Shown: positions 1-64,000, counted from the first letter of the stretch. The stretch is DNA of 64,000 nt from a virus (IMGVR_UViG_3300019752_000005:1-64000), one strand, 5' to 3'. The notes: generated from the letters alone by a model not told the origin. Numbers and translations are program-made.

Positions 1-174
1 GCAAACTCAAGGAGGGGGCTAAAATTAATTATTTAATTATTTTATTATGTATGTAATTGGTTTTATTTGGTTTTTTATTGAAACTTAATATAGGAACAGG
101 GGTTTTTTAATTTATTTAATCCCCTCTTCAACACTTGTTTTGCAGAATAATCACGGTAACCGTAACCTTTGTAC

Positions 175-245
175 TGTTGTTTCTATACCACAACGGGTAT
201 AGACAGCATTCAATGTATGGTTATTACTGTGGTATAGAAACAACA
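175..245. repeat. 18-bp perfect inverted repeat (175-192 / 228-245) with a nested 8-bp hairpin (182-189 / 196-203); possible solitary CRISPR-repeat-like unit at 179-214 (-)
   Basis: TGTTGTTTCTATACCACA and its exact reverse complement TGTGGTATAGAAACAACA; internal TCTATACC-ACAACG-GGTATAGA. The repeat itself is certain; the CRISPR interpretation is not. Confidence 0.85.
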
Positions 246-254
246 AAATATTTT

Positions 255-273
255 GTAAATGATAATCATTACT
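255..273. promoter_or_regulatory. Fur-box-like operator
   Basis: GTAAATGATAATCATTACT matches 15/19 positions of the Fur consensus GATAATGATAATCATTATC, including the AATGATAATCATTA core; intergenic. Confidence 0.55.
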
Positions 274-398
274 ATTTGAGAGCGCAATAACTATATTATT
301 TATGTGTGAGTTATTGGGGTTGATGGGGTTTGATGTTGGAATCTGGTGTGGAGGTAATCTTACTTGATAAATTACACCCAGCTTGCTTTAAATATAGA

Positions 399-1013
399 TT
401 ATTTGTTGTAAACAGCTCTTGCGTACTCGATAATATCCTCTATTAATCCCTTATCATACTTAAATTTGGGCTTGTAAATACTATATCTGTTATCATGAAA
501 GTTACCTATTCGTGCTTCCATACCTTCACCGACTAGATAGTTGTAAAGCCATAACTGTAGAGTAGCTTGAGTGAGATGATCGTTTTCTAAAAAGGAGAAT
601 TCATCTACGCAAGGATAACCTGATGTAGACAGGTTTGTATAGTTTTTCCATTCCCATAGGATAGGTTTATCTTTATATAAGTAAATAGCATCAATAACAG
701 CCGATATACCGTTATGATCTATTGGAAACTCACTAGATTGAAGTATTAGCTTTTGCTTATCAATTATATCCTCCTTAAACTCTTTAAAAAACAATGGGCA
801 CTCACCACATCTACCCATTAAATAGTCATCAATCTGCTTGTGAACACTAATACCTCTTTTTCTTGAAATCTTACCTTTATTATCCCAGATTGCTTTAATC
901 TCTTGAGGTGTTTTGCCGAATAAGTCAGATCTTGGATCATTTGACTTTCTTTCAGCCCAATAATCAGCATCAAATGGTTTTTGTATTGATCTCACTATTT
1001 GTGTGACATTCAT
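399..1013 (-). CDS. PD-(D/E)XK nuclease, RecB/Cas4-like exonuclease
   Basis: RGxxVH helix, IDAIY, EWK and QLxLY motifs of RecB-like PD-(D/E)XK nucleases. Confidence 0.7.
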   Translation of the reverse strand: MNVTQIVRSIQKPFDADYWAERKSNDPRSDLFGKTPQEIKAIWDNKGKISRKRGISVHKQIDDYLMGRCGECPLFFKEFKEDIIDKQKLILQSSEFPIDHNGISAVIDAIYLYKDKPILWEWKNYTNLSTSGYPCVDEFSFLENDHLTQATLQLWLYNYLVGEGMEARIGNFHDNRYSIYKPKFKYDKGLIEDIIEYARAVYNK

Positions 1014-1088
1014 ATTTTTTTACCTTTTTACATTGAAATGAAACATATCGTACATTATACTTTAGTATTTATGTTTTTGAAAAAGGAT

Positions 1089-1664
1089 ATGGTTATGGAA
1101 GAACGGGTAACTTTGCAATGTTTTGCCTTTCATATTATGAAGGGTGATAAACTTTCAACACTGGTTAACACCTCCACTAATGAATATATGGGGCATGTAA
1201 TACAAGTTTGTGATGGCTGGCGTGCATACCTTGATTATAAAAGTTTTTATAAAGATTTAGGTGTTTGTAGTGGAAAGAATGATGCAATTAAGTTATTATG
1301 GAATGGTCGGTGGGATTATCATCAGAGTATTTCGCCAATTTGCGGATATTGTGGTGCTAAATCAATAATGAAACCAATTGGTAAGCGTGTTATGTATGAA
1401 TGCGATAATTGCGACACTAGAACAGGTTCCCACATCGGCACATTTGAACCGCTTGGAACTCTAGCTGATAGAGAGTTAGGTAGGTTAAGAAATGAAGCTC
1501 ATAAAGCGTTTGATCCTTTCTGGCAAGATACCACTATTAATAGAAACGCAGCTTATAGATGGTTAGCTAAGCAACTTGGTATTCCAGTGGATGAATGTCA
1601 TATGGGTTTGTTTGATGAAAGTATGTGTAAAAAAGCAATTGAGGTTTGTGGTTATGAAAACTAA
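1089..1664 (+). CDS. DUF3268-like zinc-finger protein (start probably 1089/1095 rather than 999)
   Basis: CGYCG...CDNC, GTLAD..L..LR..AH..FD..W, R..AY.WLA..LGI...CHMG.F; AAGGA upstream. Confidence 0.7.
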   Translation: MVMEERVTLQCFAFHIMKGDKLSTLVNTSTNEYMGHVIQVCDGWRAYLDYKSFYKDLGVCSGKNDAIKLLWNGRWDYHQSISPICGYCGAKSIMKPIGKRVMYECDNCDTRTGSHIGTFEPLGTLADRELGRLRNEAHKAFDPFWQDTTINRNAAYRWLAKQLGIPVDECHMGLFDESMCKKAIEVCGYEN

Positions 1665-2238
1665 TGGTAAGAAAGTTGTTATTTTAAACGCTCCACCAAT
1701 GGCTGGTAAAGATACTTTAGCTAATCATTTGGCATTTAAACATGGTTGTAAGCATGTTATGTTTAAATCTAGACTTATCGAAATGGTGAAGGTGGTTTAT
1801 GGTTTAAATAACTCTGAATTTAGACAGTTAACAAGTCGACGGTTTAAAGAAGTTGGGCATGAAAAATTTAATGGTATGAGTGCTCGTGAAGCTATGATTG
1901 ATATGTCAGAAAATATTATCAAACCTAATTTCGGTAATAATTATTTCGGTCAGTCTTTATTATCTGATTTATCTAATGGTGTGAATATTGTTAGTGATGG
2001 CGGGTTTATCAGTGAGGTTGAATCTATTGTTGATGCTGTAGGAGCTGATAATGTATTAGTGCTCAAGATTATTCGTGATGGATTTAATTTTGATGGTGAC
2101 AGTCGTAGTTATTTGGATGGTGATTATTTGGGTGGTAAAGGTGTTTTAGTGAAAAGTATTAAGAATGTGGATGTTGATCCTTTTCTAAAAGAATCAACTG
2201 AGTATATTAAGTGGTGGGTATCCTCCTTAGCCAAATAA
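1654..2238 (+). CDS. Deoxynucleoside monophosphate kinase-like P-loop protein
   Basis: N-terminal P-loop NAPPMAGKDT, VSDGGF and DSR motifs of phage dNMP kinases; GAGG upstream of ATG 1654. Confidence 0.7.
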   Translation: MKTNGKKVVILNAPPMAGKDTLANHLAFKHGCKHVMFKSRLIEMVKVVYGLNNSEFRQLTSRRFKEVGHEKFNGMSAREAMIDMSENIIKPNFGNNYFGQSLLSDLSNGVNIVSDGGFISEVESIVDAVGADNVLVLKIIRDGFNFDGDSRSYLDGDYLGGKGVLVKSIKNVDVDPFLKESTEYIKWWVSSLAK

Positions 2239-2706
2239 ACTATCTTGTTCTTCAGGCTCGACCTTTGTAATAGTCTTGCGAGGTTTAGTCCATATTTTGG
2301 GGGTTGTTAAGGCGTTAGTGCTGTGCACCTCCAAGTTATTTAAGTTTAGTATATCCCATTCTATCTGGTTAATTCTATCGCTTAATACCATCACAGCATC
2401 ATGCATTTCTGTTAATGTTATTCTCTTAACTTCCACTGGTTTAGTGGAAATGTAGCAGGCATTCAACACAGATAATTCGTTACACCTAACCAGCTTGCTT
2501 TTATACACACCTATATTTTTTTTATGCATGTCAAATATATGGGTTGCATAAACATTATAATTAATTGGTAGCGGGTGTTCTAAACTAACTTTTCTTGCCT
2601 TAAATATAAACCCCAGCTTTTTATTGAAGCAGTCTCTATTTGTTTGAACGATAATAGAACGAATTCTTTTTAGTGAGCGTAAACTAAGGAGTAGTTCAAG
2701 CTTCAT
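2227..2706 (-). CDS. hypothetical protein
   Basis: 159-aa ORF, AGGAG upstream on the minus strand. Confidence 0.5.
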   Translation of the reverse strand: MKLELLLSLRSLKRIRSIIVQTNRDCFNKKLGFIFKARKVSLEHPLPINYNVYATHIFDMHKKNIGVYKSKLVRCNELSVLNACYISTKPVEVKRITLTEMHDAVMVLSDRINQIEWDILNLNNLEVHSTNALTTPKIWTKPRKTITKVEPEEQDSLFG

Positions 2707-2776
2707 CTTTCTTTTACGGTTAATAATATTTCTCCTAGAAAATAGAAATCAAAAGATAACAGTATAGTGTATAATT

Positions 2777-3247
2777 ATGAGTAATTCAAGATTCAGAGAT
2801 CAGATTAAGCATATTCAAAAGGGTTTGAAAGATATTCCTGCTAAATCTTGCGCTTACATGGCAAATAGGTTGCACAATAAAATTGTTATTTCCACACCAA
2901 GAGATGAAGGTACTGCACAAGCTAATTGGAATTTATCAGCAGGTTCACCAATAAAGGGTTTTGACCCATCTAAAACAGAACCAGAATTCAAGCTTTTACG
3001 TACAAACCAGTTGATAGAAAAGCCTGTGGCGTATATAACAAATCACACACCTTGGATTATGAATCTTGAATTTGGGACTTACCCAAACCCCAATAAAGAG
3101 CATTGGAGCAAAAAGCCACTGGGTATCGTTACACGTAAAACAGCAAAAGGATATTATGTTATACGCACAACGACAAAAGGATTTAGCTTGAGTGCACCGA
3201 ATGGAATGGTTAGAGTGGCTCTACAAGAAGCTAAGACTTATTTATAA
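2777..3247 (+). CDS. HK97 gp10-like neck/tail-completion protein
   Basis: TPRDEG..QANW, ITNHTPWIMNLEFG and S..APNGMVRV match the (S/T)PVDTG..R..W / N..PY...LEYG / QAP.G.VR pattern. Confidence 0.7.
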   Translation: MSNSRFRDQIKHIQKGLKDIPAKSCAYMANRLHNKIVISTPRDEGTAQANWNLSAGSPIKGFDPSKTEPEFKLLRTNQLIEKPVAYITNHTPWIMNLEFGTYPNPNKEHWSKKPLGIVTRKTAKGYYVIRTTTKGFSLSAPNGMVRVALQEAKTYL

Positions 3248-4493
3248 CATCCATTAGTATACTTTTACTCTCACATACAACAACACACATTTTTTGTGCG
3301 CGTGAAATCGCGGTGTAGAGCATGGCTTTATCCCATCTATCAATATGCTCGCTTGAAACTGGAATGATCACAACTGGATACTCAGATCCTTGTGCCTTAT
3401 GTATCGACATTGCGTAGTTAAGCATCAACTCACCCCCAGCTTGCTTTTGTGTGTAGAATAGCTCCCTACCACCTTCAATATTTACCCCAAATGAATAATG
3501 ACCTCTGAATTCTTTTTTCTCATTATTTACAATGCCAGATTCACCATTAAATACATTTTTAGTATAATTATTTTTACATTGCATAACAGGATCGCCCACT
3601 CTAAACTCTATACCTTCCCCCACCTGCCAACCATCTTTGTTAATAGTTTCTTGCATTAACTTATTAATGTTGGCGTGACCACATGCACCTCCTTCTTGTG
3701 GTGTGATAGTTTTAATATCAAGATAGCCGCATTTCAAATGGTTTGGTATTCTTCTTGATTGTAATTCAACAATCTCTTTTGGAATATTTTTTGACTCGAT
3801 AATAAAGAAGTCGCCACTATTACTGGTTAGGTTAGGGTAATTACTATCAAGAATAAGATCGCAATTAGATGTTATTAAGCTATCAGCCCCCTGCCTGTGA
3901 TTTTTTATTAGCGTAGATGTTGGTACGATGGATGATAAAAATTCCATAGGTCTACCATACACATCATACTCAACTGGTTTGATTTGGTTTAAATCACCAG
4001 CTAGATACAATCTAGCATCATCAGGTAGCGCATCTAACAGTGATAAAAATAATCTACCGTCAACCATTGCAGCTTCATCAACTACCACATGTTTCAGGTG
4101 TTCTGCTATGTTTCTTTTGTTATATGTGAACCCCCATTCTCCACTTTGTCTTCTGTATTTAAGGAGTCTATGTATTGTTTCCGCACTTTCCGCTAGACCA
4201 ACAACTTCCTGCAACCTGTTAGCAGCTTTACCTGTGGGAGAGCATATATGTAGGTTGTCTGTTTTGCGTTTTATGTTCTGTATTAATGAGCGAATTAATG
4301 TGGACTTGCCGCGTCCAGCTCTTCCATTCACAATGCCAACAGGGTTTGTCAGTAACGTGGTTAATGCGTTCTTTTGGCATTCAGCTAAATTTGATGGTGA
4401 TATTATATCTATATCATCTTGATACAATGGTTTATTTCGCATTAGTTGATTAATTCTATATTCAATTAGTTCTTGAATTCTATTTTTATGCAT
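3231..4493 (-). CDS. RecD/RecD2-like SF1B helicase
   Basis: Walker A GRAGRGKS, SPTGKAA, VVVDEAAMVD, GDLNQ, YAMSIHKAQGSEY, LYTAISRA. Confidence 0.9.
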   Translation of the reverse strand: MHKNRIQELIEYRINQLMRNKPLYQDDIDIISPSNLAECQKNALTTLLTNPVGIVNGRAGRGKSTLIRSLIQNIKRKTDNLHICSPTGKAANRLQEVVGLAESAETIHRLLKYRRQSGEWGFTYNKRNIAEHLKHVVVDEAAMVDGRLFLSLLDALPDDARLYLAGDLNQIKPVEYDVYGRPMEFLSSIVPTSTLIKNHRQGADSLITSNCDLILDSNYPNLTSNSGDFFIIESKNIPKEIVELQSRRIPNHLKCGYLDIKTITPQEGGACGHANINKLMQETINKDGWQVGEGIEFRVGDPVMQCKNNYTKNVFNGESGIVNNEKKEFRGHYSFGVNIEGGRELFYTQKQAGGELMLNYAMSIHKAQGSEYPVVIIPVSSEHIDRWDKAMLYTAISRAQKMCVVVCESKSILMDVINKS

Positions 4494-4554
4494 ATTAATC
4501 TCTGTTTGTTTATCTGGATTCCCATTATAACATCAATTTATTGTGTTATAAATA

Positions 4555-4583
4555 TTGATATTTAGTTTATTGGTATGTATACT
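4555..4583 (+). promoter_or_regulatory. sigma70-type promoter
   Basis: TTGATA-17-TATACT upstream of 4622. Confidence 0.6.
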
Positions 4584-4621
4584 TAAGGTTCTTTATAATT
4601 AATTTTGAGTGTGGTATTGAT

Positions 4622-4972
4622 ATGGGTGATAGAAAATACATTAAAAGCGGGGCTAAACAGGTTAATCATAAATTTAGATTCAAAAGGAGAAGTTGTAACT
4701 TAGGTTTACCTAAGAAACAGAAGGAAAGAGGGTTGCGTGATAGATGGAAGTCAGCATTAATAACTAATATATTTTTCACTACTGGTGGTGCTTCTATTTT
4801 AACTATTGGTAATCAATCTGATAACAATGTATTTATGGTTATTGGTTTTGCCATGGTCTTAATTGCTGCGTTTTTATCCGTGAGAGCTGGTGTTAGGTTG
4901 CATATTACAAAGGGTATGAGTGAAAATAGAATTAAGGGATATTTGAAAAAAAATGATATAAGCGTTGATTGA
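4622..4972 (+). CDS. membrane protein, two TM segments
   Basis: two hydrophobic stretches after a basic N-terminus. Confidence 0.55.
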   Translation: MGDRKYIKSGAKQVNHKFRFKRRSCNLGLPKKQKERGLRDRWKSALITNIFFTTGGASILTIGNQSDNNVFMVIGFAMVLIAAFLSVRAGVRLHITKGMSENRIKGYLKKNDISVD

Positions 4973-5415
4973 TTATGAGTGTAGAAAAAGATAAACTAAA
5001 GTCAATCTCTGTTATAAGACGATGTCTTGACATGGAATATCACGTTATCATGGGTGTGGGGAAAAGAAATAGAGTTAAGCGTAGGGAGTTAATGATTTCA
5101 GCATCAAATTATCTTAATGATATTATTGTATCTCTACTTGAAGAAAAATACACTGCTGGTAATTATCGTATAGAGTATGATGGTTGCTATCAAAATAATT
5201 CTGTATCAGGGGTTGTATTAACATTTTCTTTAGTGTTTAATGATATGGAGCTTTACACCTTATCAATTGATTTAGATAAGTTTCCAGAGACACAAGAGCT
5301 AAGTGAAATTACTGGTTTAGCTTCTATAACTGATGAAAGTTTTTCTGATATTTGGGTTAAACCTAGGGAGTTAAGTGTTATTAGTGCTATTAATGATTTG
5401 TGGGAGATGAAGTGA
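4969..5415 (+). CDS. hypothetical protein
   Basis: ORF overlapping the previous stop. Confidence 0.5.
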   Translation: MIMSVEKDKLKSISVIRRCLDMEYHVIMGVGKRNRVKRRELMISASNYLNDIIVSLLEEKYTAGNYRIEYDGCYQNNSVSGVVLTFSLVFNDMELYTLSIDLDKFPETQELSEITGLASITDESFSDIWVKPRELSVISAINDLWEMK

Positions 5416-5681
5416 TATTATTCTTTGTTTTTGCATTGATATTGATTTTAATGTCTAGTATTAGTTGTATTTTATGGGTTAGGTTGGGGTGTTGTGGTAG
5501 TTTTTTAGTTGGCCAGCTTTAGTCACTTTTTTATCCCTCACCCTACTCATCTTTATGATTTTACCTATAAAAGTAATGGCCAGAAAATTCACAAAAACAG
5601 TAGAGTGGGATAAAGTTCCAGAATCATGCAGTAAATGTGGTAGTGGTTTTAAAGAGGATATTGAGTTAGCAGGTAAATAAC

Positions 5682-6038
5682 ATGTTAAATGAAAAATATT
5701 TAAGAAAAATGGATGTAGCTGAGTATGAGTTGTACGCGAAGAATTGGAAAAGATATCATGGTATTGTTTCCTACCTTGACGATCCCATGCCTTTTGGTGA
5801 GATGGTTCGTTTCTTTAATAAAACTATCCAACTTATTTTAAGTTTTCATGAATGTCAAAGATACCGTTTCAGTCATTACAATGATGCTGTGGATAAACAT
5901 AAGCACATCATTCAGAGATATACCCAGTTCACTATTATTGGCGGCTTTAGATTTGAAGTGGAGGAGGGTTATCGTGATTTCAATGCTTTATATGAAATTG
6001 AACGTCGCCTTAAAGAATTATTGGAGATGAAAGAGTGA
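5682..6038 (+). CDS. hypothetical protein
   Basis: 118-aa ORF with AGGT RBS. Confidence 0.5.
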   Translation: MLNEKYLRKMDVAEYELYAKNWKRYHGIVSYLDDPMPFGEMVRFFNKTIQLILSFHECQRYRFSHYNDAVDKHKHIIQRYTQFTIIGGFRFEVEEGYRDFNALYEIERRLKELLEMKE

Positions 6039-6372
6039 TAAAAGAATTACGCCCTTCAACTGTAATTTTCTTTATTGGTTTATTAGTGGTTATTGGTGAA
6101 CTCACTGATTATGGTGAGCTAATTTCTCTTGTATTATTGGTATCTTTTTTTATTCATCTAATACCTGTAAAGGTATAAAAAACAATGAAAATATGGTTAT
6201 TCATCCTACTTGGTTATATTACAGTGATTGCAGGTTATGCGGTTGAATTTTCACTAAAATCAACTGGTTTATATTTATTTATGTCACTTTCTATGCTTAG
6301 CTTTCTTATTGCTGCTGGTTTATTAATCAAAGAGTATTTCTATAAATAATTTTATTTTTCCAGTAAAAACTG

Positions 6373-6399
6373 ATTGCATAGCTTATGATGCTGTGCAAT
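6373..6399. promoter_or_regulatory. imperfect palindrome upstream of cas6 (operator or hairpin)
   Basis: ATTGCATAGC-TTATGAT-GCTGTGCAAT (9/10 bp), 44 nt before the cas6 ATG. Confidence 0.45.
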
Positions 6400-6443
6400 A
6401 ATATTATCTCTAATATCAAATCCCTAATAAGGTTTAAGTGTAA

Positions 6444-7163
6444 ATGTTGAAGATTAAAATAACACCACCTGCAAAATCGGTGGAGTATAAATACTTGGAT
6501 GTTGTGCATGATGCAGTAGTCCAAGCGTTCTTGAAAACTGGTGTAGAGGAAAGTAAGATCATAGGTCATAAGTCAGAGCCTTGGAATTTTGCTGTTGAAT
6601 CTTATTCAAAAAAAGAAAACGGGGAGTTCATTAATGTAGTGAAGTCTCTATTTATCTCGACACCATCATCAGAATTATCAAAGTTTTTGAGTGGCATTAG
6701 TTTATCTAATCTGAATTATACACGTTCCCTAACTGGTGATACCGTGAATTTTATTAATTCAGGTATTGAGATTGTACAAGACCCCATCTTACCTAACCAG
6801 CATACATTATCCGTTAATTGTATATCTCCTTTGGCTATTCGCAAGCAGGATAAAAAGAATCGAAGTTGGTATTCTGAATTTGGAGATCTTGATATTATTG
6901 CGGCGATCAATAAGCGTTTATCGCGTTTAGCTGACAGAGATATTAGTTTATTGGTATCGGTAGACAGTTTGTTCTTACGTAGTAATGAAAAGTACAGTGT
7001 TTATATTCCAATTAAAAAGAATAGTAATGGTAATGTAACATTTGTAATTGGTATGAAAGCCCCTTTAGTGTTGCAAGGGAGTGAAGAAGATTTGCGATTT
7101 GCTTGGTATGCAGGGATTGGGGAAAAAACGCGCATGGGATTTGGAGGTTTAAGTGAGTACTAA
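6444..7163 (+). CDS. cas6: CRISPR-associated endoribonuclease Cas6
   Basis: C-terminal glycine-rich loop GIGEKTRMGFG (GhGxxxxxGhG), ISPL motif, 239 aa. Confidence 0.92.
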   Translation: MLKIKITPPAKSVEYKYLDVVHDAVVQAFLKTGVEESKIIGHKSEPWNFAVESYSKKENGEFINVVKSLFISTPSSELSKFLSGISLSNLNYTRSLTGDTVNFINSGIEIVQDPILPNQHTLSVNCISPLAIRKQDKKNRSWYSEFGDLDIIAAINKRLSRLADRDISLLVSVDSLFLRSNEKYSVYIPIKKNSNGNVTFVIGMKAPLVLQGSEEDLRFAWYAGIGEKTRMGFGGLSEY

Positions 7164-9636
7164 GATGGAGCTGCAAGATATCGAACGGATATATTTCCAT
7201 ATACTAAATTATATTAAACAGAAGGAGAGTAAGAAGAGAATATCATTACTATCTGATAAGCAAGTTCAACAAGTTAACAAGGGTACGCACATTGACTGTA
7301 CCCCGTTAGCCGTGGGTTTTGGTTTAGATAAAAAGTTATCCTTACTTAGATTGGCTTTAATAAAGCAAGCTTACGTCACTTCTTGTGATGAAGATACACT
7401 GATTAATTATGGAATAGATGTCTATGATAATGGTTTACCAGTTAAAGATGAACTAAATCAGCTTAATGAACTTTTATTTATGGATAGTATTGATTTAGAT
7501 GCCATTAACGTATTAACCAAGCAATTATTTAATGAAACATATAAATTAGTTTCATTTCACACGCCGCACACACCATTCCTGACTGAAGAGTTTGTGTGTT
7601 CACTAACCACAGCTTGTGTTGACAATACATCAAAATATCCATTACTAAATCAATTTAGCGATGGATACTTAGAATGCCTATTACCAGAAAAACAAGCTGA
7701 TGATATCATTAGTAAAGCTAAAATCATTCTTTGTAAAGAAAGGCTACCATTTGATTTAGAATTAAATGTATCAGCAAAAGGATTCCCTAGCTTAAGTAAT
7801 GGGCAGCCTTGTGCAGAAGAAATTTATGACTTCTTGTCTGGGGATAAAGATGTTTCTGCAACAAGTAAGAATAAAGCTGATTTATTTCGTGTTAATGTTG
7901 ATGATTTATCAAACTTAAGAAGTGATATTGATAGTTTATTACAAAAAATAAACTTAACTGCTGATTATCCTAAGTCAGCAGGGGCAACACAACACCTTTT
8001 TTCAGTGAAAAGCATACCTAATTCAACAGTGTTTGCTGATATGTGTTTGATTTCATTAATGCTAAACCTCACTGTAGATAACAAGAAGTGCATCAACACA
8101 TCTGAGCGTGTGAATAAATTAATTGATATTGGTTTTGAATCTATGGGTTTAGAAGGTGAATTTAAAGAAGAAAGGACAGAACGTATTATTTATGCTATCC
8201 ACTTCACTGGATTAATTCAAGATAACCAACAGTTACGCGAAAAAATGCTTGTCGAGTTTAATAAATGGCTTGATGGTGATGATAATTACGCAGGATTAAA
8301 ACATAACTTCACTGGTATGGGTGCTCAAGTATCTATTGCGGTTGATAGTTATATAGATAATCTTGTTAATGGTAGGATGCAATCATTTGATAATGATGAA
8401 CTAGGTCGGTGCATATTTACAGGTGAACATGTTCCTATGTCGCAAAGTATTGACAGTAAAACAGGTATGCATGGTTTAAAAGTATCTGCTTTTTCAGGTA
8501 GAGAGAATAGACCAGAGGTGTTTAATTCAGCTAAAGCGTTAACAAATGTTGGATTTATATCTATAGCAGAACACAGATTGCGTACAATAGCCCATATGGA
8601 ACAAGGCGGGAAAAATGACGGCGTTCCAACCAATATATCAATACCAGTTGGTGTAGGCGGGTTTAGTGGTTTTAACCATAATAATGGTTTTAAACATTAT
8701 TCAGTATTTGACTTAGCAAGACAAGAAAAGAAAAAAGGTAAGGTATTTGATAGTTTCGATATTCATACTAATATGATTCGTGTGGCGCGTTTTGAATTAA
8801 TGCCACCTAAGTTAGCGGATCAGGTTGATAAGTTAAGGTTGATTATTAATGCTGCACTACGAACTGGCAGACCCACGCATATATTCCGTGGGTTACCATA
8901 TAAAAATAAAAATTTCTTTACATATGATGCTATGCCAGCTATAATTTCAAAACTTATTGGTGGGCAATCAATTAATTTTCAGCAATGTGTTGATGCCAGT
9001 AAGAAGTTAAAGTTTGCTAGTTCAGTACTTGAATATCATGATTTGGGTTATGATGCCTTAAGCAACTATCTATCCCCTGCCACTAAGTTTCAAGCCATAT
9101 GTAAAATGTGGTGCGTTATCAGAGGTAGTGGTGATTGCGGTTTATTTAATCAGCATGAATTAAGTGTTGAAATAGAGAATGAATACAGAAAGGAAATTCT
9201 ATCTATGGGAAGTAATGATATACATGAGCTTGGAAAGAAAGCGACTCGTATACAGAAATATTGTAGTTACACTGATAGTGTGATGTATCAGCAAATGTGC
9301 TTAATGTTATCTTTTGAAGCTGCTACCAGTTGCGTTAAGGTGGGGCAGAACGAAAAAGAAAGCATCGTTAGTGCGGTGTTAAGTAAGTTAATGGGAACAT
9401 TAAAGGATAAAAAACTATTAGCATCAAGTTTTAGTCGTGAAGGTGGTTCTTTAATCCAAGAGTGTGAAGAGTTTGCTAAATTATTCACGGAAAATATATG
9501 GTTTGGTATCTGTAATGGTGGATATCCAAGCCAGAGAAAGTTAAACGGCATCAAGAATATATTTAGAATGTCATTTATTATGGAACATAAAAGACTTTCA
9601 AACGAAAGAAGAAATGAACAAGAGAACAAGGTTTAA
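7153..9636 (+). CDS. cas10d: Type I-D large subunit Cas10d (Csc3)-like, HD motif apparently degenerate
   Basis: 827 aa between cas6 and cas7d. RCIFTG...VSAFSGR...NVGFISIAEHRLR parallels the central CxxC..(Y/F)SN(K/R)..R.IC..C..E..LR region of Cas10d. N-terminal FHILN resembles the H(V/I)LN helix of the HD domain. Confidence 0.75.
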   Translation: MSTKMELQDIERIYFHILNYIKQKESKKRISLLSDKQVQQVNKGTHIDCTPLAVGFGLDKKLSLLRLALIKQAYVTSCDEDTLINYGIDVYDNGLPVKDELNQLNELLFMDSIDLDAINVLTKQLFNETYKLVSFHTPHTPFLTEEFVCSLTTACVDNTSKYPLLNQFSDGYLECLLPEKQADDIISKAKIILCKERLPFDLELNVSAKGFPSLSNGQPCAEEIYDFLSGDKDVSATSKNKADLFRVNVDDLSNLRSDIDSLLQKINLTADYPKSAGATQHLFSVKSIPNSTVFADMCLISLMLNLTVDNKKCINTSERVNKLIDIGFESMGLEGEFKEERTERIIYAIHFTGLIQDNQQLREKMLVEFNKWLDGDDNYAGLKHNFTGMGAQVSIAVDSYIDNLVNGRMQSFDNDELGRCIFTGEHVPMSQSIDSKTGMHGLKVSAFSGRENRPEVFNSAKALTNVGFISIAEHRLRTIAHMEQGGKNDGVPTNISIPVGVGGFSGFNHNNGFKHYSVFDLARQEKKKGKVFDSFDIHTNMIRVARFELMPPKLADQVDKLRLIINAALRTGRPTHIFRGLPYKNKNFFTYDAMPAIISKLIGGQSINFQQCVDASKKLKFASSVLEYHDLGYDALSNYLSPATKFQAICKMWCVIRGSGDCGLFNQHELSVEIENEYRKEILSMGSNDIHELGKKATRIQKYCSYTDSVMYQQMCLMLSFEAATSCVKVGQNEKESIVSAVLSKLMGTLKDKKLLASSFSREGGSLIQECEEFAKLFTENIWFGICNGGYPSQRKLNGIKNIFRMSFIMEHKRLSNERRNEQENKV
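9205..9636 (+). CDS. cas11d: Cas11d small subunit, internal in-frame translation product of cas10d
   Basis: AAAGGA (9189-9194) 10 nt before in-frame ATG 9205 (codon 685), giving 143 aa; same arrangement as established for type I-D. Confidence 0.6.
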   Translation: MGSNDIHELGKKATRIQKYCSYTDSVMYQQMCLMLSFEAATSCVKVGQNEKESIVSAVLSKLMGTLKDKKLLASSFSREGGSLIQECEEFAKLFTENIWFGICNGGYPSQRKLNGIKNIFRMSFIMEHKRLSNERRNEQENKV

Positions 9637-9638
9637 TA

Positions 9639-10622
9639 ATGGAACAATTTAAAAAATATTTAGCTGATTTGGATGCTATAACCACAACCGTGCAAATGGA
9701 TGGTAAAAAGGAATATATACAGCCCTCACTAAAAAATGCAGCTAATTTATCTATTGTGCTGATTCGTGAAGCTATTGCACCTGTTATTTTCCGTAATGCA
9801 GAAGAAGAAATCACTGATATTGATATCAATGGTCAATCTCATGTTCGTGGTGTACCCAATAAATTTAAATATCCTGAAAAAGGTCGCGGATTGCAAGTGC
9901 TTCGTGCTTTAGGGGTTGGGGGTAAGCATTCACAAAATAAAACGGTTTTATTAAAAGGAGAAAAACCTTCTCAAGCTTATGATCTAAATACGTTGGTGTT
10001 TGGTGACTCAGTTGTACAGGATGGGCGTGTCTTATCTGTGAAGGCGGCGGTAAATTATTCTGATGCATTAAGTATTGAACGTAAAGAATTGTGTGTAGAT
10101 AGTAGTTTTCATAATGCAGCAGCAGAGGATGGTAGTCTGTTTGACTCTGAAGTAAAAAAGAATAGTAACAGCTTGTTCACACGACATTTTATCCGTCCTA
10201 ATACATTAATGGTTCAAGTGATATCAACCCGTGGTAAACTTTTACCTATGATTGGTTTGGATCACTTACTCCTTAGTATTGGTGTTGCTGGTGCTTATGG
10301 TGGGCAAACCTCTGTTACAGGAACTAATATTAAAACTCATGTTGTTGGTATTTATGGGGGTACTTATGAAAGCGCGTTATGCTCACCTTATGAGTTGGTT
10401 AAATTATTTGGTGGAGAGAATAGCTTAAGTGTTGAGCAAGTGAAGGATAAGATTCACACAGAATTAAGTGGTGTCTATCGTGACAACTTAAATAGTGATG
10501 CGGTTGAAAATCACATTACTCAATTATTACATGATTTTGATAATAACAATCTTGATAAATCTTACCAAGAAAGTAAACCTGTTATTGATAATTACTTTGA
10601 TAGTTGGTTTGGTTCTAAGTAA
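9639..10622 (+). CDS. cas7: Type I-D Cas7 (Csc2)
   Basis: KYPE..RGLQVLR, NAAAEDGSL, HFIRP and YGGQTSVTG parallel the Csc2 motifs PERL.GR.LLR, NA..E.GT, HIRP and YGA.TTRTG. Confidence 0.88.
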   Translation: MEQFKKYLADLDAITTTVQMDGKKEYIQPSLKNAANLSIVLIREAIAPVIFRNAEEEITDIDINGQSHVRGVPNKFKYPEKGRGLQVLRALGVGGKHSQNKTVLLKGEKPSQAYDLNTLVFGDSVVQDGRVLSVKAAVNYSDALSIERKELCVDSSFHNAAAEDGSLFDSEVKKNSNSLFTRHFIRPNTLMVQVISTRGKLLPMIGLDHLLLSIGVAGAYGGQTSVTGTNIKTHVVGIYGGTYESALCSPYELVKLFGGENSLSVEQVKDKIHTELSGVYRDNLNSDAVENHITQLLHDFDNNNLDKSYQESKPVIDNYFDSWFGSK

Positions 10623-11248
10623 TGAATACTATAACACCTATTAAAGCTACAACTTTAACACCATTTAGCTATCATAGCTTGATGGTGCAGGGGGGTACAA
10701 CAACATTACAGGGTGTTATATCAGACACCGCCATAATGTATGGGTTGTGCTCCACACTTGGTTTTATGCGTAACACTGTTGTATTACCTAGTAAGGATTA
10801 TAAACGCGATCTACTTAACATGCCTTTAAGAGCATCGGTGTTTACTGATGATAACCCAAGTTTATTACCGCCACTATATAGACGCATAAACTTGGAAGAG
10901 GAAGGTGGATATAAAAAGCAAGTGCAGGATACTGTAAAAAAAGGTAACCTTGGTGCTTTTCATCAAATACAGGAAGTTAATATCGGTCAAATTTTCCGCG
11001 GTGCTTTGTTTGGATTTGATATATTCCAATACACTGGATTAGATGAAGTTGTTATACGCGTGGGTCTACATCGAAATGGCATGATTAAACTTGAACGCGG
11101 TAGTGTTGATAGTGTTCGTCTTAATGCGCATACAGCTAAGTTATTTGATTGTGATTTAGATGTGGATAGGTATATGCTGCATAATATTCAATTAACATCT
11201 TGCTTATCATTACCAGATGCTAGCAATATTGTTTCTGACTGGAGGTAG
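10622..11248 (+). CDS. cas5: Type I-D Cas5 (Csc1)
   Basis: TAATG coupling to cas7; N-terminal strand plus 'ISDTAIMYGL' helix and C-terminal IRVG..R.G, as in Csc1/Cas5 RAMPs; 208 aa. Confidence 0.78.
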   Translation: MNTITPIKATTLTPFSYHSLMVQGGTTTLQGVISDTAIMYGLCSTLGFMRNTVVLPSKDYKRDLLNMPLRASVFTDDNPSLLPPLYRRINLEEEGGYKKQVQDTVKKGNLGAFHQIQEVNIGQIFRGALFGFDIFQYTGLDEVVIRVGLHRNGMIKLERGSVDSVRLNAHTAKLFDCDLDVDRYMLHNIQLTSCLSLPDASNIVSDWR

Positions 11249-11250
11249 TT

Positions 11251-11520
11251 GTGATGTCCGATAATTTAAAAGCAAGCTGGGTAAGAGAAAGTTTAGCTAA
11301 AACTAAAATGAATATGTATTTATATTCATCATCTTCAATTTTATTATTCCTGCTATGCATGTACACACCATACATGCTTATCTATTACTTTACGTTAAGT
11401 TTTGCGGCGTTAATGGTGGCTTTAACTATTTTTGTTTTTATACTGCATAAATTTTCTTGCTCATTGAGTGATAAAGAATTGTCCGCTGCTTATGAAGGTG
11501 ATAGCACTAATGACCGTTAG
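11251..11520 (+). CDS. small two-TM membrane protein
   Basis: GGAGG RBS at 11241 inside the cas5 end; two hydrophobic helices. Confidence 0.6.
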   Translation: MMSDNLKASWVRESLAKTKMNMYLYSSSSILLFLLCMYTPYMLIYYFTLSFAALMVALTIFVFILHKFSCSLSDKELSAAYEGDSTNDR

Positions 11521-11716
11521 AAAATTCCATAGAATATATTTTGGTTTTCTAATTGGTTGGGTTTTATTCTATACTTTATCTGATTTAGCGTCTTACCATA
11601 GCTTGCTTTTGCTATCAAGCATGTTGTTTTACGGTGCGCTAACCTTGTTTGTTATCTTTGTAGTTATGACAGTGTTTATTGTTGCTTTATTTTTAGTTAA
11701 TGGTGGTGATTTATGA
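11510..11716 (+). CDS. small membrane protein
   Basis: hydrophobic ORF coupled to the previous one (likely start MTVRK). Confidence 0.5.
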   Translation: MTVRKFHRIYFGFLIGWVLFYTLSDLASYHSLLLLSSMLFYGALTLFVIFVVMTVFIVALFLVNGGDL

Positions 11717-11888
11717 AATCTTTTGTTGGTAAAGTTTTATTAATAACATTTATTCTATTGTTAATTAACTTATTGGTTAATGCGTTATTCGTTGGTGGTC
11801 AAGCTGCATTTTTAGTTAGTGTTGCAGTGAATCTTTTTATTTTAGGTTATATTAGAACCTGCACTAACTTTTGGGATCGGTAACTAAG

Positions 11889-12017
11889 ATGGATGATAAG
11901 TTGTTTAAAGATTTGTTATCAAGCGTTAAGGAGGCGGGAACTATGGTAGATAAGAAATCATGTGGTGTTGCTGTAAAACGTGTTATAATTTGGGTTTACT
12001 CAAACCTAAAAAGGTGA
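11889..12017 (+). CDS. 42-aa ORF resembling the N-terminus of NadS/HigA-like antitoxins
   Basis: MDDKLFKDLLSSVKEAG; below the ORF-track cutoff. Confidence 0.35.
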   Translation: MDDKLFKDLLSSVKEAGTMVDKKSCGVAVKRVIIWVYSNLKR

Positions 12018-12024
12018 ATTATTT

Positions 12025-12491
12025 ATGATGGATTACTCTGAATCCCCTAAACAATACCTAAGTGTGTTCGCATCAAGTTTATTATTTAGCATGGTTAGCT
12101 ATAGCGTACTAAGTTCTGCTGTATCAACAGGTAGCTATATTATAGGTTTTGTTGGTGCTATTTCTCTATGCGCTAGTGGGGCGACACTGCTTTACTGTAG
12201 TTTTCACTTGGCAATATCATCTATTTTTGCTTTGGCTGAAAAAATAGATGATATTATAGATTAATGAGTTACGATATAATGAATGATGATAGATGTAAAC
12301 AGTTTAGAGTTGAAAGGGGTTTAGTTTCTATATTGGTAGCTATATTAACTTCAATAGCTATAACATGTATGATATGGTCTTTCTACAGTTTACTGGTGGT
12401 AGTGGCGATTATGCTTTTAATATCACTCTCTATCCTCGCATTAAAACATTCATTGTATCTTAACTGTGAAAATAATAACGAGTGCAAATAA
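12025..12491 (+). CDS. two small membrane proteins (12025-12264, 12264-12491)
   Basis: hydrophobic ORFs with TAATG coupling. Confidence 0.55.
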
Positions 12492-13636
12492 TTATGAATA
12501 ACATAACACCATCTAACTTACAAAATAAAGCTATCAGAAGCATCTCCCAGTGGTTTAATTACCAGAAAAAGGATAAACCCTACTTCTATTTAGCTGGTTA
12601 TGCTGGGACGGGTAAAACCTCTATTGTGAATTTTGTTTTAGATGAATTAAAGCTTAACACAAAAAAGGTTTTATTCGCCACATACACTGGTAAAGCTGCC
12701 AAAGTGCTAATGAATAAATCAGGTAGACATGTGAATACAATACACAGATTGATTTATAAGTTACAAGAAACAGAAGATGATGGTATAAGTGATGATCCGT
12801 GTTTTACGTTAAACGCTAAATCTAGCTTGGTCGATGCCTCACTATTAATTCTTGATGAGGTAAGTATGGTTGATAAAGAAATGATGCGTGATATTTTATC
12901 CTTCAACACACCTGTCTTGGTTTCAGGTGACCCCATGCAGATACCTCCAGTAAATGGAGATGCTTATTTTGAAGATAAAGAACCAGATTTCTTTCTTGAT
13001 GAAATTCATAGACAGGCTTTAGACTCTCCAATTATTTACATCTCCATGTTGGTACGTGAGAAGGGTTTTTTACCCATGGGTAAATGGGGTGATGTGGTGG
13101 CAAAGATTCCTAAAAACAAGATTAAACGTGATACATGGTTGTCTGCTGATCAGGTTTTATGTGGAAAAAATAACACTAAACGAGATACGAATAGATGGTT
13201 TCGTAATGAATACGGCTTGGAGTCAATGTTTCCTGTGAGTGGGGAAAAGATTATTTGCTTAAGAAATAATTGGAATTATAATATCGTTAATGGTACAATT
13301 GCTCATATGAGAGGTGGCGTTACAAATATGCAAGAGTGGCTATTTAGAGCTACACTTGTTGATGAAGACTCCAATTTTGTTTATGAAAATGTTGAGTTAG
13401 CAGCAACCCCGAATTACAAACCAATGAGAGAGGGTGCGCGTGCTCCTAGGGGGTTGTATAAAACAACCATTAATACTGATTTTGGGTACGCTATCACATG
13501 CCATAAATCACAAGGTAGTCAATGGGATAAAGTGTTGATTATTGATGAAGGTTTTGGTGATAGAGATATGTATGGCAGGTGGCTTTACACAGCAGTCACC
13601 CGCGCTTCTGAGAAGTTGATTATTGCTGGTGTTTAA
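12482..13636 (+). CDS. RecD/Dda-like SF1B DNA helicase
   Basis: GYAGTGKT, TYTGKAA, LILDEVSMV, GDPMQIPPV, HRQA, YAITCHKSQGSQW, LYTAVTRA. Confidence 0.92.
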   Translation: MQIIMNNITPSNLQNKAIRSISQWFNYQKKDKPYFYLAGYAGTGKTSIVNFVLDELKLNTKKVLFATYTGKAAKVLMNKSGRHVNTIHRLIYKLQETEDDGISDDPCFTLNAKSSLVDASLLILDEVSMVDKEMMRDILSFNTPVLVSGDPMQIPPVNGDAYFEDKEPDFFLDEIHRQALDSPIIYISMLVREKGFLPMGKWGDVVAKIPKNKIKRDTWLSADQVLCGKNNTKRDTNRWFRNEYGLESMFPVSGEKIICLRNNWNYNIVNGTIAHMRGGVTNMQEWLFRATLVDEDSNFVYENVELAATPNYKPMREGARAPRGLYKTTINTDFGYAITCHKSQGSQWDKVLIIDEGFGDRDMYGRWLYTAVTRASEKLIIAGV

Positions 13637-13647
13637 TTTAAATTAGG

Positions 13648-14224
13648 ATGTATATGGAATATATTAGAAATATTGTTACAAACAAGGGTAACCTTGAAAT
13701 TACTAAAAGTTTATCACTTGGATTGATGATAGCATCTGGTATTGTAGGTTTAGCTTTTATTTTTAAGTTAAAGGTTATGGTATTTGCAGTATGCTTTATT
13801 GTGTCTTATGCGTCTTACCATGTTTATGGTTTAGCAAGTAAATTATTATCACTAGATGATAGTGATAGAATGAAGTTGGTTTATGAGAGCCTAGCTAAGT
13901 TTAATTTATTAAAAGGAAAGTAAAAGTATGATCGAATATTCTATTCGTGATGGTAGTAACATCTATAACAATAATAAAAGTGAATATATTGTTGATGTTA
14001 AGCTTATTGATGGGAAATTACCCACAGAGGAGCAGATGGATGAGGTGGCAAAGGAGGTTAAATCTAAAGATAAAAACAAGCTTGTTTTCATCCTATTCTA
14101 TTTACCAGACATGATTGAATCTAATGGCGCGTTTGCTACCGCAAATTATCTACCAGAATACGAAGGGGTGGATATTAAATGGGCTGCTATTTATTGTAGT
14201 AAGTATAGTCACTTTGTTGAGTAA
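13648..14224 (+). CDS. two hypothetical proteins (13648-13923 membrane; 13928-14224)
   Basis: ORFs with AGGA/AAGG RBS. Confidence 0.5.
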
Positions 14225-14234
14225 TTAGTTTAAT

Positions 14235-14259
14235 AGCCATCGGTAACGGTGGCTTTTTT
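14235..14259 (+). terminator. rho-independent terminator
   Basis: AGCCATCG-GTAA-CGGTGGCT followed by a T-run. Confidence 0.75.
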
Positions 14260-14941
14260 ATTGATAGGAATCCTAAAATTGTACAGTAATTTATCAAAGT
14301 GTTTAGGTAAAGAGATTCTCTCTTTAGTTGAAGAAGAGTTTTTAGAGTTCAAAGGTGATATTGTATTTAGTATTGATGTTGAACATGAAACTGTGGAGGA
14401 TAGAGATTTTCTTGATATTAAAGTAATTTGTGATTTGAGTTATGATGATGATAGCTTTATATATTTAAGCTACAACACTGATGGAAAAGATAAAATTAGT
14501 GGTGAATGGAATGGTTTGGTTGATGATTATCTTGGTGGTAATTTAAGTGTATGTGATGATGAGGGTATGTATGTAGATCAGAGATTCAATACTCCATTAT
14601 CAGAAACACCAAAGTTGTGGTATAAGGGTTCGCGCGATCGAATTATTAAGATGCTTGCTTACCGTAATGTTTATAACTTTATTCAAAAGTATAATGAACA
14701 AGATATTAATATATCATTTTATTATGGTAAACGAGATAAAGTAAAAGATATTAAGCTAGAAATAGAGTACAACGATGTAAAACTGAAAGTTAACTGGAAT
14801 GACGCTGTCGAATGTTACACTGATATCAATGTCATTAGTGAGGCAAACATCGAGATAAATGGGGTTCAGTCATGGTTGTGTGATAACAAAACAACTCTTA
14901 TTGGTGCTTGGCAAAAGTTTAACGAGTTAATTGGTGGTTAG
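14249..14941 (+). CDS. acidic hypothetical protein (true start probably downstream of the terminator)
   Basis: long ORF; the track start lies inside the terminator hairpin. Confidence 0.5.
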   Translation: MAFLLIGILKLYSNLSKCLGKEILSLVEEEFLEFKGDIVFSIDVEHETVEDRDFLDIKVICDLSYDDDSFIYLSYNTDGKDKISGEWNGLVDDYLGGNLSVCDDEGMYVDQRFNTPLSETPKLWYKGSRDRIIKMLAYRNVYNFIQKYNEQDINISFYYGKRDKVKDIKLEIEYNDVKLKVNWNDAVECYTDINVISEANIEINGVQSWLCDNKTTLIGAWQKFNELIGG

Positions 14942-15006
14942 TACCGCTTTAATATAATGTTCTTATGTGTTATGAGTATCATAAATACAACTAAACAGGA
15001 ATAACA

Positions 15007-16110
15007 ATGAAAGAAATAAAGATTTACGCTGAAGTTTTGGAAAAAAGCGCATTAGAACAGTTTGAATCTGCTATGCAGCAACCCGATGTAGTTAAAGGTG
15101 CGCTAATGCCAGATTCCCATACAGGTTACTCACTACCTATTGGTGCTGTTGTGGCAACAAATAATACTATATACCCCGCATGGGTTGGTTACGATATTGG
15201 TTGTGGTATGTGTGCTTTGAAGCTTGACGGTATAGATGTAACTGCTGTAAAAAATAACGCAAAGGATATTTTTGATGTAATTTATCGTGATATCCCTGTA
15301 GGGTTTAAAATTAATACCACTGACACAATGTACTCACTTGATGGGTTAACCAGTAAAGGTGTTGAGATAGCGGAGAGTAAGAACTACAAAAAAGCGTTGG
15401 GTAGTTTAGGTGGTGGTAATCATTTTATAGAAATCGGATATGATGAACAAGATAATGTATGGGTTGTAATTCATTCTGGTAGTCGCGGTGTGGGGCATGG
15501 TATTGCTACTCATTATATGAAATTATTTCACCCAGAGGGTAAAGCTAAAGATGGTCATCATGGTAAACATGTTGTATCACAAGATGGTAAAGATTATATT
15601 CAGGATATGAGTTGGTGTTTGGATTATGCTCTTGCTAATCGTCAAGAAATGATGTTTCGTGTTGTGAACGCGATTACAGAAAGCCTTGATATGTCTTGTT
15701 ATGAAATTGACTTTAGTGAAATTATTAATAGAAATCATAATCATGCTGTACTGCAAGATGATTTATGGGTTCACCGTAAGGGTGCTACCCATGCTGAGGA
15801 CGGTATGATGGGTGTTATACCGGGGAATATGCGTGACGGTTCTTTTATTGTGCGCGGTAAAGGTAACCTAAATTCCCTAAAATCATCATCTCATGGCGCA
15901 GGTCGTGTATTAGGGCGTAAAGCGGCGCGTCGTGAACTTAGTGTTGATAAGTTTATGGAGCAAATGAATGGTGTGCAGGCACTAGTGAGTGATAAAACTC
16001 TTGATGAGTCACCTGATGCATATAAAAATATTTTTGATGTGATGGCTGCCCAATCTGAGTTGGTTGATATTGTGGCTCATATTAAACCACTGATTAATAT
16101 TAAAGGTTAG
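15007..16110 (+). CDS. rtcB: RtcB family RNA ligase
   Basis: MPDSH, GYDIGCG, GSLGGGNHF, IHSGSRG, HNH, HRKGA, PGNM, SSHGAGR, DESP.AYK. Confidence 0.95.
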   Translation: MKEIKIYAEVLEKSALEQFESAMQQPDVVKGALMPDSHTGYSLPIGAVVATNNTIYPAWVGYDIGCGMCALKLDGIDVTAVKNNAKDIFDVIYRDIPVGFKINTTDTMYSLDGLTSKGVEIAESKNYKKALGSLGGGNHFIEIGYDEQDNVWVVIHSGSRGVGHGIATHYMKLFHPEGKAKDGHHGKHVVSQDGKDYIQDMSWCLDYALANRQEMMFRVVNAITESLDMSCYEIDFSEIINRNHNHAVLQDDLWVHRKGATHAEDGMMGVIPGNMRDGSFIVRGKGNLNSLKSSSHGAGRVLGRKAARRELSVDKFMEQMNGVQALVSDKTLDESPDAYKNIFDVMAAQSELVDIVAHIKPLINIKG

Positions 16111-16113
16111 ATA

Positions 16114-17670
16114 ATGACTGGTGGGGTAGTGCCCACCATCTTGATTTTAACAAGGAATACTTTTATGTTTTTATCGTTGTGGAGAGTTGCATTTAGTTGC
16201 TCAAATTGTGGGAAACAGTTGCCAGAAAAAAATAAAATAATGCTTGCTAGATGTGACGAGCAATTTAAAGCCACTTGTGTTCTTGATTGTGGGGGTTGTG
16301 ATTTTAATGATTGGGTTGTGGTTGATGGCAAACCAATTAAAGATAATAATATACAAGTCTACAAGGTTAGCCGAAATAGCTTAAGCGTTAAAATAATTGG
16401 TGATAGTAAGATAAATCTTGATCACCTAAGATCGATCTTAAAATCTATTAGTGATGATGGTGGTTACAGTATAATTTATGTGAATATGTCTAGCCTAAAT
16501 ACATGTCATTTTATCCAGATGTGCAAAGAAACACGCGTCACACAAGATGTTTATATTTCTAATGGGTGTGGCGGTTATGAGCTTATTCCTTATTATTACT
16601 TAGGGTGAATATAATGCAACTTAAAAGAAATATACTACGAACAATTGGAGAAAGGTTTTACGCATGTGGGAGACATAAGTGTTATAGATTTAAAAATGTA
16701 GAAATGAGAGATGTGATTATTAATGATGATTGTATAGAAATTAATATTTACCTTCTTGATAAGCGCGGGGAAACATGTTTAAGCGTAGTTGCTTACACAT
16801 TCTTAGGTAATGAGTTAACACTTATACGCAGTGAAAATAGTTTATCTCCACAATGTAAGATAGATAAAATGTATTTTTATGGTTTACATGGGGTTAACAC
16901 TTTATTTGATGGTGCTGAAACATTGTTTGACGCAATTGAGATTGTATGGAGTAAATGCAATCACGTATCTTCACTAGAACCAATGTTTCTGTCAGATTAC
17001 AGTAAGAATTCAATTAAGAATAGAATAAATTACCTCCTTGAGAAAGATTTTAGCGGTAAAGGTTTATCGTGGAGATTCGGTGGTGATTATGGGCGTGATT
17101 TAATATTAACATATAATAATGATGAGAGTGTATTATGGCTAGATTTTAATAGGTTGGCAGATAGTTGTTTCACTCTAAAACAGCTTGTGTGCGAACATGG
17201 AATTTATGGTGATGGTATGAATGAAGATAATGTGTATGACACGATCGTATGGTTGCTTGGGGATAATAAACTTATCGAGGTTTATTGAAATGGTAAGTAG
17301 GTATGGGAGTGATAATTAAATGAAGTGGTCAAGAAGTAGAAGTGATGCATTAACAGCCGATCTTAACAGTATAAGTTTATCTGAAATTAAATTCCATGTT
17401 AATGTTTTTATAGGTCGCAAAAAACAGGAAATAAGTGTTCATTTTATGGATAACGATGGGTACGGTATAAAGGGATTATATTATTTGGTTTTTTATACAA
17501 AAAAATCTGATTTATCATGTATCGGTAATATAAAAGGTTATTACATGATTGGCGGTAAAAAAATAAAAGTTTATTTATTGTCATTAATAATAAGTAAGTT
17601 GTCGCCGTATATTAAAAGCGGATCTGAGGATATGCGGAAACTGACTTCAGCAGGAAACAGCGATAAATGA
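16114..17670 (+). CDS. three hypothetical proteins (16114-16608 with CxxC pairs; 16605-17288; 17320-17670)
   Basis: co-oriented ORFs; the first has CSNC..C..CGGC. Confidence 0.5.
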
Positions 17671-17855
17671 TTATCAAAAAAAGAGATTCTTTGAATGATG
17701 TATCAATATCTATTATTTTACTGATTGGTGGAATAAATTATTCATATCAAAGTTATTTAGTGTTAGATAATACAGTTTTACTTGAGTCATCAGAGAATTA
17801 AAAAAGTAATAGTGTATAATTATATTGTAAGTTTTATTCTTTTAGGGGTCTTATT

Positions 17856-18046
17856 ATGAAATCTAATGAAAATACAGTTGTTAATTCAATATTTATAGGG
17901 GCGGCACTATTAGTTGTTGGTTGGGTTATGAATATTGTTGCTATTTTTAATAGCCCAGCATTAGGGGAGTGGGGGGGGGGATGGAAATAGCAAGGGTGAT
18001 AGGAGTATTTATTGCTCCAATTGGTGGGATACTAGGTTTCTTTTAG
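17856..18046 (+). pseudogene. small phage membrane protein frameshifted at a G10 tract (17971-17980)
   Basis: MKSN..GWVMNIVAIF..LGEW stops at 17990; the other frame continues MEIARVIGVFIAPIGGILGFF to 18046; G8 or G11 would join them. Confidence 0.7.
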
Positions 18047-18058
18047 TAATTAACTGAT

Positions 18059-18086
18059 AAGACGATTATTTGATCGTCTTTTTTTT
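18059..18086 (+). terminator. rho-independent terminator
   Basis: AAGACGAT-loop-ATCGTCTT plus T-run. Confidence 0.75.
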
Positions 18087-18098
18087 ACAGGTAAAACA

Positions 18099-19093
18099 AT
18101 GAAAAAACTAATACCATCTCTATTTATCATAAGCACTGTTGGCGTTATCGTCGCATCACTAGCGGTTAGTAATAACCATGTCGAATTCGTAGTAACAATC
18201 GCCACTGTATTTACCATTGCTGCCACAACAATATCTGAGTTACCGAAATATGAACAGGTTAAAGAGGTTATCCATTACACTAAAACAGAAGATGGTGTGG
18301 GAGAAAGAATAATCCAACTACCCAACGATCATATCCTCTATGATACGAGTGTGGATGAAAAAATGTTAGTTAACAACAAAGATGGAACTCTTTTAATATT
18401 ATTTAAACGCATAGATAATGGTTGGCAGGCTTGGCTTTACAATAGAGAAGTTATACCAGATTGCGTTTTAAGTATAGATGACGTTAAGCGTATTTCAAGA
18501 GATGTTGCCGTACATGAACTACGTTTCAAGAGATACATTGGTATACTCTATTATCCAAAGCAGACATAAGGGAAAGGTCTTACCTATTAAGCATGAGCAC
18601 ACGATTTAGTAAAGGATTCTTATGGAGGGAATATACTGGTATTATGGGAATTATTAAGCTTAAGTTAATATCAATGTTATATCCACATTAGGAATTAAAA
18701 TGAACGCGAGAATTAGATAGGAGATTCATGATCATGAGTACTAATGTAGAAGCATGGGTAGGATATGGATTTAATATTAATGAGACTGACTCTAAAAAAA
18801 TAGTGAAATGGATTCGATCCAAAGTTGATACGGAAGAAGAATCTGATAATGAAATTATCGACTATTATTTGCATCAAGCTCTAAATAATAGTCGATATGG
18901 TAAGATTGCACGTGTAATGAGTGAGGGTGAGTATGATTTCTATATTCTTATAAACCCTATTCTTACTGAAGACGCTACATCGATAGATACAGATTGGATA
19001 CTGTCAGATAATTTAGGTTTAGCAATTTCTTTAAGGGATGAGCTTGGGATTAAGTCTAAAGTTGAGCTGAAACTAGGTTTAATGCGGTATTAA
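18099..19093 (+). CDS. two hypothetical proteins (18099-18569 with N-terminal TM; 18728-19093)
   Basis: ORFs with RBS. Confidence 0.5.
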
Positions 19094-19135
19094 GATTTAT
19101 GAGAGGTCGTTTGATTATTAATATTTGATTTACAT

Positions 19136-19162
19136 GCCAGCTTATTACAAGCTGGCTTTTTT
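19136..19162 (+). terminator. rho-independent terminator
   Basis: GCCAGCTT-ATTAC-AAGCTGGC plus T6. Confidence 0.8.
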
Positions 19163-19217
19163 ATCGGAATAAAAAGTTAGTATAACAGTACGTATCATTA
19201 GTAATTAAATTCATTCA

Positions 19218-20177
19218 ATGGGGAATAAAATAATGGATATTGAGAAAATTAAAAAAGAGAAAAGCGGGTTGGAATTATCTGTGTTGGGGGCATCAATTAT
19301 CCTCCCCACATCAGCTTGCTTTTGCATACACCACCTTATCACGGGGTCGCCTTGGTTTGCTAGCTTACTAGGGTTCACAGCGTTCATGGCACTTGGCTGG
19401 ATAAATTTGTCAACTGAGAAATTAGATGTTGTAAAAGGTGTTTTAGCTGAAACTGAAAGCAGTAAAAAAACACCGTTAGCTTAAGAGGTATATAATGTTA
19501 GGATTTAAAGATACAGACAAGTATAATGCACACATGAATCGTGCAAATACAGCAGCATCTCATTTGGAAGAGGTTTTTAGCAAGGTGAAGGTTGATTATA
19601 GTAATGGAGGATTATCTAGTGAATTGGTTTCTGTTGCTCATGATGATGGTAATCTAGTTATGGAACTAAATAAATCACAACAGCCTGAACTTGCTGCTCA
19701 CCTACTTAGTAAGAAGTTAATGAGTGAGTTTGGTTATCAATGCTACTGGGAAACAGATACAAGTGGAAAAGTAACAGGTTTTCTGATTAGGCATTGATAA
19801 TGGAGGAGCTTTATAAAAAGGTATCCAACTACTTACTACGAATACGTAATAAGGGTTTGGGTTTGGAGTTATGTCAGGTAAGCTTAATTAAAAACAAGAT
19901 ATATATAACCCATCCCGAACAAATGGTTTATTGTTGCCTTGATTTTAGAACGAACAGTAGTGATTATCAAGTGGTTGTAAACTGTAGTTTTGAAGGTCAG
20001 CACCTATATAGAAAAGTTATTGGTTTTAATTTAAATGAAATTGATAGATTACTTAATGATATTGATCTGTCTATATGTGGTTTTTTTGTGAAGATAGATA
20101 TGTATAGGGGGCTAGATGGTGCTAAATTCCAATGGGTAGGTGGTGCTAAGTTTAAAATGAATGGCTTCACCTATTAA
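19218..20177 (+). CDS. three hypothetical proteins (19218-19484 membrane; 19495-19797; 19794-20177)
   Basis: co-oriented ORFs. Confidence 0.5.
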
Positions 20178-20275
20178 TTGACACGTAGCAGAGGCATTAA
20201 ACGCTGTGTCACACCGCCTGCAAAGGTTAGTCCATGGCTTGGTAACGGTGATCTGTCCTACTTTACAGTAGCTGA

Positions 20276-20307
20276 GACCTCACACGTGATGCGGGGTCGT
20301 TTTTTTT
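20276..20307 (+). terminator. rho-independent terminator closing a GC-richer intergenic segment
   Basis: GACCTCACA-CGTGA-TGCGGGGTC then T8. Confidence 0.65.
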
Positions 20308-20327
20308 AATTTAAAGGGTGTTTATGT

Positions 20328-20570
20328 ATGTTAACGAAAGAAGAGATAAAAATAGTTAAAGAGCTGCGCTTAACAGCAAAAGTAGTTGGTTCTTTATTAA
20401 TGTTATTTGGTTATGGTGTTATAGTATTTCTTGTTGAAGGTGATCCTGTGGTTTATATTGCAATTATATTATTGCATTTTGTCATAGAAGGTGGGAGTAA
20501 CTTATTTGATAAGGGAATGGAGAGTGATAGAGAAATTATTGATAGCTGGTATAAGGTGAAAAATAAATAG
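20328..20570 (+). CDS. small membrane protein
   Basis: two hydrophobic segments. Confidence 0.5.
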   Translation: MLTKEEIKIVKELRLTAKVVGSLLMLFGYGVIVFLVEGDPVVYIAIILLHFVIEGGSNLFDKGMESDREIIDSWYKVKNK

Positions 20571-20598
20571 GGGAATCACACCCCTATCTTCAATATCT

Positions 20599-21108
20599 TT
20601 AGATATTTATTTTCTTAACTTCCACGCTAAGAGCTAAATCAAATAGAAAGTCTAGTAGTAAATCAATATTTTGGTAACCATCACACATATCTACCACTTG
20701 TTCTGTGGTTAGGTGCTTCTGCACACCTCTCATAACCGCACCTAAACTATCGTGTGACTCAACGATAGATACATCATGACTAAGTGTTTCTTTATCAAAA
20801 ACTGAAACCGCGTATTTGTTTTCTTTTGGTCGTTTATCCACCAGCATTCCTAACCCATCTTCTTTTGATTGACGTTTCTGGAATGCTGTTTGTTGGTGTT
20901 CGATAACTCCAATAGCGCAGTCTCCAATATAGGCAGTACTTTTTATTTTATCAATATTATTAGCATCCATAAACCAACTACCAGCACCCTCGATTTCTGA
21001 CAAACCTTTCTTCAAAGCATCCAGATCGCTTACAGCACTTACAACAACCTGTTGAATATTTTCTTCTGGATAATTGCACAAAGCCACCGTATAGGTTTTA
21101 AGATCCAT
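20599..21108 (-). CDS. hypothetical protein with an internal two-fold domain repeat; paralog of 21433-21879
   Basis: YTVAL..VVVSA.SD.DA..KG repeated as YAVSV..SIVES.DS.GA...G. Confidence 0.6.
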   Translation of the reverse strand: MDLKTYTVALCNYPEENIQQVVVSAVSDLDALKKGLSEIEGAGSWFMDANNIDKIKSTAYIGDCAIGVIEHQQTAFQKRQSKEDGLGMLVDKRPKENKYAVSVFDKETLSHDVSIVESHDSLGAVMRGVQKHLTTEQVVDMCDGYQNIDLLLDFLFDLALSVEVKKINI

Positions 21109-21419
21109 TATTCACCACCATTAATATTAGTGTGAACAACATACTTCTTGATTAATGAAAATTTATATTCATTATTTACAAGAGTTTGTTGAAGTTCTGC
21201 ATCTGTAGCTAAAAAATAAGCTATTTTTGATAAGCATATAAACCCAAAAATCAGTGCTGAAAACACCATAATTAGGCTATTCATAAATCCGTTTACAGAG
21301 AAAAATCCAGCTATAGCGGATACAGTCATTACGAGAAATAAATACCCTAACCATTTCTGTGCAATACGACTTTGTTTTAATGTTAGTTTTCTTTTTCCAC
21401 TCATTGTTTGCTTTCCCAA
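21108..21419 (-). CDS. membrane protein
   Basis: two TM helices. Confidence 0.5.
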   Translation of the reverse strand: MGKQTMSGKRKLTLKQSRIAQKWLGYLFLVMTVSAIAGFFSVNGFMNSLIMVFSALIFGFICLSKIAYFLATDAELQQTLVNNEYKFSLIKKYVVHTNINGGE

Positions 21420-21432
21420 TTGGTTAAAAAAA

Positions 21433-21879
21433 TTATTCTGATATACATCTTATCTCCATATGACCATCATAAAGAACCTCTGCGATTTCATCAATACATT
21501 TACAGTCTTTTATTTCATCGTAACTATAATGCTTGGATGCCATCATAATAAAAGCATCAAACTCACTCTCAGCCATAACAATTTCAATTGAAGAGTCTTT
21601 AACTTGGAAGTCAGCGAAAGACATGGTATATTTGTTAAGTGGTTTAACTTGATTTTCAAGAACACCAATAACCATGTTAGCATCAAAAGCCAACCGTTTC
21701 ATTTCATCTAGTGAGTTGCATTCCTCAAACCCAGTTAAACCATCAGGTGCTGGTGCTAACATCTTGCGGATACCAGCCATTAACGCTTCACATTCTGATG
21801 CCGCTTTAACCTGCGTCATAAGCATATTGTTTGTGAATGAATCTGTGTAAGATACTGTATAATTTTTCATGAAAAACAC
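21433..21879 (-). CDS. hypothetical protein with an internal two-fold repeat
   Basis: YTVSY..VKAASECEA repeated as YTMSF..VMAESEFDA; shares IGV(I/L)E with 20599-21108. Confidence 0.6.
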   Translation of the reverse strand: MFFMKNYTVSYTDSFTNNMLMTQVKAASECEALMAGIRKMLAPAPDGLTGFEECNSLDEMKRLAFDANMVIGVLENQVKPLNKYTMSFADFQVKDSSIEIVMAESEFDAFIMMASKHYSYDEIKDCKCIDEIAEVLYDGHMEIRCISE

Positions 21880-21903
21880 CTGTTTTTATTGTATGTGGTT
21901 ATA

Positions 21904-21932
21904 ATATTAGATTGTTTGGTGCCTTATGTCAA
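21904..21932 (-). promoter_or_regulatory. sigma70-type promoter
   Basis: TTGACA-17-TAATAT on the minus strand. Confidence 0.6.
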
Positions 21933-21976
21933 GTTTTAATCAAAAAAAAAGAGGGTTACCCCTCTTCTTTTATTCT

Positions 21977-22504
21977 CTAATTATCTTCTACCTTATCAAC
22001 TTTATTTTTGCTCTCAATCTTTGGTTTCAAACAATAATACTTAAAAAACACCCCATCCCCCACAAGAGGATGGTAAAATAAAGATACTTTAGGATTAAAG
22101 ATATCGCGCAATAAACCAATACCATATTGCTTAGGTAATTTAAAGCCAAATGTTTCCGCATAAAACCTGATAGTATCCCATGCTAGAAACTTAAATGTTT
22201 TATCTGGGTAATCATATTTAATATCAACCACTAACACACCACGTTTAACCTTATTTGTGTATAAGGTAATAGTGCTACCCTTGGGTAGTCTTGCACCGTT
22301 TTTAGGATCGGTATAATAACTCTCCACGCTTGTTTTTAAGGCTTGAGGAAACTCACCATCAGAAAAGTCTTTACCATTATATGATAGTTTACCACTATCA
22401 CCGTTAAGTGATTCTGTAGCTACAAAAATTCTATCACTGTTCAATTGACCGCTTGTTAGTGTTGCTGTTAACTTGTGTATAGTTCTATATCTATAGTCGC
22501 TCAT
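21977..22504 (-). CDS. hypothetical protein (possibly virion-associated)
   Basis: 175-aa ORF, AAGGA RBS, preceded by CTATATTTTA. Confidence 0.5.
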   Translation of the reverse strand: MSDYRYRTIHKLTATLTSGQLNSDRIFVATESLNGDSGKLSYNGKDFSDGEFPQALKTSVESYYTDPKNGARLPKGSTITLYTNKVKRGVLVVDIKYDYPDKTFKFLAWDTIRFYAETFGFKLPKQYGIGLLRDIFNPKVSLFYHPLVGDGVFFKYYCLKPKIESKNKVDKVEDN

Positions 22505-22566
22505 AAGTATTCCTTTTGTTTAAGGATGCACATCTATGCATCCTTTAAAATATAGGTTAGATTAGC

Positions 22567-24591
22567 CTAACGTATTGGACATACACCAGTTTTACACTCG
22601 TCATCATCGAGAATATCACCACCGTAGTTATCAATATCAAAAGGCTTAAGCTTTGCCTTATATGATTCGTAACGCTCTTTGGTCACCACCTCTTGTGGTA
22701 AGTAGCTATAACCTAGGTCACGGGCTGTCTTTGTTGGATCATTTCGGAAAATAAAGCTAACACCAATATAGAAATCCCAATTATCTATAAACCAATCTAC
22801 AATATCCTGCACCTCACTAGCATCATAGGAAACAGTAACAGATACATTTTGCTGACACCAATACCGCATGTATTTCTTGTATCGTTCCAATTGAGTGATA
22901 GCACTTTCAATATTTATTTCCATTCCATCAACGTTGGTAAAGTTGATATTATCATATTCAATTGGTACAGCTACAATCACAGATTCAGGCTCATTTGGTA
23001 GAGAGCTAACCTCATAACCGCTTTCTTTCAACGCTACCAACATTTCATCATGAATACTGTATTTGATATTATTGATAATATAGCGTCCAAGTGGTAAATG
23101 AACCCCTTCTGTTGTGTCCATACACTTAGCCTGCGTCCCCGACGGCTTAACCGTAGTAACGTTTTTAGGGTACGGTGTTCCTAGTTCATCAGCCATTTTA
23201 TACGCATGGTATGTGGCATGGCGTTGCAGTGATTCCAATTCGTAACATGATAAGTCATCACGCATTGCAATTCCAGTTAATCCAACGCCACACAACCGTA
23301 AATGGTCATTATTTAAATTCCAAGCTTCCTGTAGGATTCCATCATCTAAATTAACACATGTTTGTCGGTAATTCGCGCGTGACATTATCTCAATTGCTCG
23401 TTTCAGCCCAGCAGAATCACCAATAAATCGACTTACATTAACATCAACTAAGTTACAGAAGCCTTTATTGGGAAGAATAACTTCACCGCATGGATTAAAG
23501 CCAGCAGCCCACTCAGCACGTTCTCTAGCATGTTTAGCATTTAAGAATGCAGGTTCAGAACCACCACTTCGAACCATTAGATTGAAAATATCTTCTAATG
23601 TATCGCGCGTCGGTTTATCATGAAATAATAAAGAGTTATTACTCTGCTCTCGATGTGAATTACCTTTTTCATACATACCTTCCTTAGCTGTTGCAAAAGA
23701 ATACCATTCCTCGTCACCAAAATCCATGATGGAAATTTCAGCACTACGTCGTGATGATAATGTTGTACCAAGCCAATTACATATATCTAAAATATCAATT
23801 TTTTTAAGCAATTCACCTGATCGCTTATTTAGAATTTGAGCAATATGTTCAAATGCTTTGGCAATTGATACATCACCACTACAAATCCAGCCATACCCTT
23901 TCAAACGTTCACCAGCAGGTCTGACTTCTGAAAAATCTAACACCAGTTTTTTAGCTGGGTATCTATGCACTAATAATTTACCAATAGACTTAGCCCATGC
24001 TTTAGCAGAGTCACCTACTTTAATAGTCCAAACACCTGTTTTCTTATTAAATGTTTCTACGTTATCTTCATAACCTTTATCCTTGCGCGTACTTCTAACC
24101 ACTTCAATTTCATTAATATGGCGTTTGAATCCTGTGAGTGTTCCAACTTCAGGTTTAAACCCTACACCACATCCTTGTAGTAATAACCAGAATAGATCAA
24201 CGGCATCATAAACAGTGTTAAGTTGGGTGAAGGCGCAATTGAATTGCGTTGCTTCAATCAACTTACTTAAATCAGTACCACCCAGCCAAAGCGTTCTACC
24301 ACTAACACCAGCTTTACCTTCCATGATTAACTTGCCCATCTCAACAAGTTCTATGATTTGCGAGTTATTCAACTCCTTACCTAATGCGCGTTCCCAAAGC
24401 CACTTTTGATGCCGCAGTACTCTTAAAACCACATCTTTCTTTTTCTCAAAATCATTGAGATATGGGCGACAATAAGAACGCTTAAAAACAAGCTGAGCGC
24501 GGAATGATGGTTTGTATTCTGGTGTGTAATTTAGAATGTCTTCTAATGCAGCTTTTACAGTGGTTGGTTTCAAATTTAATTCCTTTTTCAT
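22567..24591 (-). CDS. nrdJ: Class II (adenosylcobalamin-dependent) ribonucleotide reductase, monomeric RTPR type
   Basis: GRTLW, FNC, LLQGCGVGF, RRSAEI, NPCGE, TTVKPSGT, C-terminal CKTGVCPIR. Confidence 0.92.
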   Translation of the reverse strand: MKKELNLKPTTVKAALEDILNYTPEYKPSFRAQLVFKRSYCRPYLNDFEKKKDVVLRVLRHQKWLWERALGKELNNSQIIELVEMGKLIMEGKAGVSGRTLWLGGTDLSKLIEATQFNCAFTQLNTVYDAVDLFWLLLQGCGVGFKPEVGTLTGFKRHINEIEVVRSTRKDKGYEDNVETFNKKTGVWTIKVGDSAKAWAKSIGKLLVHRYPAKKLVLDFSEVRPAGERLKGYGWICSGDVSIAKAFEHIAQILNKRSGELLKKIDILDICNWLGTTLSSRRSAEISIMDFGDEEWYSFATAKEGMYEKGNSHREQSNNSLLFHDKPTRDTLEDIFNLMVRSGGSEPAFLNAKHARERAEWAAGFNPCGEVILPNKGFCNLVDVNVSRFIGDSAGLKRAIEIMSRANYRQTCVNLDDGILQEAWNLNNDHLRLCGVGLTGIAMRDDLSCYELESLQRHATYHAYKMADELGTPYPKNVTTVKPSGTQAKCMDTTEGVHLPLGRYIINNIKYSIHDEMLVALKESGYEVSSLPNEPESVIVAVPIEYDNINFTNVDGMEINIESAITQLERYKKYMRYWCQQNVSVTVSYDASEVQDIVDWFIDNWDFYIGVSFIFRNDPTKTARDLGYSYLPQEVVTKERYESYKAKLKPFDIDNYGGDILDDDECKTGVCPIR

Positions 24592-25631
24592 TTATAATAA
24601 GTCCGCAATAAGCTTTTGGTTATTGTTTTTCAAAACAACCTTCACATCTTCAAGCGTCTTGCTACCCTTAGTTAACGATAACAGTTCTTGTAGTTCGATA
24701 TCTAGTGCGGGAAAAATTGTTTGCGCTTGAATAAGAGCGGTATATAATATTCTTTTTAAACTATCCTGCTGCATAATCTCTCAACTTGCTGGCTAATTTT
24801 ATGAACTTTTCAGGTGTAAAGTGTGAGTTAGTTAACTCATTGTAATCACCTTTATCAATAGATAAATTCCATTCGTAACCTGAACTTATAATATCACTGA
24901 GCTTGAGGTTTGGATTCCATTTACTCTTAACGTTATCTTCTTTAGGTGTAACTGATACATGGAACTTAATACCATAATCATTATGGTAGCACTTAGCTTT
25001 TAACACCCCATCAGTAAATTCCAACGGTAAAGGTATATTCTTGGAATTCTTTTTTGCATACTTAGTTAAAATATCAGTTAGATCATTATAGGCGTTAGAT
25101 GTAATAACACTTAATTCATCGCGACCCATGTTAAATCTAATTGTAATGCCAATATTGAAATCATGAACCTCATTAAAACTAACTAGGTCAATGTATTCCC
25201 ATTTATCACCAGTACTATTAACGCCTTTAACATGATTAACATCTTTCACTACACAGCCGATAAGGTTACTCTTATCCCCATAAATTCTCTCAATAAATCC
25301 ACCTTCATTGTTTTGCTGTTTGTAGTTTGATTTTATCTTGCAATAGTAATTATCTTTGCAATAAACAACAATTCCATGATTCCCCTCAAGAATATCAATA
25401 GAGGTGATTACTTTACCTTTAATCTCATTCAACAATCTTTTGTCTCCATCCCTTACCAACAGGTTCATCTGCATTTATTAATACATTAATCGCAGCATCA
25501 ATCTCATTATCCCCATAACTGATACACCCGTTAAACTCAGCCTTCCACTGCTCACTGACTCTCGTTATATGGATCGTAATTTGTTTTTTCTTAGGTTTTG
25601 TTTTTGTGTGGTTCATATTCTCTTCTTGCAT
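24592..25631 (-). CDS. three hypothetical proteins (24592-24774, 24761-25474, 25425-25631)
   Basis: contiguous co-oriented ORFs. Confidence 0.5.
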
Positions 25632-25747
25632 TAAAAAGGTAACACCTATTTTATTTATCGGTAAGCTAATTAAATGTAGTGCTTATAATAAATAAATTTA
25701 TTACAAACATCAATCAATTATTATACACGAAACACTTGAATGTTCAA

Positions 25748-26878
25748 CTAAATCTGAATAGGCATAATGATGTGCTTCACGGATTTGTTAGTGTAACCGT
25801 GCACTGATACAAATGTTTTAGGGGAATCACAGTTCATTACAATTTCATCATCATCTATTGCTAACAAAGCTTGCTTTAAATACTTAAAGTTAAAACCAAT
25901 AGTCATTGAGCTAATACCATCACTAATAAACTCAACACCAATATTATCATTAGCTTTTTCATTGCTTGAATTAGCCATACTGATATCAAACTCATCTAAC
26001 CTCATGTTGATTACCAATCTCTGAGAACGTTGGTCTTTATCTCCAAGTGCAACAATACTCACCTTATTAATGGCTTGTAATAATAAAGCTCTCTTGCACT
26101 TATAAATACTATTAAATTGTTTATTTATAAAAAGCTCAATATCAGCAAACTTTTCATTTATCATTCTAGTTATTATTTTTGTGTTAGGTGTGCTAAAACT
26201 AGCATTGTTTTCACTTAACCTCATATCAACATCACCATCGCAAGATGATAGCATTTTACTTAATTCACCTACAGAATCGTAAGGTATTAAGCATTCAATG
26301 TTATCATTAGAATCACCTGTAGCCAAGTTAAAACCAGTGACAGATAATCTATGACCATCGGTTGCAGAGCATCTAACTGAATTATCTTTTGCATTTAACA
26401 TAACACAAGAGTAAAAGTTTTTTTCTCCATTCTTCATTATAATAAAGGATACATTACTTATCATCTTTAAAAGGAGATCACTATTAATTGATATTGTATT
26501 GGAGTCAACATCATCACGAAGCTCTGGGAAATCTGAGAAAGGTAACGTTTCCAAAGAGAAGGTAGAGCTATCTGAATTTACGATTACTCTGCCATTATCA
26601 TCATGTAATTCCATAAATTCACTAACATTACTTTGTGCAATCTTATGTAATTTATCTGCATTAACAGTTTTATCTATCCATTTCCCACCATTATTGATAA
26701 TACCTACATCCACTGAAACTTGCATTATGTTATTCAAGGCAAGCAGGGTAAGCTTGTTAGATCTTACAACTAATGCAACATTAGCACTAATACCTTCACC
26801 GCCAGTGACACCCACACACTTTTTTAATGCGGTACTAAGTTCTTTCCCACTAACTTTAAAATTTAACTTTTCTTCCAT
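25748..26878 (-). CDS. dnaN: DNA polymerase III beta sliding clamp
   Basis: 376 aa; LPFSDFP, ATDGHRL, IGFNFKYL, C-terminal IIMPI. Confidence 0.92.
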   Translation of the reverse strand: MEEKLNFKVSGKELSTALKKCVGVTGGEGISANVALVVRSNKLTLLALNNIMQVSVDVGIINNGGKWIDKTVNADKLHKIAQSNVSEFMELHDDNGRVIVNSDSSTFSLETLPFSDFPELRDDVDSNTISINSDLLLKMISNVSFIIMKNGEKNFYSCVMLNAKDNSVRCSATDGHRLSVTGFNLATGDSNDNIECLIPYDSVGELSKMLSSCDGDVDMRLSENNASFSTPNTKIITRMINEKFADIELFINKQFNSIYKCKRALLLQAINKVSIVALGDKDQRSQRLVINMRLDEFDISMANSSNEKANDNIGVEFISDGISSMTIGFNFKYLKQALLAIDDDEIVMNCDSPKTFVSVHGYTNKSVKHIIMPIQI

Positions 26879-26944
26879 AATAAAAACCTATTTACCTTTA
26901 AAAAATAAAAAAGGGTTAAACTAAATATTTAACCCTGTGGAAAC

Positions 26945-28420
26945 CTAACCAATAATATTTTGTTCTTGCATTAATTTGATACGTCTACCCACTGTTTGGG
27001 GTGATGCTCCAATTTCTTCTGCAATTTGTTTATTATTTAAACCCATTTGTTTAAGTTCTAATATCCGTTCATTAGAGTATTTACCTCTACCACGCTCAAT
27101 ACGTACAGCAGGAGTTTGATCAATATTCGCCATAAAACCAATACCACGGCTTGGCTCAGGCGAAGGTTTATTAGAGATTCTTTCTATATTACCACAAAAT
27201 TGTGCTTTTGCAGGTGCGTTAGATTTCCCATGTTGAGCTACAACTGTTTTACCTGATAATGTTTTCGTGTTTCGTGTCCTTGAAAACCATGATCTAACTT
27301 TACTTACTGTATCGTCCAGCACAGTATTTTCATTAATTTTCTTTTTCCGACTAGTATCAGCTTTGCTCAATTGAAGTACCATATTTCCACCCATAGAATG
27401 AATAACGATAAATAGCACAGAAACAAATACAAGCAAAGCTTGCGATGTTCTTAACTCATTGATATGTATACCTACCATACCAGTGAATATATTAATGAAG
27501 TCATTAAATACTTCATATTTTGTTTTATTGTTATTATTGCTTTCACCATAACCCACAGATTCGCCACTAACAACAGCATTTTTTTGCGCCTTATTCACCT
27601 CTTTTTTCAATTCTTGGTGTTTAGTATTTAACGTTAATAAATACGATTTACTCGAAATATCCTTGTTAATAGATATAACATCAGGGTTTTTTGAGTTAAC
27701 TGGGTTTAGGGATTCCATTTCAGACCAAGCTTGTTGTAGTTCAGCCTGATACCTTTTAGCAACACCACGAAAATCTTTATTTATTATTGAAGACCCATCC
27801 TTAGATAATATTTCCGAAACCAGTTTACTGGAAAACTCGCCAGCACTATTATTGGCTTTTTTATTTAAAATAGAATTATACACAATAATAGCCTCCTGAT
27901 GTTTTTTTGTTTGCTCACTTAATAATGACTTTCTTTTCAACTCAAGTTCTGATATTGATTGACTAGCTTGAGCAATATCTATTAATTTCGATTTATTTAA
28001 AGTTTCAAAATCCTTTAAGTCACTCCTAGCCTGTTCTAAATCTATTCTAGCCAGCTTAGCTTCTACCGAGTTGGCTGCCGCTTCTTTATTTGATGTATGG
28101 TAAACATCTCCAAAATAAATAAACATACCCATAACTGATAAAGCAAAGAAGGAAAAGTAGATAAATTTATATATACTAGCAAAAAAGTATTCACCATCTT
28201 CATCAGCCTTAAATGCAGCTTCAAATAGGTACGGTCTATAAACCACCATATATAAAGCCATACCAATAAAAATTGCCTGAGCGGCAAATTCATTTGATGA
28301 TAGTTTAGACCAAGCTTGTATTTCAATCCACCCTAAACCAAGACCTAATATAAAGTTACCTATGCTAACTTTATTTAATTTTTTATCCTTTTTTCTTTCT
28401 TTTAAAGACTTCTTTCTCAC
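26945..28420 (-). CDS. polytopic membrane protein with long coiled coil and C-terminal HTH
   Basis: three N-terminal TM segments, K/E/Q-rich coiled coil, one further TM, and C-terminal ILELKQMGLNNKQIAEEIGASPQTVGRRIK helix-turn-helix. Confidence 0.7.
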   Translation of the reverse strand: MRKKSLKERKKDKKLNKVSIGNFILGLGLGWIEIQAWSKLSSNEFAAQAIFIGMALYMVVYRPYLFEAAFKADEDGEYFFASIYKFIYFSFFALSVMGMFIYFGDVYHTSNKEAAANSVEAKLARIDLEQARSDLKDFETLNKSKLIDIAQASQSISELELKRKSLLSEQTKKHQEAIIVYNSILNKKANNSAGEFSSKLVSEILSKDGSSIINKDFRGVAKRYQAELQQAWSEMESLNPVNSKNPDVISINKDISSKSYLLTLNTKHQELKKEVNKAQKNAVVSGESVGYGESNNNNKTKYEVFNDFINIFTGMVGIHINELRTSQALLVFVSVLFIVIHSMGGNMVLQLSKADTSRKKKINENTVLDDTVSKVRSWFSRTRNTKTLSGKTVVAQHGKSNAPAKAQFCGNIERISNKPSPEPSRGIGFMANIDQTPAVRIERGRGKYSNERILELKQMGLNNKQIAEEIGASPQTVGRRIKLMQEQNIIG

Positions 28421-28431
28421 TACATAATCCC

Positions 28432-29700
28432 CTAATAATTAATTGTTGATTCTAACTTAAGCCACTCGTCGGCTATACTATCATTATAAAATTGAACATG
28501 AATATGCCCACCTGTTGCCTTACTACTTGGGAACCTGTATTCATCCAACACAGTAACACATTTACCCTTACGCTTTGTTTCACAGAAACCTTTAAAATAA
28601 TTCTTTATCATATCCGTAACCTCTTTGCTTTTATGTTTGTTAGTGATAATAAGATCAATAGCTAATCCTTTACGATGCTTGCTATTATTATTGTATTTCC
28701 AATGGTGACCGTCATTAAACGCACTAAACCATTTCAACTTATCACCTAAATCCTTTTGTATTTTGTGAGCTAAATGAGTGATAGCTAGATGATGTTTCCC
28801 ACCTTCGTATGCTTCAGGACTATTAATTTTTAATCCTTTTAATGTTTTATTGAAGTTATGGTTTAACCAGTTGTTAGTAATAGTTTTAACATAATTAATT
28901 GTTTCAGGGTATTTTGTTAGTGCCCCTCTTTTCACACCTTGTAATCCTGCATTATACGAACCTAACGCATGTCTAACCGCTTTAACGTGATCCGATGGAA
29001 ACTCTTTATCCCAAATAACCAATAAGTGCTTGAATATAGTTGCTCCACAAGTCAAGCTGGTATCAACATCAAATAGCTTATTGGCATCATCAATACCACA
29101 ACCACCATTAGCTACTGAGTCTTTAGCTGTAGATGGTAGTACCTGAGTTAACCCTCTTGCACCAGCTTTACTAATAGCTCTTGGGGAAAAGATACTTTCT
29201 TTATGGATTAGGTAATGAAACAATATTGGGTCAATACCATACTGTCTAGCCACTAACTCAGCTTTTAATTTATTCTTCTTTAGATTTAATTCAAAATATT
29301 CTGGTAAACCAGCATAATTATAGATTGCATTGTTTAACGCTCTCCCCTTTTGATCACCTTGATATAATCTACCTTTTGCTGAATCCTTTACAACCAAGGC
29401 AGCATCAATCACATCTGGTGTTAAGTGTGGGTGCTCGTTCTTAATCTTATTCATTTTATCCTCAATTAAAGCAATCTGTTTTTTTAAATTGGATAAATCG
29501 CTATCAATCACTTTAACTTTCCATTCTTTATTCTCAACCTTTATCTTATGTGGTATATCTTCACCCGCAAGATATACAGCTAAAACTAGGATGCATGGCA
29601 TCCCAACACTAAATATTCCACCATAAATACTTTTTGATTTCAGAAATGTATAGGATGCCCATGCTACAAACAAAATCCCTAATACAATTTTTAACCACAT
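28432..29700 (-). CDS. membrane-anchored lytic transglycosylase (SLT) fused to an M15-like Zn peptidase domain
   Basis: two N-terminal TMs; LIHKES..SKAGARGLTQV, SYNAG, ET.NYV (SLT); SKH..G.AID...GGHIHV (HxxxxxxD/HxH peptidase signature). Confidence 0.82.
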   Translation of the reverse strand: MWLKIVLGILFVAWASYTFLKSKSIYGGIFSVGMPCILVLAVYLAGEDIPHKIKVENKEWKVKVIDSDLSNLKKQIALIEDKMNKIKNEHPHLTPDVIDAALVVKDSAKGRLYQGDQKGRALNNAIYNYAGLPEYFELNLKKNKLKAELVARQYGIDPILFHYLIHKESIFSPRAISKAGARGLTQVLPSTAKDSVANGGCGIDDANKLFDVDTSLTCGATIFKHLLVIWDKEFPSDHVKAVRHALGSYNAGLQGVKRGALTKYPETINYVKTITNNWLNHNFNKTLKGLKINSPEAYEGGKHHLAITHLAHKIQKDLGDKLKWFSAFNDGHHWKYNNNSKHRKGLAIDLIITNKHKSKEVTDMIKNYFKGFCETKRKGKCVTVLDEYRFPSSKATGGHIHVQFYNDSIADEWLKLESTINY

Positions 29701-30083
29701 TTCACAGCCTTTATTTGTTCTGATAGTTTATTTAAGTACTTTACTGTAGCCCTCTCATCATTAGCACCTAAATCATTCTCCTTAACTCTATTAATATTAT
29801 CTTCAACACCCATATATAAACCAGTGAGAAATTCAGAAAAAAGAGTTTTAAAGTTTTTATTTCCACTTAAGGAACTATGATAACCAGCTAGCCCTTTTAC
29901 ATATTTTATTGGGTTACCATCATCACTATATCCGCTTTGTGTTATAGCACTTCTCCGTACATCAAAAGCTACAATAGAACCCCTTAGCATTGCTCCAATT
30001 TCATCATAACAATCGACATTATTATCAGCAGATAAATTTAATGGAGCTAAAAGTACCACCACAAATAAAACCATCTTATTCAC
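29691..30083 (-). CDS. secreted protein
   Basis: Sec signal peptide MNKMVLFVVVLLAPLNLSA. Confidence 0.6.
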   Translation of the reverse strand: MNKMVLFVVVLLAPLNLSADNNVDCYDEIGAMLRGSIVAFDVRRSAITQSGYSDDGNPIKYVKGLAGYHSSLSGNKNFKTLFSEFLTGLYMGVEDNINRVKENDLGANDERATVKYLNKLSEQIKAVKCG

Positions 30084-30409
30084 ATTATCATCCTTCTAAC
30101 TAATTCCAAAATTCCAATATTTTCACCAGCAATTAACATCATAACTACCATCTTTAATATATCAGCCACAGTTGTCACGATTAGCATCAGTAGTATAACA
30201 TTTAGCCAATGTAGTACCACATCAACTATGGAAAGGAATTTTCCATATCTTGTGGAATTATTAAACCCGCTTTTAGCTTTGTTGGAATAATTCCTTATAT
30301 CATTTATAAATATTTTGGAATCACGTTTCCATCTATCATAAAACAACCTAAACCATGATCTATCTTTAACTGGTACCTGCTGGTTCTTATTTGTCTTTTT
30401 CTTTGACAT
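30080..30409 (-). CDS. membrane protein (holin-like topology possible)
   Basis: basic N-terminus, hydrophobic C-terminal helices; first gene of the coupled operon. Confidence 0.5.
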   Translation of the reverse strand: MSKKKTNKNQQVPVKDRSWFRLFYDRWKRDSKIFINDIRNYSNKAKSGFNNSTRYGKFLSIVDVVLHWLNVILLMLIVTTVADILKMVVMMLIAGENIGILELVRRMIM

Positions 30410-31063
30410 TAAATAAACCTAAATGTTATATTGGAAGCAACCAACACTTGAAAGTTGATTCCAATATTGTTAACAGATCATTGCATGGAATTATACCAAC
30501 TTTTCAATTCCAAAGTCAATATTTTTATGGAATTAAATTCCATAACTTTTACTTATGGTTTTGTAGCGGAATCGTTATACATGGAATCGCTTATATAACA
30601 ATGAGTTGTATTATAGAATTCCATTTAATATGGAATATTCCACTATATTTTATATTTTAGAAGGAATTCCATAATGCCGATTCCATTGGAAGTATTCAAT
30701 AATGCGCGTGATATAGTGCATGAACAGTTTAGTAACTTTGATCATAGTTGCGTTTTAAAATTCCATCAAGATAGCACATTTAATATCGAAACAGGAAAGG
30801 AGGAAGCGATAGGTGTGCAGTCTTATGAATTTAAAGCTAAGAGGTTTAACTACACCAAGAAGGAGATGAATGACTTTAATTTTTCTGTATCAGATTTTAA
30901 GTTAAATGTTAATTTTGATTCCATTCCACTGGAACTACAGAACGTAATCAAAGATAAGAATGATTCCAACAAAATAATCCAGGTTGGAACTGTGGTTGTT
31001 GATGATGATTTGGTTATGCAGGTTGAAGATATAGTTGTGTTACCAAAATACATAAACATGGAA
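30103..31063. repeat. dense field of TGGAA/TTCCA (mostly TGGAAT/ATTCCA) motifs in both orientations
   Basis: 28 copies counted by eye in ~960 bp, densest in the 30430-30690 intergenic region. Confidence 0.85.
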
Positions 31064-31084
31064 ATATTTCTTAGGCAGCAATAA
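30674..31084 (+). CDS. putative head-closure / head-tail joining protein
   Basis: 136 aa; F.IETG motif and D.KL pattern typical of siphophage head-closure proteins; AAGGA RBS. Confidence 0.45.
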   Translation: MPIPLEVFNNARDIVHEQFSNFDHSCVLKFHQDSTFNIETGKEEAIGVQSYEFKAKRFNYTKKEMNDFNFSVSDFKLNVNFDSIPLELQNVIKDKNDSNKIIQVGTVVVDDDLVMQVEDIVVLPKYINMEIFLRQQ

Positions 31085-31095
31085 ATTTTAGGTAT

Positions 31096-31123
31096 AAAAA
31101 AACCTCAATTAAGAGGTTTTTTT
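31096..31123. terminator. bidirectional terminator
   Basis: A-run-AACCTC-AATTAA-GAGGTT-T-run between convergent genes. Confidence 0.8.
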
Positions 31124-31144
31124 GCAGTCTAACTAATTAAGCTT

Positions 31145-31465
31145 TTAATAAATCCAGCCATCATCAGTTGGTTGATAATGACCGCGCATTTTGTAGATGT
31201 CAATAAATTCATCTACCAAACAAACCAACTCAGGATCACAATCATGCATTATTTTAACTTCTGGTAAAGGCATGTATTCCACATCAAGCTTGCTTAACTT
31301 AACATCACAATCAAGTAAATCAACTTGCTTTTTACCATCCAAAATATCATAAGGATTAATGTCACCGCTAATATGCTTTAAACTTAAACCACTAAAGTCT
31401 GGTTTGTAATTCCAATCAGTTTTGCGTTGTTCTGCTAATACTTCGTTTGTTGCAAATGTTGGCAT
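31145..31465 (-). CDS. hypothetical protein
   Basis: ORF with AAGGA RBS. Confidence 0.5.
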   Translation of the reverse strand: MPTFATNEVLAEQRKTDWNYKPDFSGLSLKHISGDINPYDILDGKKQVDLLDCDVKLSKLDVEYMPLPEVKIMHDCDPELVCLVDEFIDIYKMRGHYQPTDDGWIY

Positions 31466-31492
31466 GGTATATTCCTTAATATAGGTTTAGGG

Positions 31493-32476
31493 TTATTTCA
31501 TGATTTGTTTTTTGTAAGATTCAAAGTCAACGTCTTTGTATCCAACTCTGAAATATCGAGGGTAGTTTTCACTTTCAATAGCACTTTGTAATTTTTTACG
31601 TGTGTGATGCGTGTCATCTTTTGATGCAGCGTCGCTTAATGTTTTAAAAACTCCGTTAGGTGTTACAAGCAAATAACTGATATCAGGGATAGGTTGATAC
31701 TTATCTGGGTTAACAATAAAATCTTGTAATAAATACTTGTCAAGCAGTTTACGATAACCTTTCTGTTTTCCATTAACACTATACCATTTAGACCATAATG
31801 ATGAAGTGACATTCTTTTCTAAATAATCACTTGAAATATCAACACCAACTTTCTTTGGTTGATCTGTTGATGTAAAAATACCATGTGGTGTGACGTACAA
31901 GATATCATCTTTAGTGTAGATACCGCAAAGCTCAAAACTTAAGCGATCAATATCACTAACAATGCTTAGACTGGAAACCATTTCCTTAACTTTTGCTTGA
32001 TGAAGGTCTTCAATCGTTTTGAATTTGTTGCCTTTATCATCTAAAACATAGGTCTGATTAGTTTGTTTATTAGATAGCTTTGAGCGTGTTAGTGTGATTG
32101 GAAGACTGATAGTGTAACTTTCGTTATCACTTTTCTGGCTTGCTAGGTAATCATTAATTAATTCTAACACTTTCTTAGGGATTGTTGTTAATTCTTTCTT
32201 GCATTGATTCTTGAGTGATATGTAAGATTTTAACATCTCCTTATCTGTGATAACTAATTGAACCGATGTAGCTTTAGATGTTTTTTTGTATGATGGATTT
32301 AAAGGTAGTTTTTTAACTGAATTTAAATCAGGTTTCCTGTTTTTCACCTGTGATGATAAAATCAATTCCATTACACCTTTACCAAATGATATGTTTTCTT
32401 CAGCACATAAATCAGCAAATAATTTAGTTGAGTTTGATTTAGTATCGAATGCTATGTTTGTTTTAACTGGTTTCAT
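31493..32476 (-). CDS. putative DNA-binding protein with two RHH-like N-terminal units and repeated (Y/L)VTPxG(I/V)F units
   Basis: strand-helix-helix patterns (FADLCAEENISFGKGVMELI; LKNQCKKELTTIPKKVLELI); NUMOD-like TPNGVFKTLSDAA. Confidence 0.45.
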   Translation of the reverse strand: MKPVKTNIAFDTKSNSTKLFADLCAEENISFGKGVMELILSSQVKNRKPDLNSVKKLPLNPSYKKTSKATSVQLVITDKEMLKSYISLKNQCKKELTTIPKKVLELINDYLASQKSDNESYTISLPITLTRSKLSNKQTNQTYVLDDKGNKFKTIEDLHQAKVKEMVSSLSIVSDIDRLSFELCGIYTKDDILYVTPHGIFTSTDQPKKVGVDISSDYLEKNVTSSLWSKWYSVNGKQKGYRKLLDKYLLQDFIVNPDKYQPIPDISYLLVTPNGVFKTLSDAASKDDTHHTRKKLQSAIESENYPRYFRVGYKDVDFESYKKQIMK

Positions 32477-32544
32477 ATTTAAATCCTAATATATTGTGTT
32501 GTTTGTTATGTGTTAAGTATGTTATCAAACAGTGTTGTAAGTTG

Positions 32545-32943
32545 TCAATCACTTTTTTGATATTTTTTTGCTAAAATAAATTTAGCCTTTTCAATTTCCC
32601 TCTCCACCACTGGCTCACAGATAGATAAATCTAGGTTATACTTATTTTTTATATATAGTATAGATGTTAAGTACTCCTTTCTTAGTTTCCAACCAACGAT
32701 GGCTGCACGTACTGTGTTCAAGTTAATTTCACTCAAGTTTGCTTTAAAATAAGCTACAACCTGACTACCAATATTATCTGATAATGGCATATTACGTCTA
32801 AACACCGTAAATTCCTTTTTTAAGTGGTTTATTAACTTGCGCCTAGCTTCTTTTTTCTTTCGTTGATTGTAGGTTTTCTTATTTGGGTTTGTAACCCTAA
32901 TACTATTAAATGTTTTAGTTTTCTTTTTCTTGTATTTAGTCAT
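32545..32943 (-). CDS. ProQ/FinO-domain RNA-binding protein
   Basis: F...MPLS.NI...VRAAI..W..R.EYL..I.....YNLD......V...E...A follows the FinO/ProQ pattern. Confidence 0.6.
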   Translation of the reverse strand: MTKYKKKKTKTFNSIRVTNPNKKTYNQRKKKEARRKLINHLKKEFTVFRRNMPLSDNIGSQVVAYFKANLSEINLNTVRAAIVGWKLRKEYLTSILYIKNKYNLDLSICEPVVEREIEKAKFILAKKYQKSD

Positions 32944-32958
32944 TTTAGTGTTGCTTCC

Positions 32959-33918
32959 TTAGTTTGGGCAATAGGACACTATTCCACTTGGAATGTGTTT
33001 AATATTTACAGCGATATCATTGCAGTAACGTTTATTGTTCGTGTAGTCAATTAATATGTCATTTTTTATCCTGTGTTGCGTATAACTTATCATTTCAGGT
33101 AAGTCTTTTTCATCTTGTAGGATATCAGATAAATGCTCTGGGTATAATAAAACAAGCTGGTGTTCACATAGAATATAAATATGCCTCAACAATTCTTTGT
33201 CAGTGACCTGCATTAATTCATCCTTGGTTAACCAAATCTCGTTTTCATGCAGCACCCCTAAAACCTCTTTTACACGTTGGCTAGGTTTTTTACTTCCTAA
33301 TACATCACGTTTAAATTCATCTTTATCAACAATGAAGTCACGCATCAAGCATTGCTCATAGAGTCTATTTATCTTTTCCTTTTTATTAATATTGCCTTTT
33401 TTGTAGTAGTGGCATTTTTTCCACTCCCTATCCTGCTGTTGATATTCGTCACAACCATAATTAACACATGTAACACATTGAACGTTACCCATTTGATCTG
33501 ATGTTAATGTGAATATGTCGATATTATCAGGTGTGGGTATTCTCTCCTTAACCACATTATCAGAAACTGGTTTAAAGCCTATATTCATTTTTTCAATAAA
33601 AATACTAAGCTCCTGCCATCTTCTAATAAGATTAACATCAGAACCTAATGAAGAATATCCGCTTTTATTCCTGTATATTGCTACATATTGCTGTAAAAAT
33701 TGTTTGTTATTTGTGTGGAAAGTAACATCTCCTAAATCACCACCATCAACAAGCTGTTCCAGTATCCCTATAACTATTCTAATCACATGTGGTGGGCTTT
33801 TTTCTACAGTGTATTTTTTAATATCACCCCCATCTAACGAGCTGTAACCTATGTTATCATCAATCTTGATGTAAAAGTTTTTCATTTTAACCTGCGCCTT
33901 TATTAAGATCTTCTTCAC
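32959..33918 (-). CDS. hypothetical protein; N-terminal half resembles a degenerate RNase H fold
   Basis: LEQL..VTFHTNN..F...RWQEL....I.F.PV; canonical catalytic acidic residues not evident. Confidence 0.35.
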   Translation of the reverse strand: MKKILIKAQVKMKNFYIKIDDNIGYSSLDGGDIKKYTVEKSPPHVIRIVIGILEQLVDGGDLGDVTFHTNNKQFLQQYVAIYRNKSGYSSLGSDVNLIRRWQELSIFIEKMNIGFKPVSDNVVKERIPTPDNIDIFTLTSDQMGNVQCVTCVNYGCDEYQQQDREWKKCHYYKKGNINKKEKINRLYEQCLMRDFIVDKDEFKRDVLGSKKPSQRVKEVLGVLHENEIWLTKDELMQVTDKELLRHIYILCEHQLVLLYPEHLSDILQDEKDLPEMISYTQHRIKNDILIDYTNNKRYCNDIAVNIKHIPSGIVSYCPN

Positions 33919-35758
33919 TAATAAACCTAACTAGCTTAGCGTATTGCATCTTACCGCCTTTCTTTTTTCCCGCTAATGTTTCATCAACAATAATATATTC
34001 TGGCATATTGATTTTACCAACATTATTTACTATAGCTTCATGAACCAAGGAATCATTTGCGAAATTATTGGAATACTGAGCTACAGCAATAAAATCTGAT
34101 TCTGACATTTTACCTTTGAGTTCTTTAATATTCTTATCTCTGCTCCAAGGTCTTTTCTCATTATAGGAGAAATCAAGGAACATTCTTATGTGTTGCCCCT
34201 TACCCGTGCCAAATATATAATCCATAACTAAATGGTACTCGCCCCCCCACTTAACCATTCTAGTGTCTATTCGCAACATTTTATATGTATTGATAATAGG
34301 CTCTTCCTCAAAAGATAACAAGCTTGCTTTAGAAGCAACCACCCCATTTTTAGGTTTTTCTTCTATTAATAGCATATGGCAATCTGGACAATAAACTGTT
34401 TGAATCTTTAGTGGTTTTTCTCTATGCTCGTCGCACCCCTTGATAAACTTGCCTTTTTCATCAGTTTTTCTGCAATACTTAACAGGTTGTTCACCACCAC
34501 CTACACCAGCTTTAGATGTCGGCAGATTAGGATCATCAAAGTAACCATGTGTTTCAATGTTTTTTGCAAAATCCAATACCAAACAATTCAGCTTACCTTC
34601 ACAGGTTCTAGTGCCTCTACCTAAGATTTGAATATACAAGCTCAGACTAGCTGTAGGGCGGAGTAAAATAATAGCGTCAATTTCATTAACATTGAACCCA
34701 GTTGTGAGCATATCCATGTTAACAATAAATCGTGCATCGCCATACTTGAAATTACCAATGTTTCTTGCGTTAACTTTGTCAGTGTTTAGTTCCAGCGTAC
34801 TACTTACGTCATAACCTTTATCATCTAACTTTTCAAAAGCCTTTTTTGCACTCGAAGGTGATAACGCGCACCCACCAGAGAATCCTTTATCATTTAAATA
34901 CTTTGTTGCTAAAATAGCACTCTCTGATGATGGGCAAAATATCATCCATTTTTTTCTATCCCCCAAATGCTCAACAGCCTCATCAAGAGCTTTATATAAA
35001 TAATCTTCGACATGATTATCAGCAAGTGTTGCTAATGATTTGGCTTGAAAATCGTTATCTTTATTTAATTTTAAGCCAGATGTATCTAGGCTCATTGATG
35101 TATCAAGTTGTGATGGTGTTATAAGTGGGGACAAGAAACCTTGTTCCAGTAGAAGCTTAACAGGAATATCAAATAATTGATCGGTGAATAATCTATTATC
35201 ACCTTCTATCAATAATCCACCATCTAATCTATATGGTGTTGCGGTGAAGCCAGTTACCGACATTTTAGGGTTTTTTTTCAAAAGAAAGTCGATATATTCC
35301 CTGTAGATAGCCGTATCCTTAAACGGGATCATGTGAGCTTCATCAACCAACACAATATCAACTCTACCAATATCACGAAACGTCTTGTGATTTGGGTGAA
35401 GTGACTGAATCATTGCAAATGTGACTTGATGGTGCCTATCTTTTCTTTTTAGTTTTGCTGCATAAACTCCACATGGAAAACCTAAATGTGTTTCAGCTTC
35501 TTCATGATTCTGTTCAACTAGTGTTTGATTATGAGTTAGGATTAATATTTTTGTTTGTGTACCATCACTTGTTCTAGGGAATCTCCTAATTATCTCGTCA
35601 GCAAGATCAGCAATCATTAAAGATTTACCGCTACCTGTGGGGGATACGATTATGCCGTGTCTATTATATAATTCTTCTTTATGTCGATTAAGTATGAATT
35701 TAATAGCAGCATATACAGCCTTTTTTTGGAATTCGTAAGGTGTTTTTCTCGTTGACAT
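33887..35758 (-). CDS. SF2 DEAH helicase (RadD/YejH-like) with C-terminal Zn finger
   Basis: SPTGSGKS, DEAH, TATPYR, LTTGFN, RPT.S..LYIQILGRGTR, CPDC. Confidence 0.92.
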   Translation of the reverse strand: MSTRKTPYEFQKKAVYAAIKFILNRHKEELYNRHGIIVSPTGSGKSLMIADLADEIIRRFPRTSDGTQTKILILTHNQTLVEQNHEEAETHLGFPCGVYAAKLKRKDRHHQVTFAMIQSLHPNHKTFRDIGRVDIVLVDEAHMIPFKDTAIYREYIDFLLKKNPKMSVTGFTATPYRLDGGLLIEGDNRLFTDQLFDIPVKLLLEQGFLSPLITPSQLDTSMSLDTSGLKLNKDNDFQAKSLATLADNHVEDYLYKALDEAVEHLGDRKKWMIFCPSSESAILATKYLNDKGFSGGCALSPSSAKKAFEKLDDKGYDVSSTLELNTDKVNARNIGNFKYGDARFIVNMDMLTTGFNVNEIDAIILLRPTASLSLYIQILGRGTRTCEGKLNCLVLDFAKNIETHGYFDDPNLPTSKAGVGGGEQPVKYCRKTDEKGKFIKGCDEHREKPLKIQTVYCPDCHMLLIEEKPKNGVVASKASLLSFEEEPIINTYKMLRIDTRMVKWGGEYHLVMDYIFGTGKGQHIRMFLDFSYNEKRPWSRDKNIKELKGKMSESDFIAVAQYSNNFANDSLVHEAIVNNVGKINMPEYIIVDETLAGKKKGGKMQYAKLVRFISEEDLNKGAG

Positions 35759-35982
35759 TACCTTTCTCTGTTTTATGGTGGACTAGGATATAACCCACCT
35801 ATAATAAATCAATTTATTGTGATTTAATACCAGCTAATACAGCACCAGCAAAAGTTACAGTTAACGCTACAAAATAAGAAACCACCGCACTACTAGCCAT
35901 GATTCCATCGCCGATAAAAATACCTATTGTTAAAAACAAGCTGGATATTAATAGTAGGAATAAACCAGATAACATAAACATA

Positions 35983-36432
35983 TCACTGCACCCCTGTAGA
36001 ACCAAAGCCATTATCACCGCGCGATGTTTTAGCTTTAAACTCACTTACTTCAATCATTTTAACATTAACCACTGGAACAAACACCATTTGACATATACGT
36101 TGCCCAACGTCCACTGCATAATCTTTATTACTACGATTCCATAATGCAACCTTCACCTCACCCTGATAATCAGAATCAATTAACCCAACTAAGTTACCTA
36201 AAACAATTCCGTCATTAACACCTAAGCCAGAACGTGGAATCAATACTGCTGCAATTTGATTGTTATCAATATTGATAGCTAATCCACTACCAATTAACAC
36301 TGTTTCACCAGCTTTGATAACCACTGGTTGATCAATATTTGCTCTAATATCCAACCCAGCACTACCTATGGTAGCCTGTTCTGGTAATTCATTTTCATTT
36401 CCGTTTAATCGTTTAACTTCAATTAAATTCAT
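35983..36432 (-). CDS. dut: dUTPase (trimeric)
   Basis: AGLD, PRSGLG, GLIDSDYQG, RICQ, RG..GFGSTG. Confidence 0.95.
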   Translation of the reverse strand: MNLIEVKRLNGNENELPEQATIGSAGLDIRANIDQPVVIKAGETVLIGSGLAINIDNNQIAAVLIPRSGLGVNDGIVLGNLVGLIDSDYQGEVKVALWNRSNKDYAVDVGQRICQMVFVPVVNVKMIEVSEFKAKTSRGDNGFGSTGVQ

Positions 36433-36510
36433 ATTTTATTTCCTTCTAAATAACCAATAAAAAGCCGCCACAATGGACGGCTATAAAACATCAATATAGA
36501 CTAACTAAAC

Positions 36511-37281
36511 CTAAAATGGAATATCCGCATCAAAGTCTTCACCACTATTTGCTGGTGTAGCATTCTGTTGAGGTGCGGCATTAGATGTTGCAATGGGTGC
36601 TGTGGTTGGTGCGGGTGCATTACTTGTTGATGTTAAGAAGCTTGGATTAAATCCTTCCAAGTAATAAAACTTATTATCATCTTTCGACTGAAATACTGCA
36701 CGGTGTGGCTGTTTCGCAAACCCACCCTTCGCGTACTTAGCTTGATAGTTCTCGTTAGGGTAAATGGACTTTAGATCAATGTTAGGGTAAACATTCTTCT
36801 TGCCTTTTGATGCGCCATAGTATAGACACGCAATTATTTTTAACCCATTAAAAACTTTTAAGCTGGTGAATTGTTTGATGTTGTTTGCCACTAAAATTTC
36901 ATTCATGAAGTTACGTGTTCGCTCACACGCATCACGCTCCTTACCTTCTGGCATATTCTCAATAGGCATTGATGGTAAGTTAAGAAAAACCTCAATCTTA
37001 TTACCCTTAACACCCTCAAGCCAAGGCTTGTTTTCTGGAATACCGATAACCTCAAATACTAATACAGCCCATTTTTTCCCACTGTTTTTACCAATACCAC
37101 CTTTAAAACCAACCTCCCATTGGTAAAGATCAGGGTCTGGTTTACGCCATCCTAACTCGCGAGGAATAAGGCTTTCTTTATATTCTAAAGCTGGTTTTGG
37201 TTCGTCACTAACTTTTGTTTGCTCACCAAATACATTGCCTAAATCAAAATCAAATTCTTGTTCGTTTTCCACTAAAGCCAT
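36511..37281 (-). CDS. ssDNA-binding-like protein with bacterial SSB-type acidic tail
   Basis: P/A/T/Q linker and C-terminal DFDADIPF; adjacent to the Sak4-like ATPase. Confidence 0.6.
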   Translation of the reverse strand: MALVENEQEFDFDLGNVFGEQTKVSDEPKPALEYKESLIPRELGWRKPDPDLYQWEVGFKGGIGKNSGKKWAVLVFEVIGIPENKPWLEGVKGNKIEVFLNLPSMPIENMPEGKERDACERTRNFMNEILVANNIKQFTSLKVFNGLKIIACLYYGASKGKKNVYPNIDLKSIYPNENYQAKYAKGGFAKQPHRAVFQSKDDNKFYYLEGFNPSFLTSTSNAPAPTTAPIATSNAAPQQNATPANSGEDFDADIPF

Positions 37282-37284
37282 TTC

Positions 37285-38229
37285 TTAGTTTCCTTCTGTG
37301 TTTTTTGGTTGTGTTTGTTGGTTGTAACCCATTAATTGAGACATTAACATTTTGTTTTCATTCCTTACTTTTTTGATGTATTCATTAAGATCGTCACCTT
37401 CATGGAATTGATGGTGCTCAAATAGAATCTTACTAGGCAATACGCGTGGTTTGCGATGTTTTGCTGGGATATGGCTACCAGACGTTCCATCTGTAAAGAT
37501 AATAGACACAACATCTTCAATTTTGTTTTTCTTACCAAGGATTTCCTTATTATTGTTGTCTCTATGAACATGAATCTGAGGATCTTTAGTGATAAAGAAG
37601 TTATGATCCGTTAGTTCTGTTAATGCATTCCAGCATTTAATATTAGGCACTGGTGGTAAATAACCATCAAAGGGTTCTTTGTTTGGTAAACTAATCTTTC
37701 TGAATTCTGTTTTACATATAAGAATCAGATCAATACCACAAACCTCACAAACACCTATCTTCATTCGTGTTAAGAAGTCTCTCATTTTAGATTTGAACAT
37801 CTCTGTTGGCTTACCAAAATCATCACCAATAGCGTTTACAGTGTTACCACCTAAAGTAGTGTACTCATTAAGCACTTCATTCTCTATCTCAAGAAGGATA
37901 ACATCGAAACTGTCAATGATAATTGTGGATATATCCACACCTTCATCACTAATAACTCCATCTTTATCAGTTCCATCATCAATCGCTTTATTCTTAACCT
38001 TGGCTAACTCACGAATAAAGTCAAGGATATCATAACGATTTTTAATCACATTATCAAAATCATTACTATCAAGTGTTTCTGGGTAGAGTCTTGATTTCTC
38101 CAAGTTAAAACATAAAGGGTTTCTAGCAGCCTGAGTCAACTCGGTTTTACCAGAACCACTACCACCGAAAACAAGTGTTAAAGACGGGGTTGAATCCGAC
38201 TTGATTTTTCTTTTAATACCTAAACCCAC
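37285..38229 (-). CDS. Sak4/AAA_24-like P-loop ATPase (ssDNA annealing/recombination)
   Basis: FGGSGSGKT, IIIDS, AKHR. Confidence 0.7.
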   Translation of the reverse strand: MGLGIKRKIKSDSTPSLTLVFGGSGSGKTELTQAARNPLCFNLEKSRLYPETLDSNDFDNVIKNRYDILDFIRELAKVKNKAIDDGTDKDGVISDEGVDISTIIIDSFDVILLEIENEVLNEYTTLGGNTVNAIGDDFGKPTEMFKSKMRDFLTRMKIGVCEVCGIDLILICKTEFRKISLPNKEPFDGYLPPVPNIKCWNALTELTDHNFFITKDPQIHVHRDNNNKEILGKKNKIEDVVSIIFTDGTSGSHIPAKHRKPRVLPSKILFEHHQFHEGDDLNEYIKKVRNENKMLMSQLMGYNQQTQPKNTEGN

Positions 38230-38873
38230 TGTTCATCTCCTATTTGCAAATCACTACCAAAGTGATAATGCGTGTAACGTTTGTAACTTCCATTAGCGTC
38301 TTTAATTGATTCACTAATAATTTGAGGTTGATGTCTTTTGTTGAAATCCTCATTTGCGGAACAAATTTTATCAAACTCTGACTCACTTGTAAAGCTATTT
38401 TCAGGTAAATTTCTAAAAACTTGCTCTTCATTTTTCTTTATTTTTTCATAATCAACAATGGCGCAAAACTTCATGCCAATATAGTCTAATGCACTCTTGG
38501 GTAAAGCCCCTTGAACACCATTTGCTAGCGCAATACCGCCAATACGTTTCATATCTTTGTCCATGCGAGCCGCCAGATATTTTTCCGATCTATCATCATC
38601 AATAACCAGCTTGCTTTTTGGATGTATTACCTGCCTACCCCACAGCTCTAAACGCAAGCTGGTGTGTTTAAAGATAAACTTCTTATTATCGTGCTGCTGA
38701 TTCAAAACCTTCAGCGTCAAATTTAGCGACGGTCTAAGTTTGGAATCATCCTCCATATTGTTAATTTTAGCGTCAACTATTTCAAACAGGTAAACCCCCT
38801 TGGATAGCAACACCTTGGTAAATGTAGCGTGATTATAATAAGATATGTTTTCCATTAATCTACAACCCCCCAA
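38220..38873 (-). CDS. DUF669-like replication-module protein
   Basis: L..G.Y..EI.DA...L.LTLKV pattern and genomic position. Confidence 0.4.
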   Translation of the reverse strand: MGGCRLMENISYYNHATFTKVLLSKGVYLFEIVDAKINNMEDDSKLRPSLNLTLKVLNQQHDNKKFIFKHTSLRLELWGRQVIHPKSKLVIDDDRSEKYLAARMDKDMKRIGGIALANGVQGALPKSALDYIGMKFCAIVDYEKIKKNEEQVFRNLPENSFTSESEFDKICSANEDFNKRHQPQIISESIKDANGSYKRYTHYHFGSDLQIGDEQWV

Positions 38874-41476
38874 TACAATCTTAATTTAGGACGACCCGCC
38901 TTACTGGTGCCATCTTCGTTCTTATTTACCACATTCTTTAATGTGATAACGTGATTTTCTATTAAGTCAGCAATAATTCCATCCCTAACAACCTGATTAA
39001 TATGCTTTGTCATTTCTCTCAAGTCGCGCTTCCACATGCTACCACGTTTCTTTATGATTAATTCTATTTCTTTAACATACCCTTCATGTTCATTCTTAAC
39101 AATATTAGCATTAATAAAGTTAACCATATTTTGTGTTAAAACCATTGATAAACCCATACCCCATTCTGCATCAGCTAGAGATATTGATGGTGATACTGGA
39201 TTCTTTAATGTTGCAGATATCATTGCTAATTTAACACCAGAAGCATAACATCTTGAGAAACATATGTTAGATACAGCGCAAGATTCTCCCACAACCCGTT
39301 CCTCATGAAGATACGTTTCCATTTTTTGAAGATACTGATCAGCGTTTGTTTCAACACCTTCACTATCTTTTTCCATAATTAAAGATGGCACTATCTCGAA
39401 AGAATTAAAAACCTCATTTGCTTCACCGTCGGCACCAACTGATATATCAGGCATGTCTCCAGATGATCCTGCGTCATTAGCTCTATTGAAAATAGCCTTT
39501 AATTTATTAGATATTTTATCTGGAACATTGGATGCACTGAACTTTACTTTATCATAATATGATCTAACTGATTTTTTAGCACTTTCATCCCCACCCACTA
39601 GAAATATCCTTGCTGCAAAACCATTTAATGTATCCTCTTTGTTTAACATTCCTCCCAGTGGTTCTGGTGCTGAAACAGCGTATATATTAAATTGCGGTTT
39701 CACCACTGTTTTAATATCAGGTCTGGACATGGCAACATCAGGAGCAAGGTCATAGCTACTTGCTGAATAAAGCTCAGTGCAGAGACCCTTTACATCAGAT
39801 ATCATTGGATCTTTACCACCCCATTTCACACCAATTTCATCTGTAATTGATATGCATACAGGCTGCTTTTCAGTTAAATAATTCCTTAAAACTGCTGTTG
39901 ACTTAAATTGACTTGGTGCTATGAGGTGCTCACTACCATTACATGCTGTGGTGACCATGCTTTTAACACATCTTAAGCTGGCATCCTTTCCCATGCCCGG
40001 CCCTAATACACTTATTGTGTAAATATTTGGGTAAAGCTCGTCATGACTATAACCCCTGCCCATTAAAACTGCTGTTGCTGATATAGCTGAAAACATTGCT
40101 AACGCAGGCTGTTTTACGCGGGAACCCCCCATCCACTCAATAACATCTTTAATTGTTTCTGGTGCAGTATCAATAAATTTTCTTGGTATCGTAAGATCAA
40201 CATCGTTATTTCGCCTACCAACCCCTTTATTCTTTTTTGTTGCTGCTTTTTCTTTTTTTGGTGCAACCTTCTTCGCTTCATTATCTTTTTTATCTTGTTC
40301 CTCCAGTTCCTTTTCGATAACTGAAAAATCCACAATAGTTGAATGTGGCTTCCTTTTTTGTCCTTTCTGTATTCCACATAACGCAGCAGCACCATTAACA
40401 GCTTGAACCCAAGACTCCTTCCCCACACCAAAAGCAAGTATTCTATATACATCGAAAGCGTCATGTGTGTTTTTACCATTTGCTGATAAAACATCGGAGC
40501 CATGATGTGAAAAAACAGTGTTGGTTTTTCTGAATATTTTTACACCAGCCAAACCTGTAGTTGATGCAGGGCACTTGTAACGCTTACCATGCTTTGTGTA
40601 ACCATATTGAAGTAATAACTCTTCAAGTTGAAACTGGTTATTAAAAGCATCCATAACTAATGACATATAGTCATCATTAGAATTATTGTTGATAGGGCGG
40701 GGTGCTAACTTCACATCTTCATATTCTTCATCTTCTTCATTAGCTTCTGCTAGAGATAGCAACTCATTTAAGCTTGATGTTGTGTGAATCTCGCCAGTAT
40801 AGGGATAAAACGTACACATTGAAGCCTCTGATTTTTCGGTCGCGTGTTTCCAAAATCCAGCTAAAGCCATAATTCTAGCTAAATTATGAATCTTTTTATC
40901 AGAACCAAAAATACTGATAAGGTCTTTCTGTGAACGGGTAAACATATCCACAGGAAAATCTTTTACTATCCAATAGAAATGCGCTTTACCTTTGCTGCTT
41001 TCAATATAAAATGAAGGTTTAATATTGTATGCGTTAACTTTTGCTAAATGGGTTTCTAAGCTATCAGCTTTTTCATCACAATCAATATATAATGATGTGA
41101 TACTTGTGATGTCTTTATTTGCACACATTAACGGATATTCATCACACTTATCATCTATTTCATCATCACTTAACCGCTCAGAAACAGGTTTACAGGCGTT
41201 ATCCATTTTTATTTGCTGTCTAATCCTTAGATTTTCTTTATATCGAATACCTAATTCTTCACCATTGCAGCCATTAACAACAAAATAAATATTGTAACCC
41301 TGTCTATTTAACTCTAATAGTTCATCACCACACTCATATATTGTCCCGTACAACGCTTTTGATGTGTGATTTTTTTTATTAATATACCTAAACTCTATTT
41401 TAGAGTTATCTAAACCAAGCGCAGCTAAGTGACTAATAGCTTGCTTTATATCCTGCCTCTTGTGCGGCTCACGCAT
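38855..41476 (-). CDS. primase (RepB-like AEP domain) fused to a DUF3987-like P-loop helicase
   Basis: IYFVVN, YIDCD, ESS.GK.HFYW, RIM.LAGF; C-terminal GPGMGKD, DEIG, GF.ARI. Confidence 0.85.
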   Translation of the reverse strand: MREPHKRQDIKQAISHLAALGLDNSKIEFRYINKKNHTSKALYGTIYECGDELLELNRQGYNIYFVVNGCNGEELGIRYKENLRIRQQIKMDNACKPVSERLSDDEIDDKCDEYPLMCANKDITSITSLYIDCDEKADSLETHLAKVNAYNIKPSFYIESSKGKAHFYWIVKDFPVDMFTRSQKDLISIFGSDKKIHNLARIMALAGFWKHATEKSEASMCTFYPYTGEIHTTSSLNELLSLAEANEEDEEYEDVKLAPRPINNNSNDDYMSLVMDAFNNQFQLEELLLQYGYTKHGKRYKCPASTTGLAGVKIFRKTNTVFSHHGSDVLSANGKNTHDAFDVYRILAFGVGKESWVQAVNGAAALCGIQKGQKRKPHSTIVDFSVIEKELEEQDKKDNEAKKVAPKKEKAATKKNKGVGRRNNDVDLTIPRKFIDTAPETIKDVIEWMGGSRVKQPALAMFSAISATAVLMGRGYSHDELYPNIYTISVLGPGMGKDASLRCVKSMVTTACNGSEHLIAPSQFKSTAVLRNYLTEKQPVCISITDEIGVKWGGKDPMISDVKGLCTELYSASSYDLAPDVAMSRPDIKTVVKPQFNIYAVSAPEPLGGMLNKEDTLNGFAARIFLVGGDESAKKSVRSYYDKVKFSASNVPDKISNKLKAIFNRANDAGSSGDMPDISVGADGEANEVFNSFEIVPSLIMEKDSEGVETNADQYLQKMETYLHEERVVGESCAVSNICFSRCYASGVKLAMISATLKNPVSPSISLADAEWGMGLSMVLTQNMVNFINANIVKNEHEGYVKEIELIIKKRGSMWKRDLREMTKHINQVVRDGIIADLIENHVITLKNVVNKNEDGTSKAGRPKLRLYWGVVD

Positions 41477-41515
41477 TTTTATATTCCTTCTTCTTGTTGC
41501 TACGAGACGTTGAGG

Positions 41516-41545
41516 ATTCTATGTTATTTGCTTTATAATTGTCAA
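41516..41545 (-). promoter_or_regulatory. sigma70-type promoter of the replication operon
   Basis: TTGACA-18-TAGAAT. Confidence 0.6.
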
Positions 41546-41559
41546 GCTTAAAACAAATT

Positions 41560-42066
41560 TTATTTATTCTCGTTAATTCTTTTCTTTGTTTTTATCACAA
41601 ATTCATCAACAATTTCCGCACCCTTTGACGTTCTATATTCCCTTACATCGTTATCAATGCAAGATAAAAATATAACCATTGCTGTGATAGTAATGGAAAA
41701 ATCTTTGAACATATTAGGGACACCTGAATGTGAGCAATATAATGTTCTCCTTTGATCGTTATTTTCATATGTGTTTAATGGTATTTCACTACAATCAATG
41801 ATACCAATAATAATACTTCTCCTGCTCACATCAATTGTAACGCATATTTGATAGCGTTTAACCACCAAGTAATCAGTTGTAAATTGTATTGTGTGATTAT
41901 TAGCGTAATCCACTCTCAATGCACCAAATATATTTTGACAACATATGTAAAAATGATTGGGACTTGTTATTTTAGTGTTACTTTCATCTTTAATAAATTG
42001 TTCTAGCTTTTCTGTTAGATATTTAATATTGATTGATTCTTGTGTTGACATGTTATTTTTACTCAT
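41560..42066 (-). CDS. hypothetical protein
   Basis: 168-aa ORF. Confidence 0.4.
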   Translation of the reverse strand: MSKNNMSTQESINIKYLTEKLEQFIKDESNTKITSPNHFYICCQNIFGALRVDYANNHTIQFTTDYLVVKRYQICVTIDVSRRSIIIGIIDCSEIPLNTYENNDQRRTLYCSHSGVPNMFKDFSITITAMVIFLSCIDNDVREYRTSKGAEIVDEFVIKTKKRINENK

Positions 42067-42113
42067 GTTAGTATTTAAAACTCAAATCTAATTACATACA
42101 CAAGGAGTTTAGC

Positions 42114-42578
42114 ATGTCTAAAGAAAAGATGGAAACAGTGTTGAGAGATAAGAAAAGATTAATACCTGTTGATTCTCCATTATTTACTCAATTAACTGGG
42201 CTAACTAGCTGTTTTAATGACCCTATAAATGAGTTTATCTTTTATTACGGTATTCAAGAATGTGTGATAGGTGAAATGGATGCCACTATGTTACCGCAAG
42301 ATGATGGTGAAATTATTGGTCACTACACTGTTGAGCAGATTGCAAACTTTTGTGAAGCAGTGTTAGTGGGGCGTGACCACTCTGATAAGTTGCGTGATGA
42401 TGTTGACTACACTCTTTATGCTGACACCTGTTTATCAACGATCAGAAATCTAGCTAAAATCGGTATTTTAGCCTTGGTTGATGAAGCTACAAATTACCAA
42501 TCAATTCGAAATAAGCAAGAACTACAGAATAAATTCGGTAAATTCTCTAAATACAGAAGACGAACCACAAAAGGTTAA
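42114..42578 (+). CDS. P63C-domain-like protein (truncated)
   Basis: LAKIGILALVDEATNYQ..R...LQ; AAGGAG RBS. Confidence 0.7.
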   Translation: MSKEKMETVLRDKKRLIPVDSPLFTQLTGLTSCFNDPINEFIFYYGIQECVIGEMDATMLPQDDGEIIGHYTVEQIANFCEAVLVGRDHSDKLRDDVDYTLYADTCLSTIRNLAKIGILALVDEATNYQSIRNKQELQNKFGKFSKYRRRTTKG

Positions 42579-42622
42579 TTAGGTGTTGCGGTATCTTATG
42601 TGGTGCCGCATCATAATCAAAT

Positions 42623-43177
42623 ATGAATAGCAAAAATTTAGATAAGAACATGGTATTTCTAGCCAAGAAGCATTTATATCTGGCAAAGCAAGCTAATTAT
42701 TCAATACCAATTTACGATAACGCAGGTGTTATATGTGGTATTCAGGAAGTTCAAGAGGATCGGAATAAAAAAGTTTATGGGACATTAAAAGGTGGTTTTC
42801 ATATATTATACGGTAGCGATGAAGCACTATTAGTGTGTGAAGGTTTTTCCACTGGAGTAGCATTAAATAGCGTATTAGGAATTAGAACACTAGTCACATT
42901 TAGTGATGGTAATATGCTGCCAGCAGTGAAAAGTTATTTATTAAATCATAAGGTGGTTAACTTAATATTTTGTGCTGATAATGATAAATGGAAGCCGTGG
43001 GCTGGCAACACTGGTGTTAAGGCGGCTAATAAGTGTGTAAAAGAATTTGGTGGTAAAGTAGTTGCTCCTGAGTTCCCTAGTTTTTTAAATTTATTACGTC
43101 CAACAGATTTTGATGACTTGAAAAAATATTGCGGCGATGAGGTTTTGAAAAATTACTTTAAGGATATTTTAAAGTGA
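42623..43177 (+). CDS. stand-alone Toprim-domain protein (TraC/primase-like)
   Basis: VCEGFSTG, CADND, TDFDD. Confidence 0.8.
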   Translation: MNSKNLDKNMVFLAKKHLYLAKQANYSIPIYDNAGVICGIQEVQEDRNKKVYGTLKGGFHILYGSDEALLVCEGFSTGVALNSVLGIRTLVTFSDGNMLPAVKSYLLNHKVVNLIFCADNDKWKPWAGNTGVKAANKCVKEFGGKVVAPEFPSFLNLLRPTDFDDLKKYCGDEVLKNYFKDILK

Positions 43178-44670
43178 GTATTAAAAACAATACAGAAGAA
43201 AAATGCAATTGTGATTTCTGCGTAGAGGGTATGCCAGAACATTGTAACGAGCAGGTTGATTATACATACATTGTTTGCCCTTACTGCGGACACGAGCATG
43301 ATGATGCTCTTGAGATATGCTCACCTGATGATTATGATGGGGTGACTTTTCAGTGTAGTGATTGCGAGAAAGATATTAAGGTGTTTTGTGAGGTTACTCT
43401 TGAATGGACGGCAAGAAAGGTTAAGTGAATGTTCCTAAAACACAAAACAACACGACGTTATAAAAACGGATATAGCGTTGTGATCGTAAAAAGCCGTAAA
43501 CTATCCCAGATTGCTTTTTATAATGAGCATGGCGATTGTATAAACGCATTCTATTGTGCTAATAGCAGGGTTAATGAAGAGATTGGGAATTGGGCTGATT
43601 TTAATGGGTTGGTGTTGGTTGAGAGTGAGGAGGAGGTTGTTTGATGGGTGGGATTAGTGTTTTATTAACATCAAGTGTAGACATAGAGCTTAATAATGTT
43701 ATTGACTACATTGATAAATGGAATGATAACTGGTCTTTTCATATTAAAACGAAAAAGAATATTCCATCACTATCACACTTAAAGCGTGGAGAATGGTATG
43801 TACTTAGTGGTAGTGAATGCGGTAATGTTCGTGAAATTAGGAGTGCAATTATTGAGTATTTCAATTGGCATAATGGAGATTTGCAATGAAAGTTTACACG
43901 GTTAAGGTTAAATATAGAAATGGATTTACAGAGTGCATTTCGTTAAATATAATTAGTAAGGAGAGGGTGTGATGCCTGATATAAGTTTTTACACGGTCAA
44001 GATTACCACAGCTAATGGAGTAACCACCAAAGTTCCATTTCATTTTATGGAAAGTCATCACACAGATGATAGCGGGTTATCAATAAGAATGATTATGGGA
44101 TATTATGATCACACCGTGGATGATGGCGTATTTAAGACGTATGATAATTGCGGCTACTACACATTAACCCCTGATAACTGTATAAATTACGAAGAGGTGA
44201 GAAACATTATTAGTAACTTTTTCAATCTAGCTTGGGTATGCGTAAATGAGTAGAGACATTGAGTTTCAGCGTAGTGAGTTGTTATTTAATCTCACTGAAG
44301 ATATTCTTGTTCATATGGAGGATAATAATATCACTAAACTTGATTTAACCAGAAAAATCAATAAATCTGGACTATGGGTTACTAGGTTTTTTAATGGGGA
44401 TATAGATATTACTATCTCCCAATTAAATGAAATTTGTTTTGCGTTGGGTGTGAAGCCTATTTTTGAGATTAAGGAGAAGTGATTGTGTTTTTTAAAGACT
44501 TAGATGGTGCTGATTTTATAGTTAACCCAAGTGCTATAACACTTATAACTGATATAAGAGAAAAAAGCTATCTTGTTCATGTTGGTGAGCGCAAGATATA
44601 CGCGGTATTCAAGAGTGAGCGAAAGAGAGATGATTCTTTACACAGTATCAATGAGTTTTGGAATAAATAA
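43174..44670 (+). CDS. run of small ORFs including a Zn-finger protein (43174-43428) and an XRE-HTH protein (44246-44482)
   Basis: CPYCG/CSDC; ITK.DL....S..WVTRFFNG....TI..L..IC.AL. Confidence 0.6.
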
Positions 44671-45462
44671 ATGAAACAATACCACGACCTATTACACCAC
44701 ATCCTACAAAACGGTATAGACAAACAAGACCGTACAAAAACTGGTACACGCTCAGTATTTGGCTACCAGTACCGTCACGATTTACAAGAAGGATTCCCGC
44801 TTTTAACAACTAAGCGCGTGCATTTTAAATCAATCTGCTATGAACTCCTATGGTTTTTACGGGGCGACACTAATATTAAGTATTTGCACGATAATGGTGT
44901 AACAATTTGGGATGAATGGGCTGATGAAGATGGTGATTTAGGTTCGGTTTATGGGAAACAATGGCGATCATGGCAGTGTAAAGATGGTAGCACTATTGAT
45001 CAAATACAAAATGTGATCGATGAAATACAAGTGAATCCTGATTCACGACGTTTAATTGTGAACGCTTGGAATGTTGGGGAACTTGATGAAATGGCATTAC
45101 CTCCCTGTCACTTGCTTTTTCAGTTTTATGTGGTGAATGGCAAGTTGTCGTGTCAACTGTATCAACGCTCAGGTGACGCTTTCTTGGGAATTCCTTATAA
45201 TTTAGCATGTTATTCTCTCCTAACCCACATGATCGCGCAACAATGCAATTTACAGGTAGGCGAATTCATCCACACAATAGGTGATGCCCATATTTATTTT
45301 AATCATTTTAAGCAGGTAGAGTTGCAATTATCACGCGAACCTTTTAAACTACCTGCACTGATTTTGGAAAAAGCAGAAAACATAAATTCATACACGTACA
45401 AACACATTAATTTAGAAGGATATAGACCACATGGTAAGATTAAAGCACCTGTTGCTATTTAG
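44671..45462 (+). CDS. thyA: thymidylate synthase
   Basis: DRT.TGT, ELLWFL.G, PDSRR, MALPPCH, YQRS.D.FLG.PYN, HIY.NH. Confidence 0.97.
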
Positions 45463-45691
45463 TGTTTTATTAAGCGGTAATGTTGCAGCAGATTCATACA
45501 CTGTACACGGCACCACTAAACAAACCCATCATGAGAAACCATTACCTATCGCTTATACATTTGAATCAAGAGATGCTGCGTTAACCCGTTATCATGTATT
45601 AAAAAACAAATCATGGATGGGTTATGTGTGCATTCATAATGATAAAACCCCAAACGATGAAACCTGTTCACACGCCAAGAAACCCCAATAA
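45431..45691 (+). CDS. small secreted protein
   Basis: signal-peptide-like N-terminus. Confidence 0.4.
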
Positions 45692-45733
45692 TACCTAGTT
45701 AAGGATACCCGTGTAATAGCGGGTATAATAAGT

Positions 45734-46432
45734 ATGACAACCAAACAAAAAATAGTAACTTACACATCTCTATGTGGTAATAAATATTTCGCTAGGCAGA
45801 ATAATGATCGCACTTGGAATATTTATGAAGAAGCTACCCCCAGCTTGCTTTTATTATGCAAGAATATCACATCTCCCATCATGAATAATGATATATTGCG
45901 TTTTGCGATCACTTCATACCAGAATAGCTGGTTGAATAAAGGTATGAAGGTGAATATTATTGCCGCATTAGATAATGATGGTGGTATAGGGAAAAATGAT
46001 GGTATTCCTTGGAAAGCTAAAGGAGAATTAGCTCATTTTAAGAAACTAACTAAGGGTCATATTGTTGTAATGGGTCGTGCAACATACGAATCCCTCGATG
46101 GTGGAGCGTTAAAAGATCGCATTAACATTGTTTTATCCAAAACACTAAAGGATGTTAAAGATGATGTTATTCTATGCCAAGATTTTAACGCGCTTCAATC
46201 TACCTTAAACTATTTATCAAAGTTTTACCAAGAAAAAACAGCTTGGATTATAGGCGGCAACAGTGTTTACAAGCATTTCTTGAATAAGGCAAACGAACTT
46301 CACCTGTCATTAATTAATTCCAAAAATAATAATTGTGATACTTTTTTCCCAAATTGGGAACAAAAGGGTTTTCAATTGGAAAGTGTCGATAATTCATATA
46401 ATGGATGGGAGTATCAAAAATGGGTCAAATAG
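45734..46432 (+). CDS. folA: dihydrofolate reductase with a ~70-aa N-terminal extension
   Basis: GIG....IPW, FK.LT, VVMGRATYES, R.NIVLS, IIGG, DTFFP. Confidence 0.92.
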   Translation: MTTKQKIVTYTSLCGNKYFARQNNDRTWNIYEEATPSLLLLCKNITSPIMNNDILRFAITSYQNSWLNKGMKVNIIAALDNDGGIGKNDGIPWKAKGELAHFKKLTKGHIVVMGRATYESLDGGALKDRINIVLSKTLKDVKDDVILCQDFNALQSTLNYLSKFYQEKTAWIIGGNSVYKHFLNKANELHLSLINSKNNNCDTFFPNWEQKGFQLESVDNSYNGWEYQKWVK

Positions 46433-46913
46433 TGTTTTGTAGTGGTGAGAAATTTAATATTCATCTTGGTTATGATTCCAGTGGAAAGTATCATCAGTTA
46501 TCCGTACCAACTGAGGTTGGGTTTATGTGTGGTTGTGGTTTCACAACAAGTGTAAATATGATGCATGAGCATAGTTTTTTTGTTTGCGGTAATTGTGGTT
46601 TTGCTAATCAAATTGATTTAAGGAGAGAGTTTTCAGTTGTTGAGAGAGATTAGAAAAAGAGCGGTATCTATAATTGATCGAGGTGAATTTACAGAAGTTA
46701 GTTTACCATATAGGTATAGATATTTATCTACTGCTATTAACAATGTTAAGTTAAGAAAACCAATTAAGTTTGTGTTTGTTGGTGGTGAAAACAGGCTGGA
46801 TTTTGAAGTAAACGAGATAAATAAAAAAATGAATAAAATAATTAATGAAGATGCATTTCTTCAAGAATTAATTGATAGATGTGATGCTAGTGTTTTAACG
46901 ATAGAGGTTCTTA

Positions 46914-47501
46914 ATGACAGTAAATAGTGAAGATAGACGATGTGGATTATATGATCATATTTTCCACTTGGATGATGATGGAAATGTTATAGGTGAAGAT
47001 AGTATGATGATACATATACCATACAATGCTCAATCATCGAAGAACGCACAAATGATTGTGTATCGTGGAGGTCTTAAGATGGGTACAACCATCACATCAC
47101 AAAGGCAGGCTGCTGGATTAGCAAGGTGTTATGGTATTAAGCAGAATAAAAAGTGTGATGAATATGAGCGCAACACTAAATCTTTTTTTCTGGAAAATAA
47201 AGAAAAATTCCAAAGTTTAGTGGAAAATTTACCAAAACCACTAATCATTGGTGTTTATTACATGCGTAAGACGATGCATGAATTTGATTATCATAATGTC
47301 GTGCAACACTTAGCGGATTTAATCTCAGAGCCTAGTGGAGCTAAAAAGAAAGGCTATGGGTGGGTAAAGGATGATAATATGAAGGAAACCATCTATCTAC
47401 CGCTGGGATACTGTGTAACTAAATATAATGGAATGCCAAAAGAAGGTGTTATCATCAAAATCTTAAGTTTAGAGAAATACATGGAGTTTATTAGATCATG
47501 A
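46914..47501 (+). CDS. RusA-like Holliday junction resolvase
   Basis: FDYHN....ADLI.....GW..DDN resembles the RusA DxDN..D..DD motifs. Confidence 0.55.
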   Translation: MTVNSEDRRCGLYDHIFHLDDDGNVIGEDSMMIHIPYNAQSSKNAQMIVYRGGLKMGTTITSQRQAAGLARCYGIKQNKKCDEYERNTKSFFLENKEKFQSLVENLPKPLIIGVYYMRKTMHEFDYHNVVQHLADLISEPSGAKKKGYGWVKDDNMKETIYLPLGYCVTKYNGMPKEGVIIKILSLEKYMEFIRS

Positions 47502-47995
47502 GTAGATGTGATTGGTGGGATGTGCCAACAAATAATCCAGAATCTTTACATAAAAAGTTATCGGCATTAGAGGTTTATGATTCTGGCGTGCCTGCTGAAC
47601 GCACAGCAAGGTGTAATGATGTCGAGTGTTTTAGTTACCAGAACTTCACTGAATTTTTATTAAATATGCGTGAAAAGCATAGCGGTAGCACTGAGTTTGG
47701 AAAAATCAGAAATCAACGCGTATTGCGTAGCATATTCACTAAATCAGAGCAGGATGTATTCGGTAAAAAACTATATCCCACAACAGAATCACGCGTGGTG
47801 TTTATTTTTTATGAGCTTATAAAGCAGCACCCTTTTGTAGATGGGAATAAACGCATTGCTGCAACATTTTTATATGCAACACGCGCTCATATGGGTGTTA
47901 CGTTAAATCGGGCTATGTGTGCAGCATTATTTGTTGCAGGTAGCGTGGGTGAGGATCGGGATAGTGTTATTGGTTTTATTGAGGGAGTTATTTAA
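47498..47995 (+). CDS. Fic/Doc family protein
   Basis: HPFVDGNKR motif. Confidence 0.85.
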   Translation: MSRCDWWDVPTNNPESLHKKLSALEVYDSGVPAERTARCNDVECFSYQNFTEFLLNMREKHSGSTEFGKIRNQRVLRSIFTKSEQDVFGKKLYPTTESRVVFIFYELIKQHPFVDGNKRIAATFLYATRAHMGVTLNRAMCAALFVAGSVGEDRDSVIGFIEGVI

Positions 47996-47999
47996 TATC

Positions 48000-48028
48000 T
48001 TGACATTAAAATAAACCTCATCTACAAT
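48000..48028 (+). promoter_or_regulatory. sigma70-type promoter
   Basis: TTGACA-17-TACAAT. Confidence 0.75.
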
Positions 48029-48062
48029 GCGTCACACAAATCAACAAACAGAGTGAAATAAA

Positions 48063-48830
48063 ATGCAACGAGATATTGATATTTTAAATAAAATTATCAC
48101 AGAAGAAAAAACTGCTGCAAAAAACCTAGTTATTAGTGCTGGTGCAGAACCAATCTACCAACAAGGTTACATTAACGCATTTCATCTCCTAGGTGTTTTG
48201 AATCGCCTATGCAAAGCTAGGGGTGATATCCCAGAATTCCAGATGTCACGCGGGGTGGCTTATTTTGTTGATGATGATAGTATGATTCGTCACATTACAT
48301 TTAAAAATAAGCATACAGATATATTTGTAAGCGGCACCACTAATGTTATAAACTATAATGGTAATTCAACTGAGAAAGCGTTTAATGTAACGTTAGACTT
48401 TAATCAATACGATGACCTAGAATGGCATTCGTTTATGTTTCGCTTTTCAGTGAAGATTTTGGACGCTCTTGACATTAACAAAACTAATTTAATTAAAGTG
48501 ATAGATAGGAGAGAAGACACCTAATTAATGTGAATGGCAGTATGTTCCAAAATGGAACGTACTTGATTCATCAATAAAAACAGCTTAAGTACACACAAGG
48601 AATAAATAATGGATAATTCAAATATTGGTCGTGAAGTAATAATTATTCAGCACCGATGGATGGGGCAGATAACAAAGGAGATTGGCGAGCCGAAAACAGA
48701 TATTATCACCAAGGAAACAAAAACAATGGTTACCACAGCGAATAATGGTCGTTTTATGAAGTCAACAGAACTAAAGCGCGGAGATTCCATGAGTAACCCA
48801 ATATTTACAACTATAAGGTTTACTACATAA
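48063..48830 (+). CDS. two hypothetical proteins (48063-48524, 48609-48830)
   Basis: ORFs after the promoter, with RBS. Confidence 0.5.
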
Positions 48831-48863
48831 GTAGTTAAGCTAATTTAATCACCATCACCCGCC

Positions 48864-48889
48864 AAAGCATCTTAACTGATGCTTTTTTT
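48864..48889 (+). terminator. rho-independent terminator
   Basis: AAAGCATC-TTAACT-GATGCTTT plus T-run. Confidence 0.75.
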
Positions 48890-48962
48890 ATGTCTGCAAT
48901 AATCAAACTATATTTTATTAAATGGAAGTTAAGCGTGACAATAATAAAATAAAGGTTTATTT

Positions 48963-49706
48963 ATGATTTTAAGCAGAACACTAAAAATGCAGCCATGGGA
49001 ACACGGTTTCATTGAAGGGGAAACAGAAAAAGAATATAGGGACTTACTAACTTATATAGAAATGGGTGTAAAGCGTTCTTTACGTAAGCTATGGACTGCG
49101 AATCATGCTAAGGACGAGAAGAATAAAGGTACATACCCATCATGGTGGGGTAATAGAGCAAAGGAGTTGAAGTGGGAGCGTAGGGCTATTGCTAACGATA
49201 TACATAAAACTCAACAGGCTATGATAAACGCTCAGAAAGAAGCTAAAAAAACAAATGAAGAAATGATTTATAGGGAAAAACAATGGCTTAGGGTTGTTAG
49301 TAAGAAATTAAAACGATATGAAGATATGGCTGATAATAACCAAGATGACCAAATATCACCTACTGATATGAAAGATTTAGGGTTGGCAATGAAAACTGTT
49401 CATTCTGAGTTGGAACGCCACCAAGGATTGGGTCAGTACGATCTAAATGATGTTAATAAGGTAGTGGAATTATCTATGTTAGAACCAGATTGGGTTTCAG
49501 ATAGTATTGATCCAGAAAAGAAAGCTGTTAATCTTACTTGGCAGATGTCATCAATAAATCAATTTGGAATGCTTACCAACAATACTAAGCTTGCATTAGG
49601 CACAAATGTGTATATGCAGAAGATGTTAGAAGTTGATGGTGATGAATATATTCAGTCTATAACTACACCAAAGCCGACAGCAACAGTAAGTAGGAAAGAT
49701 GATTAG
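48963..49706 (+). CDS. putative terminase small subunit
   Basis: immediately upstream of terL; PWE...GET..Y..MG..RSL..W..W.RRA...D HTH-like N-terminus plus coiled coil. Confidence 0.55.
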   Translation: MILSRTLKMQPWEHGFIEGETEKEYRDLLTYIEMGVKRSLRKLWTANHAKDEKNKGTYPSWWGNRAKELKWERRAIANDIHKTQQAMINAQKEAKKTNEEMIYREKQWLRVVSKKLKRYEDMADNNQDDQISPTDMKDLGLAMKTVHSELERHQGLGQYDLNDVNKVVELSMLEPDWVSDSIDPEKKAVNLTWQMSSINQFGMLTNNTKLALGTNVYMQKMLEVDGDEYIQSITTPKPTATVSRKDD

Positions 49707-49711
49707 TTAGT

Positions 49712-51298
49712 ATGGGGTACTTTAAAAAAAAGAGAAAGAAGGTAGATATTGATCTATCCCAATCTAACATAGATCTACCCATGCACGATAAGCAGATTAT
49801 TGCATTTAATACTTTTGCAAACGAAATATTATATGGTGGTGCGCGTGGTGGTGGAAAATCTCTTTTATTAAGGTATGCTGCAATAAAGTGGTGTTTAGAT
49901 GTTGATGGTATTGAGATTTATATATTTCGTAAAACTTATGGTAATGTTATCAGAAACCATGTGTATGGTTCATTAGGTTTTAGTGCAATACTCGAACCAT
50001 TAAAAGCTTTTGGTGTTAGAATAATAACAAGCCAATCACCTATGGTTATATTCCCTAATGGAAGTAAAATAATCCTAAGTTACCTTAGAAATATGGCTGA
50101 TTATGATAATTATCACGGGATCGAAATGCCTGTTGTCATGTTTGACGAGCTAACGCAATTTCCGCAAGAGCTTTACTCTTTAATTAAAGGTAATCTGCGT
50201 ATGACAAATATAGAAATACCAGAAAAATATAGTTCTCAGGTTCTTATTAAGCAAGCTGCTGAGCAAGGGGTTGAATTACCAGATACATATAGTTTTTTTC
50301 CTAGAATAATATCAAGTTCAAATCCAACAGGAATCGGTCACAACTGGGTGAAATCAAACTTTGTTGATAGGTGCGGTAACGACATGGAGTTAAATATCAT
50401 ACCTAAAGATGAAGGTGGCATGGTGCGTCAATATGTTCCTGCAACAGTGTATGACAACCCCCAATTAATGAAGGACAGCCCAAACTACATCCACAATCTA
50501 AAATCTCTACCACCAGATAAGAGAAGGGCGTACTTAGAAGGTGACTGGGATGTTACATCAGGTGGTGCGGTAGATGATGTTTGGGATAGGAATATTCATA
50601 TTGTTAAAGCGTTTGATATACCACCAACTTGGGTGGTTTTTAGATCTCTTGATTGGGGTGAAGCACACCCTTACTCAGTGGGCTGGTGGGCACGTTCAAA
50701 CGGCGAAAGTGTTAAGTTAAAGAATGGCTTAACTGTAACCTATCCAGCAGGTACAGTATTTCGTATATATGAGGACTATGGGTGCGCAAATCCAGATAGA
50801 GAGCCTGATAAAGGAGTTAGGTTAACAACAACACAAGTTGCTAGACGTGTGTTAACTATAGAAGAAAATCTTGGTATAAGAAGCGCATTTGGTATTGCTG
50901 ATGGGCAAATATTTAGCCCAAATAACGGTAGTTCTTTATATGAAGGTTTTGAGAAAAATGAAGTGTATTGGGTTGCAGCAGATAAGTCACCAGGTTCACG
51001 TAAAATAGGATTATCTCTATTAAAGGCTATGATGAAATCATCTGTAGATAGAGATGATTATATAGTTAGAATGCAACAAGGCGATCATGTTCACCCGCCA
51101 GAATCAACTCATGAAGAGTCTTGTTTCTACGTATTTGATAGATGTAAGCAGTGGATAAGGACAGTGCCAAGCCTACCATTAAGTAAGCTTGACCCTGATG
51201 ATGTTAATACAGATGCTGAGGATCATATTTATGATGAAACTCGCTATGCGCTAATGCATAAACCATCACACGCTTCTATATTAAGTATGGATTATTAA
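49712..51298 (+). CDS. terL: terminase large subunit
   Basis: YGGARGGGKS, FDELTQF, SSNP.G.GH.WVK, LDWG, DH.YDETRY. Confidence 0.93.
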   Translation: MGYFKKKRKKVDIDLSQSNIDLPMHDKQIIAFNTFANEILYGGARGGGKSLLLRYAAIKWCLDVDGIEIYIFRKTYGNVIRNHVYGSLGFSAILEPLKAFGVRIITSQSPMVIFPNGSKIILSYLRNMADYDNYHGIEMPVVMFDELTQFPQELYSLIKGNLRMTNIEIPEKYSSQVLIKQAAEQGVELPDTYSFFPRIISSSNPTGIGHNWVKSNFVDRCGNDMELNIIPKDEGGMVRQYVPATVYDNPQLMKDSPNYIHNLKSLPPDKRRAYLEGDWDVTSGGAVDDVWDRNIHIVKAFDIPPTWVVFRSLDWGEAHPYSVGWWARSNGESVKLKNGLTVTYPAGTVFRIYEDYGCANPDREPDKGVRLTTTQVARRVLTIEENLGIRSAFGIADGQIFSPNNGSSLYEGFEKNEVYWVAADKSPGSRKIGLSLLKAMMKSSVDRDDYIVRMQQGDHVHPPESTHEESCFYVFDRCKQWIRTVPSLPLSKLDPDDVNTDAEDHIYDETRYALMHKPSHASILSMDY

Positions 51299-51595
51299 GG
51301 ATGCCTTATCCAAACACCCCTTACAAATAGATTTACCAGAAAATATTGAAATCAGTTTATCATCTTCTGCACCACATAAACTGCAACCCCATTTCGGTAG
51401 GTAACCTTCAAACAATACCCTTAATTCATTATCACTAAGGGTGTGTAAACTTTCACCTAACCCATCAACAGAATTTAAAATCCTATTAATACTTTCAAGG
51501 GTGTATGGTTGGTAGAATGGGGATGACTCAATAACACACTCTCTTAGATATTTTATTGTGCCATCAATAGACTCTTTTCTTGTGTGCAGGTGCAT
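51281..51595 (-). CDS. hypothetical protein with a ClpX-type C4 zinc finger
   Basis: CSLCG....ICKGC. Confidence 0.5.
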   Translation of the reverse strand: MHLHTRKESIDGTIKYLRECVIESSPFYQPYTLESINRILNSVDGLGESLHTLSDNELRVLFEGYLPKWGCSLCGAEDDKLISIFSGKSICKGCLDKASLIIHT

Positions 51596-52342
51596 CTAAT
51601 TTTTCAACCACTCAGTGCCACTTATTTTATATTTTAAGTTAAAGTGCTCAATATCATCTTTAATTTCTATTGCAAAGCAATACTTGGGGTGCGATTCATC
51701 AAGCATCTCTTCAAAAATTTCTGCAACATGAAGCTCCCCACCACATAACCAAGGCTCCTTCAGCATGTTTTCCATTGTACCAACAATACCGAAAGACCTT
51801 GTAACCACATTGCTTGGTTTAGAAATATGCTTATCTTCCATATCACTGGATATCTGGTATTTTATTTTGTAAACACCAATCTTACGAATAATAGCCTGCA
51901 CTAACTTAGGTAACCCACATTTAATATATTGCTGGTAATCAGCACCCAAATCGTCCTTCATTTTTTCCTTAGCCACTTCATCCCAGTTTGATGGGCATGT
52001 GATATAGATAGTGTATGGCATACGTGGTGTTAAACCGTTATGTTTCATAGATGATAAGTGGGATAGACAACAAAAATCATCTATTGCACATATTATTTCA
52101 TAAGGGTTATGCTGATACTTTCCTAAGACATGATATGTATCATAATCAAATTCACTTCTATTTAACACACCAGATTCCAGTGCGCTATTTAAGTGGTTGT
52201 AGAAGATATCACTACTTGGTGTTTCTGTGTGAACTTCCTTATAAAAATTAAAGATAATCAAACCAAGATCATATAATCTTAAAACTGGTTTTTTTTGTTT
52301 ACCTATTAATAAGTTAATCTCTCTTTGGTATTTCGACATCAT
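51596..52342 (-). CDS. AbiEi-family (type IV TA) antitoxin-like protein
   Basis: N-terminal wHTH-like region; CLSHLSSM..NGLT.R.P.TIYIT and LCGG..HV motifs. Confidence 0.6.
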   Translation of the reverse strand: MMSKYQREINLLIGKQKKPVLRLYDLGLIIFNFYKEVHTETPSSDIFYNHLNSALESGVLNRSEFDYDTYHVLGKYQHNPYEIICAIDDFCCLSHLSSMKHNGLTPRMPYTIYITCPSNWDEVAKEKMKDDLGADYQQYIKCGLPKLVQAIIRKIGVYKIKYQISSDMEDKHISKPSNVVTRSFGIVGTMENMLKEPWLCGGELHVAEIFEEMLDESHPKYCFAIEIKDDIEHFNLKYKISGTEWLKN

Positions 52343-52345
52343 AAT

Positions 52346-55300
52346 TTAAAAACCTTTAAAGCTGGAAACCAACTCACTATAAATTACCACGCCAAAGAAG
52401 TTTTCCAATCTTGCGCGTTCACCTTCTGTTTTTGGGTTTGCCATCTTTACAAATAGCTCTCCATCAGAACAAGGTATGGTGGTATTTTTTTGAAGCTTAC
52501 TATCACCTACAGCAATAATATGTGCGGTGTAATGATGATTACCGTCACTTGACGGGTGTTTTTCATACCTAACACCATGTTTGTTCATGAAATTAAATAA
52601 TCTTTTACCTAAAACTTGTTGTTGCATACTAACTACTCCTTAATCTTACTCATGTAATTTACAGTATCAGGCATGTTATAAAACTGTTCTAGCAACTTTT
52701 CAACGTCACTCTCTTTAGTATAGTATGAAGCGCGGAAACGATGCAAGTTTTCACCGTCTTTTTTACCCACAGCGACTAGGTCGCGGGAATCTTGTTGGTA
52801 GAATAGGGTGAATATGCCATTGTATTCTAGTGTTTTGTAGGGTTTACTATCACAACAGATTGCTTTAATCAGGCAGTTGGGGGCTGTGGATGGGGTGAAG
52901 TTGGTTAGGTTTGGTATTAGATTTTCCTTTACCTTATGTTTTAACATAAAAACTTCCTTAATTGTTTTTCAAGTTGAGCCATTCCACCGAATCTATTGTG
53001 TTGAAACATAAAACTACCTCTATCAAAGTTAGATTCTTTTATTTTAATTTTCTTATCACCTACCATGAAATATCTTACAAGAAAAGCATGTTGGGACAAT
53101 GGATCGGCTTTTGCCTTTATCCCACCAAAAACCACATCCTCACTTGTCATTGACTCCATTCTGTGAATCAGGGTCGCTGTAGTATTTTCTATATCACTTG
53201 TTATTTCAAAGCTCCTTGACGAATGCTGTAGAATTACTTTAGCAGCGTTTTGCACGCTCAACTCACTGCTAATAACGTGTATTTCATTTTCACAGCCATC
53301 TATTAAGTCTGTTTTAGTTACCCCTCCCACAAACCTAGCTCGACCATCTTTTATATAAAGTTGTACGTGCTTAATCCATTTGCTTTTGATATCTATCAAT
53401 AGACCACCGTTGTTGCTAGTGCTATTGATAATAAATCTATCTTGCACCCTACCTTTATTTAAGTGGTGTAATAGTTCGGCTTCTATTGAATTGAAAACCA
53501 TAACTTCTTTTTTAAAAAACCCAAACATAATATTTTCCTTTAAGTTAAAGCCGCCTGAGCGGCTGCTGATAGCTATTAGTTTAGCATATCCTTAATATCA
53601 GTAATTAAACCTTGCAGATCAAAATGACCACCTAATATATTATTAGAAAGGCTTCTTTCGGTTGGTTTGATTATATCACCATCAGAGTTTAAATCATGTA
53701 TACTATATTGCTCCCGCATACCTGACACATGATATTTTGAGATGTGACGAATAACAAAAGACAAGTCATCGCTCATGAAATAGTAATAACGAGCATCATC
53801 ATGTTCTCCACCGAATCTAATATCAACCAGAATAAAATAACACCCGCCAGAAACCTCGTTTATCTTAGTGGTTAAAACACCCCCTATAGCCTTCGCCTCA
53901 TCAATGACATCAACAGATTGCCGAGAACACCGCACCAATTCATCAATAATCACTTCTATATCAACAAGGCTGTTCTTTTTCACCTCAGCCCGATTAATTA
54001 GATCAATCTTACCTACGTCACTAACAAACATACCTTTGTTATTTTCATCAACCCACACCTCCACGCCACTAATCCACTTATTTTGCAACGTGTAAAGCGC
54101 ACCGTTTTCATCTTTCTGTTCCTTTTTTACGGTGAATTGGTGTGGGGATTTTTGGTTTAGGGTGGTTAGGAAGTCTTGATTTTTAATATATCTATCCTTA
54201 ATCAAGGATGACGCTTCTTTAATATAACCCTCCAAATCATTGCCGCTAAAACTAATTTCCCTGTACTTCCCATTTAAATCATAGAGGCAAATATCCACCA
54301 TATCCAAACCCTTATCACCATGTAGAACAAAATCTGATGTTTGATATTCTGCAAACCACCCACTACCAACACTTAAACAGCTTTTTATATCACTAGGATT
54401 GATACTAGGAAGGCTTTTAGTTAAAAGGTGAATAAAATCACCTACCTTCAACTCTAGTGATTTATTATTCTTCTGCTTAACACTAATAATGTGAGATTTA
54501 ATATCTGTAGCTATACCATTGATTCCAGTTGATGATGGTATGTTATTTAACCTCTCATTATTAATATGTAACCCCAAAATAAGATAATAATCATTAGTAG
54601 TGACACTGCCTAGTAATTTTATCGTTACATGTTTACCAAGCAGCATTCCATCAACTAAGTAATAGCTGCTTGATGAATTATGACCTATATGGTGTGAGTC
54701 AAGGAATGTAATGTTGTTTTCAATTTCTCTAATCTTTACATTATCAAAACCATTACCCTCAAAAGCATCACGAATACCGCGTAACACCTCATCTTCAAAA
54801 GCACTCCTAACACACTTAGCCAAACATTTAAACATAATTAAATTCTCCTGATAAAACATCATTCACTTTATTTTTTAATTCACCAATCAAAACATCCTCC
54901 TTCAATCCCACTTTTTGTCTATTCACATATAAACTACATGTGGTTAAATCATCGTTATTTTTAATACAAGGGAATAGTCTAATCTTGTCACTAGTTTTAA
55001 GGAATGTAACTGGCATAGTACCGTCTAGTAGTGCGGATACAGTGTAGCCATAGTTCCATATTATCACTAAATCCCTTTCTTCTCTTTCTACTTTAATATT
55101 GGTGAAGCCTTGCTCTAATAGAGATTCTTTAATTTGTAAAGAAACTTTATCTGCTAAAGTGCATTCAACCCATTTTTTTAAGTGTTTAATCATGCTCGCT
55201 CCTTTTTTAATTAAATAACACTAAAATTATAACACAAATAACCAATTACGTAGCCAATTAGAGCTAATAAAGACCGTGAATAGCTAAGAATAATGATTAA

Positions 55301-56990
55301 TACGTCCATTTAGTTTTAACTTTACAAAAATCGAGCATCATTTTTTCCAATACATTTACAATATCTTCATTAAAAACAGGAAACTGTGTTGTACGTTCTG
55401 GCTTGTGTGTATCGATAAGATAGCAGTCAATCCAATTCCCGTATGAATAATTGAATACAACATAAAATCTCATACCATTATATCTAACTAAAAATTGATT
55501 ACGCCTAAACCACTCGTCATATTCTACAACCACAAATTCAGTATTTTTTATATGTGCAGTCTTAAAATTTAAGTTGTCTATGATTTTACCAAAAACACTG
55601 TAAGGCATTGGTGGTGGATAATTTACATGATATGGTGTATGGTTGCGTTTAAAATACATCCTGATTTTACTGAGTAATGTCATTTAATACTCCCAACTAG
55701 TATAAATTTTATGACATTCTAAAATCTTTTTTGGCAGCATATTAGTTAATTGTGAGCGTATAAACTTTACTTCACTACCCCACCCACCATTTATATCCAT
55801 AACAAAACAAGATAACCCATTGTGAGTGGAGTGATCATAACTCATAAGTAAAACTGTGAGCGTTTCACCTGACTCAACTACTATATCATTACTGTGATGA
55901 TCTAAATTGATTTTAATTATAGAAAACCTACGATGTTGTTGTGTGGATAATAATCTTGAATTCAAGTTATCGATTAGATTGTAGATTTCAATTATCGATA
56001 ACAATGGAGGTTTGATTGGGTTTTTATCGCATTCTGTTTTCTTGTTAAACATAAGAATGTTTTTAATCCAACTCATGTTATTCTCCTTATACCATGATCA
56101 GCTCTTATAGAGATAAGATGTTTAACCAATGAACTCATGTAATGTGGACACAGCGGTCTTTTCATAGAATCATAAAAACCTAAGTGTTTAAAGTTGTTTT
56201 TTACTGTCACCTTAAACTCCCATAGATAATACCTATAACTATATAAATCTGTGACAGTTAGATTGATAAAAGTTTGACCTCTATCTGATACTTTAGCTAT
56301 AATTTCATCAGGTGAATTAGTTAGATCACCTTCTATAACAATAAATTCATCGTGACTGAACATCTTATCATTAAGTAATTTTATAGTATGATTAATGCAA
56401 TTTATTTTTATTTGCTCGTCATTTGGTTTGGTATCTTTTTTCTTAAAAAAATTAAGCATTGAAATGAAACCTCTCTAAATAAAATTTCCCATACTGGTTA
56501 ATTATGGGTGTAAGGTAAGCTGTGTAATATAACAAGTAAACATACCAGCTTGCCTTCCTACTCATCATCTCAACTGGATCTTTATAGCTATAATGGATCT
56601 CATGCCTGTAAAACTCAATCTGTTCTTTTATTTTAACGTCGCATTCATAGAGAGAATGCGACTGACAAGCCAAACCATATTCTAGTGTTTGGGCTATATA
56701 GAGGTTGTTATGTTTGTGGATGATGTATCTGACTTTCATCTAGGACAATCCTTTTTAACGGTATTGGTTAGTGCTTCCAACCAACTCATTGACCATCCAT
56801 AAAATATTTCATCAAGCATTTCATTAGATAGATCATAAATATTATCACCATAACCAGATATTATATCTAAATCTAGCTTAGCATCCACTACATCATGATG
56901 ATTATAATCACATAAAAGTTCATAAGCGATTACCCTTAGATAATATATTTTATTGTTAATCAATAAAACCTTTAGTTGTTGTTCTGTCAC
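52346..56990 (-). CDS. cluster of hypothetical proteins, several mutually paralogous
   Basis: contiguous ORFs 52346-52627, 52633-52947, 52941-53528, 53576-54862, 54828-55193, 55297-55683, 55684-56076, 56073-56459, 56452-56739, 56736-56990. Confidence 0.55.
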
Positions 56991-57757
56991 TTATCAGACC
57001 TTATTATTAACACCTCTTTAGCGTCTTTCCTAGATGTTTTCTTGCACGCTATATTTCTCTTGACATCAAAAAAAACGAACTCAAAACCCTTGCCAGAATA
57101 CAACTCTATTATATCTATATCAGCTTTATTGGATACAACAACATCTCCGTCTATTGAAGATGCGTATTTACATAATCTAACTTGATCACCCCATGAAAAT
57201 CCCTTACCTGTATAGCCATTAAATGAATTATGGTATGGTGGATCAATATAAACAAAATCACCATCTCTTGGTTGAACATTACTAAAATCTGTGCAGGTGA
57301 ATTTAAAACTACTAAACACATCTTTATAGGCAAGAAAATCTTTTTTGTAATTTATATTGAAATAACTACCCATACCAACATTAAAGTCACCTCTCTTGTT
57401 GAATCTAACTAATCCATTAAAGCAGGTTCTATTTAAATAGTAGAATAGCTGCGCTGCATACGCAGTGTTTTGATTGTCAAGATCGTTAAATACATCACGA
57501 TAATAATAATATAAATCTTTATCGTTCCTCATATCTATATCGCAAACCAATCCGTGCTGAATTTGTTTATAAAGGTTGATCACATGCGGGTTTAAATCAT
57601 TCAGCACAGCATCATTAACACCTAAACCTAACGCAACAGAAACACCTCCAGCAAAAGGCTCAATAAGCCTTTGTTCTTTTTTATAGTATTTTTTTAAGGT
57701 GGGTATAAGCCAACGTTTACCGCCAGCGTATTTCAACACAGGATTTAACAAGCTCAC
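56987..57757 (-). CDS. Dam/D12-class DNA adenine methyltransferase
   Basis: LKYAGGK, EPFAGG, YLNR.CFNGL.R.N, DPPY. Confidence 0.92.
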   Translation of the reverse strand: MSLLNPVLKYAGGKRWLIPTLKKYYKKEQRLIEPFAGGVSVALGLGVNDAVLNDLNPHVINLYKQIQHGLVCDIDMRNDKDLYYYYRDVFNDLDNQNTAYAAQLFYYLNRTCFNGLVRFNKRGDFNVGMGSYFNINYKKDFLAYKDVFSSFKFTCTDFSNVQPRDGDFVYIDPPYHNSFNGYTGKGFSWGDQVRLCKYASSIDGDVVVSNKADIDIIELYSGKGFEFVFFDVKRNIACKKTSRKDAKEVLIIRSDK

Positions 57758-58608
57758 ACCTCAACCACATAATTAATGTATTTAATTTTGTGGTTTTGAC
57801 CATATAAAGGAAATTTGCTGTCCCCCATAGGATGTCTTCTAAATGCCTCGTTAAAAACATTTACCATTTTACCATGCTGTTTCAATAGTTGGATTCTGGT
57901 TTGTGACAACTGTCTTAATCTGAGTAAAGCTTTATCTTTATTAACGAAGTCACCTAACACCCATAATACATTACCATGCTCATTAACTGCTATAACTTGA
58001 TGTATTTTCATTATCTATCTCGCACAAAAAAAGGATACCTTATCGCATCCTTTAATTATAGTGTAGATCTTACAAATTTCTTTACACAGACATAATCCAA
58101 TCCATTAACTCTGTTGTTGGCTCAAGCACACATAGTTCTGAGTGATTAAATACAGCATTAATACATACATTTTCTTCATCAACTTTACACCCAAGATGTT
58201 CACCCATTTTATATGCATGAAAACCATGATCAGAGTGATGTAAGCTTGCATCATCCATAAACTCAGCTATCAACTCTCTCATTTCGTTATCTGTGAGGTG
58301 TTGCATGGAAATAATTCCTGTAGTTTGTTTAACGTAGGTTCTATTAGCTGGATAACCTCTAAAGCCTTTAATTTAGCTTTATCTCTATCATCCTCGTTAA
58401 CATAATAGATAAGCTCATTAAATATGTCAAGGGTGTGCTTTGGTATTGATGTGCATCTGCTTGGAAATATTTCTATTTGCACAGAATTTAAACCGCATTT
58501 CTTATCTAAAGAATCTGAAGCTAATACGGTAGTAGATATTCTATAAATTCCCTTGTATTGTTCAAATTCATTTTCCGATACCAGCAGTCTCTTTATTATT
58601 TTCAACAA
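57754..58608 (-). CDS. three small hypothetical proteins (57754-58011, 58082-58306, 58279-58608)
   Basis: co-oriented ORFs. Confidence 0.45.
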
Positions 58609-59276
58609 TTTAAAACCTTTATTAGTTCGTTAGTTATAACCACATCTTGCTTACAATATTCATGCAGTAACTTGAATTCTTTTTCCTTGTACGCATCCCA
58701 TACCAACGCACCACACATAGCTTGCTTTTTATAATTCAATGTTTTAGCACCATAACCAAGTAAAGATAAGGACGCGTTATCCATAGAAACACCTCTCTCG
58801 TCTGAAATCATTTTCATTACATCAACACTACGTGACCAGTACCTTTTACTTTCATAAACTGGAAATAGTTCTGGTACTGGAATATTCATCTTAATAAAAG
58901 AATTTCTAAGTAAAAATAGATCATAACTTGATGAATTATACCCATACCAGATTGTTTTCAAACACACGTTATCACCCACCCAACTATAAAGTTTCTCCAT
59001 GATATTTTCTCCGTCGAAGCAATCTATGGTGTGATGGGTGTTATCCACATAAACATGAATCAAAATTGGTTCTGCATACAACGGATTTAATGATGTTTTT
59101 CTAACTAAATCTTGGTATCTACCATCTATAGCATCATCGGTATCCCACGATTCTTTTAAAGCTTTTCTCGTATTGTGCTTTGGCTTGGAATTAATAGATT
59201 CCTCTCTAAACTTTTCCAATAACACAGGATTACTTGTTGGAATTGCTTCCACGTCAAACACTAATTTTCTAATCAT
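58602..59276 (-). CDS. DnaQ-like 3'-5' exonuclease (PolB-exo related)
   Basis: ExoI FDVE, ExoII GYN..YD, ExoIII YC..DV; GGGAG RBS supports a start at 59276 rather than 59396. Confidence 0.8.
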   Translation of the reverse strand: MIRKLVFDVEAIPTSNPVLLEKFREESINSKPKHNTRKALKESWDTDDAIDGRYQDLVRKTSLNPLYAEPILIHVYVDNTHHTIDCFDGENIMEKLYSWVGDNVCLKTIWYGYNSSSYDLFLLRNSFIKMNIPVPELFPVYESKRYWSRSVDVMKMISDERGVSMDNASLSLLGYGAKTLNYKKQAMCGALVWDAYKEKEFKLLHEYCKQDVVITNELIKVLNC

Positions 59277-59327
59277 AATACTCCCGCTATATTTTAATAT
59301 TAATAATAAAAATAGGTATTTTAACAT

Positions 59328-60812
59328 ATGAGCATAGAATATGATATAGAAAGTCCTGAGTACGCAGCGCATAAGAAAAATTGGATTATAACCCAAGACT
59401 TAATGGGCGGTACTCCAGTTATGCGTGAAAAAGGAGAAGAATACCTATTTAAAAATGAAAAAGAAGGTGAAAAAAAATATAGACATAGATTAGAAAGTTC
59501 TACATTATACAATGCTTATCGCTCAACATCAATTAGGCTTATTGGTCAAATACTGCATGATAGGATTATGATAGATGATAGCTCAACAAATGAATTCAAA
59601 GAGTGGATGAAGAACGTTGACAGGCAAGGTAATGATATTAACATGTTTGCCAAGCAAATCTGCTATGACGCTTATCATTTTGGTGTGGCTCATATATTCA
59701 CAGAAATGCCTGATAAAAGTAAACTAGAAAAAGAGTATGATGATGCTGGTATTCCTTATACAATGCAAACCGATATTGAACATGGGATAAAGCCATATCT
59801 ATGCAGGGTATCCCCCATGAATGTTTTAGCAATTAGATTTGATACTAAATTTGGCGTTAAGGAGCCTTACTATGTTAGAACAATAGAAAGAAATCAAATT
59901 GAAGATGAAGAAAACCCACTAGTAACTATTGAACAAAAAGTAGTTAGAGAGTTTAGAAGAGGGGTATTGGTTACCCATACAAAAACAGGCGATGGGCAAT
60001 GGGAATCTAAAACAAGGAATAATTATAAGAAAAGAATACCGATTACCACGCTTTATTTTAGACAGGATGGGGATGGTTACGGAAGACCTGTAGCTGAGGA
60101 TCAGGCTTATGATAACGTTAAGCATTGGCAAATACAAAGTGACACTGAAAACTCCGCAAGATTTAGCAGGTTCCCTATGCTGTCAGTTATTGGTGTTGAT
60201 AAGAGTGAAATAGATCAATTTAAGGTTATTAGTCCAGATAAGGTATATACAACTTCACAGAAGGATGCAAAAATTGGATATATTGAATCTAGGGGTGAAG
60301 CTATTAGTATTGGTGAAAAACAGTTAGAACGCCTTGAAAGACAAATGGACGCAATGGGTACACAATTACTCATGCCTACATCAGGTAAAATGACAGCTAC
60401 AGAAGCCGCTATTAAGAACGCAGGTTCTCAAGCCACAATAAACTCCCTGATACTTGTTTTAGAGTCAGCATTAAATCACGCGCTAGGGCTTGCAGATACA
60501 TGGTATACCACCACCATAAACACCTATAAAGGTTCTATAACATTGTCATTAGACGCACAATTTGAAGAATCAAAACCAGATCCACAGCTATTATTAGCAT
60601 TACATAAGCTTGCAGGGGAGTTAAGTATATTTAGTCCAGAAGCAGTGGCTGAAATAATTAAATCTTTATACGATTGGCTACCAGAACAAAGTGCAGAAGA
60701 TATTGTTGCTGATGCAGAGGATACATCCAATGATGTTGGAATGGAATCTTTACCAGAAGGCGAAGATTTAGATGAACTTATTGATGATGAGCTGGACGAG
60801 GAAGAAGATTAG
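59328..60812 (+). CDS. portal protein (DUF4055-like)
   Basis: W....DLMGGT..MR..GE.YL....E....Y..RL, NVD..G, TATEA, acidic tail. Confidence 0.85.
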   Translation: MSIEYDIESPEYAAHKKNWIITQDLMGGTPVMREKGEEYLFKNEKEGEKKYRHRLESSTLYNAYRSTSIRLIGQILHDRIMIDDSSTNEFKEWMKNVDRQGNDINMFAKQICYDAYHFGVAHIFTEMPDKSKLEKEYDDAGIPYTMQTDIEHGIKPYLCRVSPMNVLAIRFDTKFGVKEPYYVRTIERNQIEDEENPLVTIEQKVVREFRRGVLVTHTKTGDGQWESKTRNNYKKRIPITTLYFRQDGDGYGRPVAEDQAYDNVKHWQIQSDTENSARFSRFPMLSVIGVDKSEIDQFKVISPDKVYTTSQKDAKIGYIESRGEAISIGEKQLERLERQMDAMGTQLLMPTSGKMTATEAAIKNAGSQATINSLILVLESALNHALGLADTWYTTTINTYKGSITLSLDAQFEESKPDPQLLLALHKLAGELSIFSPEAVAEIIKSLYDWLPEQSAEDIVADAEDTSNDVGMESLPEGEDLDELIDDELDEEED

Positions 60813-60852
60813 ATAGTTATTAATGAGAGGGTTGCCAGCCCTCCATATTTAA

Positions 60853-61317
60853 TTAATCCCTGCACTGATAGTTTTTCATGTGATCTTCTTCACATAGTTG
60901 ATGGTAGTTGTCATAGGTTTCATTAATAATGCCATTCAACCCATAAAAATCAGATACATCCCCACAAATATCGTGGTAACTTTCCTCTATTTCATCAACA
61001 TAAGCCTGTACTACTGAGCTAATTTTTGTTGCAGAAATTGTATCAAACATTATCGATACATTTGTATCATCATGGTATTTTTGTGTTGAAATTGCAAGTT
61101 TTTTTGCGATATCTTCAGGTGACTCGCATTTAGATCCAATAATGAAAATAGGGTCAAAACCACCCTTGCATAATTCACTTACCGCGTTATCAAAGTCAGA
61201 TTCATCCCCTTCTGTATCACAGAACAAACACTCCAAGTCCTCTAAACTATTAATACTAATGTTTTCATACTGAGATAAATCAACTTCTTTTGCTGTGTTG
61301 TATTCTAATCTGAGCAT
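60853..61317 (-). CDS. acidic hypothetical protein
   Basis: ORF with TTGACT-18-TATAAT promoter at 61355-61384. Confidence 0.5.
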   Translation of the reverse strand: MLRLEYNTAKEVDLSQYENISINSLEDLECLFCDTEGDESDFDNAVSELCKGGFDPIFIIGSKCESPEDIAKKLAISTQKYHDDTNVSIMFDTISATKISSVVQAYVDEIEESYHDICGDVSDFYGLNGIINETYDNYHQLCEEDHMKNYQCRD

Positions 61318-61384
61318 ATCTATTTACCTATATGGTGTTGTTATGTATGTGATAATTATAAATGAACACAGCAAGTAAAGTCAA

Positions 61385-61888
61385 TTATTTATTTGGAATA
61401 AACACATACTCTTTTACTTCAAATAAACCATTATCATTCATATCCAGTACAACATCCTTAATAACCCCTTTTTCAAAATTAACCAATGGGATATAAAGCT
61501 TTTCTGAAGAAAAAACAGGTTTATAATCACTAATTATTTCGAATTTAGAGTAGGTTTGATGTTTATATCCAAATGATGCTGGATTATACGTTCCTTCTCT
61601 TGTTGTTGGGTCAAATATAAAGTTAACCCAGCACTTAGTTATATCTGTGTTGGCTGGACACCTCTGATTTAAAGCAAATATATTTAAATCACCATCATTA
61701 TTAATTGTTCCCTCCCATACATAGTCTTCACTGTAAATTGTGTTACCAGAAGACTTTGTAAACTCTATCTCTTGAGTGCTGAATATATCGTACTCAATCT
61801 TTAACGTCGTATTTGCATAATCATTAATATCCGCTGCTGATAATGCTGTGGAAGTTAATAATAATCCTGTTGCTAATAATTTTTTCAT
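61385..61888 (-). CDS. secreted protein
   Basis: signal peptide MKKLLATGLLLTSTALSA. Confidence 0.6.
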   Translation of the reverse strand: MKKLLATGLLLTSTALSAADINDYANTTLKIEYDIFSTQEIEFTKSSGNTIYSEDYVWEGTINNDGDLNIFALNQRCPANTDITKCWVNFIFDPTTREGTYNPASFGYKHQTYSKFEIISDYKPVFSSEKLYIPLVNFEKGVIKDVVLDMNDNGLFEVKEYVFIPNK

Positions 61889-61899
61889 ATTCGTATTCC

Positions 61900-63959
61900 T
61901 TAGTAGTTATGGTTTAAATTGTCATTAATTAAAATATTTGGCGTTTTTTTATCACCAAAAGTTATTGCAGCTATATTATCGCTATTACTTAGCGCGTCAC
62001 TCTTATATCCAACATAGAATCCGCGCCGAGAAAATCCAACAATAAAGCTATCTTTTTTATCCCCATCGAATAAAATTTCATATAAATCATATACTAAACT
62101 TACATCTATTTTATCTAATATGTTATCAGTTTTAAATGTACAGCTATCAAGAACAAAAGATAACTTTCCATTCCTTTCAACTGCACACAAGATATCATCT
62201 CGATTAATGATCGTCTCAATATTTGATGCAGGTATTTCATTTTTAACTGATAGTGTTATCTTGCATTTCAAACCAAGTTTAGTGCCGTATTCAATCAAGC
62301 TTGATTTCTTAAATCTAACCTCAATACCAAAGATTAAAACACAAAATAACGTTTTAGTTTCTCTATTTATTCTACCCACTGTTGAAATGTAAGGATTGGA
62401 AACCCTTACGTGTTGACCAACTTTAATCATTACTTTACCACTCATGTTTTTTTATTGCTAATAATTAACATGATACATGTGTAGGGGGCTTAAAGCAAGC
62501 TGGGGGTACTTTCCTAAATATCAATCTACTGTTATCTTTATCTGAACTCTTTAGTGTATTTATTTTATGCACGATCATACCCTCCACACTCTCATGCAAG
62601 AGAAATAAATTAACAAAAATAAATATTATCAATAATAATCGCATTTACTAAAGCAGATTGTATTACCATCTAATACAGAAACATCATAGCCACCCAGAAC
62701 ACCTATGAACTTACAATCAACTAATGTGTGATGGGCGGTTGTTATTTTTCTTGTGTACGGATAATTCCTGCAAAGATAGAAAAATAACTCCATTGTTAAT
62801 TTTTTATATAAAACAAAAATATCTTCAGATATATCATTATTCAACCCTACTAACTCATGATAGGTTGATAATAATTTAGCGCAAACTTCCATTAATGTTT
62901 CTAAATAATCCATCTCATGCAGATTCATAATAACACAGCCTTTTAAAACGGCTTTCCTACACTTAATTTTGTATCCTGATGAAACTCGCATCTTATTCTT
63001 TCCACAGAAAAGAATTTATCATTTGATTCAATGCATCGCCTAATTATTGAGCCACCCTGTGGAAAATCTGTGTTAGATATTAATAGTTTATCATTAACTT
63101 TAATCATTTTATCTCTTTTTAACTTGTGAAACGGCACTTAGTGTGTGCCGTTTTAGTTTTTTGATTACACCCTAACTAAGAATAAAGTAGCGAATCCGCT
63201 ACACTTAAAAACCCCAAATTCGCCAATTTTACCAATATAATCACCTTGCACACCACCATAATTAAAAGTGATGGTGGTTACATCGCATTTATCCCCAATA
63301 ACTATTTTATCTAAAGGAAACCATTTTAACATTTTACGATAAACGCTAAATACCATTGTGCGGTATTTCTTAAGTAATTCATCACGCTTAATGCGAACAG
63401 ATAAGTGATAATCAATTTCCCAGTCATATTCAAATTTAGGCGGGTTTTGCAATGATTTATTGGAATATTCCAACTCTTTATATAGCTTCTCACACCCTTT
63501 GATATCTTGCTGTAAATCTTGGATGGTATACTTAAGGTGATATTTATTGCTGTCCTTATTTAGTACATTAAGAACAGCGTTATCTATGCCCCCTTTGATA
63601 TCTACATCCACACCCCATTTAGCAGCTTTTCTAGGAAAACTATGTGGTGCTAAATCATCTGTCTCAGGAACTTTTAACATCAGTTTTTCTTTGCGAGATT
63701 TAAAATAATCTATAATAGATTTAATCTCTTTCAATAACCCTTCCATCTCACGCTGTCTAACAATATTGGTATCACATCGATCTTCAACAGATGTTTTTAA
63801 CAAACTATCTCTCCAATCATCAGCCATTTTAACCTCTAAACGAATACTTTTACCACTATTTAGCTCATGATTAACCCACTTCTTTCTATCCTCTTCCACA
63901 TCCTTCATGGCTTGACGTGCAGCTTTTGAAACACCATTTTCTTTACCAGCTACAGGCAC
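61900..63959 (-). CDS. hypothetical proteins (61900-62445, 62629-62991, 62943-63137, 63165-63959)
   Basis: co-oriented ORFs. Confidence 0.45.
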
Positions 63960-64000
63960 CTTAATACAACATTGATAGCACCAACTGTGCGGATTAGGAA

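Follow-up and report, generated by a model that had tools for sequence, protein, structure and literature searches.

The complete genome of a tailed phage from microbial mats encodes a type I-D CRISPR effector module whose large subunit, Cas10d, carries a short stretch of unrelated residues in place of its HD nuclease region. We tentatively interpret the module, at a probability somewhat short of even, as a complete I-D effector that is disabled for dsDNA interference, draws crRNAs in trans from host arrays and most likely serves in counter-defence.

A four-gene I-D module in a tailed phage

The module lies on a single 76,625-bp contig whose ends carry a perfect 123-bp ITR; the genome is classed as ITR-ended in IMG/VR, and its CheckV completeness is 100%. 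Coordinates refer to the window, the whole 64,000-nt stretch of DNA that was analysed, and searches for missing components were extended to the full 76,625-bp genome. As the sequence-only reading had claimed, the module is embedded among phage genes, here those of a tailed phage: a large terminase, an SLT transglycosylase, DnaN, RNR, RtcB, a primase and helicases. Profile searches gave no recognisable anti-defence identity for the ORFs flanking the module. Positions 6444-11248 hold the Cas6d, Cas10d, Cas7d and Cas5d ORFs and a likely internal Cas11d start, listed here with two helicases discussed below:

6444..7163, + strand: cas6d, crRNA-processing endoribonuclease, 239 aa (PADLOC Cas6d, 1.1e-75, full profile)
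7153..9636, + strand: cas10d, large subunit without the HD (Cas3'') nuclease region (PADLOC Cas10_Id, 4.4e-169)
7231..7296, + strand: retained N-terminal Cas10d motif, residues 27-48, containing LSDKQVQQVNKGTHID (BLASTP to residues 32-53 of the nearest relative, P0002)
7297..7452, + strand: 52-residue replacement segment, residues 49-100, standing in place of the ~176-residue HD core
9205..9636, + strand: cas11d small subunit, a probable internal frame of 143 aa, in frame within cas10d
9639..10622, + strand: cas7d (csc2), backbone subunit, 327 aa (PADLOC Cas7d, 1.3e-15)
10622..11248, + strand: cas5d (csc1), 5'-handle-binding subunit, 208 aa (PADLOC Cas5d, 9.1e-89, full profile)
12482-13636, co-oriented with the operon: RecD/Dda-like SF1 helicase, 1.2 kb downstream
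3231-4493, opposite strand: second, similar helicase

ORF calling returned the four genes and their junctions exactly as first described: cas6d and cas10d overlap, a 2-nt gap separates cas10d from cas7d, and cas7d and cas5d overlap at a TAATG. The original I-D assignment also holds, with I-D profiles matching all four ORFs and the Cas10d model finding its top hits among Cas10d structures. Translation of cas10d may begin at GTG 7153, giving 827 aa, or at ATG 7165, giving 823 aa, the start used by database protein P0001.

The cellular relatives of the module are canonical, complete I-D loci with matching gene order. They belong to a Desulfobacterales/Proteobacteria clade that includes Desulfonema magnum (L003) and metagenome locus L037 (Ga0193950), to which the phage module is sister with support 100. 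These loci have the phage order cas6d-cas10d-cas7d-cas5d and the same position for the probable internal Cas11d start, but beyond cas5d they also carry cas3', cas4, cas1, cas2 and long CRISPR arrays built on a 28-nt repeat, none of which occurs in the phage; of the ancestral order cas6-cas10d-cas7-cas5-cas3'-cas4-cas1-cas2-array, it has the four leading genes. The array is present in relatives whose contig extends far enough, and its 28-nt repeat is strongly conserved across the clade even at 23% Cas10d identity. Other IMG/VR viruses carry solitary repeats of this clade in the layout of RNA anti-CRISPRs, which indicates that the clade is under viral counter-attack.

Cas6d matches Pfam Cas_Cas6_C (3e-11), has preserved its glycine-rich loop near the C-terminus (GxGxKxRxGxG, residues 224-234) and retains 19 of the 21 residues that are near-invariant in the clade (90%). 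Cas7d, the best-conserved subunit, matches Pfam Csc2 (9.5e-16) and TIGR03157 (2.3e-13) and retains 75 of 81 such residues (93%), and Cas5d retains 30 of 33 (91%). Identity to the L037 counterparts by tblastn is 49% for Cas6d, 70% for Cas7d and 64% for Cas5d. The phage probably makes Cas11d from an internal cas10d start, with ATG 9205 preceded by AAGGA 10 nt upstream. A near-invariant clade Met lies two columns upstream of this ATG (Met in 29 of 32 rows, Val in 2), and a Met falls within 8 columns of the predicted start in 30 of the 32 clade rows. Internal initiation of Cas11d is established for I-D (bioRxiv 10.1101/2020.04.18.045682).

Replacement of the Cas10d nuclease region

The phage large subunit is of the Cas10d type. 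It matches only positions 224-931 of the 934 in the PADLOC Cas10_Id profile, leaving 1-223 unmatched, and in BLASTP its residues 27-48 and 101-826 align with residues 32-53 and 230-976 of P0002. The N-terminal motif at residues 27-48 also matches residues 31-54 of L037 in tblastn, and because this motif is retained, the HD loss represents an internal deletion or replacement rather than a 5' truncation. Nothing in the phage protein corresponds to residues 54-229 of P0002, which contain the motifs LxDHLxSV, AFLHDxDK and RLADxLDG. These HD motifs occur in relatives but not in phage Cas10d, from which 18 near-invariant clade residues of the HD region are gone. The extra N-terminal HD region that the phage lacks is retained in 36/36 cellular relatives examined and is intact in L037, the nearest, whose Cas10d matches the full profile. 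The 52 residues found in its place are unrelated and have low pLDDT in the AF2 model.

The AF2 model of phage Cas10d has a pLDDT of 79, and its top Foldseek matches are 7sba_I, 6thh_C, 6yes_B and 7sbb_I. Alignment with Synechocystis Cas10d (7sba_I) in VIA-align gives a Z of 16.0 over 468 aligned residues, superposing model residues 112-820 on residues 215-975, while residues 1-214 of 7sba_I have no structural counterpart in the model.

Phage Cas10d retains 54 of 86 near-invariant clade residues (63%), and clade-invariant positions have changed at 14 sites in its body. Body identity to L037 is about 41-42%, below the minimum of 0.46 among 103 cellular pairs with similar Cas7 divergence, and by this comparison the phage Cas10d has evolved unusually fast. 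Cas7d shows no acceleration, averaging 0.500 identity with the other clade members against 0.506 for L037, and, judged by residue retention, the RNA-handling subunits Cas6, Cas7 and Cas5 are under normal constraint.

Deletion of the HD region means that dsDNA interference is disabled more thoroughly than the sequence-only reading stated. Its proposal of DNA binding without cleavage survives for dsDNA cutting but is otherwise overstated, since the I-D Cas7d backbone can cut crRNA-complementary ssDNA without HD or Cas3' (PMC7544194) and Cas7d is the best-conserved phage subunit. A further suggestion, that the phage hijacks host Cas3', falls away: this would not restore dsDNA cutting, because nuclease activity in I-D resides in the HD domain that the phage lacks.

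Nuclease partners, adaptation genes and guides

The lack of cas3', adaptation genes, a transposase and an array, first noted for the window, is now true of the complete 76,625-bp genome, as the rest-of-genome scan for cas3, cas1 and tns genes and arrays found nothing. In six-frame searches of the complete genome, the PADLOC Cas3d model returned nothing at E<=1, Cas1 (PF01867) returned nothing, and no member of the HD, Cas3_HD or cas3_HD families was found anywhere. The Cas3d proteins of L037 and L003, used as tblastn queries against the complete genome, gave nothing below E 0.4, and L037 Cas1, Cas2 and Cas4 gave nothing significant in the phage genome. Searches of the complete genome for the transposition-associated families rve (PF00665) and TniQ (PF06527) gave no hit at E<=1.

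Guides were equally absent from the searches. Four methods, among them our own scan, repeat finders and Rfam, detected no CRISPR array. A mismatch search for the 28-nt clade repeat returned weak partial matches only and no credible phage copy, and a covariance model trained on 25 clade repeats reached a best E of 1.5 in the phage, with no hairpin. A solitary host-type repeat, the layout of RNA anti-CRISPRs, was not found in the phage genome. None of 817 spacers from relatives' arrays, 20 of them from L037, matches the phage. Across its complete genome, the phage has viral Cas homologs without an array or a complete CRISPR-Cas locus.

Possible functions of the module

The phage may have repurposed the I-D Cascade. 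Of the roles proposed at the outset, hijacking of host crRNAs and action as a dominant-negative decoy fit the data best. Most likely, the phage would borrow host guides and perhaps thereby blunt host immunity. Its Cas6d and Cas5d-Cas7d backbone would recognise the 28-nt repeat that is strongly conserved across the source clade, and through this recognition the complex could be loaded in trans with crRNAs processed from an array in the host. This host, presumably a low-GC bacterium of the mats, would carry a system resembling the L037 locus (GC 0.365, compared with ~0.34 for the phage). Early in infection, phage Cas6d and the backbone would divert host pre-crRNA into complexes unable to cut dsDNA; such complexes, or HD-less Cas10d that joins host backbones, would bind protospacers and leave them intact. 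The module would then be a whole-complex, dominant-negative analogue of the single-subunit viral Cas-homolog anti-CRISPRs, and its role, on the sequence evidence, would most likely be counter-defence through crRNA sequestration or target shielding. That the phage encodes a guide-less, HD-deleted Cascade programmed entirely by host crRNAs, which neutralises I-D immunity or redirects spacer memory, has in our estimate just under an even chance. Against counter-defence, host complexes already present at the time of infection would persist despite a newly made decoy, which makes the kinetic benefit uncertain. The lack of spacer matches, the absence of an anti-defence identity among the flanking ORFs and the singleton status of the protein, with no second lineage as a sign of recurrent selection, also weigh against it. 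In addition, one dominant-negative subunit suffices in the case of AcrIB3 and AcrIB4, so that the retention of all subunits under strong constraint may reflect a guide-dependent function of direct benefit to the phage.

One such function would be silencing, in which the host-crRNA complex binds competing phages or plasmids targeted by host spacers, thereby blocks their transcription or replication, and brings about superinfection exclusion without Cas3'-driven shredding. All effector subunits are kept under constraint, including the probable Cas11d that is needed for stable R-loops; nuclease-free Cascades silence targets in a CRISPRi assay (Katz et al., bioRxiv 10.1101/2023.06.24.545427); and viral mini-arrays are known in inter-virus competition. 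We nonetheless hold silencing to be rather unlikely: an intact host I-D system would already destroy the targets, leaving the added value unclear, and the 14 changed positions in the Cas10d body fit relaxed or altered function better than PAM-dependent dsDNA binding. Alternatively, the effector may still be a nuclease, with Cas7d catalysing guided ssDNA cleavage, on guides supplied in trans, against ssDNA replication intermediates or elements. Csc2 (Cas7d) cuts at 6-nt intervals with HD, Cas3' and PAM dispensable (PMC7544194) and requires Cas10d/SS structurally for this cleavage (Lin et al. 2020, PMC7544194), and the phage Cas7d, the most conserved and an unaccelerated subunit, has almost all of the conserved acidic and His residues. 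However, this activity has been shown in the Saccharolobus islandicus system only, and the Synechocystis structure places the equivalent loop as far as 16 A from the target strand. The catalytic residues are not mappable onto this distant clade and the guide source would still be missing, all of which makes an ssDNA nuclease quite improbable.

Guides could also come from the phage itself, if right-end subterminal units or an element at 143-245 were processed by its Cas6d. The right-end units contain two exact 24-nt copies 64 nt apart, and 64 nt is the repeat-plus-spacer period of the clade. Yet the motif TTGTGGTA-N5-ACAAC is found four times only, each 180-270 nt from the genome ends, and this confinement near both ends is the pattern of a putative end-associated binding site. 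The right-end units are alike through the 'spacer' as well (~51 nt with indels) and so are a tandem duplication. Their best ungapped match to the clade repeat is <=9/28, compared with <=16/28 for element 143-245; the covariance model and Rfam find nothing at either; and the 90% of clade invariant residues kept by Cas6d argues for unchanged repeat specificity. A guide of this kind is highly improbable. The module might instead be a relic, a host I-D operon fragment captured by illegitimate recombination and drifting without function. That the phage has just four genes, those at the start of the ancestral order, is what partial capture predicts, Cas10d is degraded relative to the clade, and the phage protein is a singleton in databases. 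Drift is improbable, however, given four intact ORFs with preserved translational coupling. Protein differences of 30-59% from the nearest relative and a long terminal branch (0.77 vs 0.20) indicate long residence, despite which 90-93% of invariant residues persist in Cas7, Cas5 and Cas6, and Cas7 has not diverged further from the clade than its cellular sister; the HD loss is in frame and spares the flanking N-terminal motif, and the sequence is identical across four mat samples. Finally, the SF1 helicase at 12482-13636 could substitute for Cas3' in a type IV-like, helicase-assisted interference, comparable to the part of RecD or DinG in type IV systems that lack a nuclease, being near the operon, co-oriented with it and matched by PADLOC typeIV_RecD at 1.8e-30. 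That match spans only profile positions 353-484 of 763, the generic ATPase core of SF1B helicases, other RecD-like defence models outscore it, and five unrelated small ORFs lie between cas5d and the helicase. The similar helicase on the other strand at 3231-4493, the ordinary place of Dda-like helicases among phage replication genes and the absence of the association from all relatives leave this the least probable of the explanations considered.

The preferred reading, a guide-borrowing counter-defence complex, has partial precedents. CAST I-D systems have likewise lost Cas3' and HD activity while keeping the subunits for crRNA binding and target recognition (Hsieh and Peters 2023, PMC9881144; PMC11656645), but there the HD is inactivated by point mutation, whereas in the phage it is deleted, and they belong to Tn7-like elements with TnsB, TnsC, TniQ and short arrays or guides, none of which the tailed phage has. 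Viral Cas-homolog anti-CRISPRs are also Cas-derived, have no array and act through defective complexes or crRNA sequestration: AcrIB3, a Cas5 homolog, and AcrIB4, a homolog of the Cas8b C-terminus, both assemble into defective Cascade, and the Cas3 homolog AcrVIA2 acts by sequestering crRNA (Katz et al., bioRxiv 10.1101/2023.06.24.545427). These are single orphan genes, in contrast to a four-gene operon for a five-protein effector under mostly normal constraint; the survey by Katz et al. discarded hits inside cas operons. Phage Cas9 with inactivated RuvC (II-C2) is nuclease-impaired and has been proposed to suppress host immunity by sequestering crRNA (Altae-Tran et al. 2023, as cited in PMC11656645 and PMC12669027), but it is a lone class 2 protein that comes with a tracrRNA of its own, whereas the present complex is class 1 and encodes no RNA. 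The partial CRISPR-Cas systems that huge phages carry, and effector modules without an array such as subtype III-G, resemble the module in missing nuclease, adaptation genes or array and in crRNAs inferred to act in trans. Reports of them come mostly from cellular loci or genomes larger than 200 kb, and they differ from the phage module, which is of subtype I-D, lost its nuclease by domain deletion and sits in a 76.6-kb genome; a review notes that phages smaller than 200 kb rarely have CRISPR systems. Set against the Cas-homolog anti-CRISPRs, phage Cas9 and I-D CASTs, what is new here is the exchange of the Cas10d HD region for 52 unrelated residues.

If the phage does carry a guide-less Cascade programmed entirely by host crRNAs, the module would be a whole-effector 'immune-memory parasite' in a phage of normal size and the protein-complex counterpart of RNA anti-CRISPRs. 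It would also give a direct answer to why viruses seemed rarely to recruit Cas proteins as inhibitors.

The type I-D operon and the phage genome

Four tightly coupled open reading frames at window 6444-11248 had been read from the sequence alone as a type I-D effector operon, and the observation is firmly confirmed, coordinates and couplings included. The genes are:

cas6d, window 6444-7163
cas10d, window 7153-9636, from a GTG overlapping cas6d; alternatively from ATG 7165, where database protein P0001 begins
cas7d, window 9639-10622, after a 2-nt gap from cas10d
cas5d, window 10622-11248, overlapping cas7d in TAATG

PADLOC models specific to subtype I-D match all four products (Cas6d, 1.1e-75; Cas10_Id, 4.4e-169; Cas7d, 1.3e-15; Cas5d, 9.1e-89); Pfam Csc2, Pfam Cas6 and TIGR03157 give the same assignments. 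Phage Cas6d, Cas7d and Cas5d are within 3 residues of the lengths of their counterparts in L037, the nearest cellular-type relative, and none of these three has gained a nuclease domain. The internal methionine conserved across the clade, the probable start of Cas11d, is answered in the phage by a putative ATG start lying two codons further on and preceded at 10 nt by AAGGA.

The window spans bases 1-64000 of one contig, 76,625 bp long and bounded by a perfect 123-bp inverted terminal repeat (ITR), window 1-123 being the exact reverse complement of genome 76503-76625 (16503-16625 in L001, the right part of the genome). IMG/VR classes the record as ITR-ended, CheckV gives a completeness of 100%, separately assembled contigs from mat metagenomes measure 76,439 and 76,661 bp, and in four sequencing runs the contigs match the window exactly, showing neither variants nor joints. 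Because the genome is complete, absences from it are meaningful. Six-frame family searches of the whole genome gave no match at E ≤ 1 to Cas3d, Cas1, TniQ or rve transposase, or to Cas3_HD, the generic HD family or cas3_HD, and Cas3d, Cas4, Cas1 and Cas2 of L037 found nothing in the phage as tblastn queries. No CRISPR array was detected by repeat finders, Tandem Repeats Finder, a mismatch-tolerant scan or an Rfam search covering the CRISPR-DR families. The lack of cas3', cas1, cas2, transposase and array, first remarked on for 64 kb, thus extends to all 76,625 bp.

The operon sits among genes of a tailed phage, including a large terminase, an SLT transglycosylase, a DnaN clamp, ribonucleotide reductase, RtcB, a primase-helicase, an SF2 helicase and two RecD/Dda-like helicases. 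No protein-primed polymerase or transposase is recognisable in this ITR-ended phage encoding a clamp, a primase-helicase and a terminase. Relatives were found neither among GenBank phages by blastn of the operon nor among IMG/VR viruses by protein and alignment scans; for the phage terminase, no cultured relative reaches 40% identity, and these relatives belong to phages of diverse Proteobacteria. Close to the genome ends lies an 18-nt motif, TTGTGGTA-N5-ACAAC, whose only four genome copies all fall 180-270 nt from the ends:

window 176-193, minus strand
window 227-244, plus strand
genome 76359-76376 (L001 16359)
genome 76423-76440 (L001 16423)

The right-hand pair sits within a 64-nt tandem duplication in which the 'spacer' parts are similar too. 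These subterminal units, at window 143-245 and genome 76,340-76,480, are better explained as end-associated sites than as a solitary CRISPR repeat, given their confinement to the ends, the likeness of the 'spacer' parts in the right-hand pair and the lack of resemblance to the clade repeat; a protein that processes the ends or packages the DNA probably binds the motif.

Several neighbours of the operon deserve mention:

window 3231-4493, minus strand, RecD/Dda-like SF1B helicase
window 12482-13636, plus strand, RecD/Dda-like SF1B helicase
window 15007-16110, RtcB RNA ligase (Pfam 1.6e-89), 3.8 kb downstream in the operon's strand block
window 11251-11520, 89-aa open reading frame starting 3 nt past the cas5d stop

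The downstream helicase gives partial matches to the PADLOC typeIV_RecD and PDC-M16A models; a type IV RecD role is unlikely, the similarity being only generic to SF1B. One possible task of the phage RtcB is the repair of RNAs that nucleases of the host defence have cleaved, and this genome arm may therefore carry counter-defence genes. Small open reading frames flanking the operon match none of the families scanned in Pfam, NCBIfam and PHROG. The 89-aa frame likewise has no family match and no counterpart in the cellular loci, and its sub-threshold Atlas leads suggest a small two-helix membrane protein. A promoter and terminator scan was uninformative, promoter-like sites being fewer than in shuffles. 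An AbiEi-like antitoxin at window 51596-52342 and dead ABC-ATPase halves at genome ~66590-67646 (L001 6590-7646) were discarded, Pfam giving nothing at E ≤ 0.01 for either.

Loss of the HD region and constraint on the subunits

The HD nuclease region is deleted in the phage Cas10d, and five lines of evidence are concordant. The PADLOC Cas10_Id profile, which aligns over positions 1-931 of its 934 with the L037 protein, matches the phage protein over 224-931 only. In pairwise alignment, phage residues 27-48 correspond to 32-53 of the nearest relative's Cas10d and 101-826 to 230-976, leaving 52 unrelated phage residues in place of the 176 that bear LxDHLxSV, AFLHDxDK and RLADxLDG. An additional 100-200+ N-terminal residues are found in 36 of 36 cellular homologs, and an exhaustive HMMER search of 1.84 billion representatives returned 135 relatives, with the phage Cas10d as a singleton cluster. 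Among these, other candidates for an HD-less Cas10d were ruled out: P0020 and P0045 are annotated as partial, and P0055 has a 956-aa cluster mate. The AlphaFold2 model of the phage protein (pLDDT 79, low over residues 1-130) has solved I-D Cas10d structures as its best matches, bearing out the subtype at the level of fold; phage residues 112-820 superpose on 215-975 of Synechocystis Cas10d (7sba_I; Z 16.0, 468 residues aligned), whose HD domain has no counterpart in the model. A PDB sequence search with the phage Cas10d found nothing, and fold comparison alone recovered these structures.

The remaining subunits show a different pattern of constraint.

Near-invariant columns (at least 95% conserved among ~31 cellular members) kept by the phage
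Cas6d: 19 of 21 (90%)
Cas7d: 75 of 81 (93%)
Cas5d: 30 of 33 (91%)
Cas10d: 54 of 86 (63%)

Leave-one-out minima among cellular members are 0.82 for Cas6d, 0.93 for Cas7d and 0.91 for Cas5d, placing the phage at or near the low end, and cellular Cas10d members keep at least 94% of invariant columns. The 32 losses in phage Cas10d comprise 18 in the HD region and 14 dispersed over the body. Similarity to the rest of the clade is 0.500 for phage Cas7d vs 0.506 for that of L037, and 0.286 vs 0.362 for the Cas10d body, which is clearly accelerated; body identity between the two (0.42) falls below the minimum of 0.46 seen in 103 cellular pairs with comparable Cas7 divergence. A tree of Cas6, Cas7 and Cas5 places phage and L037 as sisters (support 100), the phage branch being the longer (0.77 vs 0.20). 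As judged from these alignments, ordinary purifying selection has acted on the RNA-handling backbone during a long stay in the phage, and the large subunit is without its nuclease and altered at other sites as well.

Cellular relatives and their repeat

The relatives comprise 34 cellular loci (Desulfobacterales, Thiomargarita, various Proteobacteria and others) and the metagenome loci L036 and L037, the latter being closest (GC 0.365; phage ~0.34). This cas6-first type I-D clade (L003-L037) spans Thermodesulfobacteriota, Pseudomonadota, Acidobacteriota and others. In the complete loci examined, L003 from Desulfonema magnum and L037, the order is cas6d-cas10d-cas7d-cas5d-cas3'-cas4-cas1-cas2-array. 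L037 has an additional 909-aa open reading frame between cas5d and cas3' (L037:13991-16720), with a C-terminus resembling type IV methyl-directed restriction enzymes (PADLOC mREase_IV, 1e-7). Short contigs in run X4 are 90-95% alike to part of cas7d (window 9762-9883), which points to a second closely related cas7d, of a host or another phage, in the same mats.

The relatives' arrays share a 28-nt repeat (consensus GTTAnCnATCCCCATGAGGGGTTATGAG, period ~64 nt) whose core, TCCCCATGAGGGGT, hardly varies even between systems with Cas10d proteins just 23% identical, making it a sharp probe. No credible phage copy emerged from mismatch searches with the consensus and with the more AT-rich variant of L037, and a covariance model of 25 distinct clade repeats, searched without filters, reached E 1.5 at best and yielded no hit with the hairpin. 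The 817 spacers of the relatives' arrays have only chance matches of 11-17 nt to the phage.

Elsewhere in IMG/VR, four contigs each carry one solitary full-length 28-nt clade repeat, a candidate RNA anti-CRISPR:

L038:1043-1070
L039:7516-7543
L040:9481-9508
L041:1450-1477, minus strand

The L040 copy (GC 0.37) differs from the L037 repeat by one base over the 3' 20 nt, and L042:15-298 is a four-repeat array at a contig end. No proteins are common to L038-L042 and this phage. The layout of the solitary repeats is that of known RNA anti-CRISPRs, which suggests that the I-D clade is targeted by viral counter-measures.

A guide-less effector as a possible counter-defence module

No role of Cas6d is known other than cutting repeats and keeping hold of the 3' hairpin of the crRNA. 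As the phage has no repeat, guides would be supplied in trans by a host whose array belongs to the clade's repeat family. Host crRNAs would then be diverted into phage complexes unable to cut, or protospacers would be occupied. Cleavage of dsDNA by type I-D requires the Cas10d HD domain, Cas3' and a PAM (Lin et al. 2020, PMC7544194; Schwartz et al. 2022, PMC9123187), so the phage complex should be incapable of canonical interference. Hijacking of host Cas3', one role suggested in the sequence-only reading, would not restore cutting, because the nuclease itself is missing from the phage complex.

Counter-defence appears the most likely role, and the overall mechanism is plausible on the sequence evidence. 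There is precedent for such a role: AcrIB3, a Cas5 homolog, and AcrIB4, a Cas8b homolog, assemble defective Cascades, and AcrVIA2, a Cas3 homolog, sequesters crRNA (Katz et al., bioRxiv 10.1101/2023.06.24.545427); crRNA sequestration has also been proposed for a phage nuclease-impaired Cas9, according to the passages citing it in PMC11656645 and PMC12669027. Hits inside cas operons were excluded from the survey of Katz et al., and a module of this type would therefore have been filtered out. The module could instead be a relic, a reading argued against by the ordinary purifying selection on its backbone after long residence in the phage. Retention of every subunit may point to a guide-dependent function benefiting the phage, such as silencing of competitors. 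The proposal of binding without cleavage goes too far, since one I-D system has a Cas7d backbone that cleaves ssDNA without HD or Cas3' (Lin et al. 2020, PMC7544194).

Interference-defective derivatives of CRISPR systems are known from transposons, plasmids and huge phages; orphan viral cas genes and the subtype III-G, which lacks an array, are also on record, and for single viral Cas homologs anti-CRISPR action is proven. In I-D CRISPR-associated transposons the HD domain is mutated and Cas3 lost, whereas in the phage module HD is deleted; known partial phage systems reside mainly in genomes of more than 200 kb, in contrast to 76.6 kb here. A phage-borne, HD-deleted, guide-less I-D Cascade is absent from the literature searchable here and from the 2025 classification. 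What appears new, as read from the genome, is a 76.6-kb phage with an entire I-D effector under purifying selection, its nuclease domain deleted and no guide encoded.

The module is compact and clonable and its cognate repeat is known from relatives, which makes the hypothesis directly testable. If true, it would amount to an I-D Cascade minimised in nature and free of nuclease, whose Cas10d, without HD, is ~150 residues shorter, and which could find use in programmable DNA binding. Koonin and Makarova (2024) describe as an 'enigma' that crRNA mimics are widely recruited by viruses as inhibitors and Cas proteins apparently are not. If host crRNAs are loaded, a full effector complex would let the virus parasitise host immune memory, which would bear on this enigma.
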